Positions 1 through 64,000 are shown, counted from the first letter of the stretch. The stretch is DNA of 64,000 bases from Verrucomicrobiota bacterium (GCA_049510745.1 JBEKYR010000006.1:96001-160000); one strand, 5' to 3'. Notes: generated by a model from the sequence alone, not told the origin. Translations and numbers: made by a program.

Positions 1-629
1 TTCCGTGAAAAGTTTCAGATTGCAATTGAAAGCGAGATAGAGGATATTCAGGCAGGTCACCATGGCCGCAGGCTTTCAGCGGACTTTCCCAGTCTGCGAG
101 GCATCTCGCGAGTCGTCGTGGCGTTATGAAGGCGCGGGTGCGATGCCCGCGCCGAATTGTTTGTTCCCGGAGGAGAATCAGGCTGGAGCGCCCGGTTTTC
201 ATTAGACACCCAGGAAACTGAAATTGTCCTGGCGCGCGAAAATGTTGGTGGATTTGTCTTCAAGATTTTGCGCGAACAACCGATACCCATTGTGGAAGAC
301 GCACCGGCCCTTGTGCGATTGTTCTTTGGAAAAGACACGGAATTTTACCCTGCCATGTTCGTGATTATTAACCTAGTCCTTGAACCGGAAATTAGTCCCA
401 AGGGAGCCTTAACCTCGGTTGTGGCCGACAGACCTTGACTGGAAGTCGAAAGCAATCGACTCGGCTCTGCCTGTTCCTAAAAACGTTCAAAAGCACCGTT
501 GGTACACGGCATTACGGCAGGGTGTTTTTTTGGGGGGGCTGATGTGAACTCAAGAATACCGGGAATCCGGGCGTTGGAGGGTTGTCTCAATTCTGCGATG
601 GCAAGGCACCTGCTTCAAAGGGCTGCAAC

Positions 630-1043
630 ATGGAAGCTCAACCTGAACCGCTCCGCGGCAAGCGCATCCTGTTGGTGGAGGACGAACGATCCGTCCGGGA
701 CACCCTCCAGCGACTCTTGCGTTGCGACAATCATACTGTCATCGAGGCCAACAACGGGGCCGAAGCTTTGGGCCTGTTTACTCAAAATCGATTTGATGTA
801 GTGCTGACCGACTACGTCATGCCCTTCATCACTGGCAGCGAACTGGCCGCTCGCATCAAGCGGTTGGTGCCCGACCAGCCGATCCTCATGATCACGGGAT
901 ACGAACTGAGGCCCAGCCGGCACAATCCCGTCGAGAGGATATTGCGAAAACCGTTCGACCTTGACGACTTGCGGTCCGCCCTGGTGGAAGTCATGCGGTC
1001 GAAAAACTCGAATCCATTGGCTTGCAACGATTTAGGGAGGTGA
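630..1043 (+). CDS. Single-domain response regulator receiver protein
   Basis: ILLVEDE, DVVLTDYVMP (phospho-Asp), MITG, LRKPF receiver motifs; start moved to ATG 630. Confidence 0.9.
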   Translation: MEAQPEPLRGKRILLVEDERSVRDTLQRLLRCDNHTVIEANNGAEALGLFTQNRFDVVLTDYVMPFITGSELAARIKRLVPDQPILMITGYELRPSRHNPVERILRKPFDLDDLRSALVEVMRSKNSNPLACNDLGR

Positions 1044-1114
1044 ACCAAGACTTGATGATTGAAATGAGTTGTGAATAAGCTGTTGCTCCGGCGGTTTACG
1101 GCTATTATAGGAAA

Positions 1115-2977
1115 TCAAGCTGTCTCCGCCATCAGCCGCTTTTCCGCTTCCTCGTTCCCCAGCTTGTGGCGCACCCGCATCACGGAAACCCCGACCACCG
1201 GCGGATAGGCTTGGTCGGCTTTCATCCGCGGCTCCACGTATTCGATCACTTCAAAGAGAAGTTTATTGGCCGACGTGTAATCCAGGCCTGTGAGCCGCTG
1301 GATGTAGCGTGTCGAGCGGTCGATGAGCTTGAGGTTGCTCGGCACAACCCAGATCATGTAATTGCCCATCACTCTGCCCAACCGCACCATCGTGCAGGTT
1401 GAGAGCGCGTTGAGCATCATCTTCAGCCCCGCCCTCGTGACCCCATCCAGCAGGAAGTCTGTCTTCGGCACGGGCGCCAGCACGGCCACGCACTTCGGAT
1501 TCCACCTGGCCAAAAAATCATTGATCTTCTTGAATGTATCCTTTTGCCCAACGTAGATCACCCCGGCTTGGGCGCCGGCCCTTTGCGCGGCCTCCAGTTG
1601 CTTCCGGACAAATCCCTTCGCCGAGAGCAACGATTCCTGCTCGGTCTCTGAAACAATTCCCACCGCGCTGTCACCCTTGCCCAGCGGCCGGTGCTTCAGT
1701 CCATCCAGCCCCACCTTGAAGCGCATCAACTCCGCCGCGCTGATTTTACGCACAATCTCGTTGGTGCGCGCCACTTTGTCCTCGCTCACCAGCGCGCGCA
1801 CTTCAGGCTCGCTCCATTCCACGCACTTGGGTTGGCGCTTGAGGATCCGCACCCACGCCTTCGGCGTCTGCGCGCAAGGCATGAACAAAAACGACCATGA
1901 CTCCGTGGCCGCCGGGTCGTCGAACTTGCGGAACGGCGGCGAGCAATACGTGGGCGAGCGCTCGGTCGTGTCCGTCAGCACATCTATCCCAAACCGGTCG
2001 GCAAAGTAACTGTTCTTGTGCCCGGACCGGTAAACGGATTCCTCCAGCGAAACCGCTTTCGCAAGCTGCGCGCGAAATTCTTGCGACCTCAGGCTGCCAT
2101 GCATCTCCGTCAACCGCTGCAGAAACTCCGCCGGCACCGTCGCCGAGTCCAATGAGCCGGGGCCTTTGGGATCAAGCTCCTTCATCAGATCGCGCAACAC
2201 CATCTCCAACACCGTCAGCAGCACACACAGTTGGATCGTCGTCGCTTGCATCCGCGTCGAGCCGGTGATCGACATCGGCCCGGTCGTCAGGTTGATCTTC
2301 CCGATGCGCGCCTCCTGGATCACCTCCCGGCTTCGCTGGACGTGTCGGCACAAAATGTCATCCGGGTTGTTATACACGAAATAGACTTTCGCCCCCGCTT
2401 CCAGACCTTTCCAGGCCGTGCCGATGACAAACGACGTCTCCCCGCCCTCGGTGATGGCAAACACCACGTCTCTGGCTCCCACTCCCAAATCCCCAATCTG
2501 CTTCTTGCCAAACTCTGTGAAGTCCTCAAACCCTTCCACTGACTTGACGAGCGCGAAATCCCCGCCCGCCATGACGCTGAACGCGCGGTGCTCGAACTCC
2601 TCCGGCTTGGGCGAACTGGCCAGTCCCCGCGCCCGCTGCTGCTGCCAGAAATCGCGCCAGATGGAAACCAATTGGATGCTCAGGCGCCCGGTCGAGCCGC
2701 ACCCGGTGAAAAACAGCTTCCCCCCGCGGCGCAACGACCGCAGCATCGCTTCCTTGATGCCTGCCGCCCGGCCCGATTCGGCGAACTCCTTATACTTGCG
2801 CACCACGTCGCCATCCGCCTCGAACAGCAGCCCCAGTGCCGCGCTCACGTCGCCCCTGGCTGTTTCGCTCAGGTTGGCGGTGACAGGGTGGGAGGACTCG
2901 GTCGTCAGGACGCCGAGCTGAAATTGATCGCTGATTTTGAGAAATTCATCTGATCGGCGGTTGGATGTTTCGCTCAT
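1115..2977 (-). CDS. Double-SIS sugar-phosphate binding protein, MurQ/glucokinase-regulator-like
   Basis: GCGSTGRL, GPMSITGSTRMQA, KMMLNALST..VRLGRVMGNYM..V.PSNLKLIDR are MurQ/GCKR-type motifs; 620 aa. Confidence 0.75.
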   Translation of the reverse strand: MSETSNRRSDEFLKISDQFQLGVLTTESSHPVTANLSETARGDVSAALGLLFEADGDVVRKYKEFAESGRAAGIKEAMLRSLRRGGKLFFTGCGSTGRLSIQLVSIWRDFWQQQRARGLASSPKPEEFEHRAFSVMAGGDFALVKSVEGFEDFTEFGKKQIGDLGVGARDVVFAITEGGETSFVIGTAWKGLEAGAKVYFVYNNPDDILCRHVQRSREVIQEARIGKINLTTGPMSITGSTRMQATTIQLCVLLTVLEMVLRDLMKELDPKGPGSLDSATVPAEFLQRLTEMHGSLRSQEFRAQLAKAVSLEESVYRSGHKNSYFADRFGIDVLTDTTERSPTYCSPPFRKFDDPAATESWSFLFMPCAQTPKAWVRILKRQPKCVEWSEPEVRALVSEDKVARTNEIVRKISAAELMRFKVGLDGLKHRPLGKGDSAVGIVSETEQESLLSAKGFVRKQLEAAQRAGAQAGVIYVGQKDTFKKINDFLARWNPKCVAVLAPVPKTDFLLDGVTRAGLKMMLNALSTCTMVRLGRVMGNYMIWVVPSNLKLIDRSTRYIQRLTGLDYTSANKLLFEVIEYVEPRMKADQAYPPVVGVSVMRVRHKLGNEEAEKRLMAETA

Positions 2978-3016
2978 AAAGGCTGGATTATTGTTGGGGG
3001 TCTTGGTTGCCGGACA

Positions 3017-3553
3017 CTACTTCATCTTTGACCTGAGCTTGATCTTTTCACCGGCAATCATGAAATTGCCGCGTCCAAGATGATGAATCGTCCGCGGGTT
3101 TTTCACGGCGGGGTCGATCCATGCTTTGACGACTTCAAGAACAAACAAGCAATAGCTGGCCACCATCCTTGTGTCGGCCACCCGGCATTCGAGATTGGCA
3201 TAGCATTCCTCGATGAGAGGCGCGCCAACTCGCGCGGCCGGCTTGGGCGTGAGGCCAAACGTCTTGAACTTGTCCGTGTTCGCGCCCGACGTATTGCCGC
3301 AGCCCACGACCTTTTCCGCTATCTCCACTGTGGGGATGTTAATGACACATTCATTGGTTGCCTGCAACAGGCCGAAGGAATAGTTGCGATTGCTGATGAC
3401 GCAACCCACCAGCGGCGGCTCAAACTCGATCATGGTGTGCCACGACATGGTCATGATGTTGGGGCGCCCGGCGCGCGCCGTCGTGACCATGACGACCGGC
3501 CCCGGCTCGAGCAAGCCATAGACCTTGGACAGAGGAAAGGATTTCTTAGCCAT
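3017..3553 (-). CDS. Flavin reductase family protein
   Basis: PGPVVMVTT, NIMTMSW, ECVINIP, CGNTSG...DKF, APLIEECYANLEC motifs. Confidence 0.9.
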   Translation of the reverse strand: MAKKSFPLSKVYGLLEPGPVVMVTTARAGRPNIMTMSWHTMIEFEPPLVGCVISNRNYSFGLLQATNECVINIPTVEIAEKVVGCGNTSGANTDKFKTFGLTPKPAARVGAPLIEECYANLECRVADTRMVASYCLFVLEVVKAWIDPAVKNPRTIHHLGRGNFMIAGEKIKLRSKMK

Positions 3554-3712
3554 GTTGGTTCTGCGTTTCGAGAACAATTGACCTCGTCATTCGCCGCCCC
3601 AAATGCCTGATTAATATCTGTCGCCGTCAGCACCCAAAATCAAGCCTTTAACGCGATTATCTCCAACCGGCGCGGCGCGTCACCTCCTCATTTGCCCCGC
3701 ACATGCCCAGAA

Positions 3713-3745
3713 TTATTTCTCTGCCGCGCGGTAGCGATACTTCAT
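3713..3745 (-). pseudogene. Stub of a putative RelE-like toxin (MKYRYRAAEK*FW)
   Basis: ATG overlaps the antitoxin stop (ATGA); in-frame TAA after 10 codons followed by FW; family assignment from recalled similarity. Confidence 0.4.
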
Positions 3746-3939
3746 TGCAAGCGCGCGGGCGGCGTCTCGAATAAGGCTGTTTCCATGTCCACGCAACGCC
3801 CCGCTTCGGCATCCTTCATTGCTTCCTTGAATTCATCTGGAATCCAGGAATCATCCTGTTCGACAACGAATTTGGCCACCGCAGCCCGCTCCATCGGAGG
3901 CAGCGATTTAATCTGTTCAATGATTTCCTGTGCGCTCAT
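3742..3939 (-). CDS. Putative addiction-module antitoxin
   Basis: 65 aa acidic protein, MSAQEIIEQIKSLPPMER...EAMKDAEAGR. Confidence 0.6.
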   Translation of the reverse strand: MSAQEIIEQIKSLPPMERAAVAKFVVEQDDSWIPDEFKEAMKDAEAGRCVDMETALFETPPARLQ

Positions 3940-4091
3940 GCCTTTGAATACTATACGCAAAATTCCGTTAAAATGCGCTTTCAAAGTGACCACAGACATG
4001 GATTCAGGATAGTTTCAGACCGTTTGAACCGCAAGAGATTTGACGCTCTTTTTATCGGCACAGGTTTTCCCGCTACGCGTTCCGGTGTTGC

Positions 4092-4216
4092 CTGTCCTCC
4101 GACTTGTCCCGCCATAGCGCCCAGCGCGACGGCGGAAGCCTTGGCGAAGGCGGACCTTTCCCGCCGTCTTGTCCGCCGAAGTTTTAACAGAGGCGGAAGT
4201 CTTGACGAAGGCGGAT
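4092..4216. repeat. Two nested GC-rich palindromic elements (CCGCC...GAAG..CTTG..CGAAGGCGGA)
   Basis: GGCGGAAG(C/T)CTTG(G/A)CGAAGGCGGA occurs twice, each preceded by a CTTGTCC(C)GCC...GGCGG hairpin. Confidence 0.7.
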
Positions 4217-4444
4217 CCCCAGAATTGCGCCCCGGCTGCCCTCGCAACCCTGGGGCCAATGCCGCCACCACCAGGGAGGGCTTGCGCCATTGGAATCATT
4301 CCGCTTCGCTCCATTATGGGCATCCGTGCCAGAAACCCAACCAGTCACACAACACGGTTGTCGCAAATAAAGTATTGCGAATTGGCTTGGAATTTGCCAA
4401 GCTGTGACGCTGTGGAAGCAAAATCGGTCTCCATTTCACTTCGA

Positions 4445-4954
4445 GTGGTAAAAACGATTATTTTCGGCGTCGCTGTCTCGTGCTCACTTATGGCGCTCGC
4501 CGGATGTTCGAGGCAAGCGTTGCCAAAGCCAATTGTTTCCGGCGTGAACCAAAACGATTCTGAGAAAGCATTAGCTCAACGTTACGGTTGCCCCGTGCTG
4601 GGATGTCCGAAATCTGACTGTTATTCAATTCAAATTCAGCAAATGCTGGCCACGAGCAATCGTTTTGTAGCAGAGGGATGGTTGTTAGACGTGGCTGAGT
4701 CGCATGGCAGTGTGGAAGCCGTGTTTGATCTTCCCATTATGGCAGGCGTAGGCAACAAGTGCATTGCAAGGCTTGAATGTCCAACGAATTTGGTTGCAAC
4801 ATTAACGTCCGTCCAAAGGGAGGGATGGTGCTTCGTGTTTGATGCTGGTGAAAACAGCCAAGACTTGATCCCAAGCAAAGACAACGATGAGCCTTTCGCC
4901 GTGGAAAGCCTGTTGACAATCAAGGGCAAATTGATTGACGCAGTGATTTGGTGA
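4445..4954 (+). CDS. Hypothetical lipoprotein
   Basis: Hydrophobic signal ending in LAGC lipobox after GTG 4445. Confidence 0.55.
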   Translation: MVKTIIFGVAVSCSLMALAGCSRQALPKPIVSGVNQNDSEKALAQRYGCPVLGCPKSDCYSIQIQQMLATSNRFVAEGWLLDVAESHGSVEAVFDLPIMAGVGNKCIARLECPTNLVATLTSVQREGWCFVFDAGENSQDLIPSKDNDEPFAVESLLTIKGKLIDAVIW

Positions 4955-4975
4955 TGTTACCGACCGACTCAGCGT

Positions 4976-5368
4976 ATGGATGACGACACCCGCGAAGCCA
5001 ACAGAAAGTCGCGTATCGAAAGCATAGGCAAGGGCTGGCTCCGAAATCGAATCACCGTGGAGCAGGCCGAAGCCAAGCACCTGGTCGATTTTAGTTTGGG
5101 AGACGACGCAAGCGAAGCCGCGCAACGGCTGCACGCACGCCGGTTGCAACTAGCCCGCGCCGGAGGGCTTCGCTTGGACGGGAAACCGGTTCCTTTCGGG
5201 CTTGGGAATCGTCAATGGCACGAATTTCTTGCTTCCATGCAAGAAGGCGATGAACTGTGGGAGTTTTGCAGTTCAGAATTTTCATGGGAGCACTTGGCTG
5301 GCCGGGCAGGAATTGCGCTCGTTCGCAACGGCGAAATCTTTGACTGTATGCTTACGTCGATGAGTTAA
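4976..5368 (+). CDS. Hypothetical protein (GDELWEF.S...W..LAGR.G.ALVR.G)
   Basis: 130 aa ORF with globular composition, 21 bp after the previous gene. Confidence 0.65.
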   Translation: MDDDTREANRKSRIESIGKGWLRNRITVEQAEAKHLVDFSLGDDASEAAQRLHARRLQLARAGGLRLDGKPVPFGLGNRQWHEFLASMQEGDELWEFCSSEFSWEHLAGRAGIALVRNGEIFDCMLTSMS

Positions 5369-5450
5369 GATAAGCTGTCATTCTCTTGGGGAAACTGGCT
5401 CGTTGGTGGATTGAAGCATTGGATTCCCCTATTGCGGCCTTTGCACCCGA

Positions 5451-6485
5451 CTAAAGTCCCAGTTTTCGCAGCTCAACTTCCAGTGCAGCTTGAAATTCCT
5501 GCAAATCGGCAGCAGGAGGTTTGTATCCCTTTGGGGGCACCAAGCCCAAACGGCCCGCTTCATCCAAAATCCATTCAGCCAATCTACCATCGCTGAAACT
5601 GACTTTGCCGCTAAGGAGGGCACCCGGACGCGCCAACGGGTCTATGCTAATGCTCATTTTGGCGCCTGGGGCATCAGCCGGAAACAGGGACAACTCTTTC
5701 TGGTATTCGGGACGCAAACCCTCTGCCGAATACTTCTCAACCTCATATCGAAGATGTTCGTCAAAGAACTGCTCCGGGAACTTCTCATGGCACTGGAGGA
5801 AATACAGAACGATGCGGTTTAATAAGAGAGCCGGAATCCTCTCACCTCGTCGCTCGGATGCGTCACGGAATGCTTTGCAAACACGGGAGTAAACTTCAAT
5901 GATCTTTTCGTCGGACATCGTCATCGAAGGAGCGCAGCCTTGTGCGGCTGCAATCCTACGGAAGCCGCTGATGATAACAGTGCCCCCCGAATCGAGAGCG
6001 GCCTCCAAAACGCTGCCTGATCTTGGTGCCTTTTCCTCAACTTGGATTGGAACCTTGGTTTGGCCTTGTTCATCTGCCGCTGCCTTTCCTTCCACCTGTT
6101 TGAAGCCCCAGCCGCATTCCTCAAAAGCAACTTCCAAGGGATTTTTTAAAACCGTCCACGCTAGGGAAAGCTCACTTGCGAATTTTGCACGGGCTGCCAA
6201 ACTGACTAAACCATCCAGGACCATAGCGCACATGGCGAACCTTTGGATATCTGAGAGCGTTCTAAACTCAGGAATCCAGTCAGCAAGATTTTTGTCGCCT
6301 ATCGTTTTGGGCAAGAGCCAGCCAACAACAGCGCGTTTGACGAATATCTTGGCGGTGGCAGTCCCGACGCTGACAACCAAGACTTCGCCAGAGGGAATTA
6401 CGAGAGTGGCAACACGCCCGGTCTCGTAATGGCGTAAGACTGAACCATGCTTTGCACAGAGGGTCTTGGCTTCCTCGGTTGTCAT
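5451..6485 (-). CDS. Hypothetical protein
   Basis: 344 aa from ATG 6485; protein-like composition; no family recognised. Confidence 0.6.
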   Translation of the reverse strand: MTTEEAKTLCAKHGSVLRHYETGRVATLVIPSGEVLVVSVGTATAKIFVKRAVVGWLLPKTIGDKNLADWIPEFRTLSDIQRFAMCAMVLDGLVSLAARAKFASELSLAWTVLKNPLEVAFEECGWGFKQVEGKAAADEQGQTKVPIQVEEKAPRSGSVLEAALDSGGTVIISGFRRIAAAQGCAPSMTMSDEKIIEVYSRVCKAFRDASERRGERIPALLLNRIVLYFLQCHEKFPEQFFDEHLRYEVEKYSAEGLRPEYQKELSLFPADAPGAKMSISIDPLARPGALLSGKVSFSDGRLAEWILDEAGRLGLVPPKGYKPPAADLQEFQAALEVELRKLGL

Positions 6486-6691
6486 GCGCTTCCTTCCGCA
6501 TCGGTCCGTGCCACTTCCCGGACGAGTTGCACGCAGGCAGGGTCTTCGGGATTTGGCAGGTTTGGAAAAACCAGCGAGTAAACGCCAATCGCGCAAACAT
6601 CGCCAGCACGATACCAACGCACGCCCTGGACCAGACAATGGAGGAGGCAAGCGAACAAGCCGACTTCAAGTAATGTGGGATGCGCGTCCAT
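6482..6691 (-). CDS. Small hypothetical protein
   Basis: GAGG before ATG; stop overlaps the next ATG (ATGA). Confidence 0.3.
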   Translation of the reverse strand: MDAHPTLLEVGLFACLLHCLVQGVRWYRAGDVCAIGVYSLVFPNLPNPEDPACVQLVREVARTDAEGSA

Positions 6692-6706
6692 CGCCTCAAT
6701 TACCCG

Positions 6707-7183
6707 TTATTTCACGCCCAAGTCCTTCTTTGCTAGTGACCGAATCTCGAGAAGGGCCCGCTTGTATGCCTCAAAGTCCGAATACATTATCTCGAACATC
6801 GAGGTCCTCCCGCCGTCCGGGTCAAGCCTGGGGCGCGCTTCGAGCGTCGCCAGAACAGCGGCCACCTCGTCCGAAACAATGTAGGCCCCAATGCCTGTAG
6901 CTTTCCGCAATTCTAGGTACGCCCTATGACATTCGTCGCCCAACTCCTTCTGGCGTTCCTCGCTGTACCGCACCCCCTGCTCAACATCGGCCATCGTGGA
7001 GCAGTACTCCACAAGTGCGTGCAAGGCATCCACAATTCGGGAGTACGCTTCCGCCTTCCTCTCCCACCAACGCTCTGCGCGGTAACGCCTCAGCGCCAGC
7101 CTCACGGAAATAATCGCCGTGCAGACGCCGACAACTATCGACGGCACAGCGTTGGTCAAGAAGATTGAGAGCCATTGGAGCAT
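6707..7183 (-). CDS. Hypothetical single-TM protein (ERWWERKAEAY)
   Basis: N-terminal TM helix then a helical domain. Confidence 0.65.
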   Translation of the reverse strand: MLQWLSIFLTNAVPSIVVGVCTAIISVRLALRRYRAERWWERKAEAYSRIVDALHALVEYCSTMADVEQGVRYSEERQKELGDECHRAYLELRKATGIGAYIVSDEVAAVLATLEARPRLDPDGGRTSMFEIMYSDFEAYKRALLEIRSLAKKDLGVK

Positions 7184-7503
7184 AACTCAGGCGATATTCC
7201 GACGATCTCAAAAGATTCACGTTTCATTTGCCGCCGAAGATGTCACCGCCAGCACCCAAAGTCAAACCTCTAGCGCGCTTACCACGTAGTGGGGCGAACA
7301 CCGCAGGGGCGGCGTCTCGGACTATCCATCGTTCAATTCCATCGGGTCATAGTTCATCTTCAATTTGGTTAGGGACTCTTTTGCCCAGCGACAAATCAAC
7401 TTGCCCGGCAGGCTGAATCTGGCATAGTGGATTGGCCAGCAGTCGGAAAAGTCAGAGTGGCGGGAGCAAAAAGTGCGATTTCGCCAATAAAATCAACGCG
7501 CGC

Positions 7504-7593
7504 GGAAGGGTGGCTGAGTGGTTGAAGGCACCTGACTCGAAATCAGGCTTAGGGGAAACCCTAACGTGGGTTCGAATCCCACCCCTTCCGCCA
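7504..7593 (+). tRNA. tRNA-Ser(CGA)
   Basis: GGAAGGG/CCCTTCC acceptor stem, CCTGA-CT-CGA-AA-TCAGG anticodon arm, long variable arm, GTTCGAATCC, CCA end. Confidence 0.97.
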
Positions 7594-7910
7594 ATTTTCT
7601 CTAATCGCAATCATCATCAGAACTACTTTAAAAATCGTGTCTGATTGCATGTGCCAAATTCATGGAAACCGTCGATTCTATCGGTGTTTCTTGACATTTG
7701 AGCGGGTGAATGGAATCGCGCTTTCGTCACTCTCCCGCAACTGTTTCGCGCGCTCTCAGCGGAGCCGGTAAAACCGCGGCGGCAATGACAGGAAATTGCT
7801 TTTCACAGGGTCGCCGGTTTATGGACGCTGCGCGGGTGATCCCCACCATCAGTCGCGTGTTGAATTGGGCCGGGGCGTTGACCATCGTGGCGCCAGCATA
7901 CACCGCCGCG

Positions 7911-9146
7911 TCAGGGCCTGGGCACGGCCAGGCTGGAATGCAGAATCAAAACAAGGCCGTCTGCGTCATACGGTTCGGGGATGACCCAACGCGAGCCGAA
8001 AACCAGTTTGGGGACGGCGTTGCCGCTCCGGAGGGTGTCGCCGTAAATCCGAATGGAGGTTTGCAGATACCGGCCGATCCAGGGGTCGGCCTGGGCGGCA
8101 TCGAACTTCGCCTGGCCGACCAATTCGACCGCTTTGGCCCTGGCGGCGTCAAGGCTTCGCGGGCGCCAGCGGTCACCGGACTCAAGCAAGAACATCCAGC
8201 GGTCAAAGAAAGGAAACGCCTCGCGCTTGGCCACCCAAACCGCCAGGCCAACTTTGGCCAGTTCGCAGGAGTCCTTGAATTCATCCACGTCCCGGGGGAT
8301 GTAGGGGTTGCATTGGCTGTTCAAGGGCGTCGGACAAAGGGCAAAGGCCAGCTTGCCGCGGTAGCGGCGGACTGCCTCATCGAGCATGAAATGCAGTTGC
8401 TGGCAATGGGGGCACTTATAATCAAAGAGCAGGGTAACGACGTAGAGGGCATCCGGCGAACCGACCAGTGGCGCGGCATGGGGATCAATGGCGGGCAGGT
8501 TCTGCTGCGACTCGCCGCCGCGATAGACGGCTGGAGGAGTAAAGCGGACCTGGCAGACCGCCAGAATGCCAGCCAGGGCCAGACCGACCAAGGTCAGGCC
8601 GATCGCGGGCAAAGGGCGAATAACGCGCCCTGGCGCGGCGCCCGTGGTGGCATTCGGCGCGGGATTCGACAGCGCGACATCGATTGAATCGTCGTCGAGT
8701 TGCATGGGCGCCCGCCAGAGGACCAAAGCCGCCAGCAGCAGGCCGGTGATGTGCGTGGCCATGCAATAGGGGCAAAAGGCCCCAATGAACGATTTCTGCA
8801 CGATGGTGAACCACACGGCACTTCCGGCGGCCGCCCCGACCAGAACCAGCATCGCGCGCCAGGCCAGCCGTCGGATCGGTGCCGCCGTGGCCGGACCAAC
8901 GAAAAGACCGGCTGCCAGCATCGCCAGGTACGCCCCCGCCGCCAGACCGCTGACGGGCAACACCCCTCCCACCGTGGACCACCGGCTGTTGAGCACCTGG
9001 TCACACGGGCTTCCGCCGCCGCAGCCGATTACCGACCCGCCCACCAGATAATGCCAGCCCAGGTAGGCGCTCAACGCCAAAGCCAGCCCGCTCAAACCCG
9101 TCAACACCCAGCGCCACCAAGGCCAGGACCGGCGAAATCGAGACAT
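7911..9146 (-). CDS. VKOR family protein fused to DsbA-like thioredoxin domain
   Basis: C-GGGSP-C, VLNSRWS, FCPYC in the TM domain; DYKCPHC and AVP in the C-terminal domain. Confidence 0.9.
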   Translation of the reverse strand: MSRFRRSWPWWRWVLTGLSGLALALSAYLGWHYLVGGSVIGCGGGSPCDQVLNSRWSTVGGVLPVSGLAAGAYLAMLAAGLFVGPATAAPIRRLAWRAMLVLVGAAAGSAVWFTIVQKSFIGAFCPYCMATHITGLLLAALVLWRAPMQLDDDSIDVALSNPAPNATTGAAPGRVIRPLPAIGLTLVGLALAGILAVCQVRFTPPAVYRGGESQQNLPAIDPHAAPLVGSPDALYVVTLLFDYKCPHCQQLHFMLDEAVRRYRGKLAFALCPTPLNSQCNPYIPRDVDEFKDSCELAKVGLAVWVAKREAFPFFDRWMFLLESGDRWRPRSLDAARAKAVELVGQAKFDAAQADPWIGRYLQTSIRIYGDTLRSGNAVPKLVFGSRWVIPEPYDADGLVLILHSSLAVPRP

Positions 9147-9153
9147 TTCTCCG

Positions 9154-12100
9154 CTAATACTGGTTGGGCGCACCGGGTGTGGGAACGCTGCCGGCGACCT
9201 GCGCCCCCCTGTCATGCGCCCGGGTCAATGCAGTGGTGAGGGTGATGCCGGTGCCGGAGACCTGGGCACCCACCGCGTGCGCAATTGTGAGCGGCGCGGC
9301 AACGGTGATTGAGGCGCCACCAGCGCCGCCTCTGCCACCTCTGCCACCGCCGGTGACGGAGGCCACAACCGCCGTCTCGAGGTTCGTGCCACTGTCAATG
9401 GTGATGGTCTGGCCCGCGCCAAAACCCGCCGCGCTGGCGACAGGGATAACGGTCGCGCTCACCTCGGTGGCAGTGCCTACCGTGCTGCCTCCCGCCGTGC
9501 CAACCGTCGCGATGACGGCGGTCTCGAGGTTCGCGCCCGCATCAACAATAATCGTCTTGCCGGCGCCGAAGTCTGCCACGCTGGCGACTTTTATATTGCT
9601 CGCGCCCGCGACCGATTCGGTCGATAGGGTGGTGGCGGTCTGCAACAGGAAATCATTGTGGTTGTTGCCGGTGTCGAGGCCGTCCGGAAAGCGTCCCGCG
9701 CTCCTATGGGGCGCGCTGGCGACCGGAGCGGCCGGCCCGCCGAAACCGCCACGGCCGGCGCCGGGCGTGGCCACGAAGTTGCCACTCGCCCCTCCTCCGG
9801 AGGCGGCTTGGTAACCCTCAGCCGCCCACGGGTCAACGACGCCGCCGTAGTTGAGGCTGTCGGCGACCAGGCCAGCGGCGTCACGCAGCACCATGCTGCC
9901 GGCGCTTGGGGAGAGAGCGGGTCCGCCGAACCACTGGTTTGGCGCCGGTGGCCCTTGGTAACCTGCGGTCGTAACCGCGGCGTCACGCACCACCGCGTTG
10001 ATCGCGTGGTCTTTGGCCAGGGGACTGTCAAGCGTGATGCCGGCGCCGAGCGGCTGGAGGGGCTCGTTGCTCGAGTGGGCAAAGGCCGTCGCCGGCTGGA
10101 AGCTGATCCCCGTTCCCCTGACGCTGAAGGGGAGGTTGCTCGCATGGTTGAACTTCAGCGGGGCGGACAGTTCGATTTCAGCGCCGCCGCCGCGGCGACC
10201 ACCGCCCGCGGGGGCTCCCGCCACCGCGCCGATGCTCTTGACCGTGACGGCCTCAATCCCGTGGTCCTTGCTGTCGATGTCCAACCTGATCTTGTCACCA
10301 ACCGAAATGTTGGCGGCGTTCCGCACCCTGATAGAGGTGTCGCCGGCTTTCGCGCCCGCCGCCAGGTAGGTTTGCGTGCCCGGCTTGCCGACCTCAGTAA
10401 CCGTGACCACCTCGTACTTTTCCACGTCCCTCCCGACAGCGGGATAGGTGGCACCGTAACCGATGCCGATCTTCTCGCCAACCTCGACCGCGAAGCCGCC
10501 ACCGCCGCCGAAGCCGCCCCCGCCGAAACCACCACCCGCGCCAGTGAAAGGCACGTTGGTCGAGCCGGCTGGAATCGTGATCACCGGTCCGTCGGGGAGG
10601 GGCTGCCACAGCGTCGTGCTGTTGCCTGCCGCCGTCCCGAGGCTGGCGATCTTGCGGGTTTCCACGCCGGAGCCGGTGTCAATTTCAATCGTATCACCGG
10701 CCGACATGCCGTTCGTGCTCCTGACGTGGATGGTGGTATCACCCTTGTGCGCGGGAACCGCCAGCCCGGAGTTGGCGAGGCCGAGCAGGTAGAAGCTTTT
10801 GGCCGCGAGTTTCGTTCCAGCCGGAATCTTGACCGACGAAAAGATGGCCTGCTGGGCGGCGTGCTCGATCAGTGTCCAGCCGGAGATGTCCACGGAACTG
10901 GCGTCAGCGTTGTAGAGCTCGATGAAGGAGTTCGCCGGGTCAACAGCGAACTCGTTGATCTTGATCGGGCTGACGTTCCGCACCTTCTCGACCATTTTCT
11001 CGGATTGCGTCTGGCCGCTTGTCGGGTTCGTCCACGAGGCGTTGGCGACCAGGTCGCCATTGAAGGCCACCCGCCCCGAGGTGATCTTGAAGGTCGCGCT
11101 CACGCTCGCACCCGGCGCGACCGGATCCGTGAACGTCTTTGAGGTCCCGGAGGCGCCGGAGACCACGGAGGTCCACCCCTTGGGCGCGGCAATGCTCAAC
11201 TTGACTCCCACGGCGGGCGCCCCTGTGGTATTCATGAATGTCACGGTGGTGTCCTGCGAGGACCCCGGTGAGAACGTCTGGAGTCCCGGCGGCGCGGCCG
11301 TGGCCGACGCCGGCGCCAGGCCCAACGTCTGCACGTCGTATTTGGCCGCCACAACGTTGGCCTGCACCTTCTGGTCGGTGGCGTCTGTTGGGAAGGTTCC
11401 TCCAGCCGTCATCGCGCCTTCATAAAAGGTGCCCTGCGAGCCGTTGCTGTTGTCCCCGCCGTTGCCCAGGAGGATGGCTCCCTGCTTGCGCATCGGGTCA
11501 TAGGATCTGTTGACGCGGGGTCCGTTGAACATGATTTTCAGTTCGCCGCTCTGCGAGTCGCCGCCCAAGGTAGTCCAGTGGTGCGGTTCGCCCTTGGCCA
11601 TCGCCGTCACGAATCGCCAGGTGATGTTCGGCAGGTCTCCGCAGAGTTTGGATCCATCCGGGTTGACACAACCCACCAGGTTGTTCTCCTGGTCGGTCAT
11701 GATCCACGGGCCGGGAGGCGGGCCATGATACCAAGGGGTGGCGTTTCCGAAGTAGGTAGTTTCCATGGTGCCGTTCCCGTCGTCGCGGCTGTCCGTCTCG
11801 GCGTTGCCGTAGTCGAAGCAGCAGCCGCCGTTGTAGTGATGGCCGTTCACGACCCAGTACTGCCCCTCCGCCTGGTCGTCCACTGCGGTGCCCTTCGCGT
11901 CGTCCCAGCGGAGGCCCATGCCCGGAGCGATGAAGACGCCGTAGGCCTTGTGGCCCATGACTGTAATCGGCGCCCAGTCGGCGACCGGGACGTTGTTAAA
12001 CCCACCCAAGGCATGGCCGCTGAATCCGCCGCGGGGCGCCTGGACGAGGTGGTTGCCCTTGCCGGACTGGTCGTAGAGGGTGGTGATCCAGCAGTAAGTG

Positions 12101-12429
12101 TTGGCGCAGAAGGCGTCCTGCGCGGCCGCGTTGGCGTATCCGCCCGCATCCGTCGCGGAGGGCCGGACGACGCCGATGTCCAAGGTCTTGCCGTCCGACT
12201 GGCGCATGACCTGGTAGAGCGGGCCGTTGTAAGAGGCGTACAGCGCGCGCGTGGAACTGTGGGCGGCCACGCAAGGGGTGCCGCCGGCGGCGTAGATGTC
12301 ACATGGGCCTTCTGGCCTGGGCGGAGGAAAATTGCGTCCCGCCCCGGCCGCTTTGGCCATAAACATCGTGGCTACAGGCAGCGTAAGCGCCAGTGCGAGT
12401 ATTATCACAAGACCGATTTTCGTTTTCAT
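9154..12429 (-). CDS. abfB: Secreted GH54 alpha-L-arabinofuranosidase B with NEW3-like, lamin-tail-like and repeated beta modules
   Basis: GPCDIYAAGGTPCVAAHS, GGCCFDYGNAE, DQENNL, GNGGDNSNGSQGTFYEG; IKINEF..FIELYN..VDISGWTL. Confidence 0.9.
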   Translation of the reverse strand: MKTKIGLVIILALALTLPVATMFMAKAAGAGRNFPPPRPEGPCDIYAAGGTPCVAAHSSTRALYASYNGPLYQVMRQSDGKTLDIGVVRPSATDAGGYANAAAQDAFCANTYCWITTLYDQSGKGNHLVQAPRGGFSGHALGGFNNVPVADWAPITVMGHKAYGVFIAPGMGLRWDDAKGTAVDDQAEGQYWVVNGHHYNGGCCFDYGNAETDSRDDGNGTMETTYFGNATPWYHGPPPGPWIMTDQENNLVGCVNPDGSKLCGDLPNITWRFVTAMAKGEPHHWTTLGGDSQSGELKIMFNGPRVNRSYDPMRKQGAILLGNGGDNSNGSQGTFYEGAMTAGGTFPTDATDQKVQANVVAAKYDVQTLGLAPASATAAPPGLQTFSPGSSQDTTVTFMNTTGAPAVGVKLSIAAPKGWTSVVSGASGTSKTFTDPVAPGASVSATFKITSGRVAFNGDLVANASWTNPTSGQTQSEKMVEKVRNVSPIKINEFAVDPANSFIELYNADASSVDISGWTLIEHAAQQAIFSSVKIPAGTKLAAKSFYLLGLANSGLAVPAHKGDTTIHVRSTNGMSAGDTIEIDTGSGVETRKIASLGTAAGNSTTLWQPLPDGPVITIPAGSTNVPFTGAGGGFGGGGFGGGGGFAVEVGEKIGIGYGATYPAVGRDVEKYEVVTVTEVGKPGTQTYLAAGAKAGDTSIRVRNAANISVGDKIRLDIDSKDHGIEAVTVKSIGAVAGAPAGGGRRGGGAEIELSAPLKFNHASNLPFSVRGTGISFQPATAFAHSSNEPLQPLGAGITLDSPLAKDHAINAVVRDAAVTTAGYQGPPAPNQWFGGPALSPSAGSMVLRDAAGLVADSLNYGGVVDPWAAEGYQAASGGGASGNFVATPGAGRGGFGGPAAPVASAPHRSAGRFPDGLDTGNNHNDFLLQTATTLSTESVAGASNIKVASVADFGAGKTIIVDAGANLETAVIATVGTAGGSTVGTATEVSATVIPVASAAGFGAGQTITIDSGTNLETAVVASVTGGGRGGRGGAGGASITVAAPLTIAHAVGAQVSGTGITLTTALTRAHDRGAQVAGSVPTPGAPNQY

Positions 12430-12552
12430 ATCTATGCGATTCTCTAAACGGAGATTTCCAATTTGGCTTTCTGCCAGTAACCGCCAGGAAAAAGCAAGGA
12501 GCAGTCTAACCCGCCAACCCAGTGGGGTGCATTTCAGATTTTTAGGTTCCCC

Positions 12553-12630
12553 TCCTGATCTTGCTCCTAATGTCAATCTCTTCGCCTTCCTGCATTCGGA
12601 TTAAGAGCGAGATTACGATTACGATTAAGC
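12553..12630. repeat. Hexamer-periodic imperfect inverted repeat
   Basis: CCTGATCTTGCTCCTAAT..CAATC faces GATTAAGAGCGAGATTACGATTACGATTAAG. Confidence 0.55.
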
Positions 12631-12858
12631 AAATCAACCCAAAAATGCGATCACTGCCGGCAGACGCCCGGTGTTTTGAAGAATATGCCGCCTTGATCAA
12701 AATGATTTCGCAACGGAAGAAGCGACGATAGCGGCCCACTTGCGTTACGCCCGTGATCCCTCCGTCGGGGCGGCGCCGGGAGATTATACTCTTGAGCCGC
12801 TGTGAGGCGGAACGGGGCGGCGCTCTTCATTCATTGGAACATGAATCCCCGGCTCGCA

Positions 12859-13092
12859 TCACTCAATGGCATCCAGCGGAATGCGGTGGTCCGGCTTGTG
12901 GCCCTCAAAACGCAGAATCAACTCGACGTCTTTGAGGCCGCGGCCGAGGCAGGTGTTGATGGCGTTCAATAGATTGGGAAAATTAGACGCCGCCTCAGCC
13001 CGCTTGACCCAACGACCGGCGGGACTCAAGAACTTGTTGAGAGAAACGTGCCGCACCAAAAGCTTGCTGGGCAGTGGATCATTCGTTTGCAT
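12859..13092 (-). CDS. Small hypothetical protein
   Basis: 77 aa, LLVRH...FL...GRW...A..F....A......LKDVELILRF pattern. Confidence 0.6.
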   Translation of the reverse strand: MQTNDPLPSKLLVRHVSLNKFLSPAGRWVKRAEAASNFPNLLNAINTCLGRGLKDVELILRFEGHKPDHRIPLDAIE

Positions 13093-13151
13093 GATATAAA
13101 ATTACACACGTTGGAGGGCAATGCCAATCGGTGGAAACCCTGTTTCGCCAC

Positions 13152-14165
13152 TCAGGCGGAAGCCGATTGTGACGGATCTTTCTCCACAGCCCATTGAGGG
13201 CCATCTGGATGGCCGGTGTCAGGATCAATAGTCAAGACGATCTTGCCTCGGACGTGGCCGCGCCGGCTCATTTCCAGGGCCTCGGGCGCGCGGACCAACG
13301 GGAGGACCTTGTCCACCATGGCTTTGATCTCACCGTTGGCAATCAGGTCACCCATCAGGGTCAATTCATCGGCGCGCGTTCGCGTCTGCATCTTGCGCGC
13401 CCGCACTCCGCACAGCAGGGCCTTAGTCTGCGACGGTACCGAAACGGTCGAAACCAGGCGGCCGTCAGTTCTGAGGACCTTCCAGGAACGATCCTGCGTC
13501 TGGCCGCCAACCAAGTCCAAAACCACATCCACGCGCTTGACCACGTCTTCAAAGCGGGTCGCGGTGTGGTCGATGACTTGTTGGGCGCCGAGCCGGCGCA
13601 GAAAAGAAAGGTTGCGGCTGGAGGCGGTGGCGATGACCCAGGCGCCGTGGCGGAGGGCCAATTGCACGGCAAACGAGCCGACTCCCCCTGCGGCGCCATG
13701 AATAAGAATCTTCTGGCCGGGCCGAATGTCCGCCGCGTCGAACAGTGCCTGCCAGGCCGTCAGGGCGCACAAGGGCGTGGCGGCGGCGTCGATGTCGTCC
13801 ACCGACGGGGGCTTTGCCGCCAGGCCGCCGACCGGCGCCGCGATCAATTCGGCAAAGGCACCGCCGTAACCGGAATGTCCGAAGACCGATTGACCGACAA
13901 AGAAATCGGTCACGTCCGGCCCCAGGGCCTCCACCATGCCGGAAAAATCACAGCCCAAGGTGTGGGGCATCGGCAACGGTCCGAGCAGTCCTTCGCGCAC
14001 TTGCCAGTCGAAGGGATTGACGCCGGCGGCGTGAACGCGAACCAGAACCTCACCCGGCGCCGGTTCCGGCGCCAGCACATCCTCGAAACAAAGCGATTCC
14101 GGGCCGCCGAAGTAATGGATACAAACGGCCTTGATCGTCCCTGATTCACGCAAAAGTGTATTCAT
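13152..14165 (-). CDS. NADPH:quinone oxidoreductase / MDR family
   Basis: AAGVNPFD, GCDFSG, ILIHGAAGGVG, GKIVL. Confidence 0.92.
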   Translation of the reverse strand: MNTLLRESGTIKAVCIHYFGGPESLCFEDVLAPEPAPGEVLVRVHAAGVNPFDWQVREGLLGPLPMPHTLGCDFSGMVEALGPDVTDFFVGQSVFGHSGYGGAFAELIAAPVGGLAAKPPSVDDIDAAATPLCALTAWQALFDAADIRPGQKILIHGAAGGVGSFAVQLALRHGAWVIATASSRNLSFLRRLGAQQVIDHTATRFEDVVKRVDVVLDLVGGQTQDRSWKVLRTDGRLVSTVSVPSQTKALLCGVRARKMQTRTRADELTLMGDLIANGEIKAMVDKVLPLVRAPEALEMSRRGHVRGKIVLTIDPDTGHPDGPQWAVEKDPSQSASA

Positions 14166-14273
14166 TGGATTCCTTTCCTCTTACAGGCAATTTCGCAGGC
14201 TCGGGAACATTGTAAATCAGGCGCGAACCCCGACCGAGCCTAGGGGAATTGCCGAGTCGCGAGTTTTGCGCGG

Positions 14274-15902
14274 CTACGGGTTGGCTTGCGCCGTGGCGGC
14301 CTCGCGCGCGGCTTCGGCGGGTCCGATCCGGTTGGCCACATTGACGCCGTTGACATCATCGTAATTGATGGTCAGGCGCTGGCCGAGCCGCAGCTTGATG
14401 AACGGGGCGTCCGTGCGGCCATCCAGGACGATGGAACAATTGTCGGCCAGATTGAATTGTTTGACTCCGAAGAGAATATTGAAGCCGACGGGGAAATTCG
14501 CATCGGATGGATCAACCAAAACCACGTCGTCAATCCTGGATTCGGGGACGACACCGAGGATGCGGTCAATCAAATCGCCGTGCGGATCAAGGACACCCAC
14601 GCCATCGCCGTTTTCGATGTCCTGGCGGATGAGATTAAATAATAGTGTTGACTTTCCGGTGTCTGTGGCTCCGATGATGTGGGTGTGCTGCACCCGTTGG
14701 TCGGGCGTCAGTCGGACTTCAACGGATTCGCCGACGTGAACATTGTCACCGAGCAAGAGGCCGTGCGCGTGTCGAACGGAGGCCGGAGCGGCCTTCGTCC
14801 TGCCGGCGTCGCGCTCCAACACGGGTGAGCGGACGGCGCTCGACGGCAGGTGGACAAAGCCGATCAATTCATCGCTGTTGAGAAGCATCCCCGTGCGCCG
14901 CGTTTGCCGGAGCAATACGTCTTCGATGTGGTCTTCTGGGGTGGGGTAGTCATCATTGTGAAGGGGAATGAGCGCATTGCCCTGCGGATGGGTGAACACC
15001 CGCAATGAGCCCGCAAGGTCGCGCCCCAGTTGAAGCATTCGTTCACGCCGTTGGGTCTTGATCGCGATACGCACAACGGCGGCGAACAACGGACGGGCGA
15101 CTTTGGTTTTGGCCGCGTCGGCCAGTTCGGGCACATCGACAAAGAATGGCCTTCCGTCTGCACCCGTCACGGAATTGGTGATACTTTCCGCCCAGGGATT
15201 GTGCGCTGGTTGAAAGAGAACCTGGAACAAGGCAAGCTCGCCCATCCGTAATTCGCTCAATGCGCCGATGATGCCGATGAATGGGTCAATTTTGCCGCTG
15301 GCCAGCGGAAGCATGAATTCATGCTCCAAGCCGAATTCAGCAGCGAATTCTGCCGGCCCTTCAAAATGGCGCCACGCGTTCTCCAGCGTGCCCTGGCGCT
15401 GTTGAAACAGGACTTCGGGGAAGTATGCCTGCAATTGCCGCCGCACGAGCGGAGCATCATCCTCATGGGCCGCGAATTGGGCGACGACACGGTTGGGAAT
15501 ACCGAGCAATTCAAAGGCAATCGGCTCACGGCAGAGCGACAGATTCAAAAGGAACTGCTCGAATGTCTCCTTGGAGACGTCGAGCTTGGCGGGCAGGGAG
15601 GTTTGAAGTTCGATGAGCGGGTCACGGTAGAGCGGTTCCGGTTCGGGTTCCTCCTCCTCGGCCGGCGCCAGTGCAGGTTCCGGCGGCGCGGTTGAGAGCT
15701 TTCGGCTCAATTTCTGAACGAAGGAACTGAGAAGCGTCGGCTTGCGACCGTCGTCCACAGCGGGGGTGTCGGACAGGTGATGGCCGTAAAATGGGCGGAA
15801 GGGCGGCTCCGGGCAGATCGGTTCGTCGAAGACCTGCCAGCCACGACCGCGCCGCTCCCATTTGTAAAATTGTTCGGAGAATTGTTCGTGTGCCCCGCTC
15901 AT
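14274..15902 (-). pseudogene. Truncated VirD4/TraG-like (DUF87-type) ATPase fused to an unrelated C-terminus
   Basis: HTHIIGATDTGKS Walker A, VLDPHGDL, PVGFNIL, then an abrupt switch at ~14472. Confidence 0.75.
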
Positions 15903-15907
15903 GCCCT

Positions 15908-16354
15908 TCAAGCCTTCTGCTCAGGGCGGGTCGAAGGCACCGGCGGCTTGTGCAAATCGCCCAAAATCGGAGCGGACTCATACTGTCTCACCAACCCGCT
16001 TCGGGCCCGGCAATCAACACGGGCCAAAGGGCACGTGGCAAACGCGAAGCTTCCCTTCGCGGAACGAACCGGAAATGCAAGCAGTTTCGCCTCGCCAAAG
16101 GAGATCTTGCCGGCGCTAAAGTTGTCCGACCCGCTTCCGAAGCCTTCGCCGAACATATCATTGACATGCTGTTTGGTTTCATTATCGCGTGAAGCCGCAT
16201 CGCGGAGCACGCCCTTTAGGCTGGTCCCTGGAATAATTGGGAAGCCCGTGTGACGTTCGCGGACGATGGGTTGATCAATGGCACCCACGCTTGCCCCCGC
16301 GCCAACATGGAGCGGCGTACGGGTGAACAGATATAGAATTTTTGATTTGCTCAT
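15908..16354 (-). pseudogene. cmr4: Truncated type III-B RAMP Cmr4
   Basis: TPLHVGAG, IDQPIVRE, PIIPGTSLKG, LLAFPVRS, TCPL; similarity lost after ~111 aa and no C-terminal Gly loop. Confidence 0.88.
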
Positions 16355-16385
16355 GATTCCTTTATGAATTGTTCATTGTTCAAAG

Positions 16386-17786
16386 TCACTTCCCCAAACG
16401 TCCGGCGACGTTCTTGTAAAATTGCCAAGTGCCGCAAACGCCGAGGCCGAAGCCTTTTTCACCCAGAAGCGTACTGCGACGGTTTTTGATGGCGGTGGGG
16501 TTCGACTCACAGCCGTGCCAGTTGAGAACAGCGGCGAGTTTGCGAGCTTCATCAGCCGAGTCGGCCTCGAAATAGTAAACCGCGCCGGCAGGAACGGCGA
16601 CATGGGTGCTCTGTGCGCCGCCCGACTCGCCCGCGGCTTCATCGGGCAACGCCCAACCGGTAACGACGAGAGGTTTCGGAATGATGGCGGCGACGAGCTT
16701 GGCGGAAATGCTCTTTTGTTGACGGACGCGCCGCCGCCAAGTCTCTCGCCCCTCCCTTTTTTCGCGTGCAGCATCTCCAAACTTAAGAAGAACTTCACCA
16801 GTTTGAGGGCAAATCCAGTTGGGCAACCAACCTCCGGGATGAGCGGTGATGTGGCGCGTCGCATCTGCTTCGATTGCTGGCCACACTGCGGGACTCAGGA
16901 GAACCCACTTCACAGAAGATTTGCCGTCTCGTCGTTGGAAGCCATCGACTAGTCCGCGTGGCAGGGGTGGTGCTGAGTCCGGCATTCGCAATGCAGAGCA
17001 GATTCGTTGCTGACCGCCAACAATGATCTGGTGATGGCCGCCGTTGAGAAGGGTTTTGACGAGGTCGCTCCCATGCTGCGGATGTCTGAATTCCTTGTCC
17101 TCCGCAGAAGCGCAAACGCCGAGTTGCCAGGCTTCACGGAGACGGAGATAATGGGCCGAGTAAATTTTGCCGGTCGCTTCGCGCTGGCCCGCAGTGCCGG
17201 TGTCAGGATCAATTGCGATGCCGATGGTATGCTCGCAGTCGAAGAGGTCGTCGTCGGCGACAGCGTGTTCGGCCATCTGTGTGGATGTCACGCTGGAGTT
17301 GGCGGCGCCGAGATAAGTTTGGAATGCCTCCCTCGACAACCAGGGTTTCGCGGGAGATTCCTTGTCGGGCGGCAGGCGGTTCGCAACGGCGTATTCGAGC
17401 GGGTCGGGAAGACTGGATTGAACGGGGTCAAATGAATCCGTAGGCAGGAGCGCCGGTTGGAGTGTCGCGTCTTGAAGGTCGTGGGGGCGGGGGAAAAACC
17501 AGGTTGCGCCGTTCTTCACCGGAAAGGGACCAGCAGTGATGAGCGAGCCGAACTTGCGGTCGCGGTGCGCGTCTTCAGCGTAAACGCCATGTGCGCCGCG
17601 ACGATGGGCGTGGAGCTTATTGGAACCATCTGCATCAAGTTTTGCCCGGTGCAACGCGGCATGGAACGCACCGTTGATGACATTGGGCATCGGCCAGGCG
17701 GCGCCGTGGCCGGCGAGCGAGCCTGTCATGGGCCGGCCATCGCGGAAGAACATTATGTCTGTGGGTTGAAGCAGAATGGTGTTCAT
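16386..17786 (-). CDS. cmr3: Type III-B CRISPR protein Cmr3
   Basis: LQPTDIMFFRDGRPM, PMPNVINGA, AVPAGAVYYF, GFGLGVCGTW. Confidence 0.9.
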   Translation of the reverse strand: MNTILLQPTDIMFFRDGRPMTGSLAGHGAAWPMPNVINGAFHAALHRAKLDADGSNKLHAHRRGAHGVYAEDAHRDRKFGSLITAGPFPVKNGATWFFPRPHDLQDATLQPALLPTDSFDPVQSSLPDPLEYAVANRLPPDKESPAKPWLSREAFQTYLGAANSSVTSTQMAEHAVADDDLFDCEHTIGIAIDPDTGTAGQREATGKIYSAHYLRLREAWQLGVCASAEDKEFRHPQHGSDLVKTLLNGGHHQIIVGGQQRICSALRMPDSAPPLPRGLVDGFQRRDGKSSVKWVLLSPAVWPAIEADATRHITAHPGGWLPNWICPQTGEVLLKFGDAAREKREGRETWRRRVRQQKSISAKLVAAIIPKPLVVTGWALPDEAAGESGGAQSTHVAVPAGAVYYFEADSADEARKLAAVLNWHGCESNPTAIKNRRSTLLGEKGFGLGVCGTWQFYKNVAGRLGK

Positions 17787-20566
17787 GGCTGGGTTTGCTT
17801 TGCAGCGGCAGGCGTGACTGCGACTGACGCGGATTGAGAATCGGTGTCGCGGGTGCGATGGGCGAAGGCAACGGTCTGGCAGAGGCCGATGACATCACGG
17901 AGTTTCTTCTCCGCTTTATCCAGTCGGCCGACGTAATCAGCTAACAGGCTGAGCAGTTGGTCCGTCACTTCATGCGACCAGGCCGGGCCACGCTGGCGAC
18001 CGCAGACAACAGCAAATTCCCGCTGGATGATTACGTCCGAGACAGCTTCAAATTCGGGCGTCGGCGTCGTTGTCGCCAGACCTGTATGCTGCGTCAAATA
18101 AGGGTCGAGCAACTCAATTACGCGATACGGAAACTTGCTGCTGAGTTGATCCAATGCCAGCGCTGCGGCGATGGCACGATAGAGGTCCAATCCCCCGCTA
18201 TCCCATTTGCAACCCCACTCGATGGTCTCGCCTGAGCGTTTGAAAAGGGTAGCCGCCAAGGCGCTGCGACCAAGTTGCTTCTTCCCGCGTTTCTCGGCGG
18301 CATGAGCGGCGCGGACGACGTCCTGTAGCGGTGCCTTGAAGTGCGCGATGGCAATGCCGACGGAACAATCCGCTGCTGGGCCGGGGACAAGGAAGGGAAT
18401 GGATCGTCCACGGCCATGATCATCCCGCCACCGGTCTGATGAGAGGAATCCTGGTTGTGGGCTAAGGAACAGCGCTTCCCCTTTCATTGCCTTCACCTTG
18501 CGTCCGGTGAAAGCCAACCTCAAAGCCTCTGAACACGCCAACGCGTTGTCGGCAGGCAGGAGCGCAACCACATCATCTCCGCCGGCGTAGATAAGGCGTC
18601 CGTCGAAGGCTTCGACAATGGGCCGGGCGCAGAGCAACGCAAAGTTGCTCAGGGCTTCGCTGAATTGGAGGTGGTAGCTGGGCGAAAGCGGACGAGGGGC
18701 ATTGAGGAAGTTCCCGAATTCAGATTTCTCAAAATAGGGCTTCGATCCAAATCGCTGGGTGTGGGACCCGTCGTGATAATCTGCCAATTGGCTCGCAAAC
18801 GGTGGTGTCTTCTCGCCGCTCACCCACTTGCCAATCTCATCGCCATCGCAGGTAAGCACGGCAAAATATTTTTCCGACGAGTCCATTTCTTCTGCCAGCT
18901 CGTTCTCGGCATCATCATCTCTGCCAAACGGATCGTGTGCCGCCAAACTGCGGGTGTTCGGCATCGGGAAGTGGTCGGAGCCGGTCTCCAAACTCCATGG
19001 ATACTTGGCGAGATAGGCGAAGTGCCACAATCGCTTCACCAACGTGGCTGCGCCCAGCCAATCGTCGTGCTTGAAAAAAGACTTCCAGGGGCCACGATGA
19101 GTCCTGGCGTGATCCTCGGCACGCTTCGTCCAAACCTGTCCGCCACCCACGGTTTCATCCCGTCCGGTCAGGGCGTCTTTGTTGTTGAACGTGCCGGTTT
19201 GCCAACCGCCTGTACTCGCGGCGCCGAAGTGGCGCGTTTGTCGAACAGCATCGAGCGCCCAACTGTTGAAGGCAAGAATGACGGACCAGGCAAGGCCGAT
19301 GTTGTTGAGCTTGTCCTTGGGGCCGTCTTTACCGCCAACGTAGTAACGTCCATCCCGATGTTCGACTGGCATCTGCCGAGTCGCCATGTCCACAATGGTC
19401 TGAACACGGTCGCGAGCCTTTTGAATCGGCATATCGGGATCGAAGCCATCGGCGAGTTTCAAGGCATCTTCCAAGGAGTTCGGCCAGGGCGTAGCCTGCC
19501 AGGTGAGCGAGAGGAACCGGGCGATCTGGGCGTCGAAGCGGGCCTTGCGGTCAAGCGCGGTGATGCCAATTTCGTCATTAGTCAGACCGGCCTCCTGGCA
19601 GGCGGACCAAACGGCTCCGGCGATGCGCTTCCATTCATCCTCGATGGCCTTCTTAACCGTCTCACCAAGTTCGGCTGCACGTTCTGCCGACACCACGGCG
19701 AGGAAAACATGCGGAAGGTTGGGCGTGAGCAGATCACGGGGCTGCCAGTTGAGCGACTCCCATACGGTCTCATCGCCGATTTTCACCTTACTCCAAAGCT
19801 CGTCGCGCCACTGGAGGTCGAAGAGCGGTTGTCCGCGCAGGTTCGGAAAGATCACCGCATCGGGACCGACTTCGGCGGCAAGCGCCTTAATTCCAGCGGC
19901 CATGAGCCACGAGAGGAGGTAGCTGCCGCTCCAAAGGTCACGAATACTTCGGGCAGCGGCGATGAAGTCCTGTACAGGGCCGATCTGGAACTTGAGAAAG
20001 GCCGGACGCCAGACTTTGTCATCGCCGCATCCATCAAGCGCCGAAACCACCTGCATGTGTGTCCAGATGGAGTGATCAGGGATACGGGTGTCTGCTGGCA
20101 ACCAAGCGAGGCGATAGTCCTTTTCCACGGCGTGCTTCGACCAGAGACGCCAGTGGGCAAAGAACCGCGCACGCCATCGAAGACTCTCCTCCGGCAGGCT
20201 GGCGAGCGATTCGGCGGTGAGCAGCGGCTGGACGGATTCCTCGCCTTCGATGCCTTGCTCGGCGGATTTGAATTCCGCATGGAAAGGCAGTTTGATGCCG
20301 TCAAGCGGATGAAGAAATCCATTGCGAATTCCGTCAAACGCGCAGTGAAGGCCACTGGCCTGAGATGCCGGAAACGGCAGCCGGTCAGCAGCAGCACCGG
20401 TGTGGTCAGCCAGTTTGAAGTAATCTCCGATTTCGGTGTCAATGAACCCCGCGCGGTGAAAAGCAGTGTCGGACCGTTCCCCATGGGTTTTGATGTCCAG
20501 CGCTTTGCTGGGCGGGTCATGCAGGTAGGCGGCGAGCTTGCGTTTCCAGAAATTCGTGTCGCTCAT
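17783..20566 (-). CDS. cas10: Type III-B Cas10/Cmr2
   Basis: AYLHDPP, GPVQDFIAAARSIRDLWSGSYLLS, DGDEIG, LIYAGGDD. Confidence 0.95.
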   Translation of the reverse strand: MSDTNFWKRKLAAYLHDPPSKALDIKTHGERSDTAFHRAGFIDTEIGDYFKLADHTGAAADRLPFPASQASGLHCAFDGIRNGFLHPLDGIKLPFHAEFKSAEQGIEGEESVQPLLTAESLASLPEESLRWRARFFAHWRLWSKHAVEKDYRLAWLPADTRIPDHSIWTHMQVVSALDGCGDDKVWRPAFLKFQIGPVQDFIAAARSIRDLWSGSYLLSWLMAAGIKALAAEVGPDAVIFPNLRGQPLFDLQWRDELWSKVKIGDETVWESLNWQPRDLLTPNLPHVFLAVVSAERAAELGETVKKAIEDEWKRIAGAVWSACQEAGLTNDEIGITALDRKARFDAQIARFLSLTWQATPWPNSLEDALKLADGFDPDMPIQKARDRVQTIVDMATRQMPVEHRDGRYYVGGKDGPKDKLNNIGLAWSVILAFNSWALDAVRQTRHFGAASTGGWQTGTFNNKDALTGRDETVGGGQVWTKRAEDHARTHRGPWKSFFKHDDWLGAATLVKRLWHFAYLAKYPWSLETGSDHFPMPNTRSLAAHDPFGRDDDAENELAEEMDSSEKYFAVLTCDGDEIGKWVSGEKTPPFASQLADYHDGSHTQRFGSKPYFEKSEFGNFLNAPRPLSPSYHLQFSEALSNFALLCARPIVEAFDGRLIYAGGDDVVALLPADNALACSEALRLAFTGRKVKAMKGEALFLSPQPGFLSSDRWRDDHGRGRSIPFLVPGPAADCSVGIAIAHFKAPLQDVVRAAHAAEKRGKKQLGRSALAATLFKRSGETIEWGCKWDSGGLDLYRAIAAALALDQLSSKFPYRVIELLDPYLTQHTGLATTTPTPEFEAVSDVIIQREFAVVCGRQRGPAWSHEVTDQLLSLLADYVGRLDKAEKKLRDVIGLCQTVAFAHRTRDTDSQSASVAVTPAAAKQTQP

Positions 20567-20844
20567 ATTCACGTGCCAGTCTGGCTCCAATCATCCCACA
20601 CGTCGATCTTGGGAACGTCCACAGACGTTCTTGAAAAGGCAAGTCCACCTCGCCAATGTGCGCTTGGCTTCGCGCGATAACTACCCGGTATCACAAATTG
20701 TGCTCATTGCACAAGCCAATTCTGCTCTCCAAGAACGCGAGCGTTGACGCGCATTCTTTGCGTGGCCACACGACGTGCGGTCCGCAAGGACCAGACTCTC
20801 GCGGAAATCCGCGCTCCACATTCATCCCGGTGCAACCGAGCCTC

Positions 20845-20955
20845 TTATTCTCACCTTCATTGGTCAAGACAAACACTGGAACCTACTGAAAACAAAGGGT
20901 TTCAATGCACATTACCCCATGAATTCCGTGGCTGTTATTCTCACTTTTATTCTCA
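20845..20955. repeat. TTATTCTCA x3, putative integrase arm-type sites
   Basis: Copies at 20845, 20935 and 20947 (12-bp period), 65-175 bp from a tRNA 3' fragment. Confidence 0.5.
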
Positions 20956-21019
20956 TTCTGTGAGATTTGGGAATGTGTGAATTGCGTAAGTAATTGAATA
21001 TCAACGTACTGAGTTATGT

Positions 21020-21063
21020 TGGAGCGGGTGAAGGGAATCGAACCCTCGTCTCAGGCTTGGAAA
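21020..21063 (-). pseudogene. 3' half of tRNA-Gly (att-like remnant)
   Basis: Minus strand reads TTTCCAAGCCTGAGACGAGGGTTCGATTCCCTTCACCCGCTCCA; D-arm and 5' acceptor strand absent. Confidence 0.85.
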
Positions 21064-21104
21064 GATTCGACTCGATCAAGCCGGATGATTCGGGCGGAAC
21101 CCGA

Positions 21105-21345
21105 TCATGCGCCTCCGAGAAATTGATGGATTTGAGGCCAGAGAGACTTGGCGGGCTTGTTGCGGTCGTGTTCCCAGTTTTTGAGCGTTCTCGCGCTGAC
21201 GTCAAACCTCGCTGCAACCACTTTTTGCGTCGCACCGACAGCCAATCGCTTATCCAGCAGCAACTTGCTCAGTGGCCCTTGCTGACTATCGAAAGGGGGC
21301 GAATCCTGTCTTATGGCCTTGATCAACAGATGGCAAAAGGGGCGC
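21105..21345 (-). CDS. XRE-family HTH protein (start uncertain, possibly a remnant)
   Basis: KRLAVGATQKVVAARFDVSARTLKNWEHDRNKP...IHQFLG. Confidence 0.7.
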
Positions 21346-21372
21346 AGAAAGGACCCCTTCCGCCAATTTTTT

Positions 21373-21405
21373 GAAACCCCTGGTTTTTCAGGGGTTTCCT
21401 CTTTT
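21373..21405 (+). terminator. Intrinsic terminator-like hairpin after the tRNA-Ser att copy
   Basis: GAAACCCCTG-GTTTTT-CAGGGGTTTC followed by a T-rich tail. Confidence 0.65.
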
Positions 21406-21447
21406 GTATTTGACGCTTCTTTGGCAATTGTGTAACGACAGTGGCGG

Positions 21448-23448
21448 ATGAGCGCGCCACACCAAACCGCCGTGACCATCAGCCGGAGGCGCTTCCTGCA
21501 ATCGACCGCCCTCGCGGCTGGGGCGGCGCCCGTGTTCGGTTGGCCCGCCTCGGCTGAAGCGGAAGAGCCTGCGGCCTTCGGTTTTCATCGTTGGTTTCCG
21601 CAATTCCCCGCTCCCCGCCAGCTTTGGATCGTGCCCTATGCCGGCGACGCCGAGGAGGGGATGATTCTGGAATCCATCGCCGGCCTGACCGCGCTCGGAG
21701 TTTTGCAGGGCCACGGTGACACCTTGATTTTCGAAGACGTGCAGAATGACGGTTACCAGCGATGGTTTGCGGCCTATTGCGGCGCAAATTCGCCGAAACT
21801 GACGCGGATGAGTCTCGACGAGGCCGTCGCGCGCTTGCTGCTTGCGGGGGTCGTGCGGGGCTACATTTTGTTCCGGTTCGAGCAATCCGACAGACCCTTG
21901 CATTCGGCGGGCAAACTTGACCAAAGCGCCAACGTGGCGACCTCGCTGGTTTCAGCTTGGAAGTCCTTGGCGGTTTCCGAGCGCTTGGCCGGGCATGTCG
22001 AAAAGCTCGGCCTTAAACGATTGCTCGACGTGCGCGAACGCAGCGAACTGTGGTGCCTGTCGCAACAGGAATTCTCCCGCAGCGTGCTGGGAACCGCCGA
22101 CCCGAAAACGCGCCAGGCCCGCTCGCTCATGATCGCGCTCAACGCCTTCGTCTGCTCCGGCACGGGCGACGCGTATCAAAAAGGACTCGCCCGCTGTGAG
22201 GAGGATGTGCCGGTGCTGGGCTGGGGGTGTGACGCGGAAGACCGGCAGACCCTGTCGTCCTCGCGCTGGGGACTCTTTCAGACGGCGACGAACTGGTGCC
22301 ACAATCTTCCAGTGTTCGCCAGTGATGTCGTGGACAAATCCATTCCCGCGGACCAGTTGCGCGTCCGATTTGCTCCGCCCTGGTCAACCCTCGACTGGGG
22401 CGATGGCTTTCATCACGTGAACTTCACGTTGAGCGACGGCGACAACGTCCAGTGGATCATGGGCAACTTCACCGGCGGCAACGAAGCGCCCAGCTACTAC
22501 GGGAACCCGAAACGGGGCAGCATTCCTTTCACGTGGGGCCTTCCGGTGCCGTCGCTCTATCAACTGTCGCCGCGCACACTGGCTGAAATCCTGGCCAAAG
22601 CAACGGCGAACGACGACTTCGTACAGTTCCACGCCGGCGGTTACTTCTATCCTGACATGTATGGGCAAGCGCGCGGCACAACCCGTGCGCTTGAGCTTCA
22701 CGCCGAGCGCCTGCGCGCTTACATGGACCTGACCAACATTCGCATTATCGCGTTTAACTTCCAGGACTGGGACGGGGCCGCGGCGCATGCAGCCTGTGAA
22801 ATTTTCGCGTCAAAGTTACCCGGACTGCTCGGTATTCTCGCGTTCCAGTATTATCCCTATTCGGCGGGCCAAGGTGCCATCCGTTGGGTCAAAGGTGTCG
22901 GGGGCGACGAAGTCCCAATCGTCTCCTGCCGGCTGACGATCTGGGCGCAAACCGGACGGCCTCGCGACACAACCCCCGCCGCCGTTGCCGCGCACCTGAA
23001 TCGGCTGCCCACGGCCGGTGAAAAGGCAACCGATGATTCCTTCTCGTGGGTGATCGCGCATGCCTGGTCGCGTTTTCGCCGTGCCGGAAAGGAGGCGCCC
23101 CTCGACGCCGAAGAAACGGGCGTGGCGCAAGACAAGGCAGCTCCAGACACCGCGCGCGCATACGAACCCGTAGTGTGGGCGGTCGCTCGACTCGGACCGC
23201 AAGTAAAGCCAGTGACCGCGCGCGAACTGCTGTTGCGCGTGCGCTTGCGTCTTCGTCCTTATTGGACCCTGTCGCGCTGGCTGGCCGAAATTGGAGATGA
23301 AGCCAATCCGGGGACGCGGCCGCCCGCCTCCGCCAAGATAGCCGCCGAAGCCCGCGCCTTGCTTCCCCAGACGAGCCATGATGCCACGGCGGCCCGTCGT
23401 TGCTTTGAATTGCTTAAGCTTGCAGGCAGGGGACGGCGCCTCTTCTAG
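21448..23448 (+). CDS. Tat-exported GxGYxYP-family putative glycoside hydrolase
   Basis: SRRRFL Tat signal; SDGDNVQW; AGGYFYP. Confidence 0.8.
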   Translation: MSAPHQTAVTISRRRFLQSTALAAGAAPVFGWPASAEAEEPAAFGFHRWFPQFPAPRQLWIVPYAGDAEEGMILESIAGLTALGVLQGHGDTLIFEDVQNDGYQRWFAAYCGANSPKLTRMSLDEAVARLLLAGVVRGYILFRFEQSDRPLHSAGKLDQSANVATSLVSAWKSLAVSERLAGHVEKLGLKRLLDVRERSELWCLSQQEFSRSVLGTADPKTRQARSLMIALNAFVCSGTGDAYQKGLARCEEDVPVLGWGCDAEDRQTLSSSRWGLFQTATNWCHNLPVFASDVVDKSIPADQLRVRFAPPWSTLDWGDGFHHVNFTLSDGDNVQWIMGNFTGGNEAPSYYGNPKRGSIPFTWGLPVPSLYQLSPRTLAEILAKATANDDFVQFHAGGYFYPDMYGQARGTTRALELHAERLRAYMDLTNIRIIAFNFQDWDGAAAHAACEIFASKLPGLLGILAFQYYPYSAGQGAIRWVKGVGGDEVPIVSCRLTIWAQTGRPRDTTPAAVAAHLNRLPTAGEKATDDSFSWVIAHAWSRFRRAGKEAPLDAEETGVAQDKAAPDTARAYEPVVWAVARLGPQVKPVTARELLLRVRLRLRPYWTLSRWLAEIGDEANPGTRPPASAKIAAEARALLPQTSHDATAARRCFELLKLAGRGRRLF

Positions 23449-24914
23449 GCGGCCACGGGAGACGCCGACGAAACGGCGCGCGAAGCCGCCAGATCGACTT
23501 TCCGCTGGCGCAGGCTTCTGAAGAATTCGTAGCCTTCGCGGCAACGGCGGACAAACACGTCCTTGTCCTCGAGCATCGTCTTGATGATGCGCAGAATCGG
23601 CTTGGGGCGCAGATAATAGGCGCGGTAGAAGCGGTCCACCGCCGCGAAAATCTCGTCCTTCCCCAGGTTCGGGTACTCCAACGAGCTTTGCTGGAAGCCG
23701 TCGTCATGCACGATGTCGGTCTTGTCCTTTTTGGCAAACCAGCCGTTTTGCCGGGCCATTTCAAATAGTTCGGTGCCCGGATACGGAGCGGCCAGGGAAA
23801 CCTGGATGCTGAAAACATCCAGCTCCATGGCGAACCGAATGGTCTCCTCGATGGTCTGGGCCGTTTCCACCGGCAAGCCGAGAATGAAAGTACCGTGGAT
23901 GACGACGCCCGCTTCGTGACAGGCTTTGGTGAAACGCCGCGCTTCGTCCAATTGAATACCTTTTTTGATCCGGTTCAGGATTTCCTGGTTCCCGCTTTCG
24001 TAGCCGACCAGCAACAGCCGCAGGCCGGAATCCTTGAACGATTTAATCGTGTCGTAATCCAGATTGGCCCGGCTGTTGCACGACCATGTCAGGCCGAGCG
24101 GGGCGAGCTTCCTGGCGATTTCGCGCGCGCGCGGCAAATTGGCGGTGAAGGTGTCGTCGTCAAAGAAAAACTCGCGCACCTGCGGGAACAGCTTCCGGGC
24201 GTAGGCCATTTCGGCGGCCACGTTTTCCGGGGAGCGGACGCGGTATTTGTGGCCGCCGATGGTCTGCGGCCAGAGACAGAAGGTGCATTGCGCCGGGCAA
24301 CCGCGCCCGGTGTAGAGGCTCAGGTACGGGTGCAGTAAGTAGCCGATGAAATAGCGTTCAATCTGCAAATCGCGCTTGTAGGTATCGACGACCCACGGGA
24401 GGACATCCATGTTGGAAATCATCTCGCGCTCGCGATTGTGGATGATCTTGCCATCCGGAGCGCGGTAGGAAAGGCCGTCGATTTTCGACAAAGGGCGTCC
24501 TTCGGCGACTTCCTTGCAGGTGAAATCAAACTCCTTGCGCCCGACCCAATCGATGGACGGGGAGGCCTTAAGGGTCTCGGCCGGCAGCACGGCCGCGTGG
24601 GCGCCGACAAACCCGATGGTCGTGGCCGGATTTTGTTTCTTGATCGCCTCGGCTACTTTGCAGTCGTTTTTGAGCGAGGGGGTCGAGGTATTGATGATGA
24701 CGTGCTCGAAATCGCGCGCGATTTCCAGGCATTGCTTGACGCCGATGTCATGGGGCGGGCAATCGAGCAACCTGCTGTTGGGCACCAGGGCAGCGGGTTG
24801 CGCCAGCCAGGTCGGGTACCAATAGGAGGTGACCTCGCGCCGCGCCTGGTAGCGCGAGCCGGCCCCGCCGTCAAAACCATCGAAACTCGGTGGAGATAGG
24901 AATAAGGTTCTCAA
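23445..24914 (-). CDS. hpnJ: Hopanoid biosynthesis radical SAM protein HpnJ
   Basis: PPSFDGFDGGAGSRYQARRE..S.WYPTWL; CPAQCTFC. Confidence 0.93.
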   Translation of the reverse strand: MRTLFLSPPSFDGFDGGAGSRYQARREVTSYWYPTWLAQPAALVPNSRLLDCPPHDIGVKQCLEIARDFEHVIINTSTPSLKNDCKVAEAIKKQNPATTIGFVGAHAAVLPAETLKASPSIDWVGRKEFDFTCKEVAEGRPLSKIDGLSYRAPDGKIIHNREREMISNMDVLPWVVDTYKRDLQIERYFIGYLLHPYLSLYTGRGCPAQCTFCLWPQTIGGHKYRVRSPENVAAEMAYARKLFPQVREFFFDDDTFTANLPRAREIARKLAPLGLTWSCNSRANLDYDTIKSFKDSGLRLLLVGYESGNQEILNRIKKGIQLDEARRFTKACHEAGVVIHGTFILGLPVETAQTIEETIRFAMELDVFSIQVSLAAPYPGTELFEMARQNGWFAKKDKTDIVHDDGFQQSSLEYPNLGKDEIFAAVDRFYRAYYLRPKPILRIIKTMLEDKDVFVRRCREGYEFFRSLRQRKVDLAASRAVSSASPVAA

Positions 24915-26254
24915 GGCGTTTTCTTCTGGGCTATCTTCGTCAGCAATTCATCCCGTTGCGCGCTGTCGCCCGCGCCGCAGCCGCCGGCCTTGGCGTTAAT
25001 CGCCGCTTTGGCTTCCGCCAGGTGGCCCTTGCCGATGGAGAAGCCGTTGAAGGCGTTGACCGAGCGGCCTTCGTAATAGGGCTTGGGCTTGGCGCTGAAA
25101 TTGTAGGCCATGTTCTTCCAATTGTCCCGCGGGCTGCTGCTCAGGGCGCCGCTGGGATCGTAGCCGCAATGCACCATGCAACTCTCGCAGCGCGGGTCGC
25201 GCGCCACCCCGTCCACCACGCCGTATTTGTTCCAATCCACCTTCTCCAGCATCTCCTGGTAACGCGGATAATGGCCGTCGGTCATCAGGTAGCAGGGCGC
25301 TTTCCAGCCGCGGACATTGCGCGTGGGGATGGCCCAGGCCGTGCAGGTCAACTCGCGTTTGCCCGCCAGAAATTCCTGGTAAACCCGCGTGCCGATGATC
25401 GTGAAACGGTCGCCCCATTTCTCCATGTCCTTGAATTTCTCCGTCGTCATCTTCCGTGTCAGGAAGAAATCCTCCGGCTTTTTGCCCAGCCGTTTCATCA
25501 TGTCTTTCTTGGCCGCGTCATATTCATATCCCGGCGAAATGGTGTGCGCGTCCACTTCCAGGGACGAGAAAAACTCGAACATCTCCTCGATTTCCTTGAC
25601 TTGCGTTTCCTTGTAGACCGTCGTGTTGGTCGCCACCTGGTAGCCGAGGATTTTCGCCATTTTGACCGCTTCGACGCATTCCTTGAACACCCCTTCCCGT
25701 TCCACGATCAAGTCGTGGGTGTATTCCAGCCCGTCGATATGGACATTCCAATACATCCAGCGCGAGGGGCCAATGACCGGGCGGGCGTCCGATTTGCCTT
25801 TGCGGATGGTTTCCGCCTCCTTTTCCGTGACCAGTTTCTCGTCCAGCAACCGCTTCAGCACCGGCTCCTGTTTCCGGTTGTAAATGGCGGCCAGATAATC
25901 CCGCATTTTTCTGCGCATGAACATCCCGTTGGTGCAGATATAGACAATGCGGCCCTGCTTGAGCAAACCGGCCGTCAACTCCTCGATCTTGGGATAAATC
26001 AACGGCTCGCCGCCGCAAACGGACACCATCGGCGCGTCGCACTCCTCGGCCGCGCCCAGGCAATCCTCCAGCGGCATCATGTCTTTGAGGCTGGTGGAGT
26101 ATTCGCGGATGCGCCCGCAGCCGGTGCAAGTGAGGTTGCAGGTGTGGAGCGGCTCCAGTTGGAGCACCAAGGCAAACTTCGGCGTGCGCAACAACACCTT
26201 GTGTTTAACAATATGGGCGGCGATCTTCGCCGTCAGCGCGAGTGGAAATCGCAT
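24911..26254 (-). CDS. hpnH: Adenosyl-hopene transferase HpnH (radical SAM)
   Basis: LEPLHTCNLTCTGCGRI, GGEPL, CTAWAIPT, DPRCESCMVHCGY; overlaps the hpnJ start. Confidence 0.88.
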   Translation of the reverse strand: MRFPLALTAKIAAHIVKHKVLLRTPKFALVLQLEPLHTCNLTCTGCGRIREYSTSLKDMMPLEDCLGAAEECDAPMVSVCGGEPLIYPKIEELTAGLLKQGRIVYICTNGMFMRRKMRDYLAAIYNRKQEPVLKRLLDEKLVTEKEAETIRKGKSDARPVIGPSRWMYWNVHIDGLEYTHDLIVEREGVFKECVEAVKMAKILGYQVATNTTVYKETQVKEIEEMFEFFSSLEVDAHTISPGYEYDAAKKDMMKRLGKKPEDFFLTRKMTTEKFKDMEKWGDRFTIIGTRVYQEFLAGKRELTCTAWAIPTRNVRGWKAPCYLMTDGHYPRYQEMLEKVDWNKYGVVDGVARDPRCESCMVHCGYDPSGALSSSPRDNWKNMAYNFSAKPKPYYEGRSVNAFNGFSIGKGHLAEAKAAINAKAGGCGAGDSAQRDELLTKIAQKKTP

Positions 26255-26261
26255 AATAATT

Positions 26262-26504
26262 TCAGTCTAATAGAGCCAATTCCCGGTCGAACGCAACCGG
26301 CGGCGGTTGAATGGGTTGAGGGGAAATTGTTTTGGTTTCAGCGAAACCCGGCAGGAGGAACATCAAGGGCGAGATACTTTGGGACGTGGAGATGCCCGCG
26401 CACCCGGCGCCGATCAACACAATGACCGACCCCAAAGCCAAGCACCTGAAGATGGAACGAACCTTCACTGGGCCAAATCTAAGGGGTCTTGATGGTCTTG
26501 GCAA
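26262..26504 (-). CDS. Small lipoprotein-like protein (start uncertain)
   Basis: VIVLIGAGC lipobox-like; 7 bp upstream of hpnH. Confidence 0.5.
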   Translation of the reverse strand: MPRPSRPLRFGPVKVRSIFRCLALGSVIVLIGAGCAGISTSQSISPLMFLLPGFAETKTISPQPIQPPPVAFDRELALLD

Positions 26505-26618
26505 CCTTTTATTGTCGGCCTGAAACTGTAAGGGGAACCCCTACACTGGGCGCTGGCGGGCAGGCGGGCCAAGCCCCCGTGGGATTGACAAGCCGCTGAC
26601 CTGGGGCAAACATGAGAC

Positions 26619-26888
26619 GTGGACATTCACGAACTCGTCATCGAAATGAAGCTGCTGGAACGCCGCTTGACCCTTTACGAGGAGAAGTACGGGGTGTTGA
26701 GCGCTGATTTCTACGCTGCCCTCATGGGCGGCCAGTTGGCCAGCTACGATGCTTTCGATGAAAGTCGCACAGACTTCAGCCGTTGGAAGGGAATTTACGA
26801 GACGTGGCTGCGGCGCAAGGAAGCCTATGCGCGACAACTCCAGGAGCGGGGTTTGGCGGAAACTCTGCGTGTGCAACCAGCCTACTGA
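26619..26888 (+). CDS. Putative antitoxin (YEEKYG..S.DFY family)
   Basis: 89 aa; LTLYEEKYGVLSADFY...DFSRW. Confidence 0.65.
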   Translation: MDIHELVIEMKLLERRLTLYEEKYGVLSADFYAALMGGQLASYDAFDESRTDFSRWKGIYETWLRRKEAYARQLQERGLAETLRVQPAY

Positions 26889-26890
26889 GG

Positions 26891-26945
26891 ATGAGCGAAG
26901 CTCCGCTCACATCCTTGGCGGAATACAGCCGCTTTCTGGCCTCTA
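26891..26945 (+). pseudogene. Stub of the cognate toxin (MSEAPLTSLAEYSRFLA)
   Basis: ATG 2 bp after the antitoxin stop; runs into the convergent Yip1 gene end. Confidence 0.4.
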
Positions 26946-26960
26946 ATTGGCAAAGTCCCG

Positions 26961-27740
26961 CTAAGATTGCGACGGAGTGAATAGTACGGTGAAAAGAATG
27001 CGGAAGCCGTACCAGATGCCAAAAGTGATGAACGCCGCGGTCCGATAGCGAATGGACGCGACCTTGCTTATGCCGAAGCTCAACACGGCCAGCCACCAAA
27101 AATCGACCACGTCAATCATGGACAAAAAGAGATGCGCCTTGTTGGTCGTGCTGGGATTGGCGAGAAAGAGGGTCGGGCTGGCGGTGGCCAGCAGGTTCTC
27201 TTTCCACAAGACGAGCCAGATGCGGAGGATTTTTTGCGGAACATCAATCACCAGCGCCAATCCGCAGACTTCGATCACTTTCATGTAATCAAGCCAGGCC
27301 CCCGTGCAAGCCTTCAGCGCCAGCCAAATCCCCAAACCCATCAGAAAAAGGCCGGCCACGGATCCCAGGATGGCCCCGCCGGTCCCGAAGATTTTCATGA
27401 TCGTCGGTGTCATGAACCGCTCGGTCATGGCCGCAGCCTGGTCTGCTTGCGCCTGGGTTAGTTTGCCCGCCGCAACTTGTTTCTGCACCGCCTTTGCCCG
27501 TTGCTCCTGCATGCCGAGCAAAATGGCCGGCTGCGAGAACGCGACGCTGATATAGACAGCCGTGGCGATGCAGGCCAGGATCAACGGCACCAGCCAGTTG
27601 GAGGCGCGCACGGGCGCGTTCTTGATTTCCTCAAAGACTTCGCCGGGCGCGGCGATGACGTTGGTGAGCCGGTCCGTGAGCGACGAAGGCTCGGACGGGG
27701 CGCCCTCGGGCGGCGGGGGAGGATTGGGTTCGGCATCCAT
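26961..27740 (-). CDS. Yip1 family membrane protein
   Basis: DRLTNVIAAPGEVFEEIK..P...NWLVP; several TM helices. Confidence 0.85.
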   Translation of the reverse strand: MDAEPNPPPPPEGAPSEPSSLTDRLTNVIAAPGEVFEEIKNAPVRASNWLVPLILACIATAVYISVAFSQPAILLGMQEQRAKAVQKQVAAGKLTQAQADQAAAMTERFMTPTIMKIFGTGGAILGSVAGLFLMGLGIWLALKACTGAWLDYMKVIEVCGLALVIDVPQKILRIWLVLWKENLLATASPTLFLANPSTTNKAHLFLSMIDVVDFWWLAVLSFGISKVASIRYRTAAFITFGIWYGFRILFTVLFTPSQS

Positions 27741-27807
27741 AGAGATTTTATTGATACGCTTTTACCACTTTGGCCCGCCAACGCAACATGTTTCACCGAC
27801 ACATAGT

Positions 27808-29007
27808 TCACCGATTTCCCAACTGGCTATGCTCGTCCCGTTCCCAAAACTTGAGGTCGTCGGCGCAGCCCAGCGAGCGCACATAGGCGCCGTTCCAGTC
27901 CGGCGGCGGACACGGGTCGGGCGGACATTTGCGGGTGGCGATGTGGTCGGCAATATAAAGGGCGGAGGCAAGCGAAAAGCCCGTCGCGCCTTCCTTTTCC
28001 GGCTGATCCAGAAAAGACACGGCGGCGACCACGTTGTCGGGCATTCCCCACAAGTCCAGCAGGTAGGCGCCGATTTGCGCCGGAGTCGCCTGGAAGGCCT
28101 GGCGCAGGCAGGGAGTCAGGGGCGATTCGGCCCGGCAGGCGGCGTCGCAGGCGGCCTGGAATTGGTCCGGGAAGTTGTCAATAAGAATCAGGCGGCCCGT
28201 CTCGTGCAGCAGGCCGGCCAGGAAGGCCTCATCGCCGGTGGCGCGCGGCAGCCCTTGTTCGCGGCAATAAGCCTGCGCCAGCCCGGCCGTTTCCCAGCAA
28301 TGGTTCCAGAGGCGCGGCAGGTCCAGGGCCGGATGGGTGTTGGAGTCGAAGTGTTTGAAGAGCGTTTGGGCCAGGACCACGGCGGCGATCATGCTGGTGC
28401 CCAGGCAGAGCACCGCCTCCGCCGGACTGGTCACCAGATAATCGCGCCCAAAGAGAGGCGAATTGGCCAATTGCAGCACTTTGGCCGAGAGGCCGGCGTC
28501 CTGGGCCACCATCTGGCCAATGGCCGCGCTGGCGCCGCGGCTGTCCTCCAGCTCCGCCAGCAAGGAATGAAGCACCTGCGGCAGCGAGGGCAGCGAGCGG
28601 AGCGCCGTCACGACCGTTTTCAATCCGCTGTCGGCCATCCGCTCCTGGGCGGCAAAGGTCCGCCGCAACAACTCTTTGAGTTTTATCGCGTCAAATGGCT
28701 TGGCCACGTACTGGTGGGCGGAGGTGATCACCGTCAGTTTGTCCAGCGCGACAAAGCCGGACATGATGATGCGCAGCGTGCCCGGCGCGGCCCGGCGCAC
28801 CTCTTCGAGCAATTCGCCGCCCTGCATGTCCGGCATGAGATGGTCGGACAGGATCAAATCCGGCGGGCGGGCCTTGACCGCGGCCAGGGCCGGGCGGGGA
28901 TGGGTGAAGCCGGTCACCTCCGCCCCCGGCGCCAGCGAGCGCACCACCAGGACGGCGGTTTCCAGCACCTCCGGCTGATCGTCAACGATATAAATAGTTC
29001 TCTTCAT
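27808..29007 (-). CDS. Receiver + HDOD domain protein
   Basis: IYIVDD..DLILSD..MP; LPSLP, KVLQLANS, AGLLHETG. Confidence 0.9.
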   Translation of the reverse strand: MKRTIYIVDDQPEVLETAVLVVRSLAPGAEVTGFTHPRPALAAVKARPPDLILSDHLMPDMQGGELLEEVRRAAPGTLRIIMSGFVALDKLTVITSAHQYVAKPFDAIKLKELLRRTFAAQERMADSGLKTVVTALRSLPSLPQVLHSLLAELEDSRGASAAIGQMVAQDAGLSAKVLQLANSPLFGRDYLVTSPAEAVLCLGTSMIAAVVLAQTLFKHFDSNTHPALDLPRLWNHCWETAGLAQAYCREQGLPRATGDEAFLAGLLHETGRLILIDNFPDQFQAACDAACRAESPLTPCLRQAFQATPAQIGAYLLDLWGMPDNVVAAVSFLDQPEKEGATGFSLASALYIADHIATRKCPPDPCPPPDWNGAYVRSLGCADDLKFWERDEHSQLGNR

Positions 29008-29210
29008 TCTTGCCGGGCAAGGCGGGCAGTATGTCCTGTCCAACGCCGCTTTAGAAGCGCAATCCGCCGGAAATCGTCACGAGGCAGGACGCCGGCGTTG
29101 GCGCAAAATCAACGGGCCTGCCGGACGCGCAGACGCACGGGGCGGAGGGGATGGGCTTGCGTTGCGGCATGAATTGGCTTTATGCTGTGCCTCGCCTTGA
29201 GGCGAATGCC

Positions 29211-30875
29211 GTGAAGATCATTGAGTATCTCAATCAAAGGTCCCGCACCACACTGGTTTTAATCGGCCTGGTGCTGGTGGTCTATATCGGCGAGTTGGAT
29301 TACGTGTCGGGGCCGATGGTCGCGTTGATGGTGTTTTATCTCATCCCGATTTGCTTTGTCGCCTGGTTCGCGGGACGCCGGCCCGGCCTCTTCATCGCCC
29401 TGGTGGCCGCCGCCATCTGGTTCGGGGCCAAATACCTGGATCCCGGATCAATTGACAACCATCCGCTGCTGCTCTGGAATACGGTGCAACGGCTGGGGGC
29501 GTTTGCCCTTTCGGCGGTCCTGACCACCGAAGTGGCCGAGCGCAAGCGGGTGGAGCAGGCCTTGCGGCGGGCGCAGGAGGGTCTGGAACTGCGCGTGCGC
29601 GAGCGCACCCAGGAACTGGCGCGCGCCAACGAAACGTTGCAGAAAGAGGTGCTGGAACGCACCGAGGCGCAAATGCAATCGCGGCTGCTCAACGACACCC
29701 TGGAGCAGCGGGTGGCCGAGCGCAGCGCCGCCGCCGAGCAGCGCGCGCAAGAACTGGCCCGCTCCGAGGCCGCGTTGCGGCAGCAGACCAGCATTCTCCA
29801 ATCCATTTTGAACAGCATGGGTGACGGCGTGATCGTGGCCGACGCCCAAGGGAAAATCCTCCTGTTCAATCCCGCCGCCGGGCGGCTCATTCAGGCGGGG
29901 CTGGGAACGACGGCTCCGGGCGAAACCAGCGACCGTTTCCAGACTTATTTGCCCGACACCCTGAGGACGTATCCGACCTACGAACACCCGTTGGTGCGGG
30001 CCATCCGCGGCGAGGTCATTGACGGGGCGGAAATCTTTTTGCGGCGCTCGGATTCCTCGGAAGGGTTGTGGTTGAGCGCGACGGGCCGTCCCCTGGTCGA
30101 TGAGCACGGGCGCATCCAGGGCGGGGTGGTGGTCTATACGGACATGAGCACGCGCAAGCTGATGGAGAAGCAAGTGGCGGAGATCAGCGACCGGGAACAG
30201 CGCCGCATCGGGCAGGATTTGCATGACAGCCTCTGCCAGCACCTGGTCAGCATCGGCTTTGCGGCGGAATTGTTGCGCGAGAAGCTGGAGCGCCACAAAA
30301 TGCCCGAGGCGGCCCAGGCGGAAGTCATCGCCGAAATGGTCAACGAAGGCATTTCCCAGGCCCGCCATCTGGCCCGCGGGCTTTATCCGGTGCGGCTGGA
30401 ACTGGACGGCCTGGCCTCCGCGTTGGAGGAACTGGCCGAAACGGTCCAGGCCCGCGGCAATGTCGCCTGCCATTTCTCCGGCGAGGAGCAGGTTCTTATT
30501 TACGACGAAGTGGCGGGGAACAACTTGTACCGCATCGCGCAGGAAGCCATCAACAACGCGATCAAACACGGGCATTGCCGCAACATCTCCGTGGGGTTGG
30601 GCGCGGTGGACGATGAAGTGATCCTGACGGTCAAAGACGACGGGGTGGGGTTCGCGGGCGTGCCGGAATCCAGCACCGGCATGGGCCTCCATATCATGAA
30701 CTACCGGGCCAAGATGATCGGCGCGTCGCTGGACATTCGCCGCGGAGCGGGCGGCGGAACCATCGTGCTTTGTTCCTTTCATAATGAGCGCGTGCCGGGC
30801 AAAGGAGCCGGCCCGGCGCCCCGGGCGGAACCCCTGCCCGCGCCGAAACCGACGTTGCTGGGTTCGGCTTCCTGA
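29211..30875 (+). CDS. Membrane PAS sensor histidine kinase (HisKA_3)
   Basis: EQRRIGQDLHD, RIAQEAINNAIKH, DDGVG, GMGL. Confidence 0.92.
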   Translation: MKIIEYLNQRSRTTLVLIGLVLVVYIGELDYVSGPMVALMVFYLIPICFVAWFAGRRPGLFIALVAAAIWFGAKYLDPGSIDNHPLLLWNTVQRLGAFALSAVLTTEVAERKRVEQALRRAQEGLELRVRERTQELARANETLQKEVLERTEAQMQSRLLNDTLEQRVAERSAAAEQRAQELARSEAALRQQTSILQSILNSMGDGVIVADAQGKILLFNPAAGRLIQAGLGTTAPGETSDRFQTYLPDTLRTYPTYEHPLVRAIRGEVIDGAEIFLRRSDSSEGLWLSATGRPLVDEHGRIQGGVVVYTDMSTRKLMEKQVAEISDREQRRIGQDLHDSLCQHLVSIGFAAELLREKLERHKMPEAAQAEVIAEMVNEGISQARHLARGLYPVRLELDGLASALEELAETVQARGNVACHFSGEEQVLIYDEVAGNNLYRIAQEAINNAIKHGHCRNISVGLGAVDDEVILTVKDDGVGFAGVPESSTGMGLHIMNYRAKMIGASLDIRRGAGGGTIVLCSFHNERVPGKGAGPAPRAEPLPAPKPTLLGSAS

Positions 30876-30925
30876 ACGGCAATTAATTTGTTCCATTATT
30901 GGCCGCCACTTGGTAAATAGAAAAC

Positions 30926-31606
30926 ATGTCCGCGCACGTTAAAGCTGAACCGGCAAAGCACAAAGTCTTCCTGGTCGATGATCATCCCCTGGTGCGCGAA
31001 TGGCTGACGCAGTTGATCCAGCGCGAAAGTGACTTGACTGTCTGCGGGGAAGCGGAGGACACGCAGGACGCGCTGGAAGGGATAGAAGAAAGCAAGCCGG
31101 ACATTGTCATTGCGGATATTTCCCTCAAGAGCACGCATGGACTGGAGTTGGTCAAAGACTTGCAGGCGCGGCATCCGGCCCTGCCGGTGCTGGTGCTCTC
31201 GATGCACGATGAATCCCTTTACGCCGAGCGCGTCTTGCGCGCGGGGGCCAAGGGTTACATTACCAAGCAGGAGGCGACCAAGAAGATTCTCATGGCCATT
31301 CGCCAGGTCATCGCCGGCCAAATCTACATCAGCGAGAAGATGGCCTCGCGCATGGTGCATAAAATGGTCCTGGGCCGCGCCGAGGACCAGAAGTCTCCCA
31401 TCGAGCGCCTGACGGACCGGGAACTGGAGGTCTTTCAACTCATTGGCCGCGGCCAGGGCACCCGGCGCATTGCGGCGGAGTTGCATCTGGGCATTAAAAC
31501 GGTCGAATCCTATCGCGCCCGCATCAAAGAAAAACTCAAGCTGGAGGACGGCACCCAATTGCTCCAACACGCCATCCAGTGGGTCCACAGTTTGCAGGAC
31601 CGTTAA
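30926..31606 (+). CDS. NarL/LuxR response regulator
   Basis: LVDDHP receiver; LTDRELEVF...TVESYR HTH. Confidence 0.95.
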   Translation: MSAHVKAEPAKHKVFLVDDHPLVREWLTQLIQRESDLTVCGEAEDTQDALEGIEESKPDIVIADISLKSTHGLELVKDLQARHPALPVLVLSMHDESLYAERVLRAGAKGYITKQEATKKILMAIRQVIAGQIYISEKMASRMVHKMVLGRAEDQKSPIERLTDRELEVFQLIGRGQGTRRIAAELHLGIKTVESYRARIKEKLKLEDGTQLLQHAIQWVHSLQDR

Positions 31607-34278
31607 TGCGATTGTTTCCGGCGTCGTTTGATCTCCGGTCCTTTGGCTGGCGGGAGTATTCCCGCCTGCTATTGGCTCTGTGCCTGCTCGGGGCGATGGC
31701 CTGGCTTTGCTGGAAGGGCGCGCGGGACCCGGCGATTCCTTTGCTGCCCCGGGGTCCGGCCGCTTGGATTGTCTATCCGTCCCCGCCCCAGGCCGGGATC
31801 AATCCGTGCCGCGAGGTGCCGGCTGATTTCGTGCGTCAATTCGTCCTGGCCGCCCCGCCCGCGCGGGCCGGACTTTCGTGGCGGGCCTTCCGCCGATCCG
31901 GGCTTTCCATCAATGGGGTCGCCCTGCCGCAGACCGCGCAACCGGGCGGGAATTGGAAAGACGTTTCCCGGATCAATGCGGCCCCGTATCTCCGCGCCGG
32001 AACCAATACTGTTGCCGCGACGGTCTGGAACGACAACGGCCCTCCCGCTTTAAGCCTCCGCCTGGAGATCGATGGCGCGCCGGTGGAAACGGACGAAGGT
32101 TGGAGCGTTTCCGTGGCAGGCTCTCTGTGGCATCCGGCCCGGCTGGCCTCGGCCACCGCGAAGTTTGGCGAGGGCAACCAGCTTCACGGTCTGGAAGAAA
32201 CCGGCCCCGCCCTGCGTGAAAGCTGGCCCCGGCTCTGTCTCTTTCTTCTTGTCGCCATTCTGCTGGCAGCCGGTCTGGAGTATGGGTTGGGACGGGCCGC
32301 GGGCGCCTCCGAACTCTGTTTTTGGCGCGGGCTTGCCCTTGGTCTGGCGGCGGTCTGGGTGCTGTTGTTCCTGCACAACGCGCCCCTGCTGGCGCGTCGC
32401 AGCGGCTTCGACGCTTCCGACCACCTCAAATACATCACCTATATTCAAGAGCACAGGGCGCTGCCCTCGCCGAAACAGGGATGGGAAATGTTTCAAGCCC
32501 CGCTCTATTATGTGTTGTCCGCCTGTCTGCTCGGCGTTTGCCATTGGCCGGCTTCACAGCCGGCGGGAATCCTGCTCCTGCGCGGGATGAGCGCGCTCGT
32601 CGGCGCCGTCAATGTCGCGCTGATTTTCGCCAGCCTGCGGCTGATCTTTCCCGGGCAATGGAAGAAACAGATGGCCGGGACGCTGCTGGCGGCATTTTTG
32701 CCGGCGCAAATTTGCCTTCTGCATTACACCACCAACGAGACGCTTGCGGCGACGCTGATGAGCGCGGCGTTTTATCTTTGTTTGCGCATTCTGCGCCGTC
32801 CGCCGCCCTCGGCGGCTCTTCATGCCGGATTGGGCTGCCTCCTCGGCCTGGCGCTGCTGGCCAAGGCCTCGGCGGTCGTTTTCCTGCCGGCTATTTTTGC
32901 GGCGCTGGCGGTAAAGCTGATTCTGGAGCGCCAGACCGCTCCGGGCCTCTGGGTGCGGAGCGCCGGCCTGGCCGGCTTGTGCCTGCTGCTGGTGGCGGGC
33001 TGGCGCTATGCGGAGGTGTGGCGGGATTTTGGCAACCCGCTCGCCGGCAATTGGGACGCGCGCGTCGTTTCTCCGTGGTGGCAGCCGCCGGGCTATCACA
33101 CCGCCGGCTATTTTTTCTCCTTTGGCCAGGCGCTGACCGCGCCTCTGTTCAGCGGGTTTCACAGTTTTTGGGATTGCTTCTACACCACTCTCTGGGGGGA
33201 CGGCCTGGCTGGGGGCCGGGTGACAACGGCGAGTCTGCCGCCGTGGAATTATCCCTTGATGGAGGCCGGTTTTCTCCTGGCTCTCGTGCCCTCGGCGTTG
33301 GTGTTGACAGGGCTGGCCGCCGCCGTGGGGCGATGCTTGCGGGAGCCGGACCTGGCGTTCCTCGTGCTGGTGGGCGCGGCCGGCTCCGCCCTCTTTGCCA
33401 TTCTCTTCATGAGCCTGAAATTGGCGTTCTATTCCCAAAGCAAATGTTTTTACGGATTGCCGGCGTTGCTTCCGCTTTGTGTTTGCGGCGTTCTGGGACT
33501 GGATTCTTGGGGGCGGCGCGGCCGGGGGGCGCGCGCTGTTTTGGGTGTGGCGCTTTTGCTGTGGCTCTGCAACGTCTATGCCTCCTTTTGGATCCGTCCG
33601 GGGTCCCTGCAAACCGAATTGTCCGCCGCCGCCGCCGAATTCTCTTACGGGGATGATGACCAGGCAACCCGGCGGGCGGTGGACCGGGTGTTGCGCACGG
33701 ACCCGGCCAATGAAACCGGGTTGATCATTGATGCCGTCCTCCATGGCCGGCGGGACGGCCCTGGGGCGGCGGCGGAGCGTTTGCGGCGGGCTTTGCGACC
33801 AGACCCGTGCAGCGGCGAAATCACGAAATACCTCGCGCCGTACATGCGCGACCTGGGCCAAACCAACGAGGCGCTGGCCCTGGCCGAACGCGCCTTTGCG
33901 CTCGAGCCGGAGAATGTCCAGGCTGCCCGGCAGGCCTGCGATCTGGCGATGGACCTGGGGAAGAACCAGGAGGCACTCGAAGCCGGCCGGGCGGCGCTGG
34001 GGCTGGACCCAGGCGAACCGGCGCTGCATTTCAATGTGGGCTGCGCCTGGGCCAATCTCCATCATCCGGCCGAGGCCATCCGGCAATTCCGGATGTTGCT
34101 GGCGCTCCCACCGCCCCCGGCGATGGAGGCGCAAGCCCATTTCTATCTGGGCCGATTGCTGGCAGGCGAACCGGGGGGAAAAGCGGAGGCGCTTTCCCAT
34201 TTCCAGGCCGCGCTCCGCCTGGACCCGGCCAACGCCGCCTGCCGCCAGGCCCTCGATAAGTTGCGCCCAGGCCCTTAG
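31606..34278 (+). CDS. GT-C (ArnT/PMT-like) membrane glycosyltransferase with C-terminal TPRs
   Basis: GFDASDH..YI, EMFQAPLYY, many TM helices, TPR repeats. Confidence 0.7.
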   Translation: MRLFPASFDLRSFGWREYSRLLLALCLLGAMAWLCWKGARDPAIPLLPRGPAAWIVYPSPPQAGINPCREVPADFVRQFVLAAPPARAGLSWRAFRRSGLSINGVALPQTAQPGGNWKDVSRINAAPYLRAGTNTVAATVWNDNGPPALSLRLEIDGAPVETDEGWSVSVAGSLWHPARLASATAKFGEGNQLHGLEETGPALRESWPRLCLFLLVAILLAAGLEYGLGRAAGASELCFWRGLALGLAAVWVLLFLHNAPLLARRSGFDASDHLKYITYIQEHRALPSPKQGWEMFQAPLYYVLSACLLGVCHWPASQPAGILLLRGMSALVGAVNVALIFASLRLIFPGQWKKQMAGTLLAAFLPAQICLLHYTTNETLAATLMSAAFYLCLRILRRPPPSAALHAGLGCLLGLALLAKASAVVFLPAIFAALAVKLILERQTAPGLWVRSAGLAGLCLLLVAGWRYAEVWRDFGNPLAGNWDARVVSPWWQPPGYHTAGYFFSFGQALTAPLFSGFHSFWDCFYTTLWGDGLAGGRVTTASLPPWNYPLMEAGFLLALVPSALVLTGLAAAVGRCLREPDLAFLVLVGAAGSALFAILFMSLKLAFYSQSKCFYGLPALLPLCVCGVLGLDSWGRRGRGARAVLGVALLLWLCNVYASFWIRPGSLQTELSAAAAEFSYGDDDQATRRAVDRVLRTDPANETGLIIDAVLHGRRDGPGAAAERLRRALRPDPCSGEITKYLAPYMRDLGQTNEALALAERAFALEPENVQAARQACDLAMDLGKNQEALEAGRAALGLDPGEPALHFNVGCAWANLHHPAEAIRQFRMLLALPPPPAMEAQAHFYLGRLLAGEPGGKAEALSHFQAALRLDPANAACRQALDKLRPGP

Positions 34279-34320
34279 CCGTATCCATGTAGTTGAATAA
34301 CGGTAGCGCGACCGTCGGAA

Positions 34321-35108
34321 TGTCCTCACCGCATAGGTGACACTTTGAGGAAGGTGCCCCGCTGCGCGGCGGAGCGGAGGCGAGCGTAGCGAGCCGTAGC
34401 GCAGCCGCGCAGCGGAGTCGGGCGACGGCGTCTTATTCCTTCGTTTTTGTGCGGTAAACGATGGCGCGAATACCTCCGCCGTCCGCATCGTGAAGCTCTC
34501 CCGCCAGGCACGGTCCAAAATACACTTCCCACTTGGCTGGCTGGATCCGTTTTAATCCGATCCGCTCTCGGCCAAAAGCATGTCCGACAAATCGGCTCCG
34601 GCCTTGCAGAAAAATCATGCCGTTGTTTTTGACGAGCCGGCTTTTCCATTCTGCCGGGTAGACCCAGGGCTTCAAACGCCCCGGCTGCCGACGCTTGCTT
34701 TTTCGGTAATGGTCCCCCGGCAGGCCCATGCCCAAAGCTTCGTGCGGGCGCTTATAATTATACTCCCGGCACCATTGCCGCGTCCTTCGTTTCTGACCCC
34801 GCAGATGCTGGGCCGCCGGATGCAAAGTCTCTGCTTTGTAAACCCGATGCATTTGTTCATGGGCTCCGTTCTGTTCCGGGTGGCCTGGCTCGATAAACTC
34901 AACGCCGATGCCTAATTTGACCCACCAAGCGCTCAACCGCGTCAGGCCCAAGGCACCGATGGAGCCAAAGGGAGACCCGTTATCGGCCCGGATGACCAGA
35001 GGGAGTCCATATTTTCGAAAAATGCCTTCAAAGGCCAAACGCGCCGCCGCCACCGTTTGCTGCGGCATCAAACTAAAATTTAAAATGTAGCGACTGGCCA
35101 AATCCCGC
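34321..35108 (-). mobile_element. IS481-family element remnant (right end present, left half deleted)
   Basis: rve core RDLASRY, IRADNGSPF, PEQNGAHEQMHR in 34433-35107; terminus TGTCCTCACCGCATAGGTGACACTTT at 34321. Confidence 0.85.
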
Positions 35109-35109
35109 A

Positions 35110-35171
35110 AAAACAAGCATTGGAAAAACAAGCATTGGTCAAAACAAGCATTGGGGCAAAACAAGCATTGG
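35110..35171 (+). repeat. AAAACAAGCATTGG x4 stutter
   Basis: Four tandem imperfect copies leading into the GGGGTC repeat. Confidence 0.9.
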
Positions 35172-35193
35172 GGTCAACTTCATACATTCAACA
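35170..35193 (+). repeat. Repeat A GGGGTCAACTTCATACATTCAACA (also inverted at 36591-36614, direct at 36999-37022)
   Basis: Three exact 24-nt copies. Confidence 0.95.
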
Positions 35194-35218
35194 ATTGAGG
35201 CAGACATTGGAAGACATT

Positions 35219-35242
35219 GGGGACGTAGTTAAACATTTAACA
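35219..35242 (+). repeat. Repeat B GGGGACGTAGTTAAACATTTAACA (inverted at 36320-36343, partial at 36352-36372)
   Basis: Exact inverted copies flank the transposase. Confidence 0.95.
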
Positions 35243-35286
35243 TTCCGCTTGACGCGGGTTGCGGGCGGGGATCAAGATGGCTGGAA

Positions 35287-36333
35287 ATGGCGCGGATTCC
35301 CCGAATCGAGCGGGCGGGAGCGTGGCATCATGTCACCGCCCGCGGCAATGAACGGCGTGCGATTTATCGTGATGATCGGGACCGGCGGCATTTCTGCGAC
35401 CTGCTCGGCCAGGTGGTGGAGCTTTTCCAGTGGCGGCTGCACGTTTACGTTTTAATGGACAATCATTTTCACCTGCTGGTGGAGACGCCGGAGCCGAATC
35501 TCGGTCGGGGCATGCAGTGGCTTAACACCAGTTATAGTGTTTGGTTTAACCGCCGGCATCAGCGGGCGGGACACTTGCTGCAGGGACGCTTCAAATCCAT
35601 TGTGGTCGATCCTTCCGGGTGGGGCTTGGAGTTGAGCCGCTACATCCATTTGAACCCGGTGCGGGTGGGAAGGCATGGGTTGAGCAAATCGGACCGGCAA
35701 GCGGACCGGGCGGGAGGGGGCGCCAAACCGACGGCTCAGGCGGTCAAAGGCCGCCTGGCTGAATTGCGCGGCTACCGGTGGAGTTCGTACCGTGCGTATA
35801 TCGGCTTGGCCTCGCCGCCCCTCTGGCTGGAACGGGAGAGGATTCTCCAGTTGGGCGGAGGCCGCGGGCAAGAGGCCGCCGTCCGCTATCGCCAGCACGT
35901 CGAGGAAGCGGTCCGGCAAGGGCTGGCGGTCAACCCGTGGCAGGCACTGCGCGACCGAACGCTGCTGGGAGGGGTGGACTTCGCGCGCCAACTGGCACGG
36001 GGGATCGGCCTTGGGAAAGGAGAAACGGCCAAGGCGGGAAGGCTGGCCAGGCCAACGGTGGCGCAAATCATCAGCGTGGTGGAAGCGGTGAAAGGGGAGA
36101 AATGGGAAAGCTTTCGAGACCGGCATGGAGATTGGGGCCGTGACGTGGTGTTCCACCTCGGACGCAAAGACTGGGCTTTGAAGCTGCGAGAACTGGGCGC
36201 GGCGGCCGGCGGGGTGGACGACGTTGCCGTCAGCATGGCTGCAAGACGAATCGCCAAGAGGGCAACGAATGACCCGGCGCTCTCCGCTGCTCTGAAGCAA
36301 AGCCGAGACAAACTACAATTGTTAAATGTTTAA
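35287..36333 (+). CDS. Y1 HUH transposase, RAYT-like, with C-terminal HTH
   Basis: HHVTARGNER, YVLMDNHFHLL (HUH), RYIHLNPVR, YRWSSY. Confidence 0.92.
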   Translation: MARIPRIERAGAWHHVTARGNERRAIYRDDRDRRHFCDLLGQVVELFQWRLHVYVLMDNHFHLLVETPEPNLGRGMQWLNTSYSVWFNRRHQRAGHLLQGRFKSIVVDPSGWGLELSRYIHLNPVRVGRHGLSKSDRQADRAGGGAKPTAQAVKGRLAELRGYRWSSYRAYIGLASPPLWLERERILQLGGGRGQEAAVRYRQHVEEAVRQGLAVNPWQALRDRTLLGGVDFARQLARGIGLGKGETAKAGRLARPTVAQIISVVEAVKGEKWESFRDRHGDWGRDVVFHLGRKDWALKLRELGAAAGGVDDVAVSMAARRIAKRATNDPALSAALKQSRDKLQLLNV

Positions 36334-36385
36334 CTACGTCCCCAATTTCCCTTAAATGTTTAACTACGTCCCGAATTTCCCTGCC

Positions 36386-36484
36386 AACTCGGCGGCGTAT
36401 TCGTATCTTGCCAATTCGCCGCTGGTGGGGCAGATTGTCTTCCAGCAAAGCGACGCGACGCGGATGACGACGAGCAAACAGTAG
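36386..36484 (+). pseudogene. Rhs/YD-repeat fragment
   Basis: NSAAYSYLANSPLVGQIVFQQSDATRMTTSKQ* resembles an Rhs core segment (recalled similarity). Confidence 0.55.
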
Positions 36485-36653
36485 AATGCTTAGATTTGAC
36501 CACAAATTTCGATTCCCATAGTGGAAACCGATGCTCTTGAAGCAAAACGCGCGGAACGCTGCATCGCTCGGCTGAACAAAATCGGCAAAATGTTGAATGT
36601 ATGAAGTTGACCCCAATTCGTTCATTTCCACGACTTGAAGTGGGAAAGATCGG

Positions 36654-36926
36654 TTGCCAATGATGACTATGGGCAAGTACGCGCTCGAATCGGTAATGTT
36701 GATAGCTTGGGTAATTCTCGCCTTAGTGTTTGCATTTAAGCTGAAGCGACCGAGGATTGTTTTTTTAGCTAATGCCGCGACAGCGGCGCTAATTGTTGTC
36801 ATCACCATGATTCGCCACGGCCCTTTGATCATGGGTGGAGTGATTCATGTATTGTGTTGCGGCTTTTATGGCATAGTGCTATTTTACCTTGTTAAGGCAG
36901 TGCGAAAGCCGAGTCCCCATTCATAG
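36654..36926 (+). CDS. Small AT-rich 3-TM orphan protein (immunity-like)
   Basis: Three hydrophobic segments; lower GC; lies between two A repeats. Confidence 0.55.
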   Translation: MPMMTMGKYALESVMLIAWVILALVFAFKLKRPRIVFLANAATAALIVVITMIRHGPLIMGGVIHVLCCGFYGIVLFYLVKAVRKPSPHS

Positions 36927-37033
36927 CGGCTGTTTGCAATTGTCGCAAGTCCTGGTGTCCTTCTCGCCGACCTGTAGCAAGCATTGGTAGCAAGCATTGG
37001 GGTCAACTTCATACATTCAACAATTGGGTTGAC

Positions 37034-37170
37034 GTGAACGGCAATGGGCCGTCGTACAGCTACACGGCGGCGGGACGGCTGGCGTCGAGGACGTGGGCGC
37101 AGGGCACGAATACAACCTATACCTACGGGACGGGGGGCGACCTCACGGCCGTGAATTATAACGACGGTTC
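37034..37170 (+). pseudogene. Rhs/YD-repeat fragment
   Basis: GPSYSYTAAGRLASRTWAQGTNTTYTYGTGGDLTAVNYNDG: two YxYxxxGxL repeats. Confidence 0.75.
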
Positions 37171-38019
37171 AAAGAGCGTCGCCGCGTCCTCCGACGCGGG
37201 GAGAAAGCGCCCGCCGGCGAAACAATCCTCGACTTGACTGCCGTTCCAGCGGCGCAGCCGGTAAAGTTGGGCGAACATAAACGGCGGGGCGGCCTTTCCC
37301 TGGCCGCCAACCAGTTCCGCCCCGCGCCGCACGTTGTCCTGCATCCACGCCGGAATGAGCAGGTGATACGGGTTGCGCTTGACTTCCCCGACGTGGAAGG
37401 AAGTCGCCGCCACCAAGTCGGCCGCGTCCCGGTCCGTGTATTCGACCAACACATTGGGCGAAGTCATCTGGCCCCAGAATTCGGTTTCGACCAGATAACA
37501 ACTCCCGGCGTCCGCCGCCCGCAAGGCGTCCATCACCAGGAAATGCGTGCCGATGTGCGTGCTGTTCCAATCCAGTTCATGCGGGAAAAAAATCGTTCTT
37601 GGCCGGTGTTTCTTCAAGAGAGCGGCGATCACCCCGACTTTTTCCGACCACGCCCGGGGGTCCTTGGCGCGAGTGATGGGGCCAACAGCGTCCAATCCGC
37701 CGGGCACGGTGAGTTCGAGACCGAAGCCGAGAAAGTTGCAGGCGGTTTGCAATTCCTGCCAGCGGCCGCCCTTCCGTTTCGGCAGGCTGCCGAGCGTGAC
37801 CGCAACGTCGATGACGCGCCATCGGCTCTCGCGCAACAAGCGCAACGCCAGTCCGCCGGCAATGGTTTCGTCATCGGGATGCGGCGCGAAAAACAGCGCG
37901 GTCAGGGCGTCGGGAGCCGGGACGGGCCGCGAGGCGGGCGGCATTCCGCCCAATGGCAGCGACCTGCCCTCGGTGACGATGCGGGAGAACTCGGAGACCA
38001 GATTCAAGTAGGGATTCAT
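37156..38019 (-). CDS. PIG-L family N-acetylglucosaminyl deacetylase
   Basis: FAPHPDDE, PHELDWNSTH. Confidence 0.9.
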   Translation of the reverse strand: MNPYLNLVSEFSRIVTEGRSLPLGGMPPASRPVPAPDALTALFFAPHPDDETIAGGLALRLLRESRWRVIDVAVTLGSLPKRKGGRWQELQTACNFLGFGLELTVPGGLDAVGPITRAKDPRAWSEKVGVIAALLKKHRPRTIFFPHELDWNSTHIGTHFLVMDALRAADAGSCYLVETEFWGQMTSPNVLVEYTDRDAADLVAATSFHVGEVKRNPYHLLIPAWMQDNVRRGAELVGGQGKAAPPFMFAQLYRLRRWNGSQVEDCFAGGRFLPASEDAATLFEPSL

Positions 38020-38049
38020 AACGATGTGAGGGGATGATCCGGGGCGCGG

Positions 38050-39447
38050 TCAGACCTCCGGAAGACTGGCGGCGGCGATGGCCTGCCCGTGGCGTTTCTC
38101 TTTTTCATCGGGGACGTGCAACGTGATTTTCCCGGACAATTCCGGAAACTCGGTCCTTAACACCTCTCCGGCCTGTCGCACAATAATTTCCCCGCCCGGG
38201 CCGCTGGTGACGCGCCCCAGCACCAGGACGTGTTGGCAGTCATAAAAATCCGCGTAGTGCGCGATGCCGTAGCCGAGGTAAACGCCGATGGTTTCATAGA
38301 TTTTACGGGCGCGGGCGTCCCCCGCTTCCATCAACTGCTGCGCCAGTTTCAGTTTTTCCGGCAACGGCAGGCCGTCCGGCGCGTTGATGCCGGCCGCGGG
38401 CAGCAAGCGGGCCACGCATTGCTGCGAAAAGTATTGCACCCCGCAACCGCGATCACCCGACCATTCATCGAGCGGCGCGGCGGGGTTGTAGTCAATGGGC
38501 GCAAACGCCAATTCATTGAGCCAAGAGGTGATATTGCCCTCCGGGGTGACAAATCCGCCGGCCTGGCTGGAACCCAAAGCGATGCCCAGGACCGCGTTCT
38601 TCCCAAGGGCCATCGCCCCCGCCAGCGCCGTGACCTCGCCGTCATTGACCACTTCAAAGGGGATTCCGCCCCAGGCCTCCTTCAACTCGACAAACAAGTT
38701 GCGCACCCGCCGCTGGAACAAATCCGCCGGCACGCCGCGAAAAAGCGAGGCGACCCGCACGCGATTGTTGACATAGACGCCCGCCGAACTGCCGCCGATG
38801 GCATCGACGCGGGGCAAGTGCCTGGCGGCCCGTCGCAGCGAATGCATGATTTGGTCGAAGTGCCATTGCGGGTCGGATTGCGGCACGGGGTTCCAGACGG
38901 CTTCCTCGGAAAACACCGCCTGGCCGTCGATCACCGCCGCCACTTTCCGGTCGCTGGCGCCGAGGTCGAAGCCGATGCGGCACCCGTTCCAATGCCGGCC
39001 CAGCGGCTTTGTATTGGCCCGCGGCGGCGGGAGGTCCCGGGTGGCGAGGACTTCAAAGGGATGCTCGTAAATGCGTTCGCCCATGATGTTCGCGTCAAAG
39101 CGGCCGGTGGCTGTTTCCTGGAAGTGCCGTTGCATCCGCGCCCCCAATTCGTCCGGGCCGTCCACATAGACGCGGAATCCGCCGCGCGACCAGAGCAGGA
39201 ATTTTACAAACCGTTCGAGGAAGAAGAAATTGGCGCGGGATTCCGGTTCGGGCGGGGGAACAAGTTTCAGCGTGAAATGAAAGACCGAGCCGTCGGCCTG
39301 TTCCAGCGCCAGCCGCAGGGGGAGGGCCTCCGGCGAGGCGGCCACGCGCGCCGCCAAGAGGCGGTGGGCCAGCGCCGCCGGCCGGAAGGACGGGTCCAAG
39401 GGCGGCAAAACCCTTGGCACAGGGCGCGTGATGCATTCAGTGTCCAT
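38050..39447 (-). CDS. ROK family sugar kinase/regulator
   Basis: GFDLGASD, VVNDGEVTALAG, LGIALGSS, ELAF; start ATG 39447. Confidence 0.85.
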   Translation of the reverse strand: MDTECITRPVPRVLPPLDPSFRPAALAHRLLAARVAASPEALPLRLALEQADGSVFHFTLKLVPPPEPESRANFFFLERFVKFLLWSRGGFRVYVDGPDELGARMQRHFQETATGRFDANIMGERIYEHPFEVLATRDLPPPRANTKPLGRHWNGCRIGFDLGASDRKVAAVIDGQAVFSEEAVWNPVPQSDPQWHFDQIMHSLRRAARHLPRVDAIGGSSAGVYVNNRVRVASLFRGVPADLFQRRVRNLFVELKEAWGGIPFEVVNDGEVTALAGAMALGKNAVLGIALGSSQAGGFVTPEGNITSWLNELAFAPIDYNPAAPLDEWSGDRGCGVQYFSQQCVARLLPAAGINAPDGLPLPEKLKLAQQLMEAGDARARKIYETIGVYLGYGIAHYADFYDCQHVLVLGRVTSGPGGEIIVRQAGEVLRTEFPELSGKITLHVPDEKEKRHGQAIAAASLPEV

Positions 39448-39991
39448 ACGCCGAATCGACCGCCTCATTGAGCCAGTCTTTGCCCTTGGCGGCAAGCGCC
39501 GTTTGTGTTTGGTTAGTGCCAGGCGTCGCGAATAAATGCAGTTCGGCCTCAACGCCGTCGAACTGTTCCGCGACCTTCTGCCGGAACCATTGGAAAGAGG
39601 GCCTCCTCTTCGAGAAGAACAGGTGGCTCGACCGGCTTCGGTGGTAATCCGACGAACCGAATCGGCGAATCGGCACACGAAATCGCGGCGCCGTTTCCAG
39701 CAGTTCCGCCCAGTGATGCTCCAGCTTTTGATCGGCTCTCGTGTACCAGACCTCGACAGGTTCAGCCACTCCCAGCAAATAATCAATGTGCCAGTGCGGG
39801 GTGGCCGTGGATTCCAGGTGGTGGCCGATGCGCGCGCGGAGTCCCCCAGCGCCAAAGGCGCTGCCGACGTAGGCGTAATAGCCAGGCACGATGTCGCAAG
39901 CGCCCAAGCCTCCGATCTCCAGGCGTTTCATCTGGGCCACGAAGGCAACCAGCACGTAAGTTCCTTTGGCCTCGGGCAGGTCCATCGCCAT
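39437..39991 (-). CDS. DUF123 / GIY-YIG nuclease family
   Basis: KGTYVL, GYYAYVGSA, HWHIDYL, FGSSD. Confidence 0.85.
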   Translation of the reverse strand: MAMDLPEAKGTYVLVAFVAQMKRLEIGGLGACDIVPGYYAYVGSAFGAGGLRARIGHHLESTATPHWHIDYLLGVAEPVEVWYTRADQKLEHHWAELLETAPRFRVPIRRFGSSDYHRSRSSHLFFSKRRPSFQWFRQKVAEQFDGVEAELHLFATPGTNQTQTALAAKGKDWLNEAVDSAYGH

Positions 39992-40338
39992 CAACCAAAC
40001 GTGCTCCCGTTCCAACCCCAGTGGCTCGCTTCGACCTCGGTGAAGCTGAGGTAAATGCGATTTGGCGGAATTCCGAGAGAATCGTGCAGCAACTGGCAGA
40101 CTTTCTGCGAGAGCTTGCGGTTCACGTCGCTGGTCAGCCCGCCAATGCTCCGCACGTCCACAAAGGCCGCGTCACCCGGACTGCCGGACATCTGCATGGC
40201 GGCCTGGCTGGCGGCCACCATGACGTATTGCTGCGGTTTGCCAATGGTTTCGGAGACCGTTTTGGACAGAGAGGCCAGCAGGGCTTGCCGCTTCTCCTCA
40301 GAGAGAACAACTGTAGTTTCGAGTTTTAATAGTGGCAT
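39991..40338 (-). CDS. MIF/phenylpyruvate tautomerase family
   Basis: Met-Pro start, GKPQQYVMV, VRSIG, NRIYLSF, WGWNGSTFG. Confidence 0.9.
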   Translation of the reverse strand: MPLLKLETTVVLSEEKRQALLASLSKTVSETIGKPQQYVMVAASQAAMQMSGSPGDAAFVDVRSIGGLTSDVNRKLSQKVCQLLHDSLGIPPNRIYLSFTEVEASHWGWNGSTFG

Positions 40339-40546
40339 GACCAACATCTACAATCTTCTTCGCGGGAATGCAACCATCCGCGGCCTGTGCTGCGGCGAGC
40401 CGGCCCCGCAATCGCGCGCATTTGACCCTCCGCACGGCGCGGAGTAACCTCGCGCCATGAACGCTTGTTCGTGCGAGAGCAAATCAAGAATTCGCGGCCG
40501 GCCACGCGGAAGAAAGCCGAGCAGTCTCTGAAAGGAGTTCAAAACC

Positions 40547-41296
40547 GTGCCAAAACTCCACCGGCATAGGGGCGCGGACCCGGAGGATGAGCGTTTGTTC
40601 GGCGCCGGTCGCCTGGCCGCCTTGCGCCAGGCAACCAGTGATTTGTGCTGGTTGTTGGACCACGGTTACGGCATCGGCTGCGCCACAGAACTGGTGGGAG
40701 ATCGCCATCATTTGGCCCGCCGGCAGCGCATTGCCATCGCCCGATGCGCCTGTTCCAAGGCCGCCAAGGAGCGGCGTCAGGCCCATTGTATCGGGCCGGA
40801 CCAGTTGCGCGGCCGGGAGCTTTGGCTGGACGGTTTTAACGTCTTGACGGCGGTTGAAACGGCCTTGGGTGGCGGAGTGATCCTCATCGGCAGGGACGAT
40901 TGCTGCCGGGACGTGGCCGGGGTTTATGCTCGGTACCACAAAGTGGAGGAGACCCTGCCGGCGCTCCACGCGATCGGCCAAATGGCGGCTCAATGGGCGG
41001 TCAGCCAGTGCCACTGGCTGCTGGACAGCCCCGTCAACAACAGCGGCCGCCTCAAGGGAATCATCCAGGAAGTGGCCGCCAGGACAGGCTGGCCTTGGGA
41101 GGTTGAGATGGTGATAAATCCCGACCGGGTTCTTTCCGTCACAGACCAGGTCGTGTCCAGTTCGGACCACGTGATTCTGGACCGCTGCCAAACCTGGTTT
41201 AACCTGGCCCGCCAAGTGATCGCCGCCCAAGTGCCGGCCGCACACGTGGTGGACCTTGATCCGGATGGAGTTCCTTCATGCGCACGATCACGTTGA
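40547..41296 (+). CDS. DUF434 domain protein
   Basis: HRGADPED, WLLDHGY, LVGDRH.L..RQR, DGFNVL, LDSPVNNSGRL. Confidence 0.8.
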   Translation: MPKLHRHRGADPEDERLFGAGRLAALRQATSDLCWLLDHGYGIGCATELVGDRHHLARRQRIAIARCACSKAAKERRQAHCIGPDQLRGRELWLDGFNVLTAVETALGGGVILIGRDDCCRDVAGVYARYHKVEETLPALHAIGQMAAQWAVSQCHWLLDSPVNNSGRLKGIIQEVAARTGWPWEVEMVINPDRVLSVTDQVVSSSDHVILDRCQTWFNLARQVIAAQVPAAHVVDLDPDGVPSCARSR

Positions 41297-41418
41297 CCAC
41301 CGATTTCGGCACGCGCGACTGGTTCGTCGGCGCGATGAAGGCCGTCATTCTCGGCCTCCAAGGTGACCGTGCGGATGAAGTCCGGACCAAGGCCGCCAGC
41401 ATGATCTTTTTAATGTAA
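41278..41418 (+). pseudogene. N-terminal stub of SAM hydroxide adenosyltransferase (DUF62, chlorinase/fluorinase family)
   Basis: MRTITLTTDFGTRDWFVGAMKAVILG, then similarity is lost; stop at 41416-41418. Confidence 0.8.
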
Positions 41419-41439
41419 TTTTCATCAGCCGTTAATGTT
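41410..41439 (+). promoter_or_regulatory. OmpR-type triple direct-repeat box 1
   Basis: TTAAT GTAATT TTCAT CAGCCG TTAAT GTT. Confidence 0.75.
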
Positions 41440-41606
41440 CGCAGCGTAAGGTTATCATGGAAGAAGGCGAGGGGCGGAGGCTCCGGAACGACGGAACGAG
41501 CCGCGGTTCAACTTCTGTTGTTCGAATGCCTGATGCCAGATACGCGTGCGCCTGCCGAAAGGCGCCGTTCGCCCACGACCTCTCCTGAAAATGAAGGGAA
41601 GAGATT

Positions 41607-42128
41607 ATGAAAATTATCCGGTTCTTTTCGGTGGCTGCGATGTTTTTGGGGCTTGCCGGTTGTGCGACCTCTCCGGTCGTTCTTGCGCCCGTCGGGCCGA
41701 ATCCTGTCGGCCGCGAGAGCGTGGCTTCCATGGGTGCGCTGCAGGTCTTCTCCAGAGTGGTTGAGCGGAGTGATGATCAGAATCAAGGCGGCGATGGCAC
41801 TTCCGGCTGGCCACAACACGCTGACTACGTTATTTACAACTTGCACGGCAAGCGGGTCAAACACGTGGGCAACACAGTCGGGCATTACGCAACGGCGCCT
41901 CTCATTGTCACCCTGCCACCCGGCAGATACATCGTGGCAGCCGAAGCGGAAGGGGCCTTGCGGGTCAGGGTGCCGGTGAAAATTGAGCGTGGACGAATAA
42001 GCAGAATTCACCTTGACGGTTATTGGAAACCTCCCGCCAGCGCGCGGAGAGATGAATTGGTCAGCATGCCCGCCGGCAGTTTTGTGGGATGGCGCGCCGG
42101 CGCCGGAAACGAAGTCGGTTTTCAATGA
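41607..42128 (+). CDS. Hypothetical lipoprotein
   Basis: MKIIRFF...LAGC lipobox; LPPGRYIVAA beta-sandwich-like segment. Confidence 0.75.
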   Translation: MKIIRFFSVAAMFLGLAGCATSPVVLAPVGPNPVGRESVASMGALQVFSRVVERSDDQNQGGDGTSGWPQHADYVIYNLHGKRVKHVGNTVGHYATAPLIVTLPPGRYIVAAEAEGALRVRVPVKIERGRISRIHLDGYWKPPASARRDELVSMPAGSFVGWRAGAGNEVGFQ

Positions 42129-42237
42129 CCGATGCGTGCCTGTGTGAGAAGAAGGAATCGGCCATTAGACACGTCAGTGTGGCCGTCACGCTGCTGACTT
42201 TCCTGCACGCGTGCCCCCCGGTCGAGGCTGCCAAGAG

Positions 42238-42453
42238 TCAGAGGGCATCGGCGCCTTGCGGCGATTGGCGGTAGGAGTCCCAGCAACTTTGACAGATGCC
42301 GTGCTCGTGGATCCATTGTGGATGGCAGGCTTGAATGGAGCGCATGATCTGATGACGACTCGCCGGCCTCTCGGCGACGATGTGAGCGTGAAGTTGGGCG
42401 CAGGGAAAGGATTTGCCGCAAATCGGACACGTGCCTTCGAGATTCCATTTCAT
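42238..42453 (-). CDS. Small CxxC...CxxCW protein
   Basis: CPICG...HPQWIHEHGICQSCWDSY; paralog at 44894; downstream of box 2. Confidence 0.65.
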   Translation of the reverse strand: MKWNLEGTCPICGKSFPCAQLHAHIVAERPASRHQIMRSIQACHPQWIHEHGICQSCWDSYRQSPQGADAL

Positions 42454-42527
42454 ACGATCTTGAGTTCAAAGCCACGGATCTTGCCTGCTGCCCTGACGAT
42501 CCGTATCACAATGAAGCGTACGCCCTG

Positions 42528-42557
42528 AACATTAAAATCTCCTGAAAATCACGTTAA
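42528..42557 (-). promoter_or_regulatory. OmpR-type box 2
   Basis: Minus strand TTAAC GTGATT TTCAG GAGATT TTAAT GTT. Confidence 0.65.
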
Positions 42558-42653
42558 AATCGGGATTTTTTGGGGGAGGTTGATGTTCCTTTGCCCCTTT
42601 TCGCGCTGGTGAGCACGACACAAGAGGGCCGCGAACGGCGTTTCAGACGAATT

Positions 42654-42683
42654 TTAATCTGAAATTCATCAGCCATTAATGTT
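42654..42683 (+). promoter_or_regulatory. OmpR-type box 3
   Basis: TTAAT CTGAAA TTCAT CAGCCA TTAAT GTT. Confidence 0.75.
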
Positions 42684-42701
42684 CGCGCGGTCAAAGATTG
42701 C

Positions 42702-43823
42702 ATGACGTATTCTATGTCCGACCTGTTACAGTTGATGGTTTCCGAGGGATCCTCTGACTTGCACGTCCGTGTCGGTGTGCCGCCTGTCATCCGCATCCAT
42801 GGCACTCTCCACCGTATCGAGGGGCCGCCCTTGCAGCCGCAAGACTGCGAAGAACTAATGCACAGCATCACCTCCGAAGACCATGTCCAGCAGGTTCGCG
42901 AGCAAGGCGGGGTGGACTTCGGCTTTGCGTTCGGCGACATGGCGCGCTTTCGCGTCAGCACTTTCAAGGAAAAGGGCAACTTCGGCCTGGTTTTGCGGCA
43001 GATCCCCGCCAAGTTGCTGACGTTGGAACAGATCGGATTGCCGCGGCACACCATTATGACGCTCCTGCACAAGCCGCGCGGCCTGGTGCTGGTGACCGGG
43101 CCGACCGGTTCGGGCAAAACGACCACGCTGGCCTCGATGATCAACATCATCAATGAAGAACGTGACGACGCTCACATCATTACCATTGAGGACCCGATTG
43201 AATACTATCATCAGCATAAAAAGGCTGTCGTCACGCAGCGCGAAGTCCACGTCGATGTGCCCAGTTTCGCCGAGGCGCTGCGCCGGGCGTTGCGGCAGGA
43301 CCCGGATGTCGTTCTGGTGGGCGAATTGCGGGACTTGGAGACGATGGAAGCGGCCATCACGGCGGCGGAAACGGGCCACCTGGTCTTTGGCACGCTGCAC
43401 ACGACCGGGGCGGCCAAGACCATTGATCGCCTGGTCAACGCCTTTCCGATCAACCAGCAGGAAACCATCCGCATCCAGCTTTCCACCGTTCTGCAAGCGG
43501 TTATTTCGCAGTTGTTGCTGCCGCGCATTGACAAGCCGGGCCGCATCGCCGCCTATGAGATCATGATTAACACCCCGGCCATCGCCGCGCTCATTCGCGA
43601 CAACAAGACCTTCCGCATCCAATCCGACATCCAAACCGGCGCCAAACACGGGATGGTTACCCTCGACAGTTACCTGATGGAGAAATACTCGCAGGGCATT
43701 ATTTCACGCGACGAAGCCGTCAACAAATCACAAGACCCCACCACCATGCTCCAGAAACTGGCGGAATGGGAAGCCGCCCAAGCCGAGTTAACCGAGGCGC
43801 CACCGGCAGAGATGGCTGCCTGA
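42702..43823 (+). CDS. pilT: Type IV pilus retraction ATPase PilT
   Basis: [39 protein letters not shown]. Confidence 0.95.
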
Positions 43824-43867
43824 ATGACGCGCGCCGCCGGATCTTGAAAGGAAACAATGATTCACCT

Positions 43868-44350
43868 ATGAACCCGCCAAATCAGACCGCAAAGCCAGGC
43901 CTTCAAAGCGAGCGACGCGTCCGCACGCTGCTGGTGGATGACTCCCAATTCATGCGCGCGTATCTGGCCATGCTTGTAAAGGAGAGTGGTTTTGAACTCG
44001 TCGGAACCGCGACCAACGGGCATCAGGCGCTCCGGTACGTGGCCGACCTCAAGCCAGACTTGGTTTTGATGGATTTCGAGATGCCGTGCATGGACGGGCT
44101 CGAAGCAACCCGATCCATCAAGCAATCAGGCCGGCAGTCCGGTTATGCGCCGGTGATTGTCATTGTCACTTCGGAAGACACCTTGGCATGCCGGTCCCGA
44201 GCCGAAGAGGCGGGCGCCAACGGGTTCGTGCCAAAATCCGAGAATCTGCGTGCCCAACTGAAATCCACTCTCGACAGCCTGTTTTCCGGGAACGGTGAAT
44301 CGTTGCCGGCCGACTTGGTTGAAGCCAGCCATGAAAGTGCTTGCGCATAA
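43868..44350 (+). CDS. Single-domain response regulator
   Basis: LLVDDS, DLVLMDFEMP, GANGFVPK. Confidence 0.88.
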   Translation: MNPPNQTAKPGLQSERRVRTLLVDDSQFMRAYLAMLVKESGFELVGTATNGHQALRYVADLKPDLVLMDFEMPCMDGLEATRSIKQSGRQSGYAPVIVIVTSEDTLACRSRAEEAGANGFVPKSENLRAQLKSTLDSLFSGNGESLPADLVEASHESACA

Positions 44351-44432
44351 CGCAGTCGTTCGCAGTCCCGAGGCCCGCCCGGTTTACGCCGCGCATGCAT
44401 GGCCATTGCGGAATGAGAGGAGCCGGCAATTC

Positions 44433-44462
44433 TTAATTCTATTTTCATCTGCCTTTAATGTT
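44433..44462 (+). promoter_or_regulatory. OmpR-type box 4
   Basis: TTAAT TCTATT TTCAT CTGCCT TTAAT GTT. Confidence 0.75.
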
Positions 44463-44519
44463 GGTTCCGTCGAAATAAATCGGTGCAGTGAGATTCTGCC
44501 CTGATAAGGAAAAATTCGT

Positions 44520-44897
44520 ATGAAAACATCACAGCCGCCAACCGTAATCAGTAAGTTTCCAGCAAGGAACAACGCTTTGAGGGGGGACAATGGCGAACAC
44601 AAAACAACGGCTTCTCTCCCGAGCCGATTGAAGCCTGTTGAAGTCACCTTCCTTTTCGATCATCCCGACGCCCGCGAAGTCTTCCTCTGCGGCGATTTTA
44701 ATCAGTGGGCGCAGGAATCCCTGCGCATGATTCGCTGCGACGGGGTTGGGCGTTGGGAAAAGCGCCTGACCCTCCTGCCAGGCCGTTATGAATACAGATT
44801 CGTCGTCGATGGGCAGTGGATGTCCGATCCTCACGCGCCCGCCGGGGTTCCCAACCCTTACGGTTCATTAAATTCAGTTGTCGAGGTGAGACTATGA
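44520..44897 (+). CDS. Glycogen-binding (CBM48/AMPK-beta-like) domain protein
   Basis: VFLCGDFNQW, LLPGRYEYRFVVDGQWMSDP, PNPYGSLNSV. Confidence 0.9.
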   Translation: MKTSQPPTVISKFPARNNALRGDNGEHKTTASLPSRLKPVEVTFLFDHPDAREVFLCGDFNQWAQESLRMIRCDGVGRWEKRLTLLPGRYEYRFVVDGQWMSDPHAPAGVPNPYGSLNSVVEVRL

Positions 44898-45238
44898 AAG
44901 CGCAAGGTTTCTGCCCATTGTGCGGGCAGCGGATTCCAAAAGCGCTAATTCAATTGGGACAAGAAGGGGGTGGGGCCAGACACCCAATCGTCACGCGGAT
45001 CCAAAAAGCGCAGCCGGGCTGGGTTGAGGAAGAGGGCGCCTGCGGGAATTGTTGGGAATCGTTCACGGCCATCCTTTGCGTCATACGCTTTTTCAACCAG
45101 TCTGGGAACCAGCAACGCCTTGGAGACGGCTCAACCTCCCGTGCCGCGTCTCAGGCGATGACGAACATTTTGTGGCTCGACCGCGGACGGCACTCGATCC
45201 CCATCCGGCGGTCCGTGGCCACGGCAGGCGCCCGGTGA
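44894..45238 (+). CDS. Small CxxC...CxxCW protein
   Basis: ATGA coupling to the previous gene; CPLCG...PGWVEEEGACGNCWESF. Confidence 0.6.
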   Translation: MKAQGFCPLCGQRIPKALIQLGQEGGGARHPIVTRIQKAQPGWVEEEGACGNCWESFTAILCVIRFFNQSGNQQRLGDGSTSRAASQAMTNILWLDRGRHSIPIRRSVATAGAR

Positions 45239-45591
45239 GAACGCAACTCCATACGGCGGCAGCCGGACATGTCATCACGATAAAGGATCACTTGTGGGTC
45301 CAGAAGCGGACGGAAGAGCGGGCGCACGCGATTTGGGTTTCGTCCGGCTGCCGCAGCGGCACGGCGCTGAGAGATTGGCTCGAAGCTGAGGAGGAGGCGC
45401 TGGTCGAGTTTTGCCGGCAGCACGTGCGACATTCCGCCGGCGGGCGGGCTTCATGGCAAACGCGTGAAAAGCCCGCCGTCGGAACCGCATTGAATGTTTG
45501 TCGTTCAACCGCGCCAGCGCCTCGTCCAACAGGCGCTCAATCTCGCGCGTTTGCGCCAACTGCCCCGGCGTTTGCCGCCAGTCTGCGATAA
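45049..45591 (+). CDS. DUF2934-like protein (start uncertain, possibly degenerate)
   Basis: EERAHAIW...GCRSG.A..DWLEAEEE. Confidence 0.5.
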   Translation: MLGIVHGHPLRHTLFQPVWEPATPWRRLNLPCRVSGDDEHFVARPRTALDPHPAVRGHGRRPVRTQLHTAAAGHVITIKDHLWVQKRTEERAHAIWVSSGCRSGTALRDWLEAEEEALVEFCRQHVRHSAGGRASWQTREKPAVGTALNVCRSTAPAPRPTGAQSRAFAPTAPAFAASLR

Positions 45592-45700
45592 GTTCCGGGT
45601 GCGGAATCGTTTCGGAATGGTCGGCGGGTTCCATCGCTTGCTCCAATGAAACCACGTCCAGACCATTGTATTGGTTGTTTCAGGCGTAATCCGCATTGTC
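45490..45700 (-). pseudogene. Internal fragment of an ECF sigma factor
   Basis: VSLEQA...IADWRQTPGQLAQTREIERLLDEALARLNDKH resembles the linker and start of region 4; the rest is missing. Confidence 0.6.
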
Positions 45701-45734
45701 ATGTCAGGTTGACACTATGATTATGAACGGGTTT

Positions 45735-45764
45735 TTAATGTATCTTTCACGTGGTGTTAATGTG
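45735..45764 (+). promoter_or_regulatory. OmpR-type box 5 (autoregulatory position)
   Basis: TTAAT GTATCT TTCAC GTGGTG TTAAT GTG, 25 bp before the regulator start. Confidence 0.72.
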
Positions 45765-45789
45765 CCTGTGGTCAAATGAGTGAGCAGTT

Positions 45790-46470
45790 ATGCGCATCCT
45801 GGTGATCGAAGACGAAAAGAAAGTGGCGGAGTTTGTCGCTCGCGGCTTGAGGGACCACCGCTTCGCCGTGGATATTTCCAGCGACGGCCAAAGCGGCTTG
45901 GAAATGGCCAAGGCGTGCAATTACGACCTGATCGTTCTCGACCTGAAGCTGCCCGGACTCGGCGGCACTGAGGTTCTCAAACGGATTCGCCAACATGGCT
46001 CCAAAATGCCCATCCTCATTCTGACCGCGCATGCGGACACGGCCGAGAAGGTCGCAAATTTCGAAGCCGGCGCTGATGACTATCTGACCAAGCCCTTTGC
46101 TTTCGAGGAGTTATTGGTGCGCGTCAAAGCCCTGTTTCGGCGCGGCGGGGTTGACCCGTCGAACGTGCTGCGGGTTGGAGACCTGGAAATTGACCGCGCC
46201 AGCCAGCAGGTCAGACGCGCCGGAAAGAAGATTGAACTGACTTCCAAGGAATACAGCCTGCTTGAATACCTGGTTAGCAATGCCGGACGGGTTTTGTCGC
46301 GGACCATGATCGTGGAGCACGTTTGGGACGAAAGTTTCCAGGGACTCACCAATATCGTGGATGTTTATGTGCGGCATTTGCGCAGCAAGGTGGATGATCC
46401 GAACCCGAAGAAACTCATCCAAACCGTGCGGGGTGTCGGTTACTCCATCAGCGACGAGGCCCAGACATGA
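45790..46470 (+). CDS. OmpR-family response regulator (CusR/CzcR-like)
   Basis: MRILVIEDE, GADDYLTKPF, TNIVDVYVRHLR, TVRGVGY. Confidence 0.95.
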   Translation: MRILVIEDEKKVAEFVARGLRDHRFAVDISSDGQSGLEMAKACNYDLIVLDLKLPGLGGTEVLKRIRQHGSKMPILILTAHADTAEKVANFEAGADDYLTKPFAFEELLVRVKALFRRGGVDPSNVLRVGDLEIDRASQQVRRAGKKIELTSKEYSLLEYLVSNAGRVLSRTMIVEHVWDESFQGLTNIVDVYVRHLRSKVDDPNPKKLIQTVRGVGYSISDEAQT

Positions 46471-47894
46471 ATCCCCGATCCATTCGCTTTCGCCTGATCA
46501 TGTGGTACGCCGGTCTGCTGACCGCCGCCTTCCTGCTGTTCAGCGTGGCTCTCTACCAGGTCCTGCGGGGGTATCTGGAGAACAGCCTGGGACAGGCGCT
46601 GCTTCGCCGCTCCGAACAAATCGCCGTATCGCTTCTGGCCGGCATGGACAAGACCGGGGAGCGTTATGTGGCGGACCAGATTGAGACCCGCTATGCGCCG
46701 GAAAGCTACGATCGGTTTATTCGCATCACGCGCCCGGATGGAAGCGTGCTTTACGCCTCGGGCCGTACGACGGGTTTCGATCCCTCCGGATTGCCTCCCT
46801 TGGCGGTCAACTCTGTCCAGGGCGACTCCGTGCGAAAAGTGCGGCTCGGCGACGGAAGCCTTTTGCTCGTCACAGTCAAAGTTTTTCAATCCCGTGACGG
46901 GCATCGGTTCCTTATTGAAAGTGGCGGGCCGATGGCGCCGATTGAAACGATCCTGTCTCATCTGCTCTTCTCGCTTCTGCTCGGTGTGCCCCTGCTTGGG
47001 GTGGTGGCGGTGGGCGGCGGCCTTTTTCTGGTGGGTCGCGCGCTGGCGCCAGTGGTGCAAATTGCGCGCAGCGCCGAACAAATCACCCTGCATAATCTGA
47101 ACGGGCGACTGCCGTTAACGAACACGGGAGATGAACTGGAGCACTTGTCGCTGGCGCTCAACCGCATGATTGTCCGGTTGAGCGAGGCCTTCGAGCAAAA
47201 CCGCCGCTTTCTGGCGGACGCCTCGCATGAACTCCGCACGCCGCTGGCCGCGTGGCGCGGGGAAATGGAAAGTGTGGTCGAACAAACCCGCGGCCTGCCG
47301 GAGTTGAGCGACCGGGCCGGGAGCGCCTTGGAGGAGGTGGATCGTTTGGTGAAAATAGTCGATGCCCTTTTTGCGATTTCCCGGCTCGACGCCGGGGAGG
47401 CGCAACAAGAGTGGACCCGATTTGATCTGGCCCCGCTGGCCGCGAGCACGACCGAGCAGATGTCTTTGCTGGCGGAGGATAAGGGAATTTCAGTTGCCTG
47501 CAAGGCGCAGGGCAAAGTCAGCGTGGACGGGGACCGCGCCCGCATCAAACAGGTGGTGGTCAATCTGCTGGATAACGCCATCAAATACACGCCGCCGGGC
47601 GGCTCGATCAACCTTGATGTGTACGCCCGCGAGGACAAAGCCGTCATCGAAGTGGCCGATACGGGAATCGGCATTCCGGCCAGCGCCTTGCCCCATATTT
47701 TCGAGCGCTTCTTTCGCGTGGACAAAGCGCGTTCCCGCGACGCGGGCGGAGCCGGGTTGGGGCTGGCCATCGTCAAATCGATTTGCCTGGCCCACGGCGG
47801 CCAAGTGTATGTGGAGAGCAGCGAAGGCCACGGCAGCCGCTTCAAAGTGGAGTTGCCGCTGGCGCAATCAATCCCCGCGAAATCAAATTCATGA
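46467..47894 (+). CDS. HAMP sensor histidine kinase (CusS-like)
   Basis: ADASHELRTP, NLLDNAIKY, DTGIG, GAGLGLAI. Confidence 0.95.
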   Translation: MNPRSIRFRLIMWYAGLLTAAFLLFSVALYQVLRGYLENSLGQALLRRSEQIAVSLLAGMDKTGERYVADQIETRYAPESYDRFIRITRPDGSVLYASGRTTGFDPSGLPPLAVNSVQGDSVRKVRLGDGSLLLVTVKVFQSRDGHRFLIESGGPMAPIETILSHLLFSLLLGVPLLGVVAVGGGLFLVGRALAPVVQIARSAEQITLHNLNGRLPLTNTGDELEHLSLALNRMIVRLSEAFEQNRRFLADASHELRTPLAAWRGEMESVVEQTRGLPELSDRAGSALEEVDRLVKIVDALFAISRLDAGEAQQEWTRFDLAPLAASTTEQMSLLAEDKGISVACKAQGKVSVDGDRARIKQVVVNLLDNAIKYTPPGGSINLDVYAREDKAVIEVADTGIGIPASALPHIFERFFRVDKARSRDAGGAGLGLAIVKSICLAHGGQVYVESSEGHGSRFKVELPLAQSIPAKSNS

Positions 47895-49141
47895 GCAACG
47901 AAGAACCCAAGGGAGAGCCTCTTATTCCGCCCGTTCCGTCCGGCGGCCGGAGCGGCGAAGCGCCTCCGCCGCGGTTGATCGTTCCGCCAGCGCCGCCCGG
48001 ACGACGAAGAAGAAATGCGTGGATCGCGGGGATAACCGTTGCAGGCATCGTGATTCTTTGCCTCTGCCTGCTGCGGAGAAGTTCTGGATTGGCCGGCGCA
48101 GCCAGCATGGCAATTCGGACCGCGGCCGTGGCCACAGTCGGGCGCGAGGATTTGCATCGGGACGTGGAGATTCCGGCGGAGTTCCGCCCGTACGTCGAAG
48201 TCGAACTGCACGCCAAGGTTTCCGGCTACCTGCAGAAGATCAACGTTGATTTTGGCGACCGGGTCAAGGCCGGCCAATTGCTGGCGGTGCTGGAGGTGCC
48301 GGAATTGAAGGATGAATTGGACTCGGCTATCGCGGCGGAGCAGCGCGCCGAGGCCGATTACAAGGATGCGCATCTGATCCACCAACGGCTGGTGAGAGTC
48401 AACAAGGAGCACCCCAACCTGGTGGCGCAACAGGACATCGATACCGCCGAAGCGAAGGACAATGTCGCCAGGGCCGCCGTAAGCGCCGCCAAAGCGGATG
48501 TCGAGAAATACCAAACCTTGTTTGGTTACACGCAAATCACCGCGCCGTTTGACGGAGTGATCACGCGGCGTTACGCCGATCCCGGAGTCTTGATTCAGGC
48601 GGGCACCTCCTCGGGCCAGGCCAAAGCGGTGGTCCGCGTTTCGGACAACTACCACCTGCGGCTGGATTTTCCGGTTTCGGTGGAATACGTCAAATATATT
48701 AAAGAGGGCGACCGCGTGGAGGCGCGGGTGGATTCGCTGGGAGGCAAAATGTACAGCGGGGTCATCACCCGTTTTACGCATGAAGTCAACGAGGAAACCC
48801 GGACGATGACGACGGAGATTGAAGTCACCAATCCGGACCTGGAACTGACGCCGGGAATGTATGCGGCCGTGATGTTGAAAGTCGAAAAGCGTCCCTCCGC
48901 CCTGGCCGTGCCCATCGAGGCGGTTTCCAGCGGCGGCAAGCCGACCGTTTATCTCCTCAACGGAAACAACGAGATCGAGGAGCGGGCCGTGACTCTGGGC
49001 ATGGAAACCGCCACCCGGTATGAAATTCTCTCCGGTTTAAAGGAGGGAGACAAGGTGGTCATCGGCAGCCGAAGCGAGTTCCATCCCGGCGAGAAAGTGG
49101 AGCCAAAGCCCGTCCAGGCGCCCGCCCTGGCCGAGTCATGA
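47891..49141 (+). CDS. RND efflux membrane fusion protein
   Basis: AKVSGY..I.VD.GDRVKAGQLL, ITAPFDGVIT. Confidence 0.93.
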   Translation: MSNEEPKGEPLIPPVPSGGRSGEAPPPRLIVPPAPPGRRRRNAWIAGITVAGIVILCLCLLRRSSGLAGAASMAIRTAAVATVGREDLHRDVEIPAEFRPYVEVELHAKVSGYLQKINVDFGDRVKAGQLLAVLEVPELKDELDSAIAAEQRAEADYKDAHLIHQRLVRVNKEHPNLVAQQDIDTAEAKDNVARAAVSAAKADVEKYQTLFGYTQITAPFDGVITRRYADPGVLIQAGTSSGQAKAVVRVSDNYHLRLDFPVSVEYVKYIKEGDRVEARVDSLGGKMYSGVITRFTHEVNEETRTMTTEIEVTNPDLELTPGMYAAVMLKVEKRPSALAVPIEAVSSGGKPTVYLLNGNNEIEERAVTLGMETATRYEILSGLKEGDKVVIGSRSEFHPGEKVEPKPVQAPALAES

Positions 49142-49197
49142 AGCGGCAAAAAAACGATCCCAAACCGGTTGCGGCAAGTCCAGCCGGGTAATCCGCC

Positions 49198-52100
49198 ATG
49201 TCCCGTTTTGCCATCAAATATCCGTATTTCATCATTGTGGTCTGCCTGATCACGTGCGTGGTGGGTGTCACCAGCCTGCTGCGAATGCCGGTGGATTTGT
49301 TCCCGGCCATTAACATTCCTGTCGTGGTCGTGGCCACGTTTTATTCCGGCATGCCGCCCGAGCAGATCGAAAACGACATCACCGGCCAATTCGAGCGCAT
49401 GTTCACCCTGGCCGCCGGCATTGATCACATGGAATCGCGCTCGCTGACCGGCATCAGTCTGATCAAGGTTTATTTCCAGCCCGGCTCCAATCCCGATTCG
49501 GATGTCACCAGCGTGGCCAATCTGGCCATGGCCAGCCTGCGCTATTTGCCGCCGGGAACACTGCCGCCGATTGTCATGTCCTTTGACGCCTCCAGCCTGC
49601 CGGTCTGCCTGGTGACCTTGAAAGGCGAAGGATTGACGGAAGCGCAACTGCGGGACCTGGGGCAATTCACCATTCGCAACCAGATGGCGGGTGTGCCGGG
49701 CGCCTCGGTGCCGCCGGCGTTCGGCGGCCGCTACCGCCAGATCATGGTGTATGTCGATCCGCTCAAGCTGGAAGCCAACGGTTTGAGCGTGATGGACGTG
49801 GTGCGAACGGTCAACGACGCCAATCTCATTCTGCCGGCCGGCGACGTGAAAATCGGGCCTTATGATTACAACGTCTATGCCAACAGCCAAATCAACGCCA
49901 TGCGGGACATTGATTTGGTGCCGCTCAAGACGGTGGGAACAAAGTCCGTGCTCGTGGCGGACGTGGGCCAGGCGCTGGACGCCTCGCAAATCCAGTACTG
50001 CAAAGTCCGCGTCAACGGCCAGCCGTCGGTTTATTTGCCGGTTATGAAGCAGGGTGGCGATGCCAACACCATCGCAGTGGTCAACGGGGTCAAACGAGTC
50101 GTCTCCAAACTGCTGGACGTGCCCAAGGCATTGATTCCGGAGGTGGTCTTCGACCAGTCGGTTTTTGTGCGCAGCGCCATCGAGAACCTGATTCACGAGG
50201 GGGCCATCGGGCTGATCCTGACCGGCGTGATGATCCTGGTCTTTCTGGGCAGCGTGCGCGCCACCGTCGCGGTGTTCCTCTCCATCCCGCTCTCGGCGCT
50301 GGCCGCGTTCATCGCGCTGGCCCTGGGCGGCAATACCGTCAACACGATGATTCTGGGCGGCCTGGCCCTGGCCTTTTCCCGGCTGATTGACAACTCGGTG
50401 GTGGTCCTGGAAAACATCTTCCGGCACATCGAATTGGGCGAAAGCCCCGAGGTCGCCGCCGAGCGGGGCGGCCAGGAGGTGTCGCTGCCCGTGTTGGCCG
50501 CGACGCTGACCACGGCCATTGTCTTTTTTCCCGTGACCTTTCTTTACGGCGTGAGCCGCTATCTGTTTTCCGCCCTGGCGATCTCGGTCGTCTTGTCCTT
50601 GTTCGCCTCCTACTTTGTGGCGATGACCGTGGTGCCGCTCTTTTGCGCGAAGTTGATCAAAAAGGCGTGCGCGGATCACGAACTCGGGCAAGCGCGCGCC
50701 ACGCCGTTGCGCGCCGAAAAATGGGACGCGCGCTTCAATTTCTGGTTCAATCGCAAGTTTCAGAACATGCTGGGCCGTTACGACGGGCTGCTGAGTATCA
50801 CCCTGCTGCGGCCGCTCACGACGGTCCTCGGCATCACGGGCATTTTCTTGCTCAGCACGGCGCTCTATCCCTGGATCGGCAAGTCCTACTTTCCACGGAC
50901 CGACCCAAGCCAATTCGTCATCAATCTCAAGGCGCCGTCCGGCACGCGGATCGAGTTGACGGAACAGTTGATCGCTCGCGTGGAAGACCTCGTGCGCCAG
51001 GTGGTTCCGAAACGCGACCTCAAGATCCTTGTGGCCAATATCGGGATCACGCCGGGTTTTTCGTCCATCTTGTCGCCCAATTCCGGCCCCAGCACCGCCT
51101 TTGTCCAAGTCGGTTTGGAAGACGGCCACCAATTGAGCAGCTTCGCCTACATGGACCTGGTGCGCTCGCGCCTGAAGAGCGATCTGCCGCAGGTCAGCGC
51201 CTATTTCCAGACAGGCGGGTTGGTCGATGCCGTCCTCAACCTGGGCATGCCCGCCCCGCTGGACATCCAGGTCAGCGGCATGGACATGAAAGGCGCCTCC
51301 GCCGTGGCCAATCAAATCGCCCAACAGGTGCGCGCCTTGCCCGGAGTCAGCGACGTGCTGATCCCGCAGGACGTGGATTATCCGGCGCTGGAAATCAATA
51401 TCGACCGCGAGCGCGCCAGCGAATTGGGTCTGACGGCCAAGGAAGTGGTGGACAGCCTTATCACCGCGCTGACATCCGACGGCATGATTGCGCCCAGCTA
51501 TTGGATCGATCCCGCGACAGGGAATAATTACCTGCTGACCGTGCAGTACCCGGAAAACCGTGTCAGGAATCTGGCCGACCTCGGCTCCATGCCGTTGCGC
51601 TCGCCCCGCCTCAAACAGGCCACGCGGCTGGACTCCGTCGTCCACATTTCCCACGTTGCGGCCCCGACGGAAGTGGACCATTATCAAATTCGCCGGACGA
51701 TTGACGTGTACGTGGCGCCCAAGAGCGAGGACCTGAGCCGGCTTTACGCGGACGCGCGGAAAATCATCGACCATACCGCACTGCCGCCAAACATGACGGT
51801 AACGGTGCGGGGATCGGTGCAAGCGATGCGCGAGTCGTTCAAGAGCTTTGCCGTCGGCCTGATTCTCTCGGTCATCCTGGTCTATCTGATCCTGGTCGCG
51901 CAGTTTCGCTCCTTCGTGGACCCCTTTCTGATTCTATTGGCGGTGCCGACGGGCTTGACGGGCGTGTTGGTGATTCTCGCAGCCACCGGCACGACCCTCA
52001 ACGTCATGTCGCTCATGGGATTGATCATGATGGTGGGCATTGTCGTTTCCAACAGCATCTTGATCGTCGAGTTTACCAATCGCCTGCGCCAGGAAGGCAA

Positions 52101-52338
52101 GTCCGTGCGAGAGGCCGTCGCCCTGGCGTGCAAGGTCCGGTTGCGGCCGGTGCTGATGACCTCGCTGGCCACGCTGATCGGCTTGATTCCGCTGGCGCTC
52201 AAGTTGGGCACTGGCGGGGAATCTTACGCGCCGCTGGCCCAGGCGATCATCGGCGGACTGACGGTCTCGGTCGTGTTGACAGTCTTTATCGTGCCGGCGG
52301 CTTATCTGTTGATCCACGGGAAGCGGAAGAAAACATGA
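49198..52338 (+). CDS. RND efflux permease (AcrB/AcrD/AcrF family)
   Basis: 1046 aa; PVDLFP, IDNSVVVLENIFRH, RLRPVLMT. Confidence 0.95.
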   Translation: MSRFAIKYPYFIIVVCLITCVVGVTSLLRMPVDLFPAINIPVVVVATFYSGMPPEQIENDITGQFERMFTLAAGIDHMESRSLTGISLIKVYFQPGSNPDSDVTSVANLAMASLRYLPPGTLPPIVMSFDASSLPVCLVTLKGEGLTEAQLRDLGQFTIRNQMAGVPGASVPPAFGGRYRQIMVYVDPLKLEANGLSVMDVVRTVNDANLILPAGDVKIGPYDYNVYANSQINAMRDIDLVPLKTVGTKSVLVADVGQALDASQIQYCKVRVNGQPSVYLPVMKQGGDANTIAVVNGVKRVVSKLLDVPKALIPEVVFDQSVFVRSAIENLIHEGAIGLILTGVMILVFLGSVRATVAVFLSIPLSALAAFIALALGGNTVNTMILGGLALAFSRLIDNSVVVLENIFRHIELGESPEVAAERGGQEVSLPVLAATLTTAIVFFPVTFLYGVSRYLFSALAISVVLSLFASYFVAMTVVPLFCAKLIKKACADHELGQARATPLRAEKWDARFNFWFNRKFQNMLGRYDGLLSITLLRPLTTVLGITGIFLLSTALYPWIGKSYFPRTDPSQFVINLKAPSGTRIELTEQLIARVEDLVRQVVPKRDLKILVANIGITPGFSSILSPNSGPSTAFVQVGLEDGHQLSSFAYMDLVRSRLKSDLPQVSAYFQTGGLVDAVLNLGMPAPLDIQVSGMDMKGASAVANQIAQQVRALPGVSDVLIPQDVDYPALEINIDRERASELGLTAKEVVDSLITALTSDGMIAPSYWIDPATGNNYLLTVQYPENRVRNLADLGSMPLRSPRLKQATRLDSVVHISHVAAPTEVDHYQIRRTIDVYVAPKSEDLSRLYADARKIIDHTALPPNMTVTVRGSVQAMRESFKSFAVGLILSVILVYLILVAQFRSFVDPFLILLAVPTGLTGVLVILAATGTTLNVMSLMGLIMMVGIVVSNSILIVEFTNRLRQEGKSVREAVALACKVRLRPVLMTSLATLIGLIPLALKLGTGGESYAPLAQAIIGGLTVSVVLTVFIVPAAYLLIHGKRKKT

Positions 52339-53624
52339 AAGTTTGGCCTCTCATTTTGGCCATGATGGCGGCGCGGTTGGCGCAGGCCGCCGACGCGCCA
52401 ACAAGCCCGTTGACGCTGGCCCAGGCGCGGGAAATCGCGCTCAGACAACATCCCAAAATCTCCGTGGCCAATTTGACGGCGCTGGCGGCCCGCCAGGCCA
52501 CCAAACAGGTCCAATCGTCGTTGCTGCCGGCCATTTTCGCCAACGCCACGGCCGTCGGCAACGCGGACCCAAACAACACGCGCATCGCTGCCGGCGGATT
52601 GAACAACCCGCTCATCTACGAGCGCGAGGCCCAAGGCGTCATCATCAGCCAGCTTATCACCGATTTTGGCCGCTCGTGGGATTTGACCAGGAGCGCCCGG
52701 TTGCGCGAGCGCTCCGAGCAGATGAACGCCGAGGCCACCCGCGCCCAAATCCTGCTGGAGGTGGACAACGCCTACTTCTCGACTTTGGAGTCGCAGTCGG
52801 TGCTGGAAGTCGCGCAGGAAACCGTGCGCGCGCGGCAGTTGGTCTTGGAACAAACGCGGGCGCTGGCGACCAACAAGATGCGGTCCGAACTGGATGTCAG
52901 TTTCGCCAGCGTCGATTACGATCAGGCAAAGATTCTCCTGGCCAAGGCGCAAATCGATCTGCAAGCCGGCTTCGCGGTCTTTTCGACCGTGCTGGGAGAA
53001 CGCCATGCGCAAACCTACCGCCTCGCCGACGAACCGCTGGCCGCCTATGTCACCAATAATTCCTCCGCCCTCATTCTCGAAGCGCTGGCGCAGCGGCCCG
53101 ATTTGGCGCAACTGCGCTATCAGCGCGATGCCGCCTGGGAATTCGCGCGGGCGCAGGGCAAGCTGAATTATCCGACGCTGAGCGCCGTCGGCACAGCCGG
53201 CGAGATCCCCACCGGCAACGCTCATCTTGGTCCCGATTATGCGGCGGCGGGCATCAATCTGAGGCTGCCTCTCTACGAGGGCGGACTCAACGCCGGGCTT
53301 CGGCGGGAAGCGCAGTTGCGCGCCAAAGCGGCCGATGAATCGGTGCGCGACCAGGAAGACAACGTCGCCCGCGACGTGCAGGTCACCAGCCTCAATCTCG
53401 ATTATGCCTGGCAACGGCTGGGCTTGACCGAAGAGCTGCTGCGCAACGCCAGCCAGGCGCTGGAACTCTCCCAGGCGCGCTTCAAGCTGGGGTCCAGTTC
53501 CATCATCGAATTGAGCCAGGCGGAACTGAACCAGACCTCGGCGCAAATCGCCGCCGCGGACGCGCGCTACAATTACCAGATCCAACGCTCCGCCCTGGAC
53601 TTTCAACTCGGACGACTGCGCTAA
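52335..53624 (+). CDS. TolC family outer membrane factor
   Basis: Signal peptide, LTLAQA...AL, AL.QRPDL, RF.LG.SSIIEL..AE. Confidence 0.9.
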   Translation: MKVWPLILAMMAARLAQAADAPTSPLTLAQAREIALRQHPKISVANLTALAARQATKQVQSSLLPAIFANATAVGNADPNNTRIAAGGLNNPLIYEREAQGVIISQLITDFGRSWDLTRSARLRERSEQMNAEATRAQILLEVDNAYFSTLESQSVLEVAQETVRARQLVLEQTRALATNKMRSELDVSFASVDYDQAKILLAKAQIDLQAGFAVFSTVLGERHAQTYRLADEPLAAYVTNNSSALILEALAQRPDLAQLRYQRDAAWEFARAQGKLNYPTLSAVGTAGEIPTGNAHLGPDYAAAGINLRLPLYEGGLNAGLRREAQLRAKAADESVRDQEDNVARDVQVTSLNLDYAWQRLGLTEELLRNASQALELSQARFKLGSSSIIELSQAELNQTSAQIAAADARYNYQIQRSALDFQLGRLR

Positions 53625-53725
53625 TGTTGCGACTGTTCCTTGTTGTTTTGGCAGACCGAGGACAGGCGCGCCTGACGTAGAATTGCTGCAAAACCGGGGG
53701 CGTCAACGCAAGTCGTTGATGGAGA

Positions 53726-56490
53726 TGGAGCGAGCGAAGGGATTCGGTCCAGGAAAAGATGTAAAGCGGCCATGCAACCGATCATTAACAACTATTTATA
53801 CCACAATGCTTTACATATGTTTTTTCCAAATGGCCTCATCTGTTAGAAACGGGCCATGGAATTGAAAACTTACAGCATCCCAAAGCTTCATCTGCCGAAG
53901 ATGAAATTATCATTGCTATCGGAGTATTCTACAGGCCTCAATGTTTGAGCGTTTCAATGATTTTAGAGATGTTCATTAAATTGGTGGCGCGTGCGAATGG
54001 GAACATCAATTGTGCCTCCATCTCATTAATGGCGCTATGTGAAAGCGTCCATCCGAGCGGAAGATCTCCGGGTCGAGTGAGTTTACCCAAGGGTTCCCCT
54101 GGCCCGCGTTCGTAAAGATGGAACACAAAAACCTTATCCTCCCCGCTCCCGTTATCCTCTCGCCTGTCGTAATCGCGCGCCTGTTCGAAGGCGTAAATCC
54201 CGCGGGCAGTGCGCGTGTTGAGCAATGCCAGGACGGGCGAGAGCGATTCGCGCATGAAACTGTGGTGATTGATTCTCGGCTCAAGCGGAATCGGGTCGTT
54301 GTCAATCAGGACGAGCCTCGGCTGGATTTTCAACTTCCGGTTGTCGATGTGACGCTTGATGGCTGCCAGCACGTCCACCAAGGTTGTTGCTCCTGAATTC
54401 TCGAAGTAGCCCCCATCCACAACGTGAGTCCCGTCGGCTGGAAAACGACCTGCTGGGCTGAAGTACGTGAACCGCGCGCTCTGATGCACGGCCGTGCTCA
54501 ATCGAATCGGCGCGTTTGTCAATTTGTCCGCAGCCGCAACCGCCTCGAGAAAATCGCCAGCGGGACCGGAGTGACCTATCCCACTCGAATGGATGTCCAG
54601 ATCGCTGGTGATGACACGCCCACCAGTTTCAACACATGTGCCGGTGAAAAACAGGTGTGGGACCAAGATATGGGTTTCAAATGCCCTGTCGTAAAACTCC
54701 CCAAGGCTCTGTTCAAGCACGTTTGTGTGGAATTCCTCCTGCCATGCGGCAGCCCAGGCGTCTTCAAGACTCGCGGCGCGGTCCCACTTTTTGACGGGGC
54801 AGAACCAGAACTGCTGGAAGAGGTCGGCAAAGGCCATCTTGGCCAGATTGGCTGCGAGGAAATCCTTGGCCAACAGACGGCGCGCCGATGTATGAAAATC
54901 GGTTGTTGGCTTCGGGCAAGGAACCTGGAGTGCGGTAAAGGTCATTTCGCCGAGCGCACCGCCAGACACGCCGCTCATGGCAAAGGTCTGGGCGGCGAAG
55001 CTGGTCCCGTTGCTGCGTGCGCGGTTTTCCAACTCGCCGAGCACAATGGCGGTCCAGTAGGCAGCGCGGATTCCACCCCCGGCGGAGGCAACCAGATACA
55101 GGGGGCGCAATTGGTTCGTGTCCTTCATCGGATACGCTATCGAGACGCCCTTATACCATTCGTCCAAAGCACCGGTGATCGTCATCGGCTTCTTCCCGCT
55201 GTGTTCGGGGCCCAGAATTCGGACGTCGTGGTTGTCGTTGAAGCGACTGCAAAATACCACCCATAAAAGCAGGAACGTTATGATTGGCACCCGGTAGCAA
55301 TTGGCCCAATAAAGAATCAAGCTGCCGGCGCTGATCCACGCCGCAATAGCGAACAACACGACCGCAGGCGAACCCAGGGATTGCCCCCAGCCCACCGGCG
55401 AGCAAGTCAACCCCACAAACCAAAACACTGAAACTGTCCATGCGATGCCGATGGCTCCACGTGTCTGGGGATTCGCCCAAATCGCTCCAACGCTGTTGAA
55501 GCGGCGCGGAATGTAGCGGCCTTGACTGGCTCCGTTTGACTTTTGTTCCCATCGTTGATATTGGTCAAACAGAAGTTGGCGCTCGTCTTCCTGCCCATCG
55601 GAGTACTTTTGTTCCCATCGTTGATATTGGTCAAGCAGAAGCCAAAGGATTAGACCGACCCCGCCCGAAATTCCCGCCAAAATGAAGCATTGTTTCTCGT
55701 GCGGCGAATAGCGGGACGCCATCACAAAGGCGATCGCCATCCCGCCCGGCGGCAGGAAACCGCAGATACGGCGCAGTATGAGCCGGGCCTTCTCGGCCGT
55801 CTCACTTGAAATCTGTTTCACTTCCTCAGAAGTAGGAAATTCGCAATTCAACAGGAACCGCGCCCAAGCCCAGCTTGCCAGACCGGCCACGAACAATCCG
55901 GCAAACAACCAAATAACATGAGGCAGATCCTTCTTTTCGTGCAGATCTGACGCGATGCGACAAAGAATGTCGAGGCCTTGATCGTTGAAGATGAAGAGCA
56001 CCGGCACGAGCAAGGAAGCGATGAAACAAGCGCGAGCCGGCTGCAGGATGTGATATAATTGCCTTATGCGCAGCCAAGCCTGTTGACATTTGGTCAGGAG
56101 CTTGTCGAGCGTTTCCATAAACGAGAACCCAAGTTAAACATCCTCAATCAAAAAAAGGCAACCGGCCATGAAATTGGGTCGGCATGGCGGAATGGTGCAG
56201 GATCACACTTGGAAAGTCAAGCGTTGAGTGCCGAGCCAGCATGGTCGTCAGCTTCTGCCTGCAAGCTCTGCAACACAGGCGTGCCCGCTGTTCTGCATCG
56301 GTTTTAGGAACTCGTCGAGCGTCATTCCAATAGCATGGAGAAGCCAACAATACCCGCTTCATGGCTTGGACTCGTTTCAGGTGTGATGAAACCCGTGCAA
56401 ACTTGTCAGGAAAGCCCTAAAACCGCAGTCAGATTCACTGTAATCAGTTGATTCTTAGAGTCTTGAGATTGGAGCGAGCGAAGGGATTCG
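53726..56490. mobile_element. Islet at the tRNA-Gly(GCC) 3' end
   Basis: 21-bp direct repeat TGGAGCGAGCGAAGGGATTCG at 53726 and 56470. Confidence 0.8.
53938..56118 (-). CDS. Membrane-anchored patatin-like phospholipase
   Basis: GGGIRA, GVSGG, DGGYFENSG; N-terminal TM helices. Confidence 0.85.
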   Translation of the reverse strand: METLDKLLTKCQQAWLRIRQLYHILQPARACFIASLLVPVLFIFNDQGLDILCRIASDLHEKKDLPHVIWLFAGLFVAGLASWAWARFLLNCEFPTSEEVKQISSETAEKARLILRRICGFLPPGGMAIAFVMASRYSPHEKQCFILAGISGGVGLILWLLLDQYQRWEQKYSDGQEDERQLLFDQYQRWEQKSNGASQGRYIPRRFNSVGAIWANPQTRGAIGIAWTVSVFWFVGLTCSPVGWGQSLGSPAVVLFAIAAWISAGSLILYWANCYRVPIITFLLLWVVFCSRFNDNHDVRILGPEHSGKKPMTITGALDEWYKGVSIAYPMKDTNQLRPLYLVASAGGGIRAAYWTAIVLGELENRARSNGTSFAAQTFAMSGVSGGALGEMTFTALQVPCPKPTTDFHTSARRLLAKDFLAANLAKMAFADLFQQFWFCPVKKWDRAASLEDAWAAAWQEEFHTNVLEQSLGEFYDRAFETHILVPHLFFTGTCVETGGRVITSDLDIHSSGIGHSGPAGDFLEAVAAADKLTNAPIRLSTAVHQSARFTYFSPAGRFPADGTHVVDGGYFENSGATTLVDVLAAIKRHIDNRKLKIQPRLVLIDNDPIPLEPRINHHSFMRESLSPVLALLNTRTARGIYAFEQARDYDRREDNGSGEDKVFVFHLYERGPGEPLGKLTRPGDLPLGWTLSHSAINEMEAQLMFPFARATNLMNISKIIETLKH

Positions 56491-56546
56491 AACCCTCGAC
56501 ATTCACCTTGGCAAGGTGACGCTCTACCAGACTGAGCTACGCTCGC
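56470..56546 (-). tRNA. tRNA-Gly(GCC)
   Basis: GCGAGCG acceptor stem, TCACC-TT-GCC-AA-GGTGA, GTTCGAATCC, CCA. Confidence 0.97.
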
Positions 56547-56716
56547 TTCCGTAAACGTCGCAAAATTAAGGCATCCCTCCTGAATTGCAAGCGGGAAAAT
56601 TGCCGAAAATTTGCCCGATTGCCGCCGCGCCATCGCACAAATGAGTTGCGCTTTGCCGCCGGTCGTGGCTTTCTTACGCCTGATTTTTGCGCCTGGTAAT
56701 TGGCCGTCCGAATAAT

Positions 56717-58906
56717 ATGAGCACGATAGCGTTGTCGCCCGAAGAATTAACCAAACTCATCGCTGACCTCAACCGTCTGGCCCACAACCTCTGGTGGACC
56801 TGGAACCAGGGGGCGCAGGAGATTTTCCAGGAACTCTCCCCCCGCTGCTGGCAAAACCTCTATCACAATGCCGTCGCCGTCCTGCGCGAAGTTTCCGATT
56901 ACGAGTTGCGCGTGCGCTTGCAGGACACGGAGTTCGCCTGCCGCGTGCGCCAGGTGTTGCGGGATTTCGATGCCTACATGACGGACAAGGACACCTGGGG
57001 CCGGCAAAACGTGCCCGCCCTCACCCAGCATCCGGTCGCCTATTTTTCCGCCGAGTTCGGTTTCCACGAGACCCTCCCCATCGCCGCCGGGGGCCTGGGC
57101 ATCCTGGCGGGCGACCACGCCAAATCGGCCAGCGACCTGGACATTGGCTTTATCGGCATCAGCCTCTTTTATCGGGAGGGTTATTTCCAGCAGCAGATCA
57201 ACCAGGACAACTGGCAAACCGAATTCTACACGCTGCTTAATCCGGACAACCTGCCCCTGGAACCGGTGCTCGACGCCAAGGGCCAGCCGCTGGTGTGCGC
57301 GGTGGAAATCGAGTTGACGGATGTTTACTTCCAGGTCTGGCGCGTCAACGTCGGCCGCGCGGTGGTTTATCTGCTGGACGCCAACCGCCCGGAAAACCCG
57401 CCGCATCACCGCGATTTGAGCCGGCGGGTATACGGCGGCGACAACACCATGCGGATTATGCAAGAGGTGCTCCTGGGCGTGGGGGGCGTGCGGCTGTTGC
57501 GGACCCTCGGAGTCCAGCCCTCGGTCTTCCACATGAACGAAGGGCACGCCGCGTTTCTGACCCTGGAATTGGTCCGCGAGAAACTCGCCGCCGGCCTCTC
57601 CTTCGCCGACGCGCTGGCCAAAACCCGCGAGCAGTGCATCTTCACCACCCACACCCCCGTCGAGGCGGGCCACGACCGGTTCAGCCGCGATTTGATGGGC
57701 TACGCGATGCGAAACCTGATGGGCCAGTTGAAAATCTCCCTCGATACGCTGATGGGTTTGGGCCGGATCAATCCGCGCGATGAAGCGGAGTCCTTCTGCA
57801 TGACTGTCCTGGGCTTGAAACTTTCCCGCGCCGCCAACGCCGTCAGCGAATTGCATGGGCGGGTCAGCCGCCAGATGTGGCGCCCGCTGTGGCCGGACAA
57901 ACCGGTGGACCAGGTGCCCATCGGCCATATCACCAACGGCATCCACCTGACCGGCTGGATGAAGGGGCCGGTGCGCAAATTCTGGCAGCGCAAACTCTCC
58001 GGGGCGGGGGCGCTGCCGGACCCGCTGGCCAGTGACTCGACCACTTTTTGGAAACACAGCCGCGGCGCTTCCCTGGAAAAGGAATTCAATTCGACCGAGT
58101 TCTGGGAAAAAATGGCCGATCCGGAGTTTCTTTCCGATGAAGAACTGTGGGCCTTGCGCTACAGGTTGCGGCGCGAGTTGATCGAATTTGCCCGCCGCCG
58201 CCTTGGCCAGCGCCTCACCCAATCGGACTTCATCGCTTTTGATCAATTGCTCCAGCCCGACGCCCTGACCATCGGCTTCGCCCGCCGCTTCGCCACCTAC
58301 AAACGCGCCCCGCTCATTTTCGATCAATTCGACAACATCGTCACCTTGATCCACGACCGCCGGCATCCGGTGCAGTTCATTTTCGCGGGCAAGGCCCATC
58401 CGCGCGACGACGACGGCAAACGGTACATCCAGCGCATTATTCATCTGAGCAAGTACAGCGAGCTGAAGGGCCACCTGGTTTTCATTGAAAACTACGACGT
58501 CCATGTCGCCCGCCAGATGGTTTCAGGCTGCGACATCTGGCTCAACAACCCGCGCCGTCCGCTGGAAGCCTCCGGCACCAGCGGTCAGAAAGCGGGCTGT
58601 CATGGCTGTTTGAATCTGAGCATCATGGACGGCTGGTGGCGCGAGGGATACGACGGCACCAACGGCTTTGCCATCGGCGGGGACAATCATCCCGCCTCGA
58701 TCGAAGAGCAAGACCGCCAGGACAGCGCCAACCTTTACCAGGTTTTGACCGAACAGGTCATCCCGACTTTTTACACTCGGGACGACCGCGGCATCCCCCG
58801 GCAATGGCTGCACATGATCCGCCGCGCCATGGTCACGCTGGTGCCCAAATACAACACCTGGCGCATGGTGCAGGAATACACCCGCAAATACTATGTGCCA
58901 AAATAG
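56717..58906 (+). CDS. glgP: Alpha-glucan (glycogen) phosphorylase
   Basis: AYFSAEFG, GGLGILAGD, HMNEGH, ARRFATYKR, EASGTSGQK. Confidence 0.95.
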   Translation: MSTIALSPEELTKLIADLNRLAHNLWWTWNQGAQEIFQELSPRCWQNLYHNAVAVLREVSDYELRVRLQDTEFACRVRQVLRDFDAYMTDKDTWGRQNVPALTQHPVAYFSAEFGFHETLPIAAGGLGILAGDHAKSASDLDIGFIGISLFYREGYFQQQINQDNWQTEFYTLLNPDNLPLEPVLDAKGQPLVCAVEIELTDVYFQVWRVNVGRAVVYLLDANRPENPPHHRDLSRRVYGGDNTMRIMQEVLLGVGGVRLLRTLGVQPSVFHMNEGHAAFLTLELVREKLAAGLSFADALAKTREQCIFTTHTPVEAGHDRFSRDLMGYAMRNLMGQLKISLDTLMGLGRINPRDEAESFCMTVLGLKLSRAANAVSELHGRVSRQMWRPLWPDKPVDQVPIGHITNGIHLTGWMKGPVRKFWQRKLSGAGALPDPLASDSTTFWKHSRGASLEKEFNSTEFWEKMADPEFLSDEELWALRYRLRRELIEFARRRLGQRLTQSDFIAFDQLLQPDALTIGFARRFATYKRAPLIFDQFDNIVTLIHDRRHPVQFIFAGKAHPRDDDGKRYIQRIIHLSKYSELKGHLVFIENYDVHVARQMVSGCDIWLNNPRRPLEASGTSGQKAGCHGCLNLSIMDGWWREGYDGTNGFAIGGDNHPASIEEQDRQDSANLYQVLTEQVIPTFYTRDDRGIPRQWLHMIRRAMVTLVPKYNTWRMVQEYTRKYYVPK

Positions 58907-59019
58907 TGAGCGCGGTCGGGGTTTCGCTCGCTTTTACGGCGCGAACCGGGAGCGAAACCGGGCCAGGTGTTGTAGGCGTACTTCCAGAGCGAGCCGTCTT
59001 CCATTAAGGGCCTTAAACT

Positions 59020-60582
59020 ATGTCCGCTAAAAAACAATTATTGTCCGACCATCGGCGCGATGGAAAGAAATTCATTCCACCAATGGCAGGGGTTACAGAA
59101 ATTCACTACATAGAACGAATTCTGCCCGAAATTGCTTGGCTTGATTATTTCATAAAGCACCTCGGTGCCAAAAAAGGCATTGAAACATTGGGGGTCTTCA
59201 TCGAGTCATGCTTTCAGCTTAAAGATTGGGGACGAAAGCCGGATTTTTCGCTCATATCGAATTATCAAATTCTAACCCCACCTGATTGGAAAGAGTTTCA
59301 AAAGGTTCTTAAAGACAAAGCCATCTTTTCCGATTGTTTGGATGCGCTCACCCCGTTTGTTTGCTGTTTTCCATCCGGCAATCCTTTCGTTAACCTGTTC
59401 TCTGATCCCAATATTCGGGTTCAAGCCGAATCTGAAGTTGAGCTGGCTCGCCAAGTGGTCTCACGTTTATTTGATCGCAGAAGCCCCGAAGCTACGCTTG
59501 TGCAATCGGTTCCCCTATGGATTGATATTAAAGTCGGCAAGTATCATGTCCTGCCGGACTACGCATTTATCGACTTCAAAACCATTTTCGGGAATTTCGA
59601 TTCACTGCCAGGGGACGAACTTTCAGCGCATGTTCGGATGCATGTGAACGGAAATTTCATGATCTGTCGTGACAGGCTCGGCGATACGTGGGCGAAATAT
59701 TTCTGGAACCGAGGCCGGGAACTTGCCCCTATCGTCACAAAAAACTCAAACCGTGAAATTGCCGATAAGGAAAAATTCCATCCGCTAATTCGTTTTGGGA
59801 TTGATTACGAAAGTTATGCCTGGAATGTGGTGGACGACATTTGGTCAAAACTTCCCCTTGATATTTATCAGAGCGAATTTTTTGAAGTCATCGGCGCTCT
59901 CATGGCCCGCCAATGCAATCTGGCCATCAAACTGGCGCAAAATCCTACCTTGTGGGATTACCATTCAGGCCCATTATTTTTGCGCGCAATGACAGACTGC
60001 TACATTACAGCAGCTTGGATTTGCAAAGACCGTATTGACCGAGCGCAGAAATTTATTCTTTTCGGTTTGGGGCAGGAAAAATTGCAAATCGAACACCTGA
60101 AAGCAGTGCTTGAGACGGTGCGGCCAGAAGACCGAGAGCTTTTGCAGGAAAGGATAAAAACTCAAGAAGCATGGCTCAATGCCCAGCACTATTCATTCCT
60201 TCAGCATGTCGATGTTGGCAGTTGGTCAGGTATTTCAACACGCGATATGGCCAAAGAAGCCGGATGTTTCGACCTGTATAATTTTGCCTACACGGGATGG
60301 AGTCACGCCGCGCATGGGACGTGGAATCATGTTGGGCGTTTTGACGCATTGCCCAGCCATGAACCATTGCACAAACATATTTGGCAACCCGCGAATGTAG
60401 AGCACGGCCAGCACATTGATGTTGTCGTGCAGGGCACGAAATATTTTGACGAGCTTTGCGTTTTGATTGTCGAAGAATTCAAATTGAAGATGGAAGGCCC
60501 GAATCCAAACGCTTGGCTCGAAGAAAGACTTAGCGAGATTTTCTCGGAAGCAGATCCCGGTCGTGTGAGGGGTCAAGCCTAA
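59020..60582 (+). CDS. Low-GC hypothetical protein with a DUF5677-like C-terminus
   Basis: PLFLRAMTDCYI..AWI, WSG.STRDMA.EAG...Y..AY...S...HGTW. Confidence 0.65.
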   Translation: MSAKKQLLSDHRRDGKKFIPPMAGVTEIHYIERILPEIAWLDYFIKHLGAKKGIETLGVFIESCFQLKDWGRKPDFSLISNYQILTPPDWKEFQKVLKDKAIFSDCLDALTPFVCCFPSGNPFVNLFSDPNIRVQAESEVELARQVVSRLFDRRSPEATLVQSVPLWIDIKVGKYHVLPDYAFIDFKTIFGNFDSLPGDELSAHVRMHVNGNFMICRDRLGDTWAKYFWNRGRELAPIVTKNSNREIADKEKFHPLIRFGIDYESYAWNVVDDIWSKLPLDIYQSEFFEVIGALMARQCNLAIKLAQNPTLWDYHSGPLFLRAMTDCYITAAWICKDRIDRAQKFILFGLGQEKLQIEHLKAVLETVRPEDRELLQERIKTQEAWLNAQHYSFLQHVDVGSWSGISTRDMAKEAGCFDLYNFAYTGWSHAAHGTWNHVGRFDALPSHEPLHKHIWQPANVEHGQHIDVVVQGTKYFDELCVLIVEEFKLKMEGPNPNAWLEERLSEIFSEADPGRVRGQA

Positions 60583-60798
60583 GTTTGGATTCCGCTGAAC
60601 AACCCAAAATGGTCAAAAAGGAACAGTTAAAAATACCACCAAACCAAAACAGGGGGGGTTCAGCCGAATCACTTTGGTTCATTTTGTCACCATGCGCGCC
60701 GACCCGTCGTAGCCATTATGACACTTATGAAGACCGTAAAGTGTTGCAAATATGATACTTACATCGGTTCCGCTTCGATGGGGAGAATACAAGATAAT

Positions 60799-60879
60799 AT
60801 TGTCATCGTCGGATTGCCGGATGCGGCGGTGAAGGAATCGCGCGACCGCGTCTCGACGGCGCTGACCAATTTCGGGTTC
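60799..60879 (+). pseudogene. comM: Internal fragment of comM/YifB
   Basis: IVIVGLPDAAVKESRDRVSTALTNFGF. Confidence 0.75.
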
Positions 60880-61162
60880 AATAGACTTCCTTATGCGAGC
60901 CGATGTTGATTAGGAGAAAAACTTCCGCGCCGGTTTGCGGATGTTTCTCTTTCGCAAAAACAATCCGGCAATCGTAACCGGCGGAACACGCGTGCAGTCC
61001 GGCCAGTCGGCCGCTCAAATGATGCGTCTTCAGGCGGGAATCATTGGGGTTTTCCGCCAGGCGCCGCAGAGTCGTCTCGATTTGCGGGTGCAGCATGGGG
61101 TTCTTCCTGATCAGGCGGCGAAAAGCCCGAGCAAACTTGGTCGTGGGAACAAGCTCGGCCAT
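60878..61162 (-). CDS. RelE/YafQ-family toxin
   Basis: LKTHHLSGRLAG, GYDCRIVF, IGSHKEVY. Confidence 0.88.
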   Translation of the reverse strand: MAELVPTTKFARAFRRLIRKNPMLHPQIETTLRRLAENPNDSRLKTHHLSGRLAGLHACSAGYDCRIVFAKEKHPQTGAEVFLLINIGSHKEVY

Positions 61163-61165
61163 GAC

Positions 61166-61384
61166 TCATTTGCTCTTGCGCAAGCTGGCGATGAGGCTTT
61201 CAGCCGACTGGCTTTTCAGTTTTCCGGAGCGAAAAGCTTTGATGGCCCTCTTGGCCTCCTCCGCCGTTTCTTGCCGCCACGTTTCGATACGACGCTGGCG
61301 CAACAGGCTTTCGAGCATTTCCTGCTCGTCCGCCGGCAACGCTGCGGCTTCGGTCAGGACGCGATCTAAAGTTAAAGCAGCCAT
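61166..61384 (-). CDS. Antitoxin
   Basis: 72 aa ORF 3 bp upstream of the toxin. Confidence 0.75.
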   Translation of the reverse strand: MAALTLDRVLTEAAALPADEQEMLESLLRQRRIETWRQETAEEAKRAIKAFRSGKLKSQSAESLIASLRKSK

Positions 61385-61662
61385 AGGTTCACTTCGTTGG
61401 TTTGAATTTCCACCCTTTGCCTGATATTGCCAAGTTATTTCGACAGGGTCGGCCCCGAAGCCCCGGAGTCTTGCCTTCCATGCGCCTCTTGTGTGGAGGG
61501 GGTAATTATACTCTTGATATTACCCGCCTGCGTGAGAAGGCAGGGTGCCCTTCCCCCCCCGCTTTTCCGGCCGGGGAGCCGAAAACCGCATTGCCCACGC
61601 GGGGGAACAAACAGGATTATTAGTTTGCCGACGCCGGGCCAAAGTTTTACCGTCCGTCTCCT

Positions 61663-63084
61663 GTGAATTACGAGGCTGTCATCGGGCTGGAAACGCACGT
61701 CCAGCTCAAAACGAAATCCAAGATGTGGTGCGGCTGCGCCAATGAGTTCGGCGCGCCGCCCAATACCCTCGTCTGCCCCGTTTGCCTCGGCTTGCCCGGC
61801 GTCCTGCCGGTCGCCAACGAGGAGGCCCTCCGCCTGACCGCCCTGACCGGCTTGCTCCTCAATTGCACCCTGCCCCCGGACGCGAAATTCGACCGGAAGA
61901 ATTACTTCTATCCGGACATGCCCAAGAATTACCAGATCACCCAATACGACAAGCCCTCGACCGTCAACGGCCACATCGACTTCGAGTTCGGCGGCGGCGT
62001 GGCGCGGGTCCGCATCACGCGCGCCCACCTGGAGGAGGACGTGGCCAAGAGTTTTCATTTTGACAGGAACAGCGGGGTCGATTTCAACCGCGCCGGCGTG
62101 CCGCTGCTGGAAATCGTTTCCGAGCCGGAAATCACCGGCGCGGACATGGCTTATGAATACCTCAACGCGCTCAAGGACGTTCTGATCTACGGCGGCGTGA
62201 GCGACGCGGACATGGAAAAGGGCATGGTCCGCTGCGACGTCAACGTCAGCGTCCGCCCTTGCGGGACGACGGCGCTGGGCAAGAAGATCGAAATCAAAAA
62301 CATGAACAGTTTCAGCGGCGTGCGGCGGGCGTTGGAGTATGAAATTCCCCGCCAGATCGGGGTCCTGCAAAAGGGGGGCCAGTTGACCCAGGAAACCCGC
62401 CGGTGGGACGACGCCGGCGGCATCACCGAAGCCATGCGGAGCAAGGAAATGGCGCACGATTACCGCTATTTCCCGGAGCCGGACCTGATGCCCTTCCAGC
62501 CCACGGCGGCATGGCTGGAGGAAATCCGGCGGCGCGTGGTCGAACTGCCGCTGGCCAAGAAGCAACGGCTCATGCGCAAGTATCAATTGCCCGCTTCGGA
62601 CGCGCAAACCTTCGTTTGGGACCGGGCGCTGGGCGATTACTTCGAGGCGCTGGCGCGCAAGGCGAAGAACCCCAAGGCGGCCGCCAACTGGATCATCAAC
62701 AACCTGCGCGCCCAACTGGCGGCCACGGGCGGAGCGCTGGCCGGGCTGAAATTCCCGCCTGAATATATACTTGACCTTGTGGAACTGGTGGAAAGCCGCA
62801 AGATCAGCAGCTCCGCCGCGCAGCTCGTTTTCGCGGAAATGTTCGCCGGCGGCGGGGCGCCGGGCGCGATTGTCGAGAAGAAAGGCCTGGCGCAAGTCAG
62901 CGACACCGGCGCGATCGAGAGCCTTTGCGACCAGGTCATCGCCGCTCATCCGGGGCCGGTGGCGGATTACAAATCGGGCAAGGCCGCGGCGCTGAATTTT
63001 CTCAAAGGCCAGGTGATGAAACTGAGCAAAGGCAAAGCCAACCCAAACCTGGCGGGCGAAATTCTGGAACGGAAGCTCAAGTAG
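61663..63084 (+). CDS. gatB: Asp/Glu-tRNA amidotransferase subunit B
   Basis: IGLETHVQL, FDRKNYFYPD, HLEED, DYRYFPEPDL. Confidence 0.97.
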   Translation: MNYEAVIGLETHVQLKTKSKMWCGCANEFGAPPNTLVCPVCLGLPGVLPVANEEALRLTALTGLLLNCTLPPDAKFDRKNYFYPDMPKNYQITQYDKPSTVNGHIDFEFGGGVARVRITRAHLEEDVAKSFHFDRNSGVDFNRAGVPLLEIVSEPEITGADMAYEYLNALKDVLIYGGVSDADMEKGMVRCDVNVSVRPCGTTALGKKIEIKNMNSFSGVRRALEYEIPRQIGVLQKGGQLTQETRRWDDAGGITEAMRSKEMAHDYRYFPEPDLMPFQPTAAWLEEIRRRVVELPLAKKQRLMRKYQLPASDAQTFVWDRALGDYFEALARKAKNPKAAANWIINNLRAQLAATGGALAGLKFPPEYILDLVELVESRKISSSAAQLVFAEMFAGGGAPGAIVEKKGLAQVSDTGAIESLCDQVIAAHPGPVADYKSGKAAALNFLKGQVMKLSKGKANPNLAGEILERKLK

Positions 63085-63094
63085 CGCTCGAAAT

Positions 63095-63499
63095 TCATTT
63101 CCGGGCGCGGAGAAGTTTGCGCAACCGCGCCGTCGTCTGCTCCCGATCCAGCGCGCCGGAGGCGACGTCCAGCGTCAACCGTTGCCACGCATCGGCGTCC
63201 AGTTTTTCCTCCGGCAGCAAGCCGTTCTCGCTCAGGAATACCAGACACGTCGCCAGCGCCGTCCGCTTGTTGCCATCCAGGAACGGATGATTGCAGCACA
63301 AATAGAAAAGATAGGCCGCGGCGATCTCCACCGGGTCGGAAAACAGCGGCGCCCCCATCATGGTCGCTTGCGGCGCTGCCACCGCTGACTCCAGCAGCGC
63401 ATGGTCGCGCAAGCCGGCCGAACCGCCGTGGGCCGCCAGCACCTCGGCGTGAATGGCGATCACCGCCGACACCGTGGGATGAACCAGCGAACCGCTCAT
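63095..63499 (-). CDS. doc: Doc (Fic) family toxin
   Basis: HPFLDGNKRTA. Confidence 0.92.
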   Translation of the reverse strand: MSGSLVHPTVSAVIAIHAEVLAAHGGSAGLRDHALLESAVAAPQATMMGAPLFSDPVEIAAAYLFYLCCNHPFLDGNKRTALATCLVFLSENGLLPEEKLDADAWQRLTLDVASGALDREQTTARLRKLLRARK

Positions 63500-63723
63500 G
63501 CCAGGCGCCGGAACAACTCGGAATTCTTGCGAATCAGGCGCCGCGCCGTGGCGGCGGCCTTTGTCGGTTCGATATTCCGGCGCAGAGGCGTCAGCGTGAT
63601 CACGCCCCCTTCATGCACCTCGACATTCACCTGGTCCCCCTTCTTCAAACGGGCCAGGTCCATCAGCGCCGCGTCGAAGATGATGCCGCTGGAATTGCCC
63701 ACTTTTGCAATGGTCTTCGTCAT
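63496..63723 (-). CDS. AbrB/MazE-type antitoxin
   Basis: KVGNSSGII; ATGA overlap with doc. Confidence 0.88.
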   Translation of the reverse strand: MTKTIAKVGNSSGIIFDAALMDLARLKKGDQVNVEVHEGGVITLTPLRRNIEPTKAAATARRLIRKNSELFRRLA

Positions 63724-63811
63724 TCCGTAATACTACGTTTTACGCCGCCGGATGTCAAACGCCCATTCATATTTTCAGGGTTTGGCGCGCAACCTGTCGC
63801 AAAGGGGCAAA

Positions 63812-63830
63812 TGGAGCGAGCGAAGGGATT
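63812..63830 (-). other. tRNA-Gly(GCC) 3'-end copy (att-like)
   Basis: TGGAGCGAGCGAAGGGATT, identical to 56470-56488. Confidence 0.65.
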
Positions 63831-63856
63831 TGATCCCATTGAAACTCTAATCTTCT

Positions 63857-64000
63857 TCACGGCGTTTTAAAGTTCCAGCGCGCCTTGTCGCTCTTGGGGT
63901 CGAACTTGGTCAGCGTCGGCGTGCTGAGGCCCGCCGCGGTCAGAGCCAGGGGCTCCTTGGAATTGGGCACAGCCTTGGGCATGATGCGGTAAGTGCCATC
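63857..64000 (-). CDS. C-terminus of a gene cut by the window edge (ricin-like carbohydrate-binding tail)
   Basis: DGTYRIMPKAVPNSKEPLAL...DKARWNFKTP*. Confidence 0.55.
   Translation of the reverse strand, partial: DGTYRIMPKAVPNSKEPLALTAAGLSTPTLTKFDPKSDKARWNFKTP

Follow-up and report, generated by a model that had tools for sequence, protein, structure and literature searches.

A TIRYT-type transposase gene among its end repeats and Rhs fragments in a Verrucomicrobiota genome, and repeat-headed Rhs arrays in related bacteria

The window, as we call the whole stretch of DNA analysed here, comprises 64,000 nucleotides of contig C6 from a Verrucomicrobiota genome of 5.6 Mb with 60% GC. The named records of its closest relatives are mostly Verrucomicrobiota MAGs. 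At positions 35109..37170, an intact gene of the TIRYT type lies amid its own end repeats and broken pieces of Rhs genes. This region and its borders contain the following features, where a stutter is a run of short duplications.

34436..35068, minus strand: remnant of an IS481-family transposase, C-terminal half only, broken beside the repeat cluster (NCBIfam transpos_IS481, E 8.6e-19, profile positions 167-282 of 284)
35107..35169, plus strand: stutter of units with about 13 nt of flank, up to and including GCATT, followed by 2-4 nt from the start of the repeat; single contigs span it in metagenome runs X2-X4
35170..35193, plus strand: repeat A, which is a 5'-type end of the sister element (element A) and is followed by only 6 nt of its interior
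35219..35242, plus strand: repeat B, preceded by a short stutter; it is the left terminal inverted repeat of the intact TIRtron
35287..36333, plus strand: TIRYT gene for a 348-aa Y1-HUH transposase with a DnaA domain IV-like C-terminal domain
36320..36343, minus strand: repeat B, right terminal inverted repeat, containing the stop codon
36352..36381, minus strand: 30-nt tandem duplication of the B right end with 8 nt of flank
36383..36481, plus strand: Rhs fragment 1, about residues 1579-1611 of a 2207-aa reference, by alignment
36480..36503, minus strand: degenerate family C repeat, 21/24 match
36517..36614, plus strand: 3' tail of the transposase gene of sister element A, 98% identical over 98 nt to the C31/C8 copy
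36591..36614, minus strand: repeat A closing the sister-gene tail
36654..36926, plus strand: low-GC ORF for a three-helix membrane protein of 88-90 aa, between outward-facing A repeats
36974..37022, plus strand: stutter and repeat A (36999-37022), 5'-type end, 72 nt past the membrane ORF and on the same strand
37034..37168, plus strand: Rhs fragment 2 with YD repeats, about residues 1444-1490 of the reference, by alignment and profile
37156..38019, minus strand: host PIG-L deacetylase gene, whose last codons are antisense Rhs DNA; right border of the island

The order and positions of the repeats, the HUH gene, the Rhs piece and the ORF are as the initial annotation gave them. It had missed the C-type repeat at 36480-36503, the sister transposase tail at 36517-36614 and the stutters that precede both forward copies of A. 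Element B is whole. The outer A pair represents a deleted sister element, since a second transposase gene has left its tail at 36517-36614. An intact copy of this sister transposase lies across contigs C31 and C8, whose ends overlap by 66 nt, and its protein is 53% identical to that of the window. Thus, the nested A and B repeats noticed initially are present, but three element families are piled up here, namely the whole element B, the deleted sister A and the degenerate C repeat.

Both Rhs fragments align to the full-length Rhs protein of a relative (E 8e-12 and 4e-18), in agreement with the initial naming, whereas the Pfam RHS_repeat and TIGR01643 profiles reach the second fragment only. 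Pieces related to fragment 1 are found at C8, C36 and C81. Fragment 2 begins at a GTG within the subterminal DNA of the repeat and is fused to the PIG-L gene at the 3' end of that gene. At the island's right border, Rhs DNA is joined illegitimately to the PIG-L stop. In the related genomes G002 and G008, the response-regulator gene (30926-31606 in the window) directly adjoins the PIG-L gene, and in G001 it is found with the glycosyltransferase-TPR gene. This gene order indicates that the repeat-Rhs block is lineage-specific. Of an Rhs toxin-immunity module, defined as a core with PxxxxDPxG, a toxin tip and a cognate immunity gene, the window has just two short fragments. The window is a decayed relic with no working toxin locus. 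In the right part of the region, the membrane ORF is followed by stutter, repeat, GTG and Rhs piece, an order like that of a repeat-headed junction in the arrays of relatives.

DNA of the window is present in peat metagenome runs; no RNA run was among those listed. The assembled contigs of four such runs cover pieces of the locus, stutter included, and one contig of run X3 departs from the window at 35109. By our comparison, each joint listed in these contigs matches another repeat copy in the genome. No circle or inversion joint was listed in the contigs of the four runs; contigs lose rare variants, so this is uninformative either way.

Judged by its motifs and architecture, the window enzyme is a TIRYT/TIRtron transposase (TnpA-Y1 subclass 2.1). 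The available text of Di Nocera et al. 2013 (PMC3733652) describes this family with GGGG-led inverted repeats. The window protein matches Pfam Y1_Tnp (E 3e-9) and carries NHFHL at residue 59 and YIHLNP at residue 119, in accordance with the NH[YF]H and Y[IV]HLNP motifs. In a profile search against PDB sequences, its C-terminal tail matches DnaA (E 4e-6), and the model of the tail superposes on DnaA domain IV with a TM of 0.83 by target, as for an HTH of the Bac_DnaA_C type. The structure model of the enzyme (14 homologs, pLDDT 80) is most similar to TnpA-REP (4er8), followed by IS608 TnpA and ISDra2. An identical 24-nt B pair flanks the gene in inverted orientation. B starts with GGGGACGT, which is a single position off the consensus GGGG[AT][CG]A[CG]; both B and one position of A slightly depart from or extend this consensus as given in the available published text. 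A homolog of the transposase occurs in 41 of the 61 related genomes, and the gene is accompanied by a pair of 24-nt inverted repeats at 62 of 79 homologous loci.

Other assignments were rejected. The enzyme is no REPtron or RAYT of groups 2-3: its NF047646 score is 51.6 against a cut-off of 80, there are no GT[AG]G-footed hairpins, and 13 ends fold like shuffles. Membership in IS200/IS605 disagrees with the motif YIHLNP in place of Y---Q and with ends that are identical inverted 24-mers lacking subterminal hairpins. An integron, defined by a tyrosine-recombinase integrase with attI/attC sites, is rejected by the HUH-Y1 nature of the enzyme, which is no tyrosine recombinase, and by unit borders that vary over 2-14 nt.

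Exact copies of A occur 26 times in the 5.6-Mb genome and those of B 7 times; the chance expectation for exact A is about 1e-8. Repeats of the sister element occur about 34 times. Our list contains at least four repeat families (A-D) in 31 clusters, with 11 or more copies of family C. The repeats are more than the ends of one ordinary IS. The initial remark that the 24-mers are not hairpin-like is borne out: strong folding was found at none of the 13 ends tested (z above -1.9 for all 13), and hairpin ends are ruled out, as these ends fold no better than shuffles. A weight matrix trained on 36 repeats that flank transposase genes, chosen without regard to Rhs, gave 82 matches in the genome and 8 in the reversed control at the threshold used. 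The outside flank is constant for each end type, GCATT at 22/22 of the A 5'-type ends and CGANTT at 10/10 of the A 3'-type ends. In relatives, flanks are family-specific. Neighbours of the repeats are mixed and include prepilin, HEAT, LamG/Ig, GmrSD, Eco57I, PemK and housekeeping genes (71 proteins scanned, mostly out of 91 listed). Rhs is near 4 of the 31 clusters. This genome holds two intact Rhs genes, the TIGR03696 matches being at C12 and C25 only, and tblastn gave no match between them and the five orphan Rhs fragments of the genome; the fragments do not derive from these two genes. All five orphan fragments touch repeat DNA; the case at C36 is a short remnant judged by eye.

We determined where the ends of the repeats are joined to other DNA. 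In this genome, a stutter is found at 21 of 66 repeat copies and at 15 of 2350 control GGGG(A/T)C sites. Among 56 exact tandem duplications over the outer edge of a repeat, 55 start 2-14 nt outside GGGG, and their end points are variable; the search needed 4 shared flank bases, so the lower bound of this range, unlike the upper, is set by the method. Their periods range from 8 to 477 nt, and 43 of them show a microhomology of 0-1 nt. For the longest 15 duplications, 14 start no more than 14 nt out, compared to 4.7 expected. At one locus (L102), a near-perfect copy of 1148 bp begins 5 nt before a repeat. Thus, joints are usually located 2-14 nt outside GGGG and not at it, where the initial annotation had placed them. 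A common cleavage dinucleotide was not found at the joints of the 56 duplications. When junctions were compared with native copies, 59 of 66 rows contained 2-40 extra nt between the native DNA and the repeat. This indicates that the flank is carried with the end and is mostly not targeted. The other 7 rows match, by eye, another repeat family or a second repeat copy; two rows are duplicates. The repeat survey of this genome revealed neither target-site duplications nor empty sites. Guide-like pairing between flank and subterminal DNA, assessed by eye, was inconsistent between end types. Apparently, the duplications are the trace expected of a nick outside the repeat, an extension and an attack of the 3' end on a protein-bound end.

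In related genomes, the Rhs link is real and positional. We took 73 loci from the best 80 of 610 Rhs core matches, so that they were chosen by the Rhs core. Downstream of the toxin stop, 33 repeats were on the same strand and 4 on the opposite one, and one of the 33 is probably a false match. Same-strand repeats peak at 500-1000 bp (10 matches), just past the immunity gene, and among the matches listed several lie 7-70 nt past the stop codon of the gene behind the tip. Pieces of the transposase downstream of Rhs tips are on the same strand at 11 loci and on the opposite strand at 1. We then counted repeats at the junctions between modules, 24 in all, in 20 arrays that have at least two cores and were selected by eye out of about 27. 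A same-strand repeat was found at 4 of the 24, compared to 0.33 expected from local density (p 1.5e-4), and 20 of the 24 have no repeat at the module start. The four repeat-bearing junctions belong to three genomes, and the repeat is at most 61 nt from the start of the next module. An overall count gives a repeat in 10 of 40 junctions; it adds 16 earlier-seen junctions, some chosen for repeats, after 3 duplicates were dropped from 43. The p-values here and below overstate the significance, because loci share genomes and kin, and some DNA is common to the Rhs-chosen set and the relatives. In five Acidobacteriota genomes selected because they carry the transposase, we found a repeat downstream of 5 out of 20 Rhs cores on the same strand and of none on the opposite strand.

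In some relatives, we found arrays in which each unit consists of a repeat, a half-Rhs, a different toxin tip and a different downstream gene. Genome G017 has six units that are 85-96% identical, and their homology begins 8-11 nt before the repeat; the six toxin tips taken from the unit loci all differ. In this genome the repeat provides an in-frame ATG to the half-Rhs genes, which is not general elsewhere. For one repeat family of G017, an Rhs core is found no more than 2 kb away from 4 of the 15 clusters, compared to 0.25 expected, and the same genome carries an intact transposase with that repeat family (L030). In genome G022, four different repeat families head Rhs modules. An array with different tips adjoins a close homolog of the window enzyme at L261, and there are two different points at which one and the same downstream gene is joined to the repeat. 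Thus, the Rhs association expected in the initial annotation holds at the loci of relatives (33:4 strand bias, 4/24 junctions and 11:1 transposase pieces), and arrays of repeat-headed Rhs and immunity units exist there.

It turned out that the association is confined to a minority of the elements. Rhs lies within 5 kb of the transposase at 6 of 79 homologous loci; this is an enrichment over the 0.5 expected, and 73 loci have no Rhs nearby. The transposase was within 3 kb of an Rhs core in 7/82 and IS110 in 2/64, a difference that is not significant (Fisher p 0.30; 149 of 182 core matches, those listed, were used). Because of this IS110 control, we discount gene-level proximity to Rhs. We also discount the finding that the first downstream repeat always faces away (11:0), since any whole element gives that; our argument uses the 33:4 total, the gene orientation and the junction position. 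Co-presence across genomes (26/41 vs 8/20, p 0.10) and the presence of a repeat at the 5' break of truncated compared to full Rhs genes (7/43 vs 0/12, p 0.33) are not significant. At the junctions examined in G012, G016, G036, G040, G046, G055 and G060, no repeat was found at the module start. G046 has 28 Rhs cores and zero transposase matches.

The membrane ORF of the window was initially described as immunity-like. It occupies the position of an immunity gene and is a candidate by this position only. A 15-codon frame terminates on its start codon. We found no homolog except the ORF itself and no usable Atlas family. Among 130 genes that follow Rhs tips, its best E was 0.017, and by size and helices it resembles 16 of the 130. 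Thus, the homology search did not confirm the description as immunity-like.

On balance, we lean slightly towards the following interpretation of these data. The intact TIRYT lies within the remains of two sister elements, and the enzyme would nick outside GGGG and re-join the end to newly copied DNA, leaving solo repeats and new Rhs units. The DnaA-like tail, a domain seen in the model, would bind the repeat. The Y1 core would then nick about 2-14 nt 5' of GGGG and keep the 5' end; this nick position is taken from the junctions, and the chemistry is borrowed from the HUH family. A host polymerase may extend the free 3' end across the repeat. An attack of the growing 3' end on the protein-bound end, at a point that varies, would produce a tandem duplication, and such products are what we see. 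When a repeat heads a half-Rhs, the growing strand could switch template in the conserved Rhs core and copy a foreign tip and its immunity gene. The product would be repeat-halfRhs-tip2-imm2-repeat-halfRhs-tip1-imm1, a route suggested by the arrays observed, and new toxin-immunity units would enter in front of the old ones. Because repeats of the same kind head tandem units in relatives, the enzyme is likely one route for adding toxin-immunity pairs. The available text of PMC3333891 proposes a similar nick-extend-religate model for E. coli TnpA-REP. By inference, the TIRYT family would be a general one-ended gene-capture device that is used at Rhs loci in some lineages. More tentatively, and with less than even confidence, we suggest that TIRYT is the missing helper for the orphan Rhs arrays of soil and peat Verrucomicrobia and Acidobacteria: the repeat with its half-Rhs could serve as a reusable entry, core homology could anchor the incoming unit and the HUH enzyme could seal it. 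If so, a single-strand transposase would make an integron-like stack of toxin cassettes, and in some lineages the repeat would supply the start codon.

It should be considered whether the same pattern can arise if the enzyme takes no part in adding toxin units. Plastic low-GC regions may simply accumulate selfish TIRtrons and solo repeats, and a few chance fusions between repeats and Rhs DNA may be spread by ordinary homologous or illegitimate recombination. The mixed neighbours of the repeats, the occurrence of IS110 near Rhs and the fact that most arrays have no repeats agree with this explanation. The six G017 units, being 85-96% alike with one common fusion point, could descend from a single repeat-Rhs fusion. 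We regard the explanation as rather unlikely. It fails to account for unit homology that starts 8-11 nt before the repeat, in the range found for the duplications, and for the predominance (33:4) of solo ends that face away from the immunity gene. Nor does it explain why four repeat families head modules in one genome and why one gene is joined at two points.

The initial annotation went in the other direction and proposed a toxin-cassette shuffling system. In its strict form, an enzyme clade domesticated for this purpose would invert or excise Rhs and immunity modules at nested repeats. The contact of all five orphan Rhs fragments with repeat DNA, the enrichment of Rhs within 5 kb and the in-frame ATG in G017 speak for such dedication. 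We consider it very improbable, as Rhs is absent at 73/79 homologous loci and 27/31 repeat clusters, the nesting is composed of different element families and the in-frame ATG is not general. The system is also not new, belonging to the published TIRYT/TIRtron family. As for the joining itself, IS608-like targeting would place the ends exactly at GGGG next to a short host target, and the other junction features would be later decay. The fixed flanks of each A end type and the family-specific flanks in relatives fit this scheme, and at one locus (L105) the flank reads as native Rhs sequence. The extra nucleotides in 59/66 native-copy rows indicate instead that the flank travels with the end; moreover, two ends with the same 24-mer differ in flank, and the genome contains an empty-site motif no more than once. 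We therefore give precise targeting hardly any credence and continue to favour a nick outside the repeat followed by re-joining to copied DNA.

We compared this interpretation with known systems. IS200/IS605 (IS608, ISDra2) and IS91/ISCR elements share with our elements the HUH chemistry and the lack of target duplication. IS91/ISCR elements perform one-ended capture of neighbouring DNA. The ends of both groups are non-identical and are hairpins or ori/ter, whereas our elements carry one and the same 24-mer, inverted, at either end. One-ended capture by IS91/ISCR is also mentioned in the available text of PMC3333891 (Ton-Hoang et al.), which concerns the TnpA-REP/REP-BIME system of E. coli; its transposase (PDB 4er8) is the best fold match to the window enzyme. 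According to that text, TnpA-REP cleaves at a variable distance on either side of the repeat, and a nick-extend-religate model was put forward to explain how BIMEs grow in tandem and how genes are captured. It requires a GTAG-footed hairpin and a CT dinucleotide according to the same text, unlike the weakly folding ends, the lack of a shared dinucleotide and the extra DNA-binding domain found here.

The published names TIRtron/TIRYT (PMC3733652), TnpA-Y1 subclass 2.1 (Quentin et al. 2018, PMC6006769) and group 1 RAYT (Bertels et al. 2017, PMC5581495) denote the same elements, as far as the available texts of these papers go. Our elements have in common with the TIRtrons described there the Y1-HUH core motifs, the DnaA-type HTH tail, the GGGG-led inverted repeats without REP hairpins and the dispersed single, paired and clustered repeat copies. 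The portions of these accounts available to us give no mechanism, junction analysis or Rhs link, and report no enzyme assay, substrate, cut site or role for TIRYT. The carried flank, the stutter duplications and the repeat-headed toxin arrays go beyond them. Our full-text literature search, with subscription journals mostly outside it, found no TIRYT-Rhs array link in print, and a term search of a 2026 Rhs preprint found no mention of a transposase. Thus, the element family was already known, and its link to Rhs arrays is the new part as far as this search goes.

Orphan Rhs/T6SS effector-immunity arrays were attributed to homology-facilitated illegitimate recombination (Kirchberger et al. 2017, PMC5361080, in the text available). 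As in our arrays, a new tip and immunity gene enter ahead of the old ones, anchored by core homology. The same text finds no evidence for an integrase-like helper in this insertion. Strings of orphan Rhs toxin-immunity genes need a non-homologous joint, for which the available text of PMC5361080 reports no known enzyme; unlike there, in part of the arrays studied here this joint is fixed at a transposase repeat. The junctions predict that a nick is made 2-14 nt outside GGGG and that the nicked end is re-joined to 3' ends that vary, and the intact enzyme and repeats of the window are the reagents for testing this prediction. If it is true, this would be a new way of gene capture, in which an enzyme joins a defined end to variable DNA.

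Another hypervariable gene family has been connected with the same subclass. Laurenceau et al. (bioRxiv 10.1101/2020.03.09.984088) described TnpA-REP of subclass 2.1 together with prochlorosin genes, where full genes and 3' fragments are interspersed with the hypervariable family. That work proposes a related role for subclass 2.1 and then withdraws the causal claim. No inverted repeats were found there, whereas in our case the repeats and junctions are explicit. TIRYT genes are widespread; in the available text of PMC6006769, subclass 2.1 occurs in 14.9% of the sampled species.

When two contig ends of the window's own genome, G000, were joined through their 66-nt overlap (C31:87573-87688 and C8:1-1090), an intact copy of the second TIRYT element, sister element A, was obtained. 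G000 also carries non-autonomous mini-elements of 75-490 bp with a repeat pair at their borders.

Mini-elements in G000
C2:182697-182771
C2:184080-184154
C81:3085-3159
C4:262-362
C3:about 110-601

The repeats also occur in clusters. On G000 contig C76 (92-292), five A repeats stand in tandem with spacers of 15-30 nt, and this array runs into a gene, which it shortens. At a further locus (L252:3695-8656), more than 20 copies of the repeat lie around two complete transposase genes and the tails of several genes, and the cluster includes an Rhs piece. In another locus (L102:8005-10672), stretches of 367 and 1148 bp are duplicated in tandem, with the repeat as anchor. Judged by eye, the 1148-bp unit terminates within what reads like a ruvC gene. 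Two further GGGG-led families were found genome-wide in G000: a palindromic one with GGGGAG (about 58 copies) and GGGGTGAACACCCC (12 copies).

Among the 5'-truncated Rhs genes, 13 of 43 break inside residues 1565-1596 of the Rhs reference (L125, L139, L167, L171, L189 and others). The same stretch is present in the window as an Rhs fragment. On G000 contig C12 (139344-146130), an intact Rhs gene with a proline-rich tip is followed by a low-GC gene of 475 aa and then by a C-type repeat, which lies 79 nt past the stop of the low-GC gene and carries a stutter, a short tandem duplication at its outer edge.

To the left of the TIRYT cluster, the window contains the following features.

31606-34278, gene for a large TPR-repeat membrane protein, adjoining a response regulator
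34340-34420, short inverted repeat between the TPR gene and an IS481 remnant

The TPR gene beside the regulator is present in the related genome G001; G002 and G008 lack it at this position. At the inverted repeat, a depth spike was seen in all four peat metagenome runs, which indicates a multi-copy element.

Five sites in two related genomes have IS110-family genes at a distance of about 0.6-2.5 kb from TIRYT genes.

IS110-family genes near TIRYT genes
G016 C5:713590-716037
G016 C1:2841491
G016 C1:1115731
G011 C46:98264
G011 C46:147621

The TIRYT-associated repeats may be a target of IS110.
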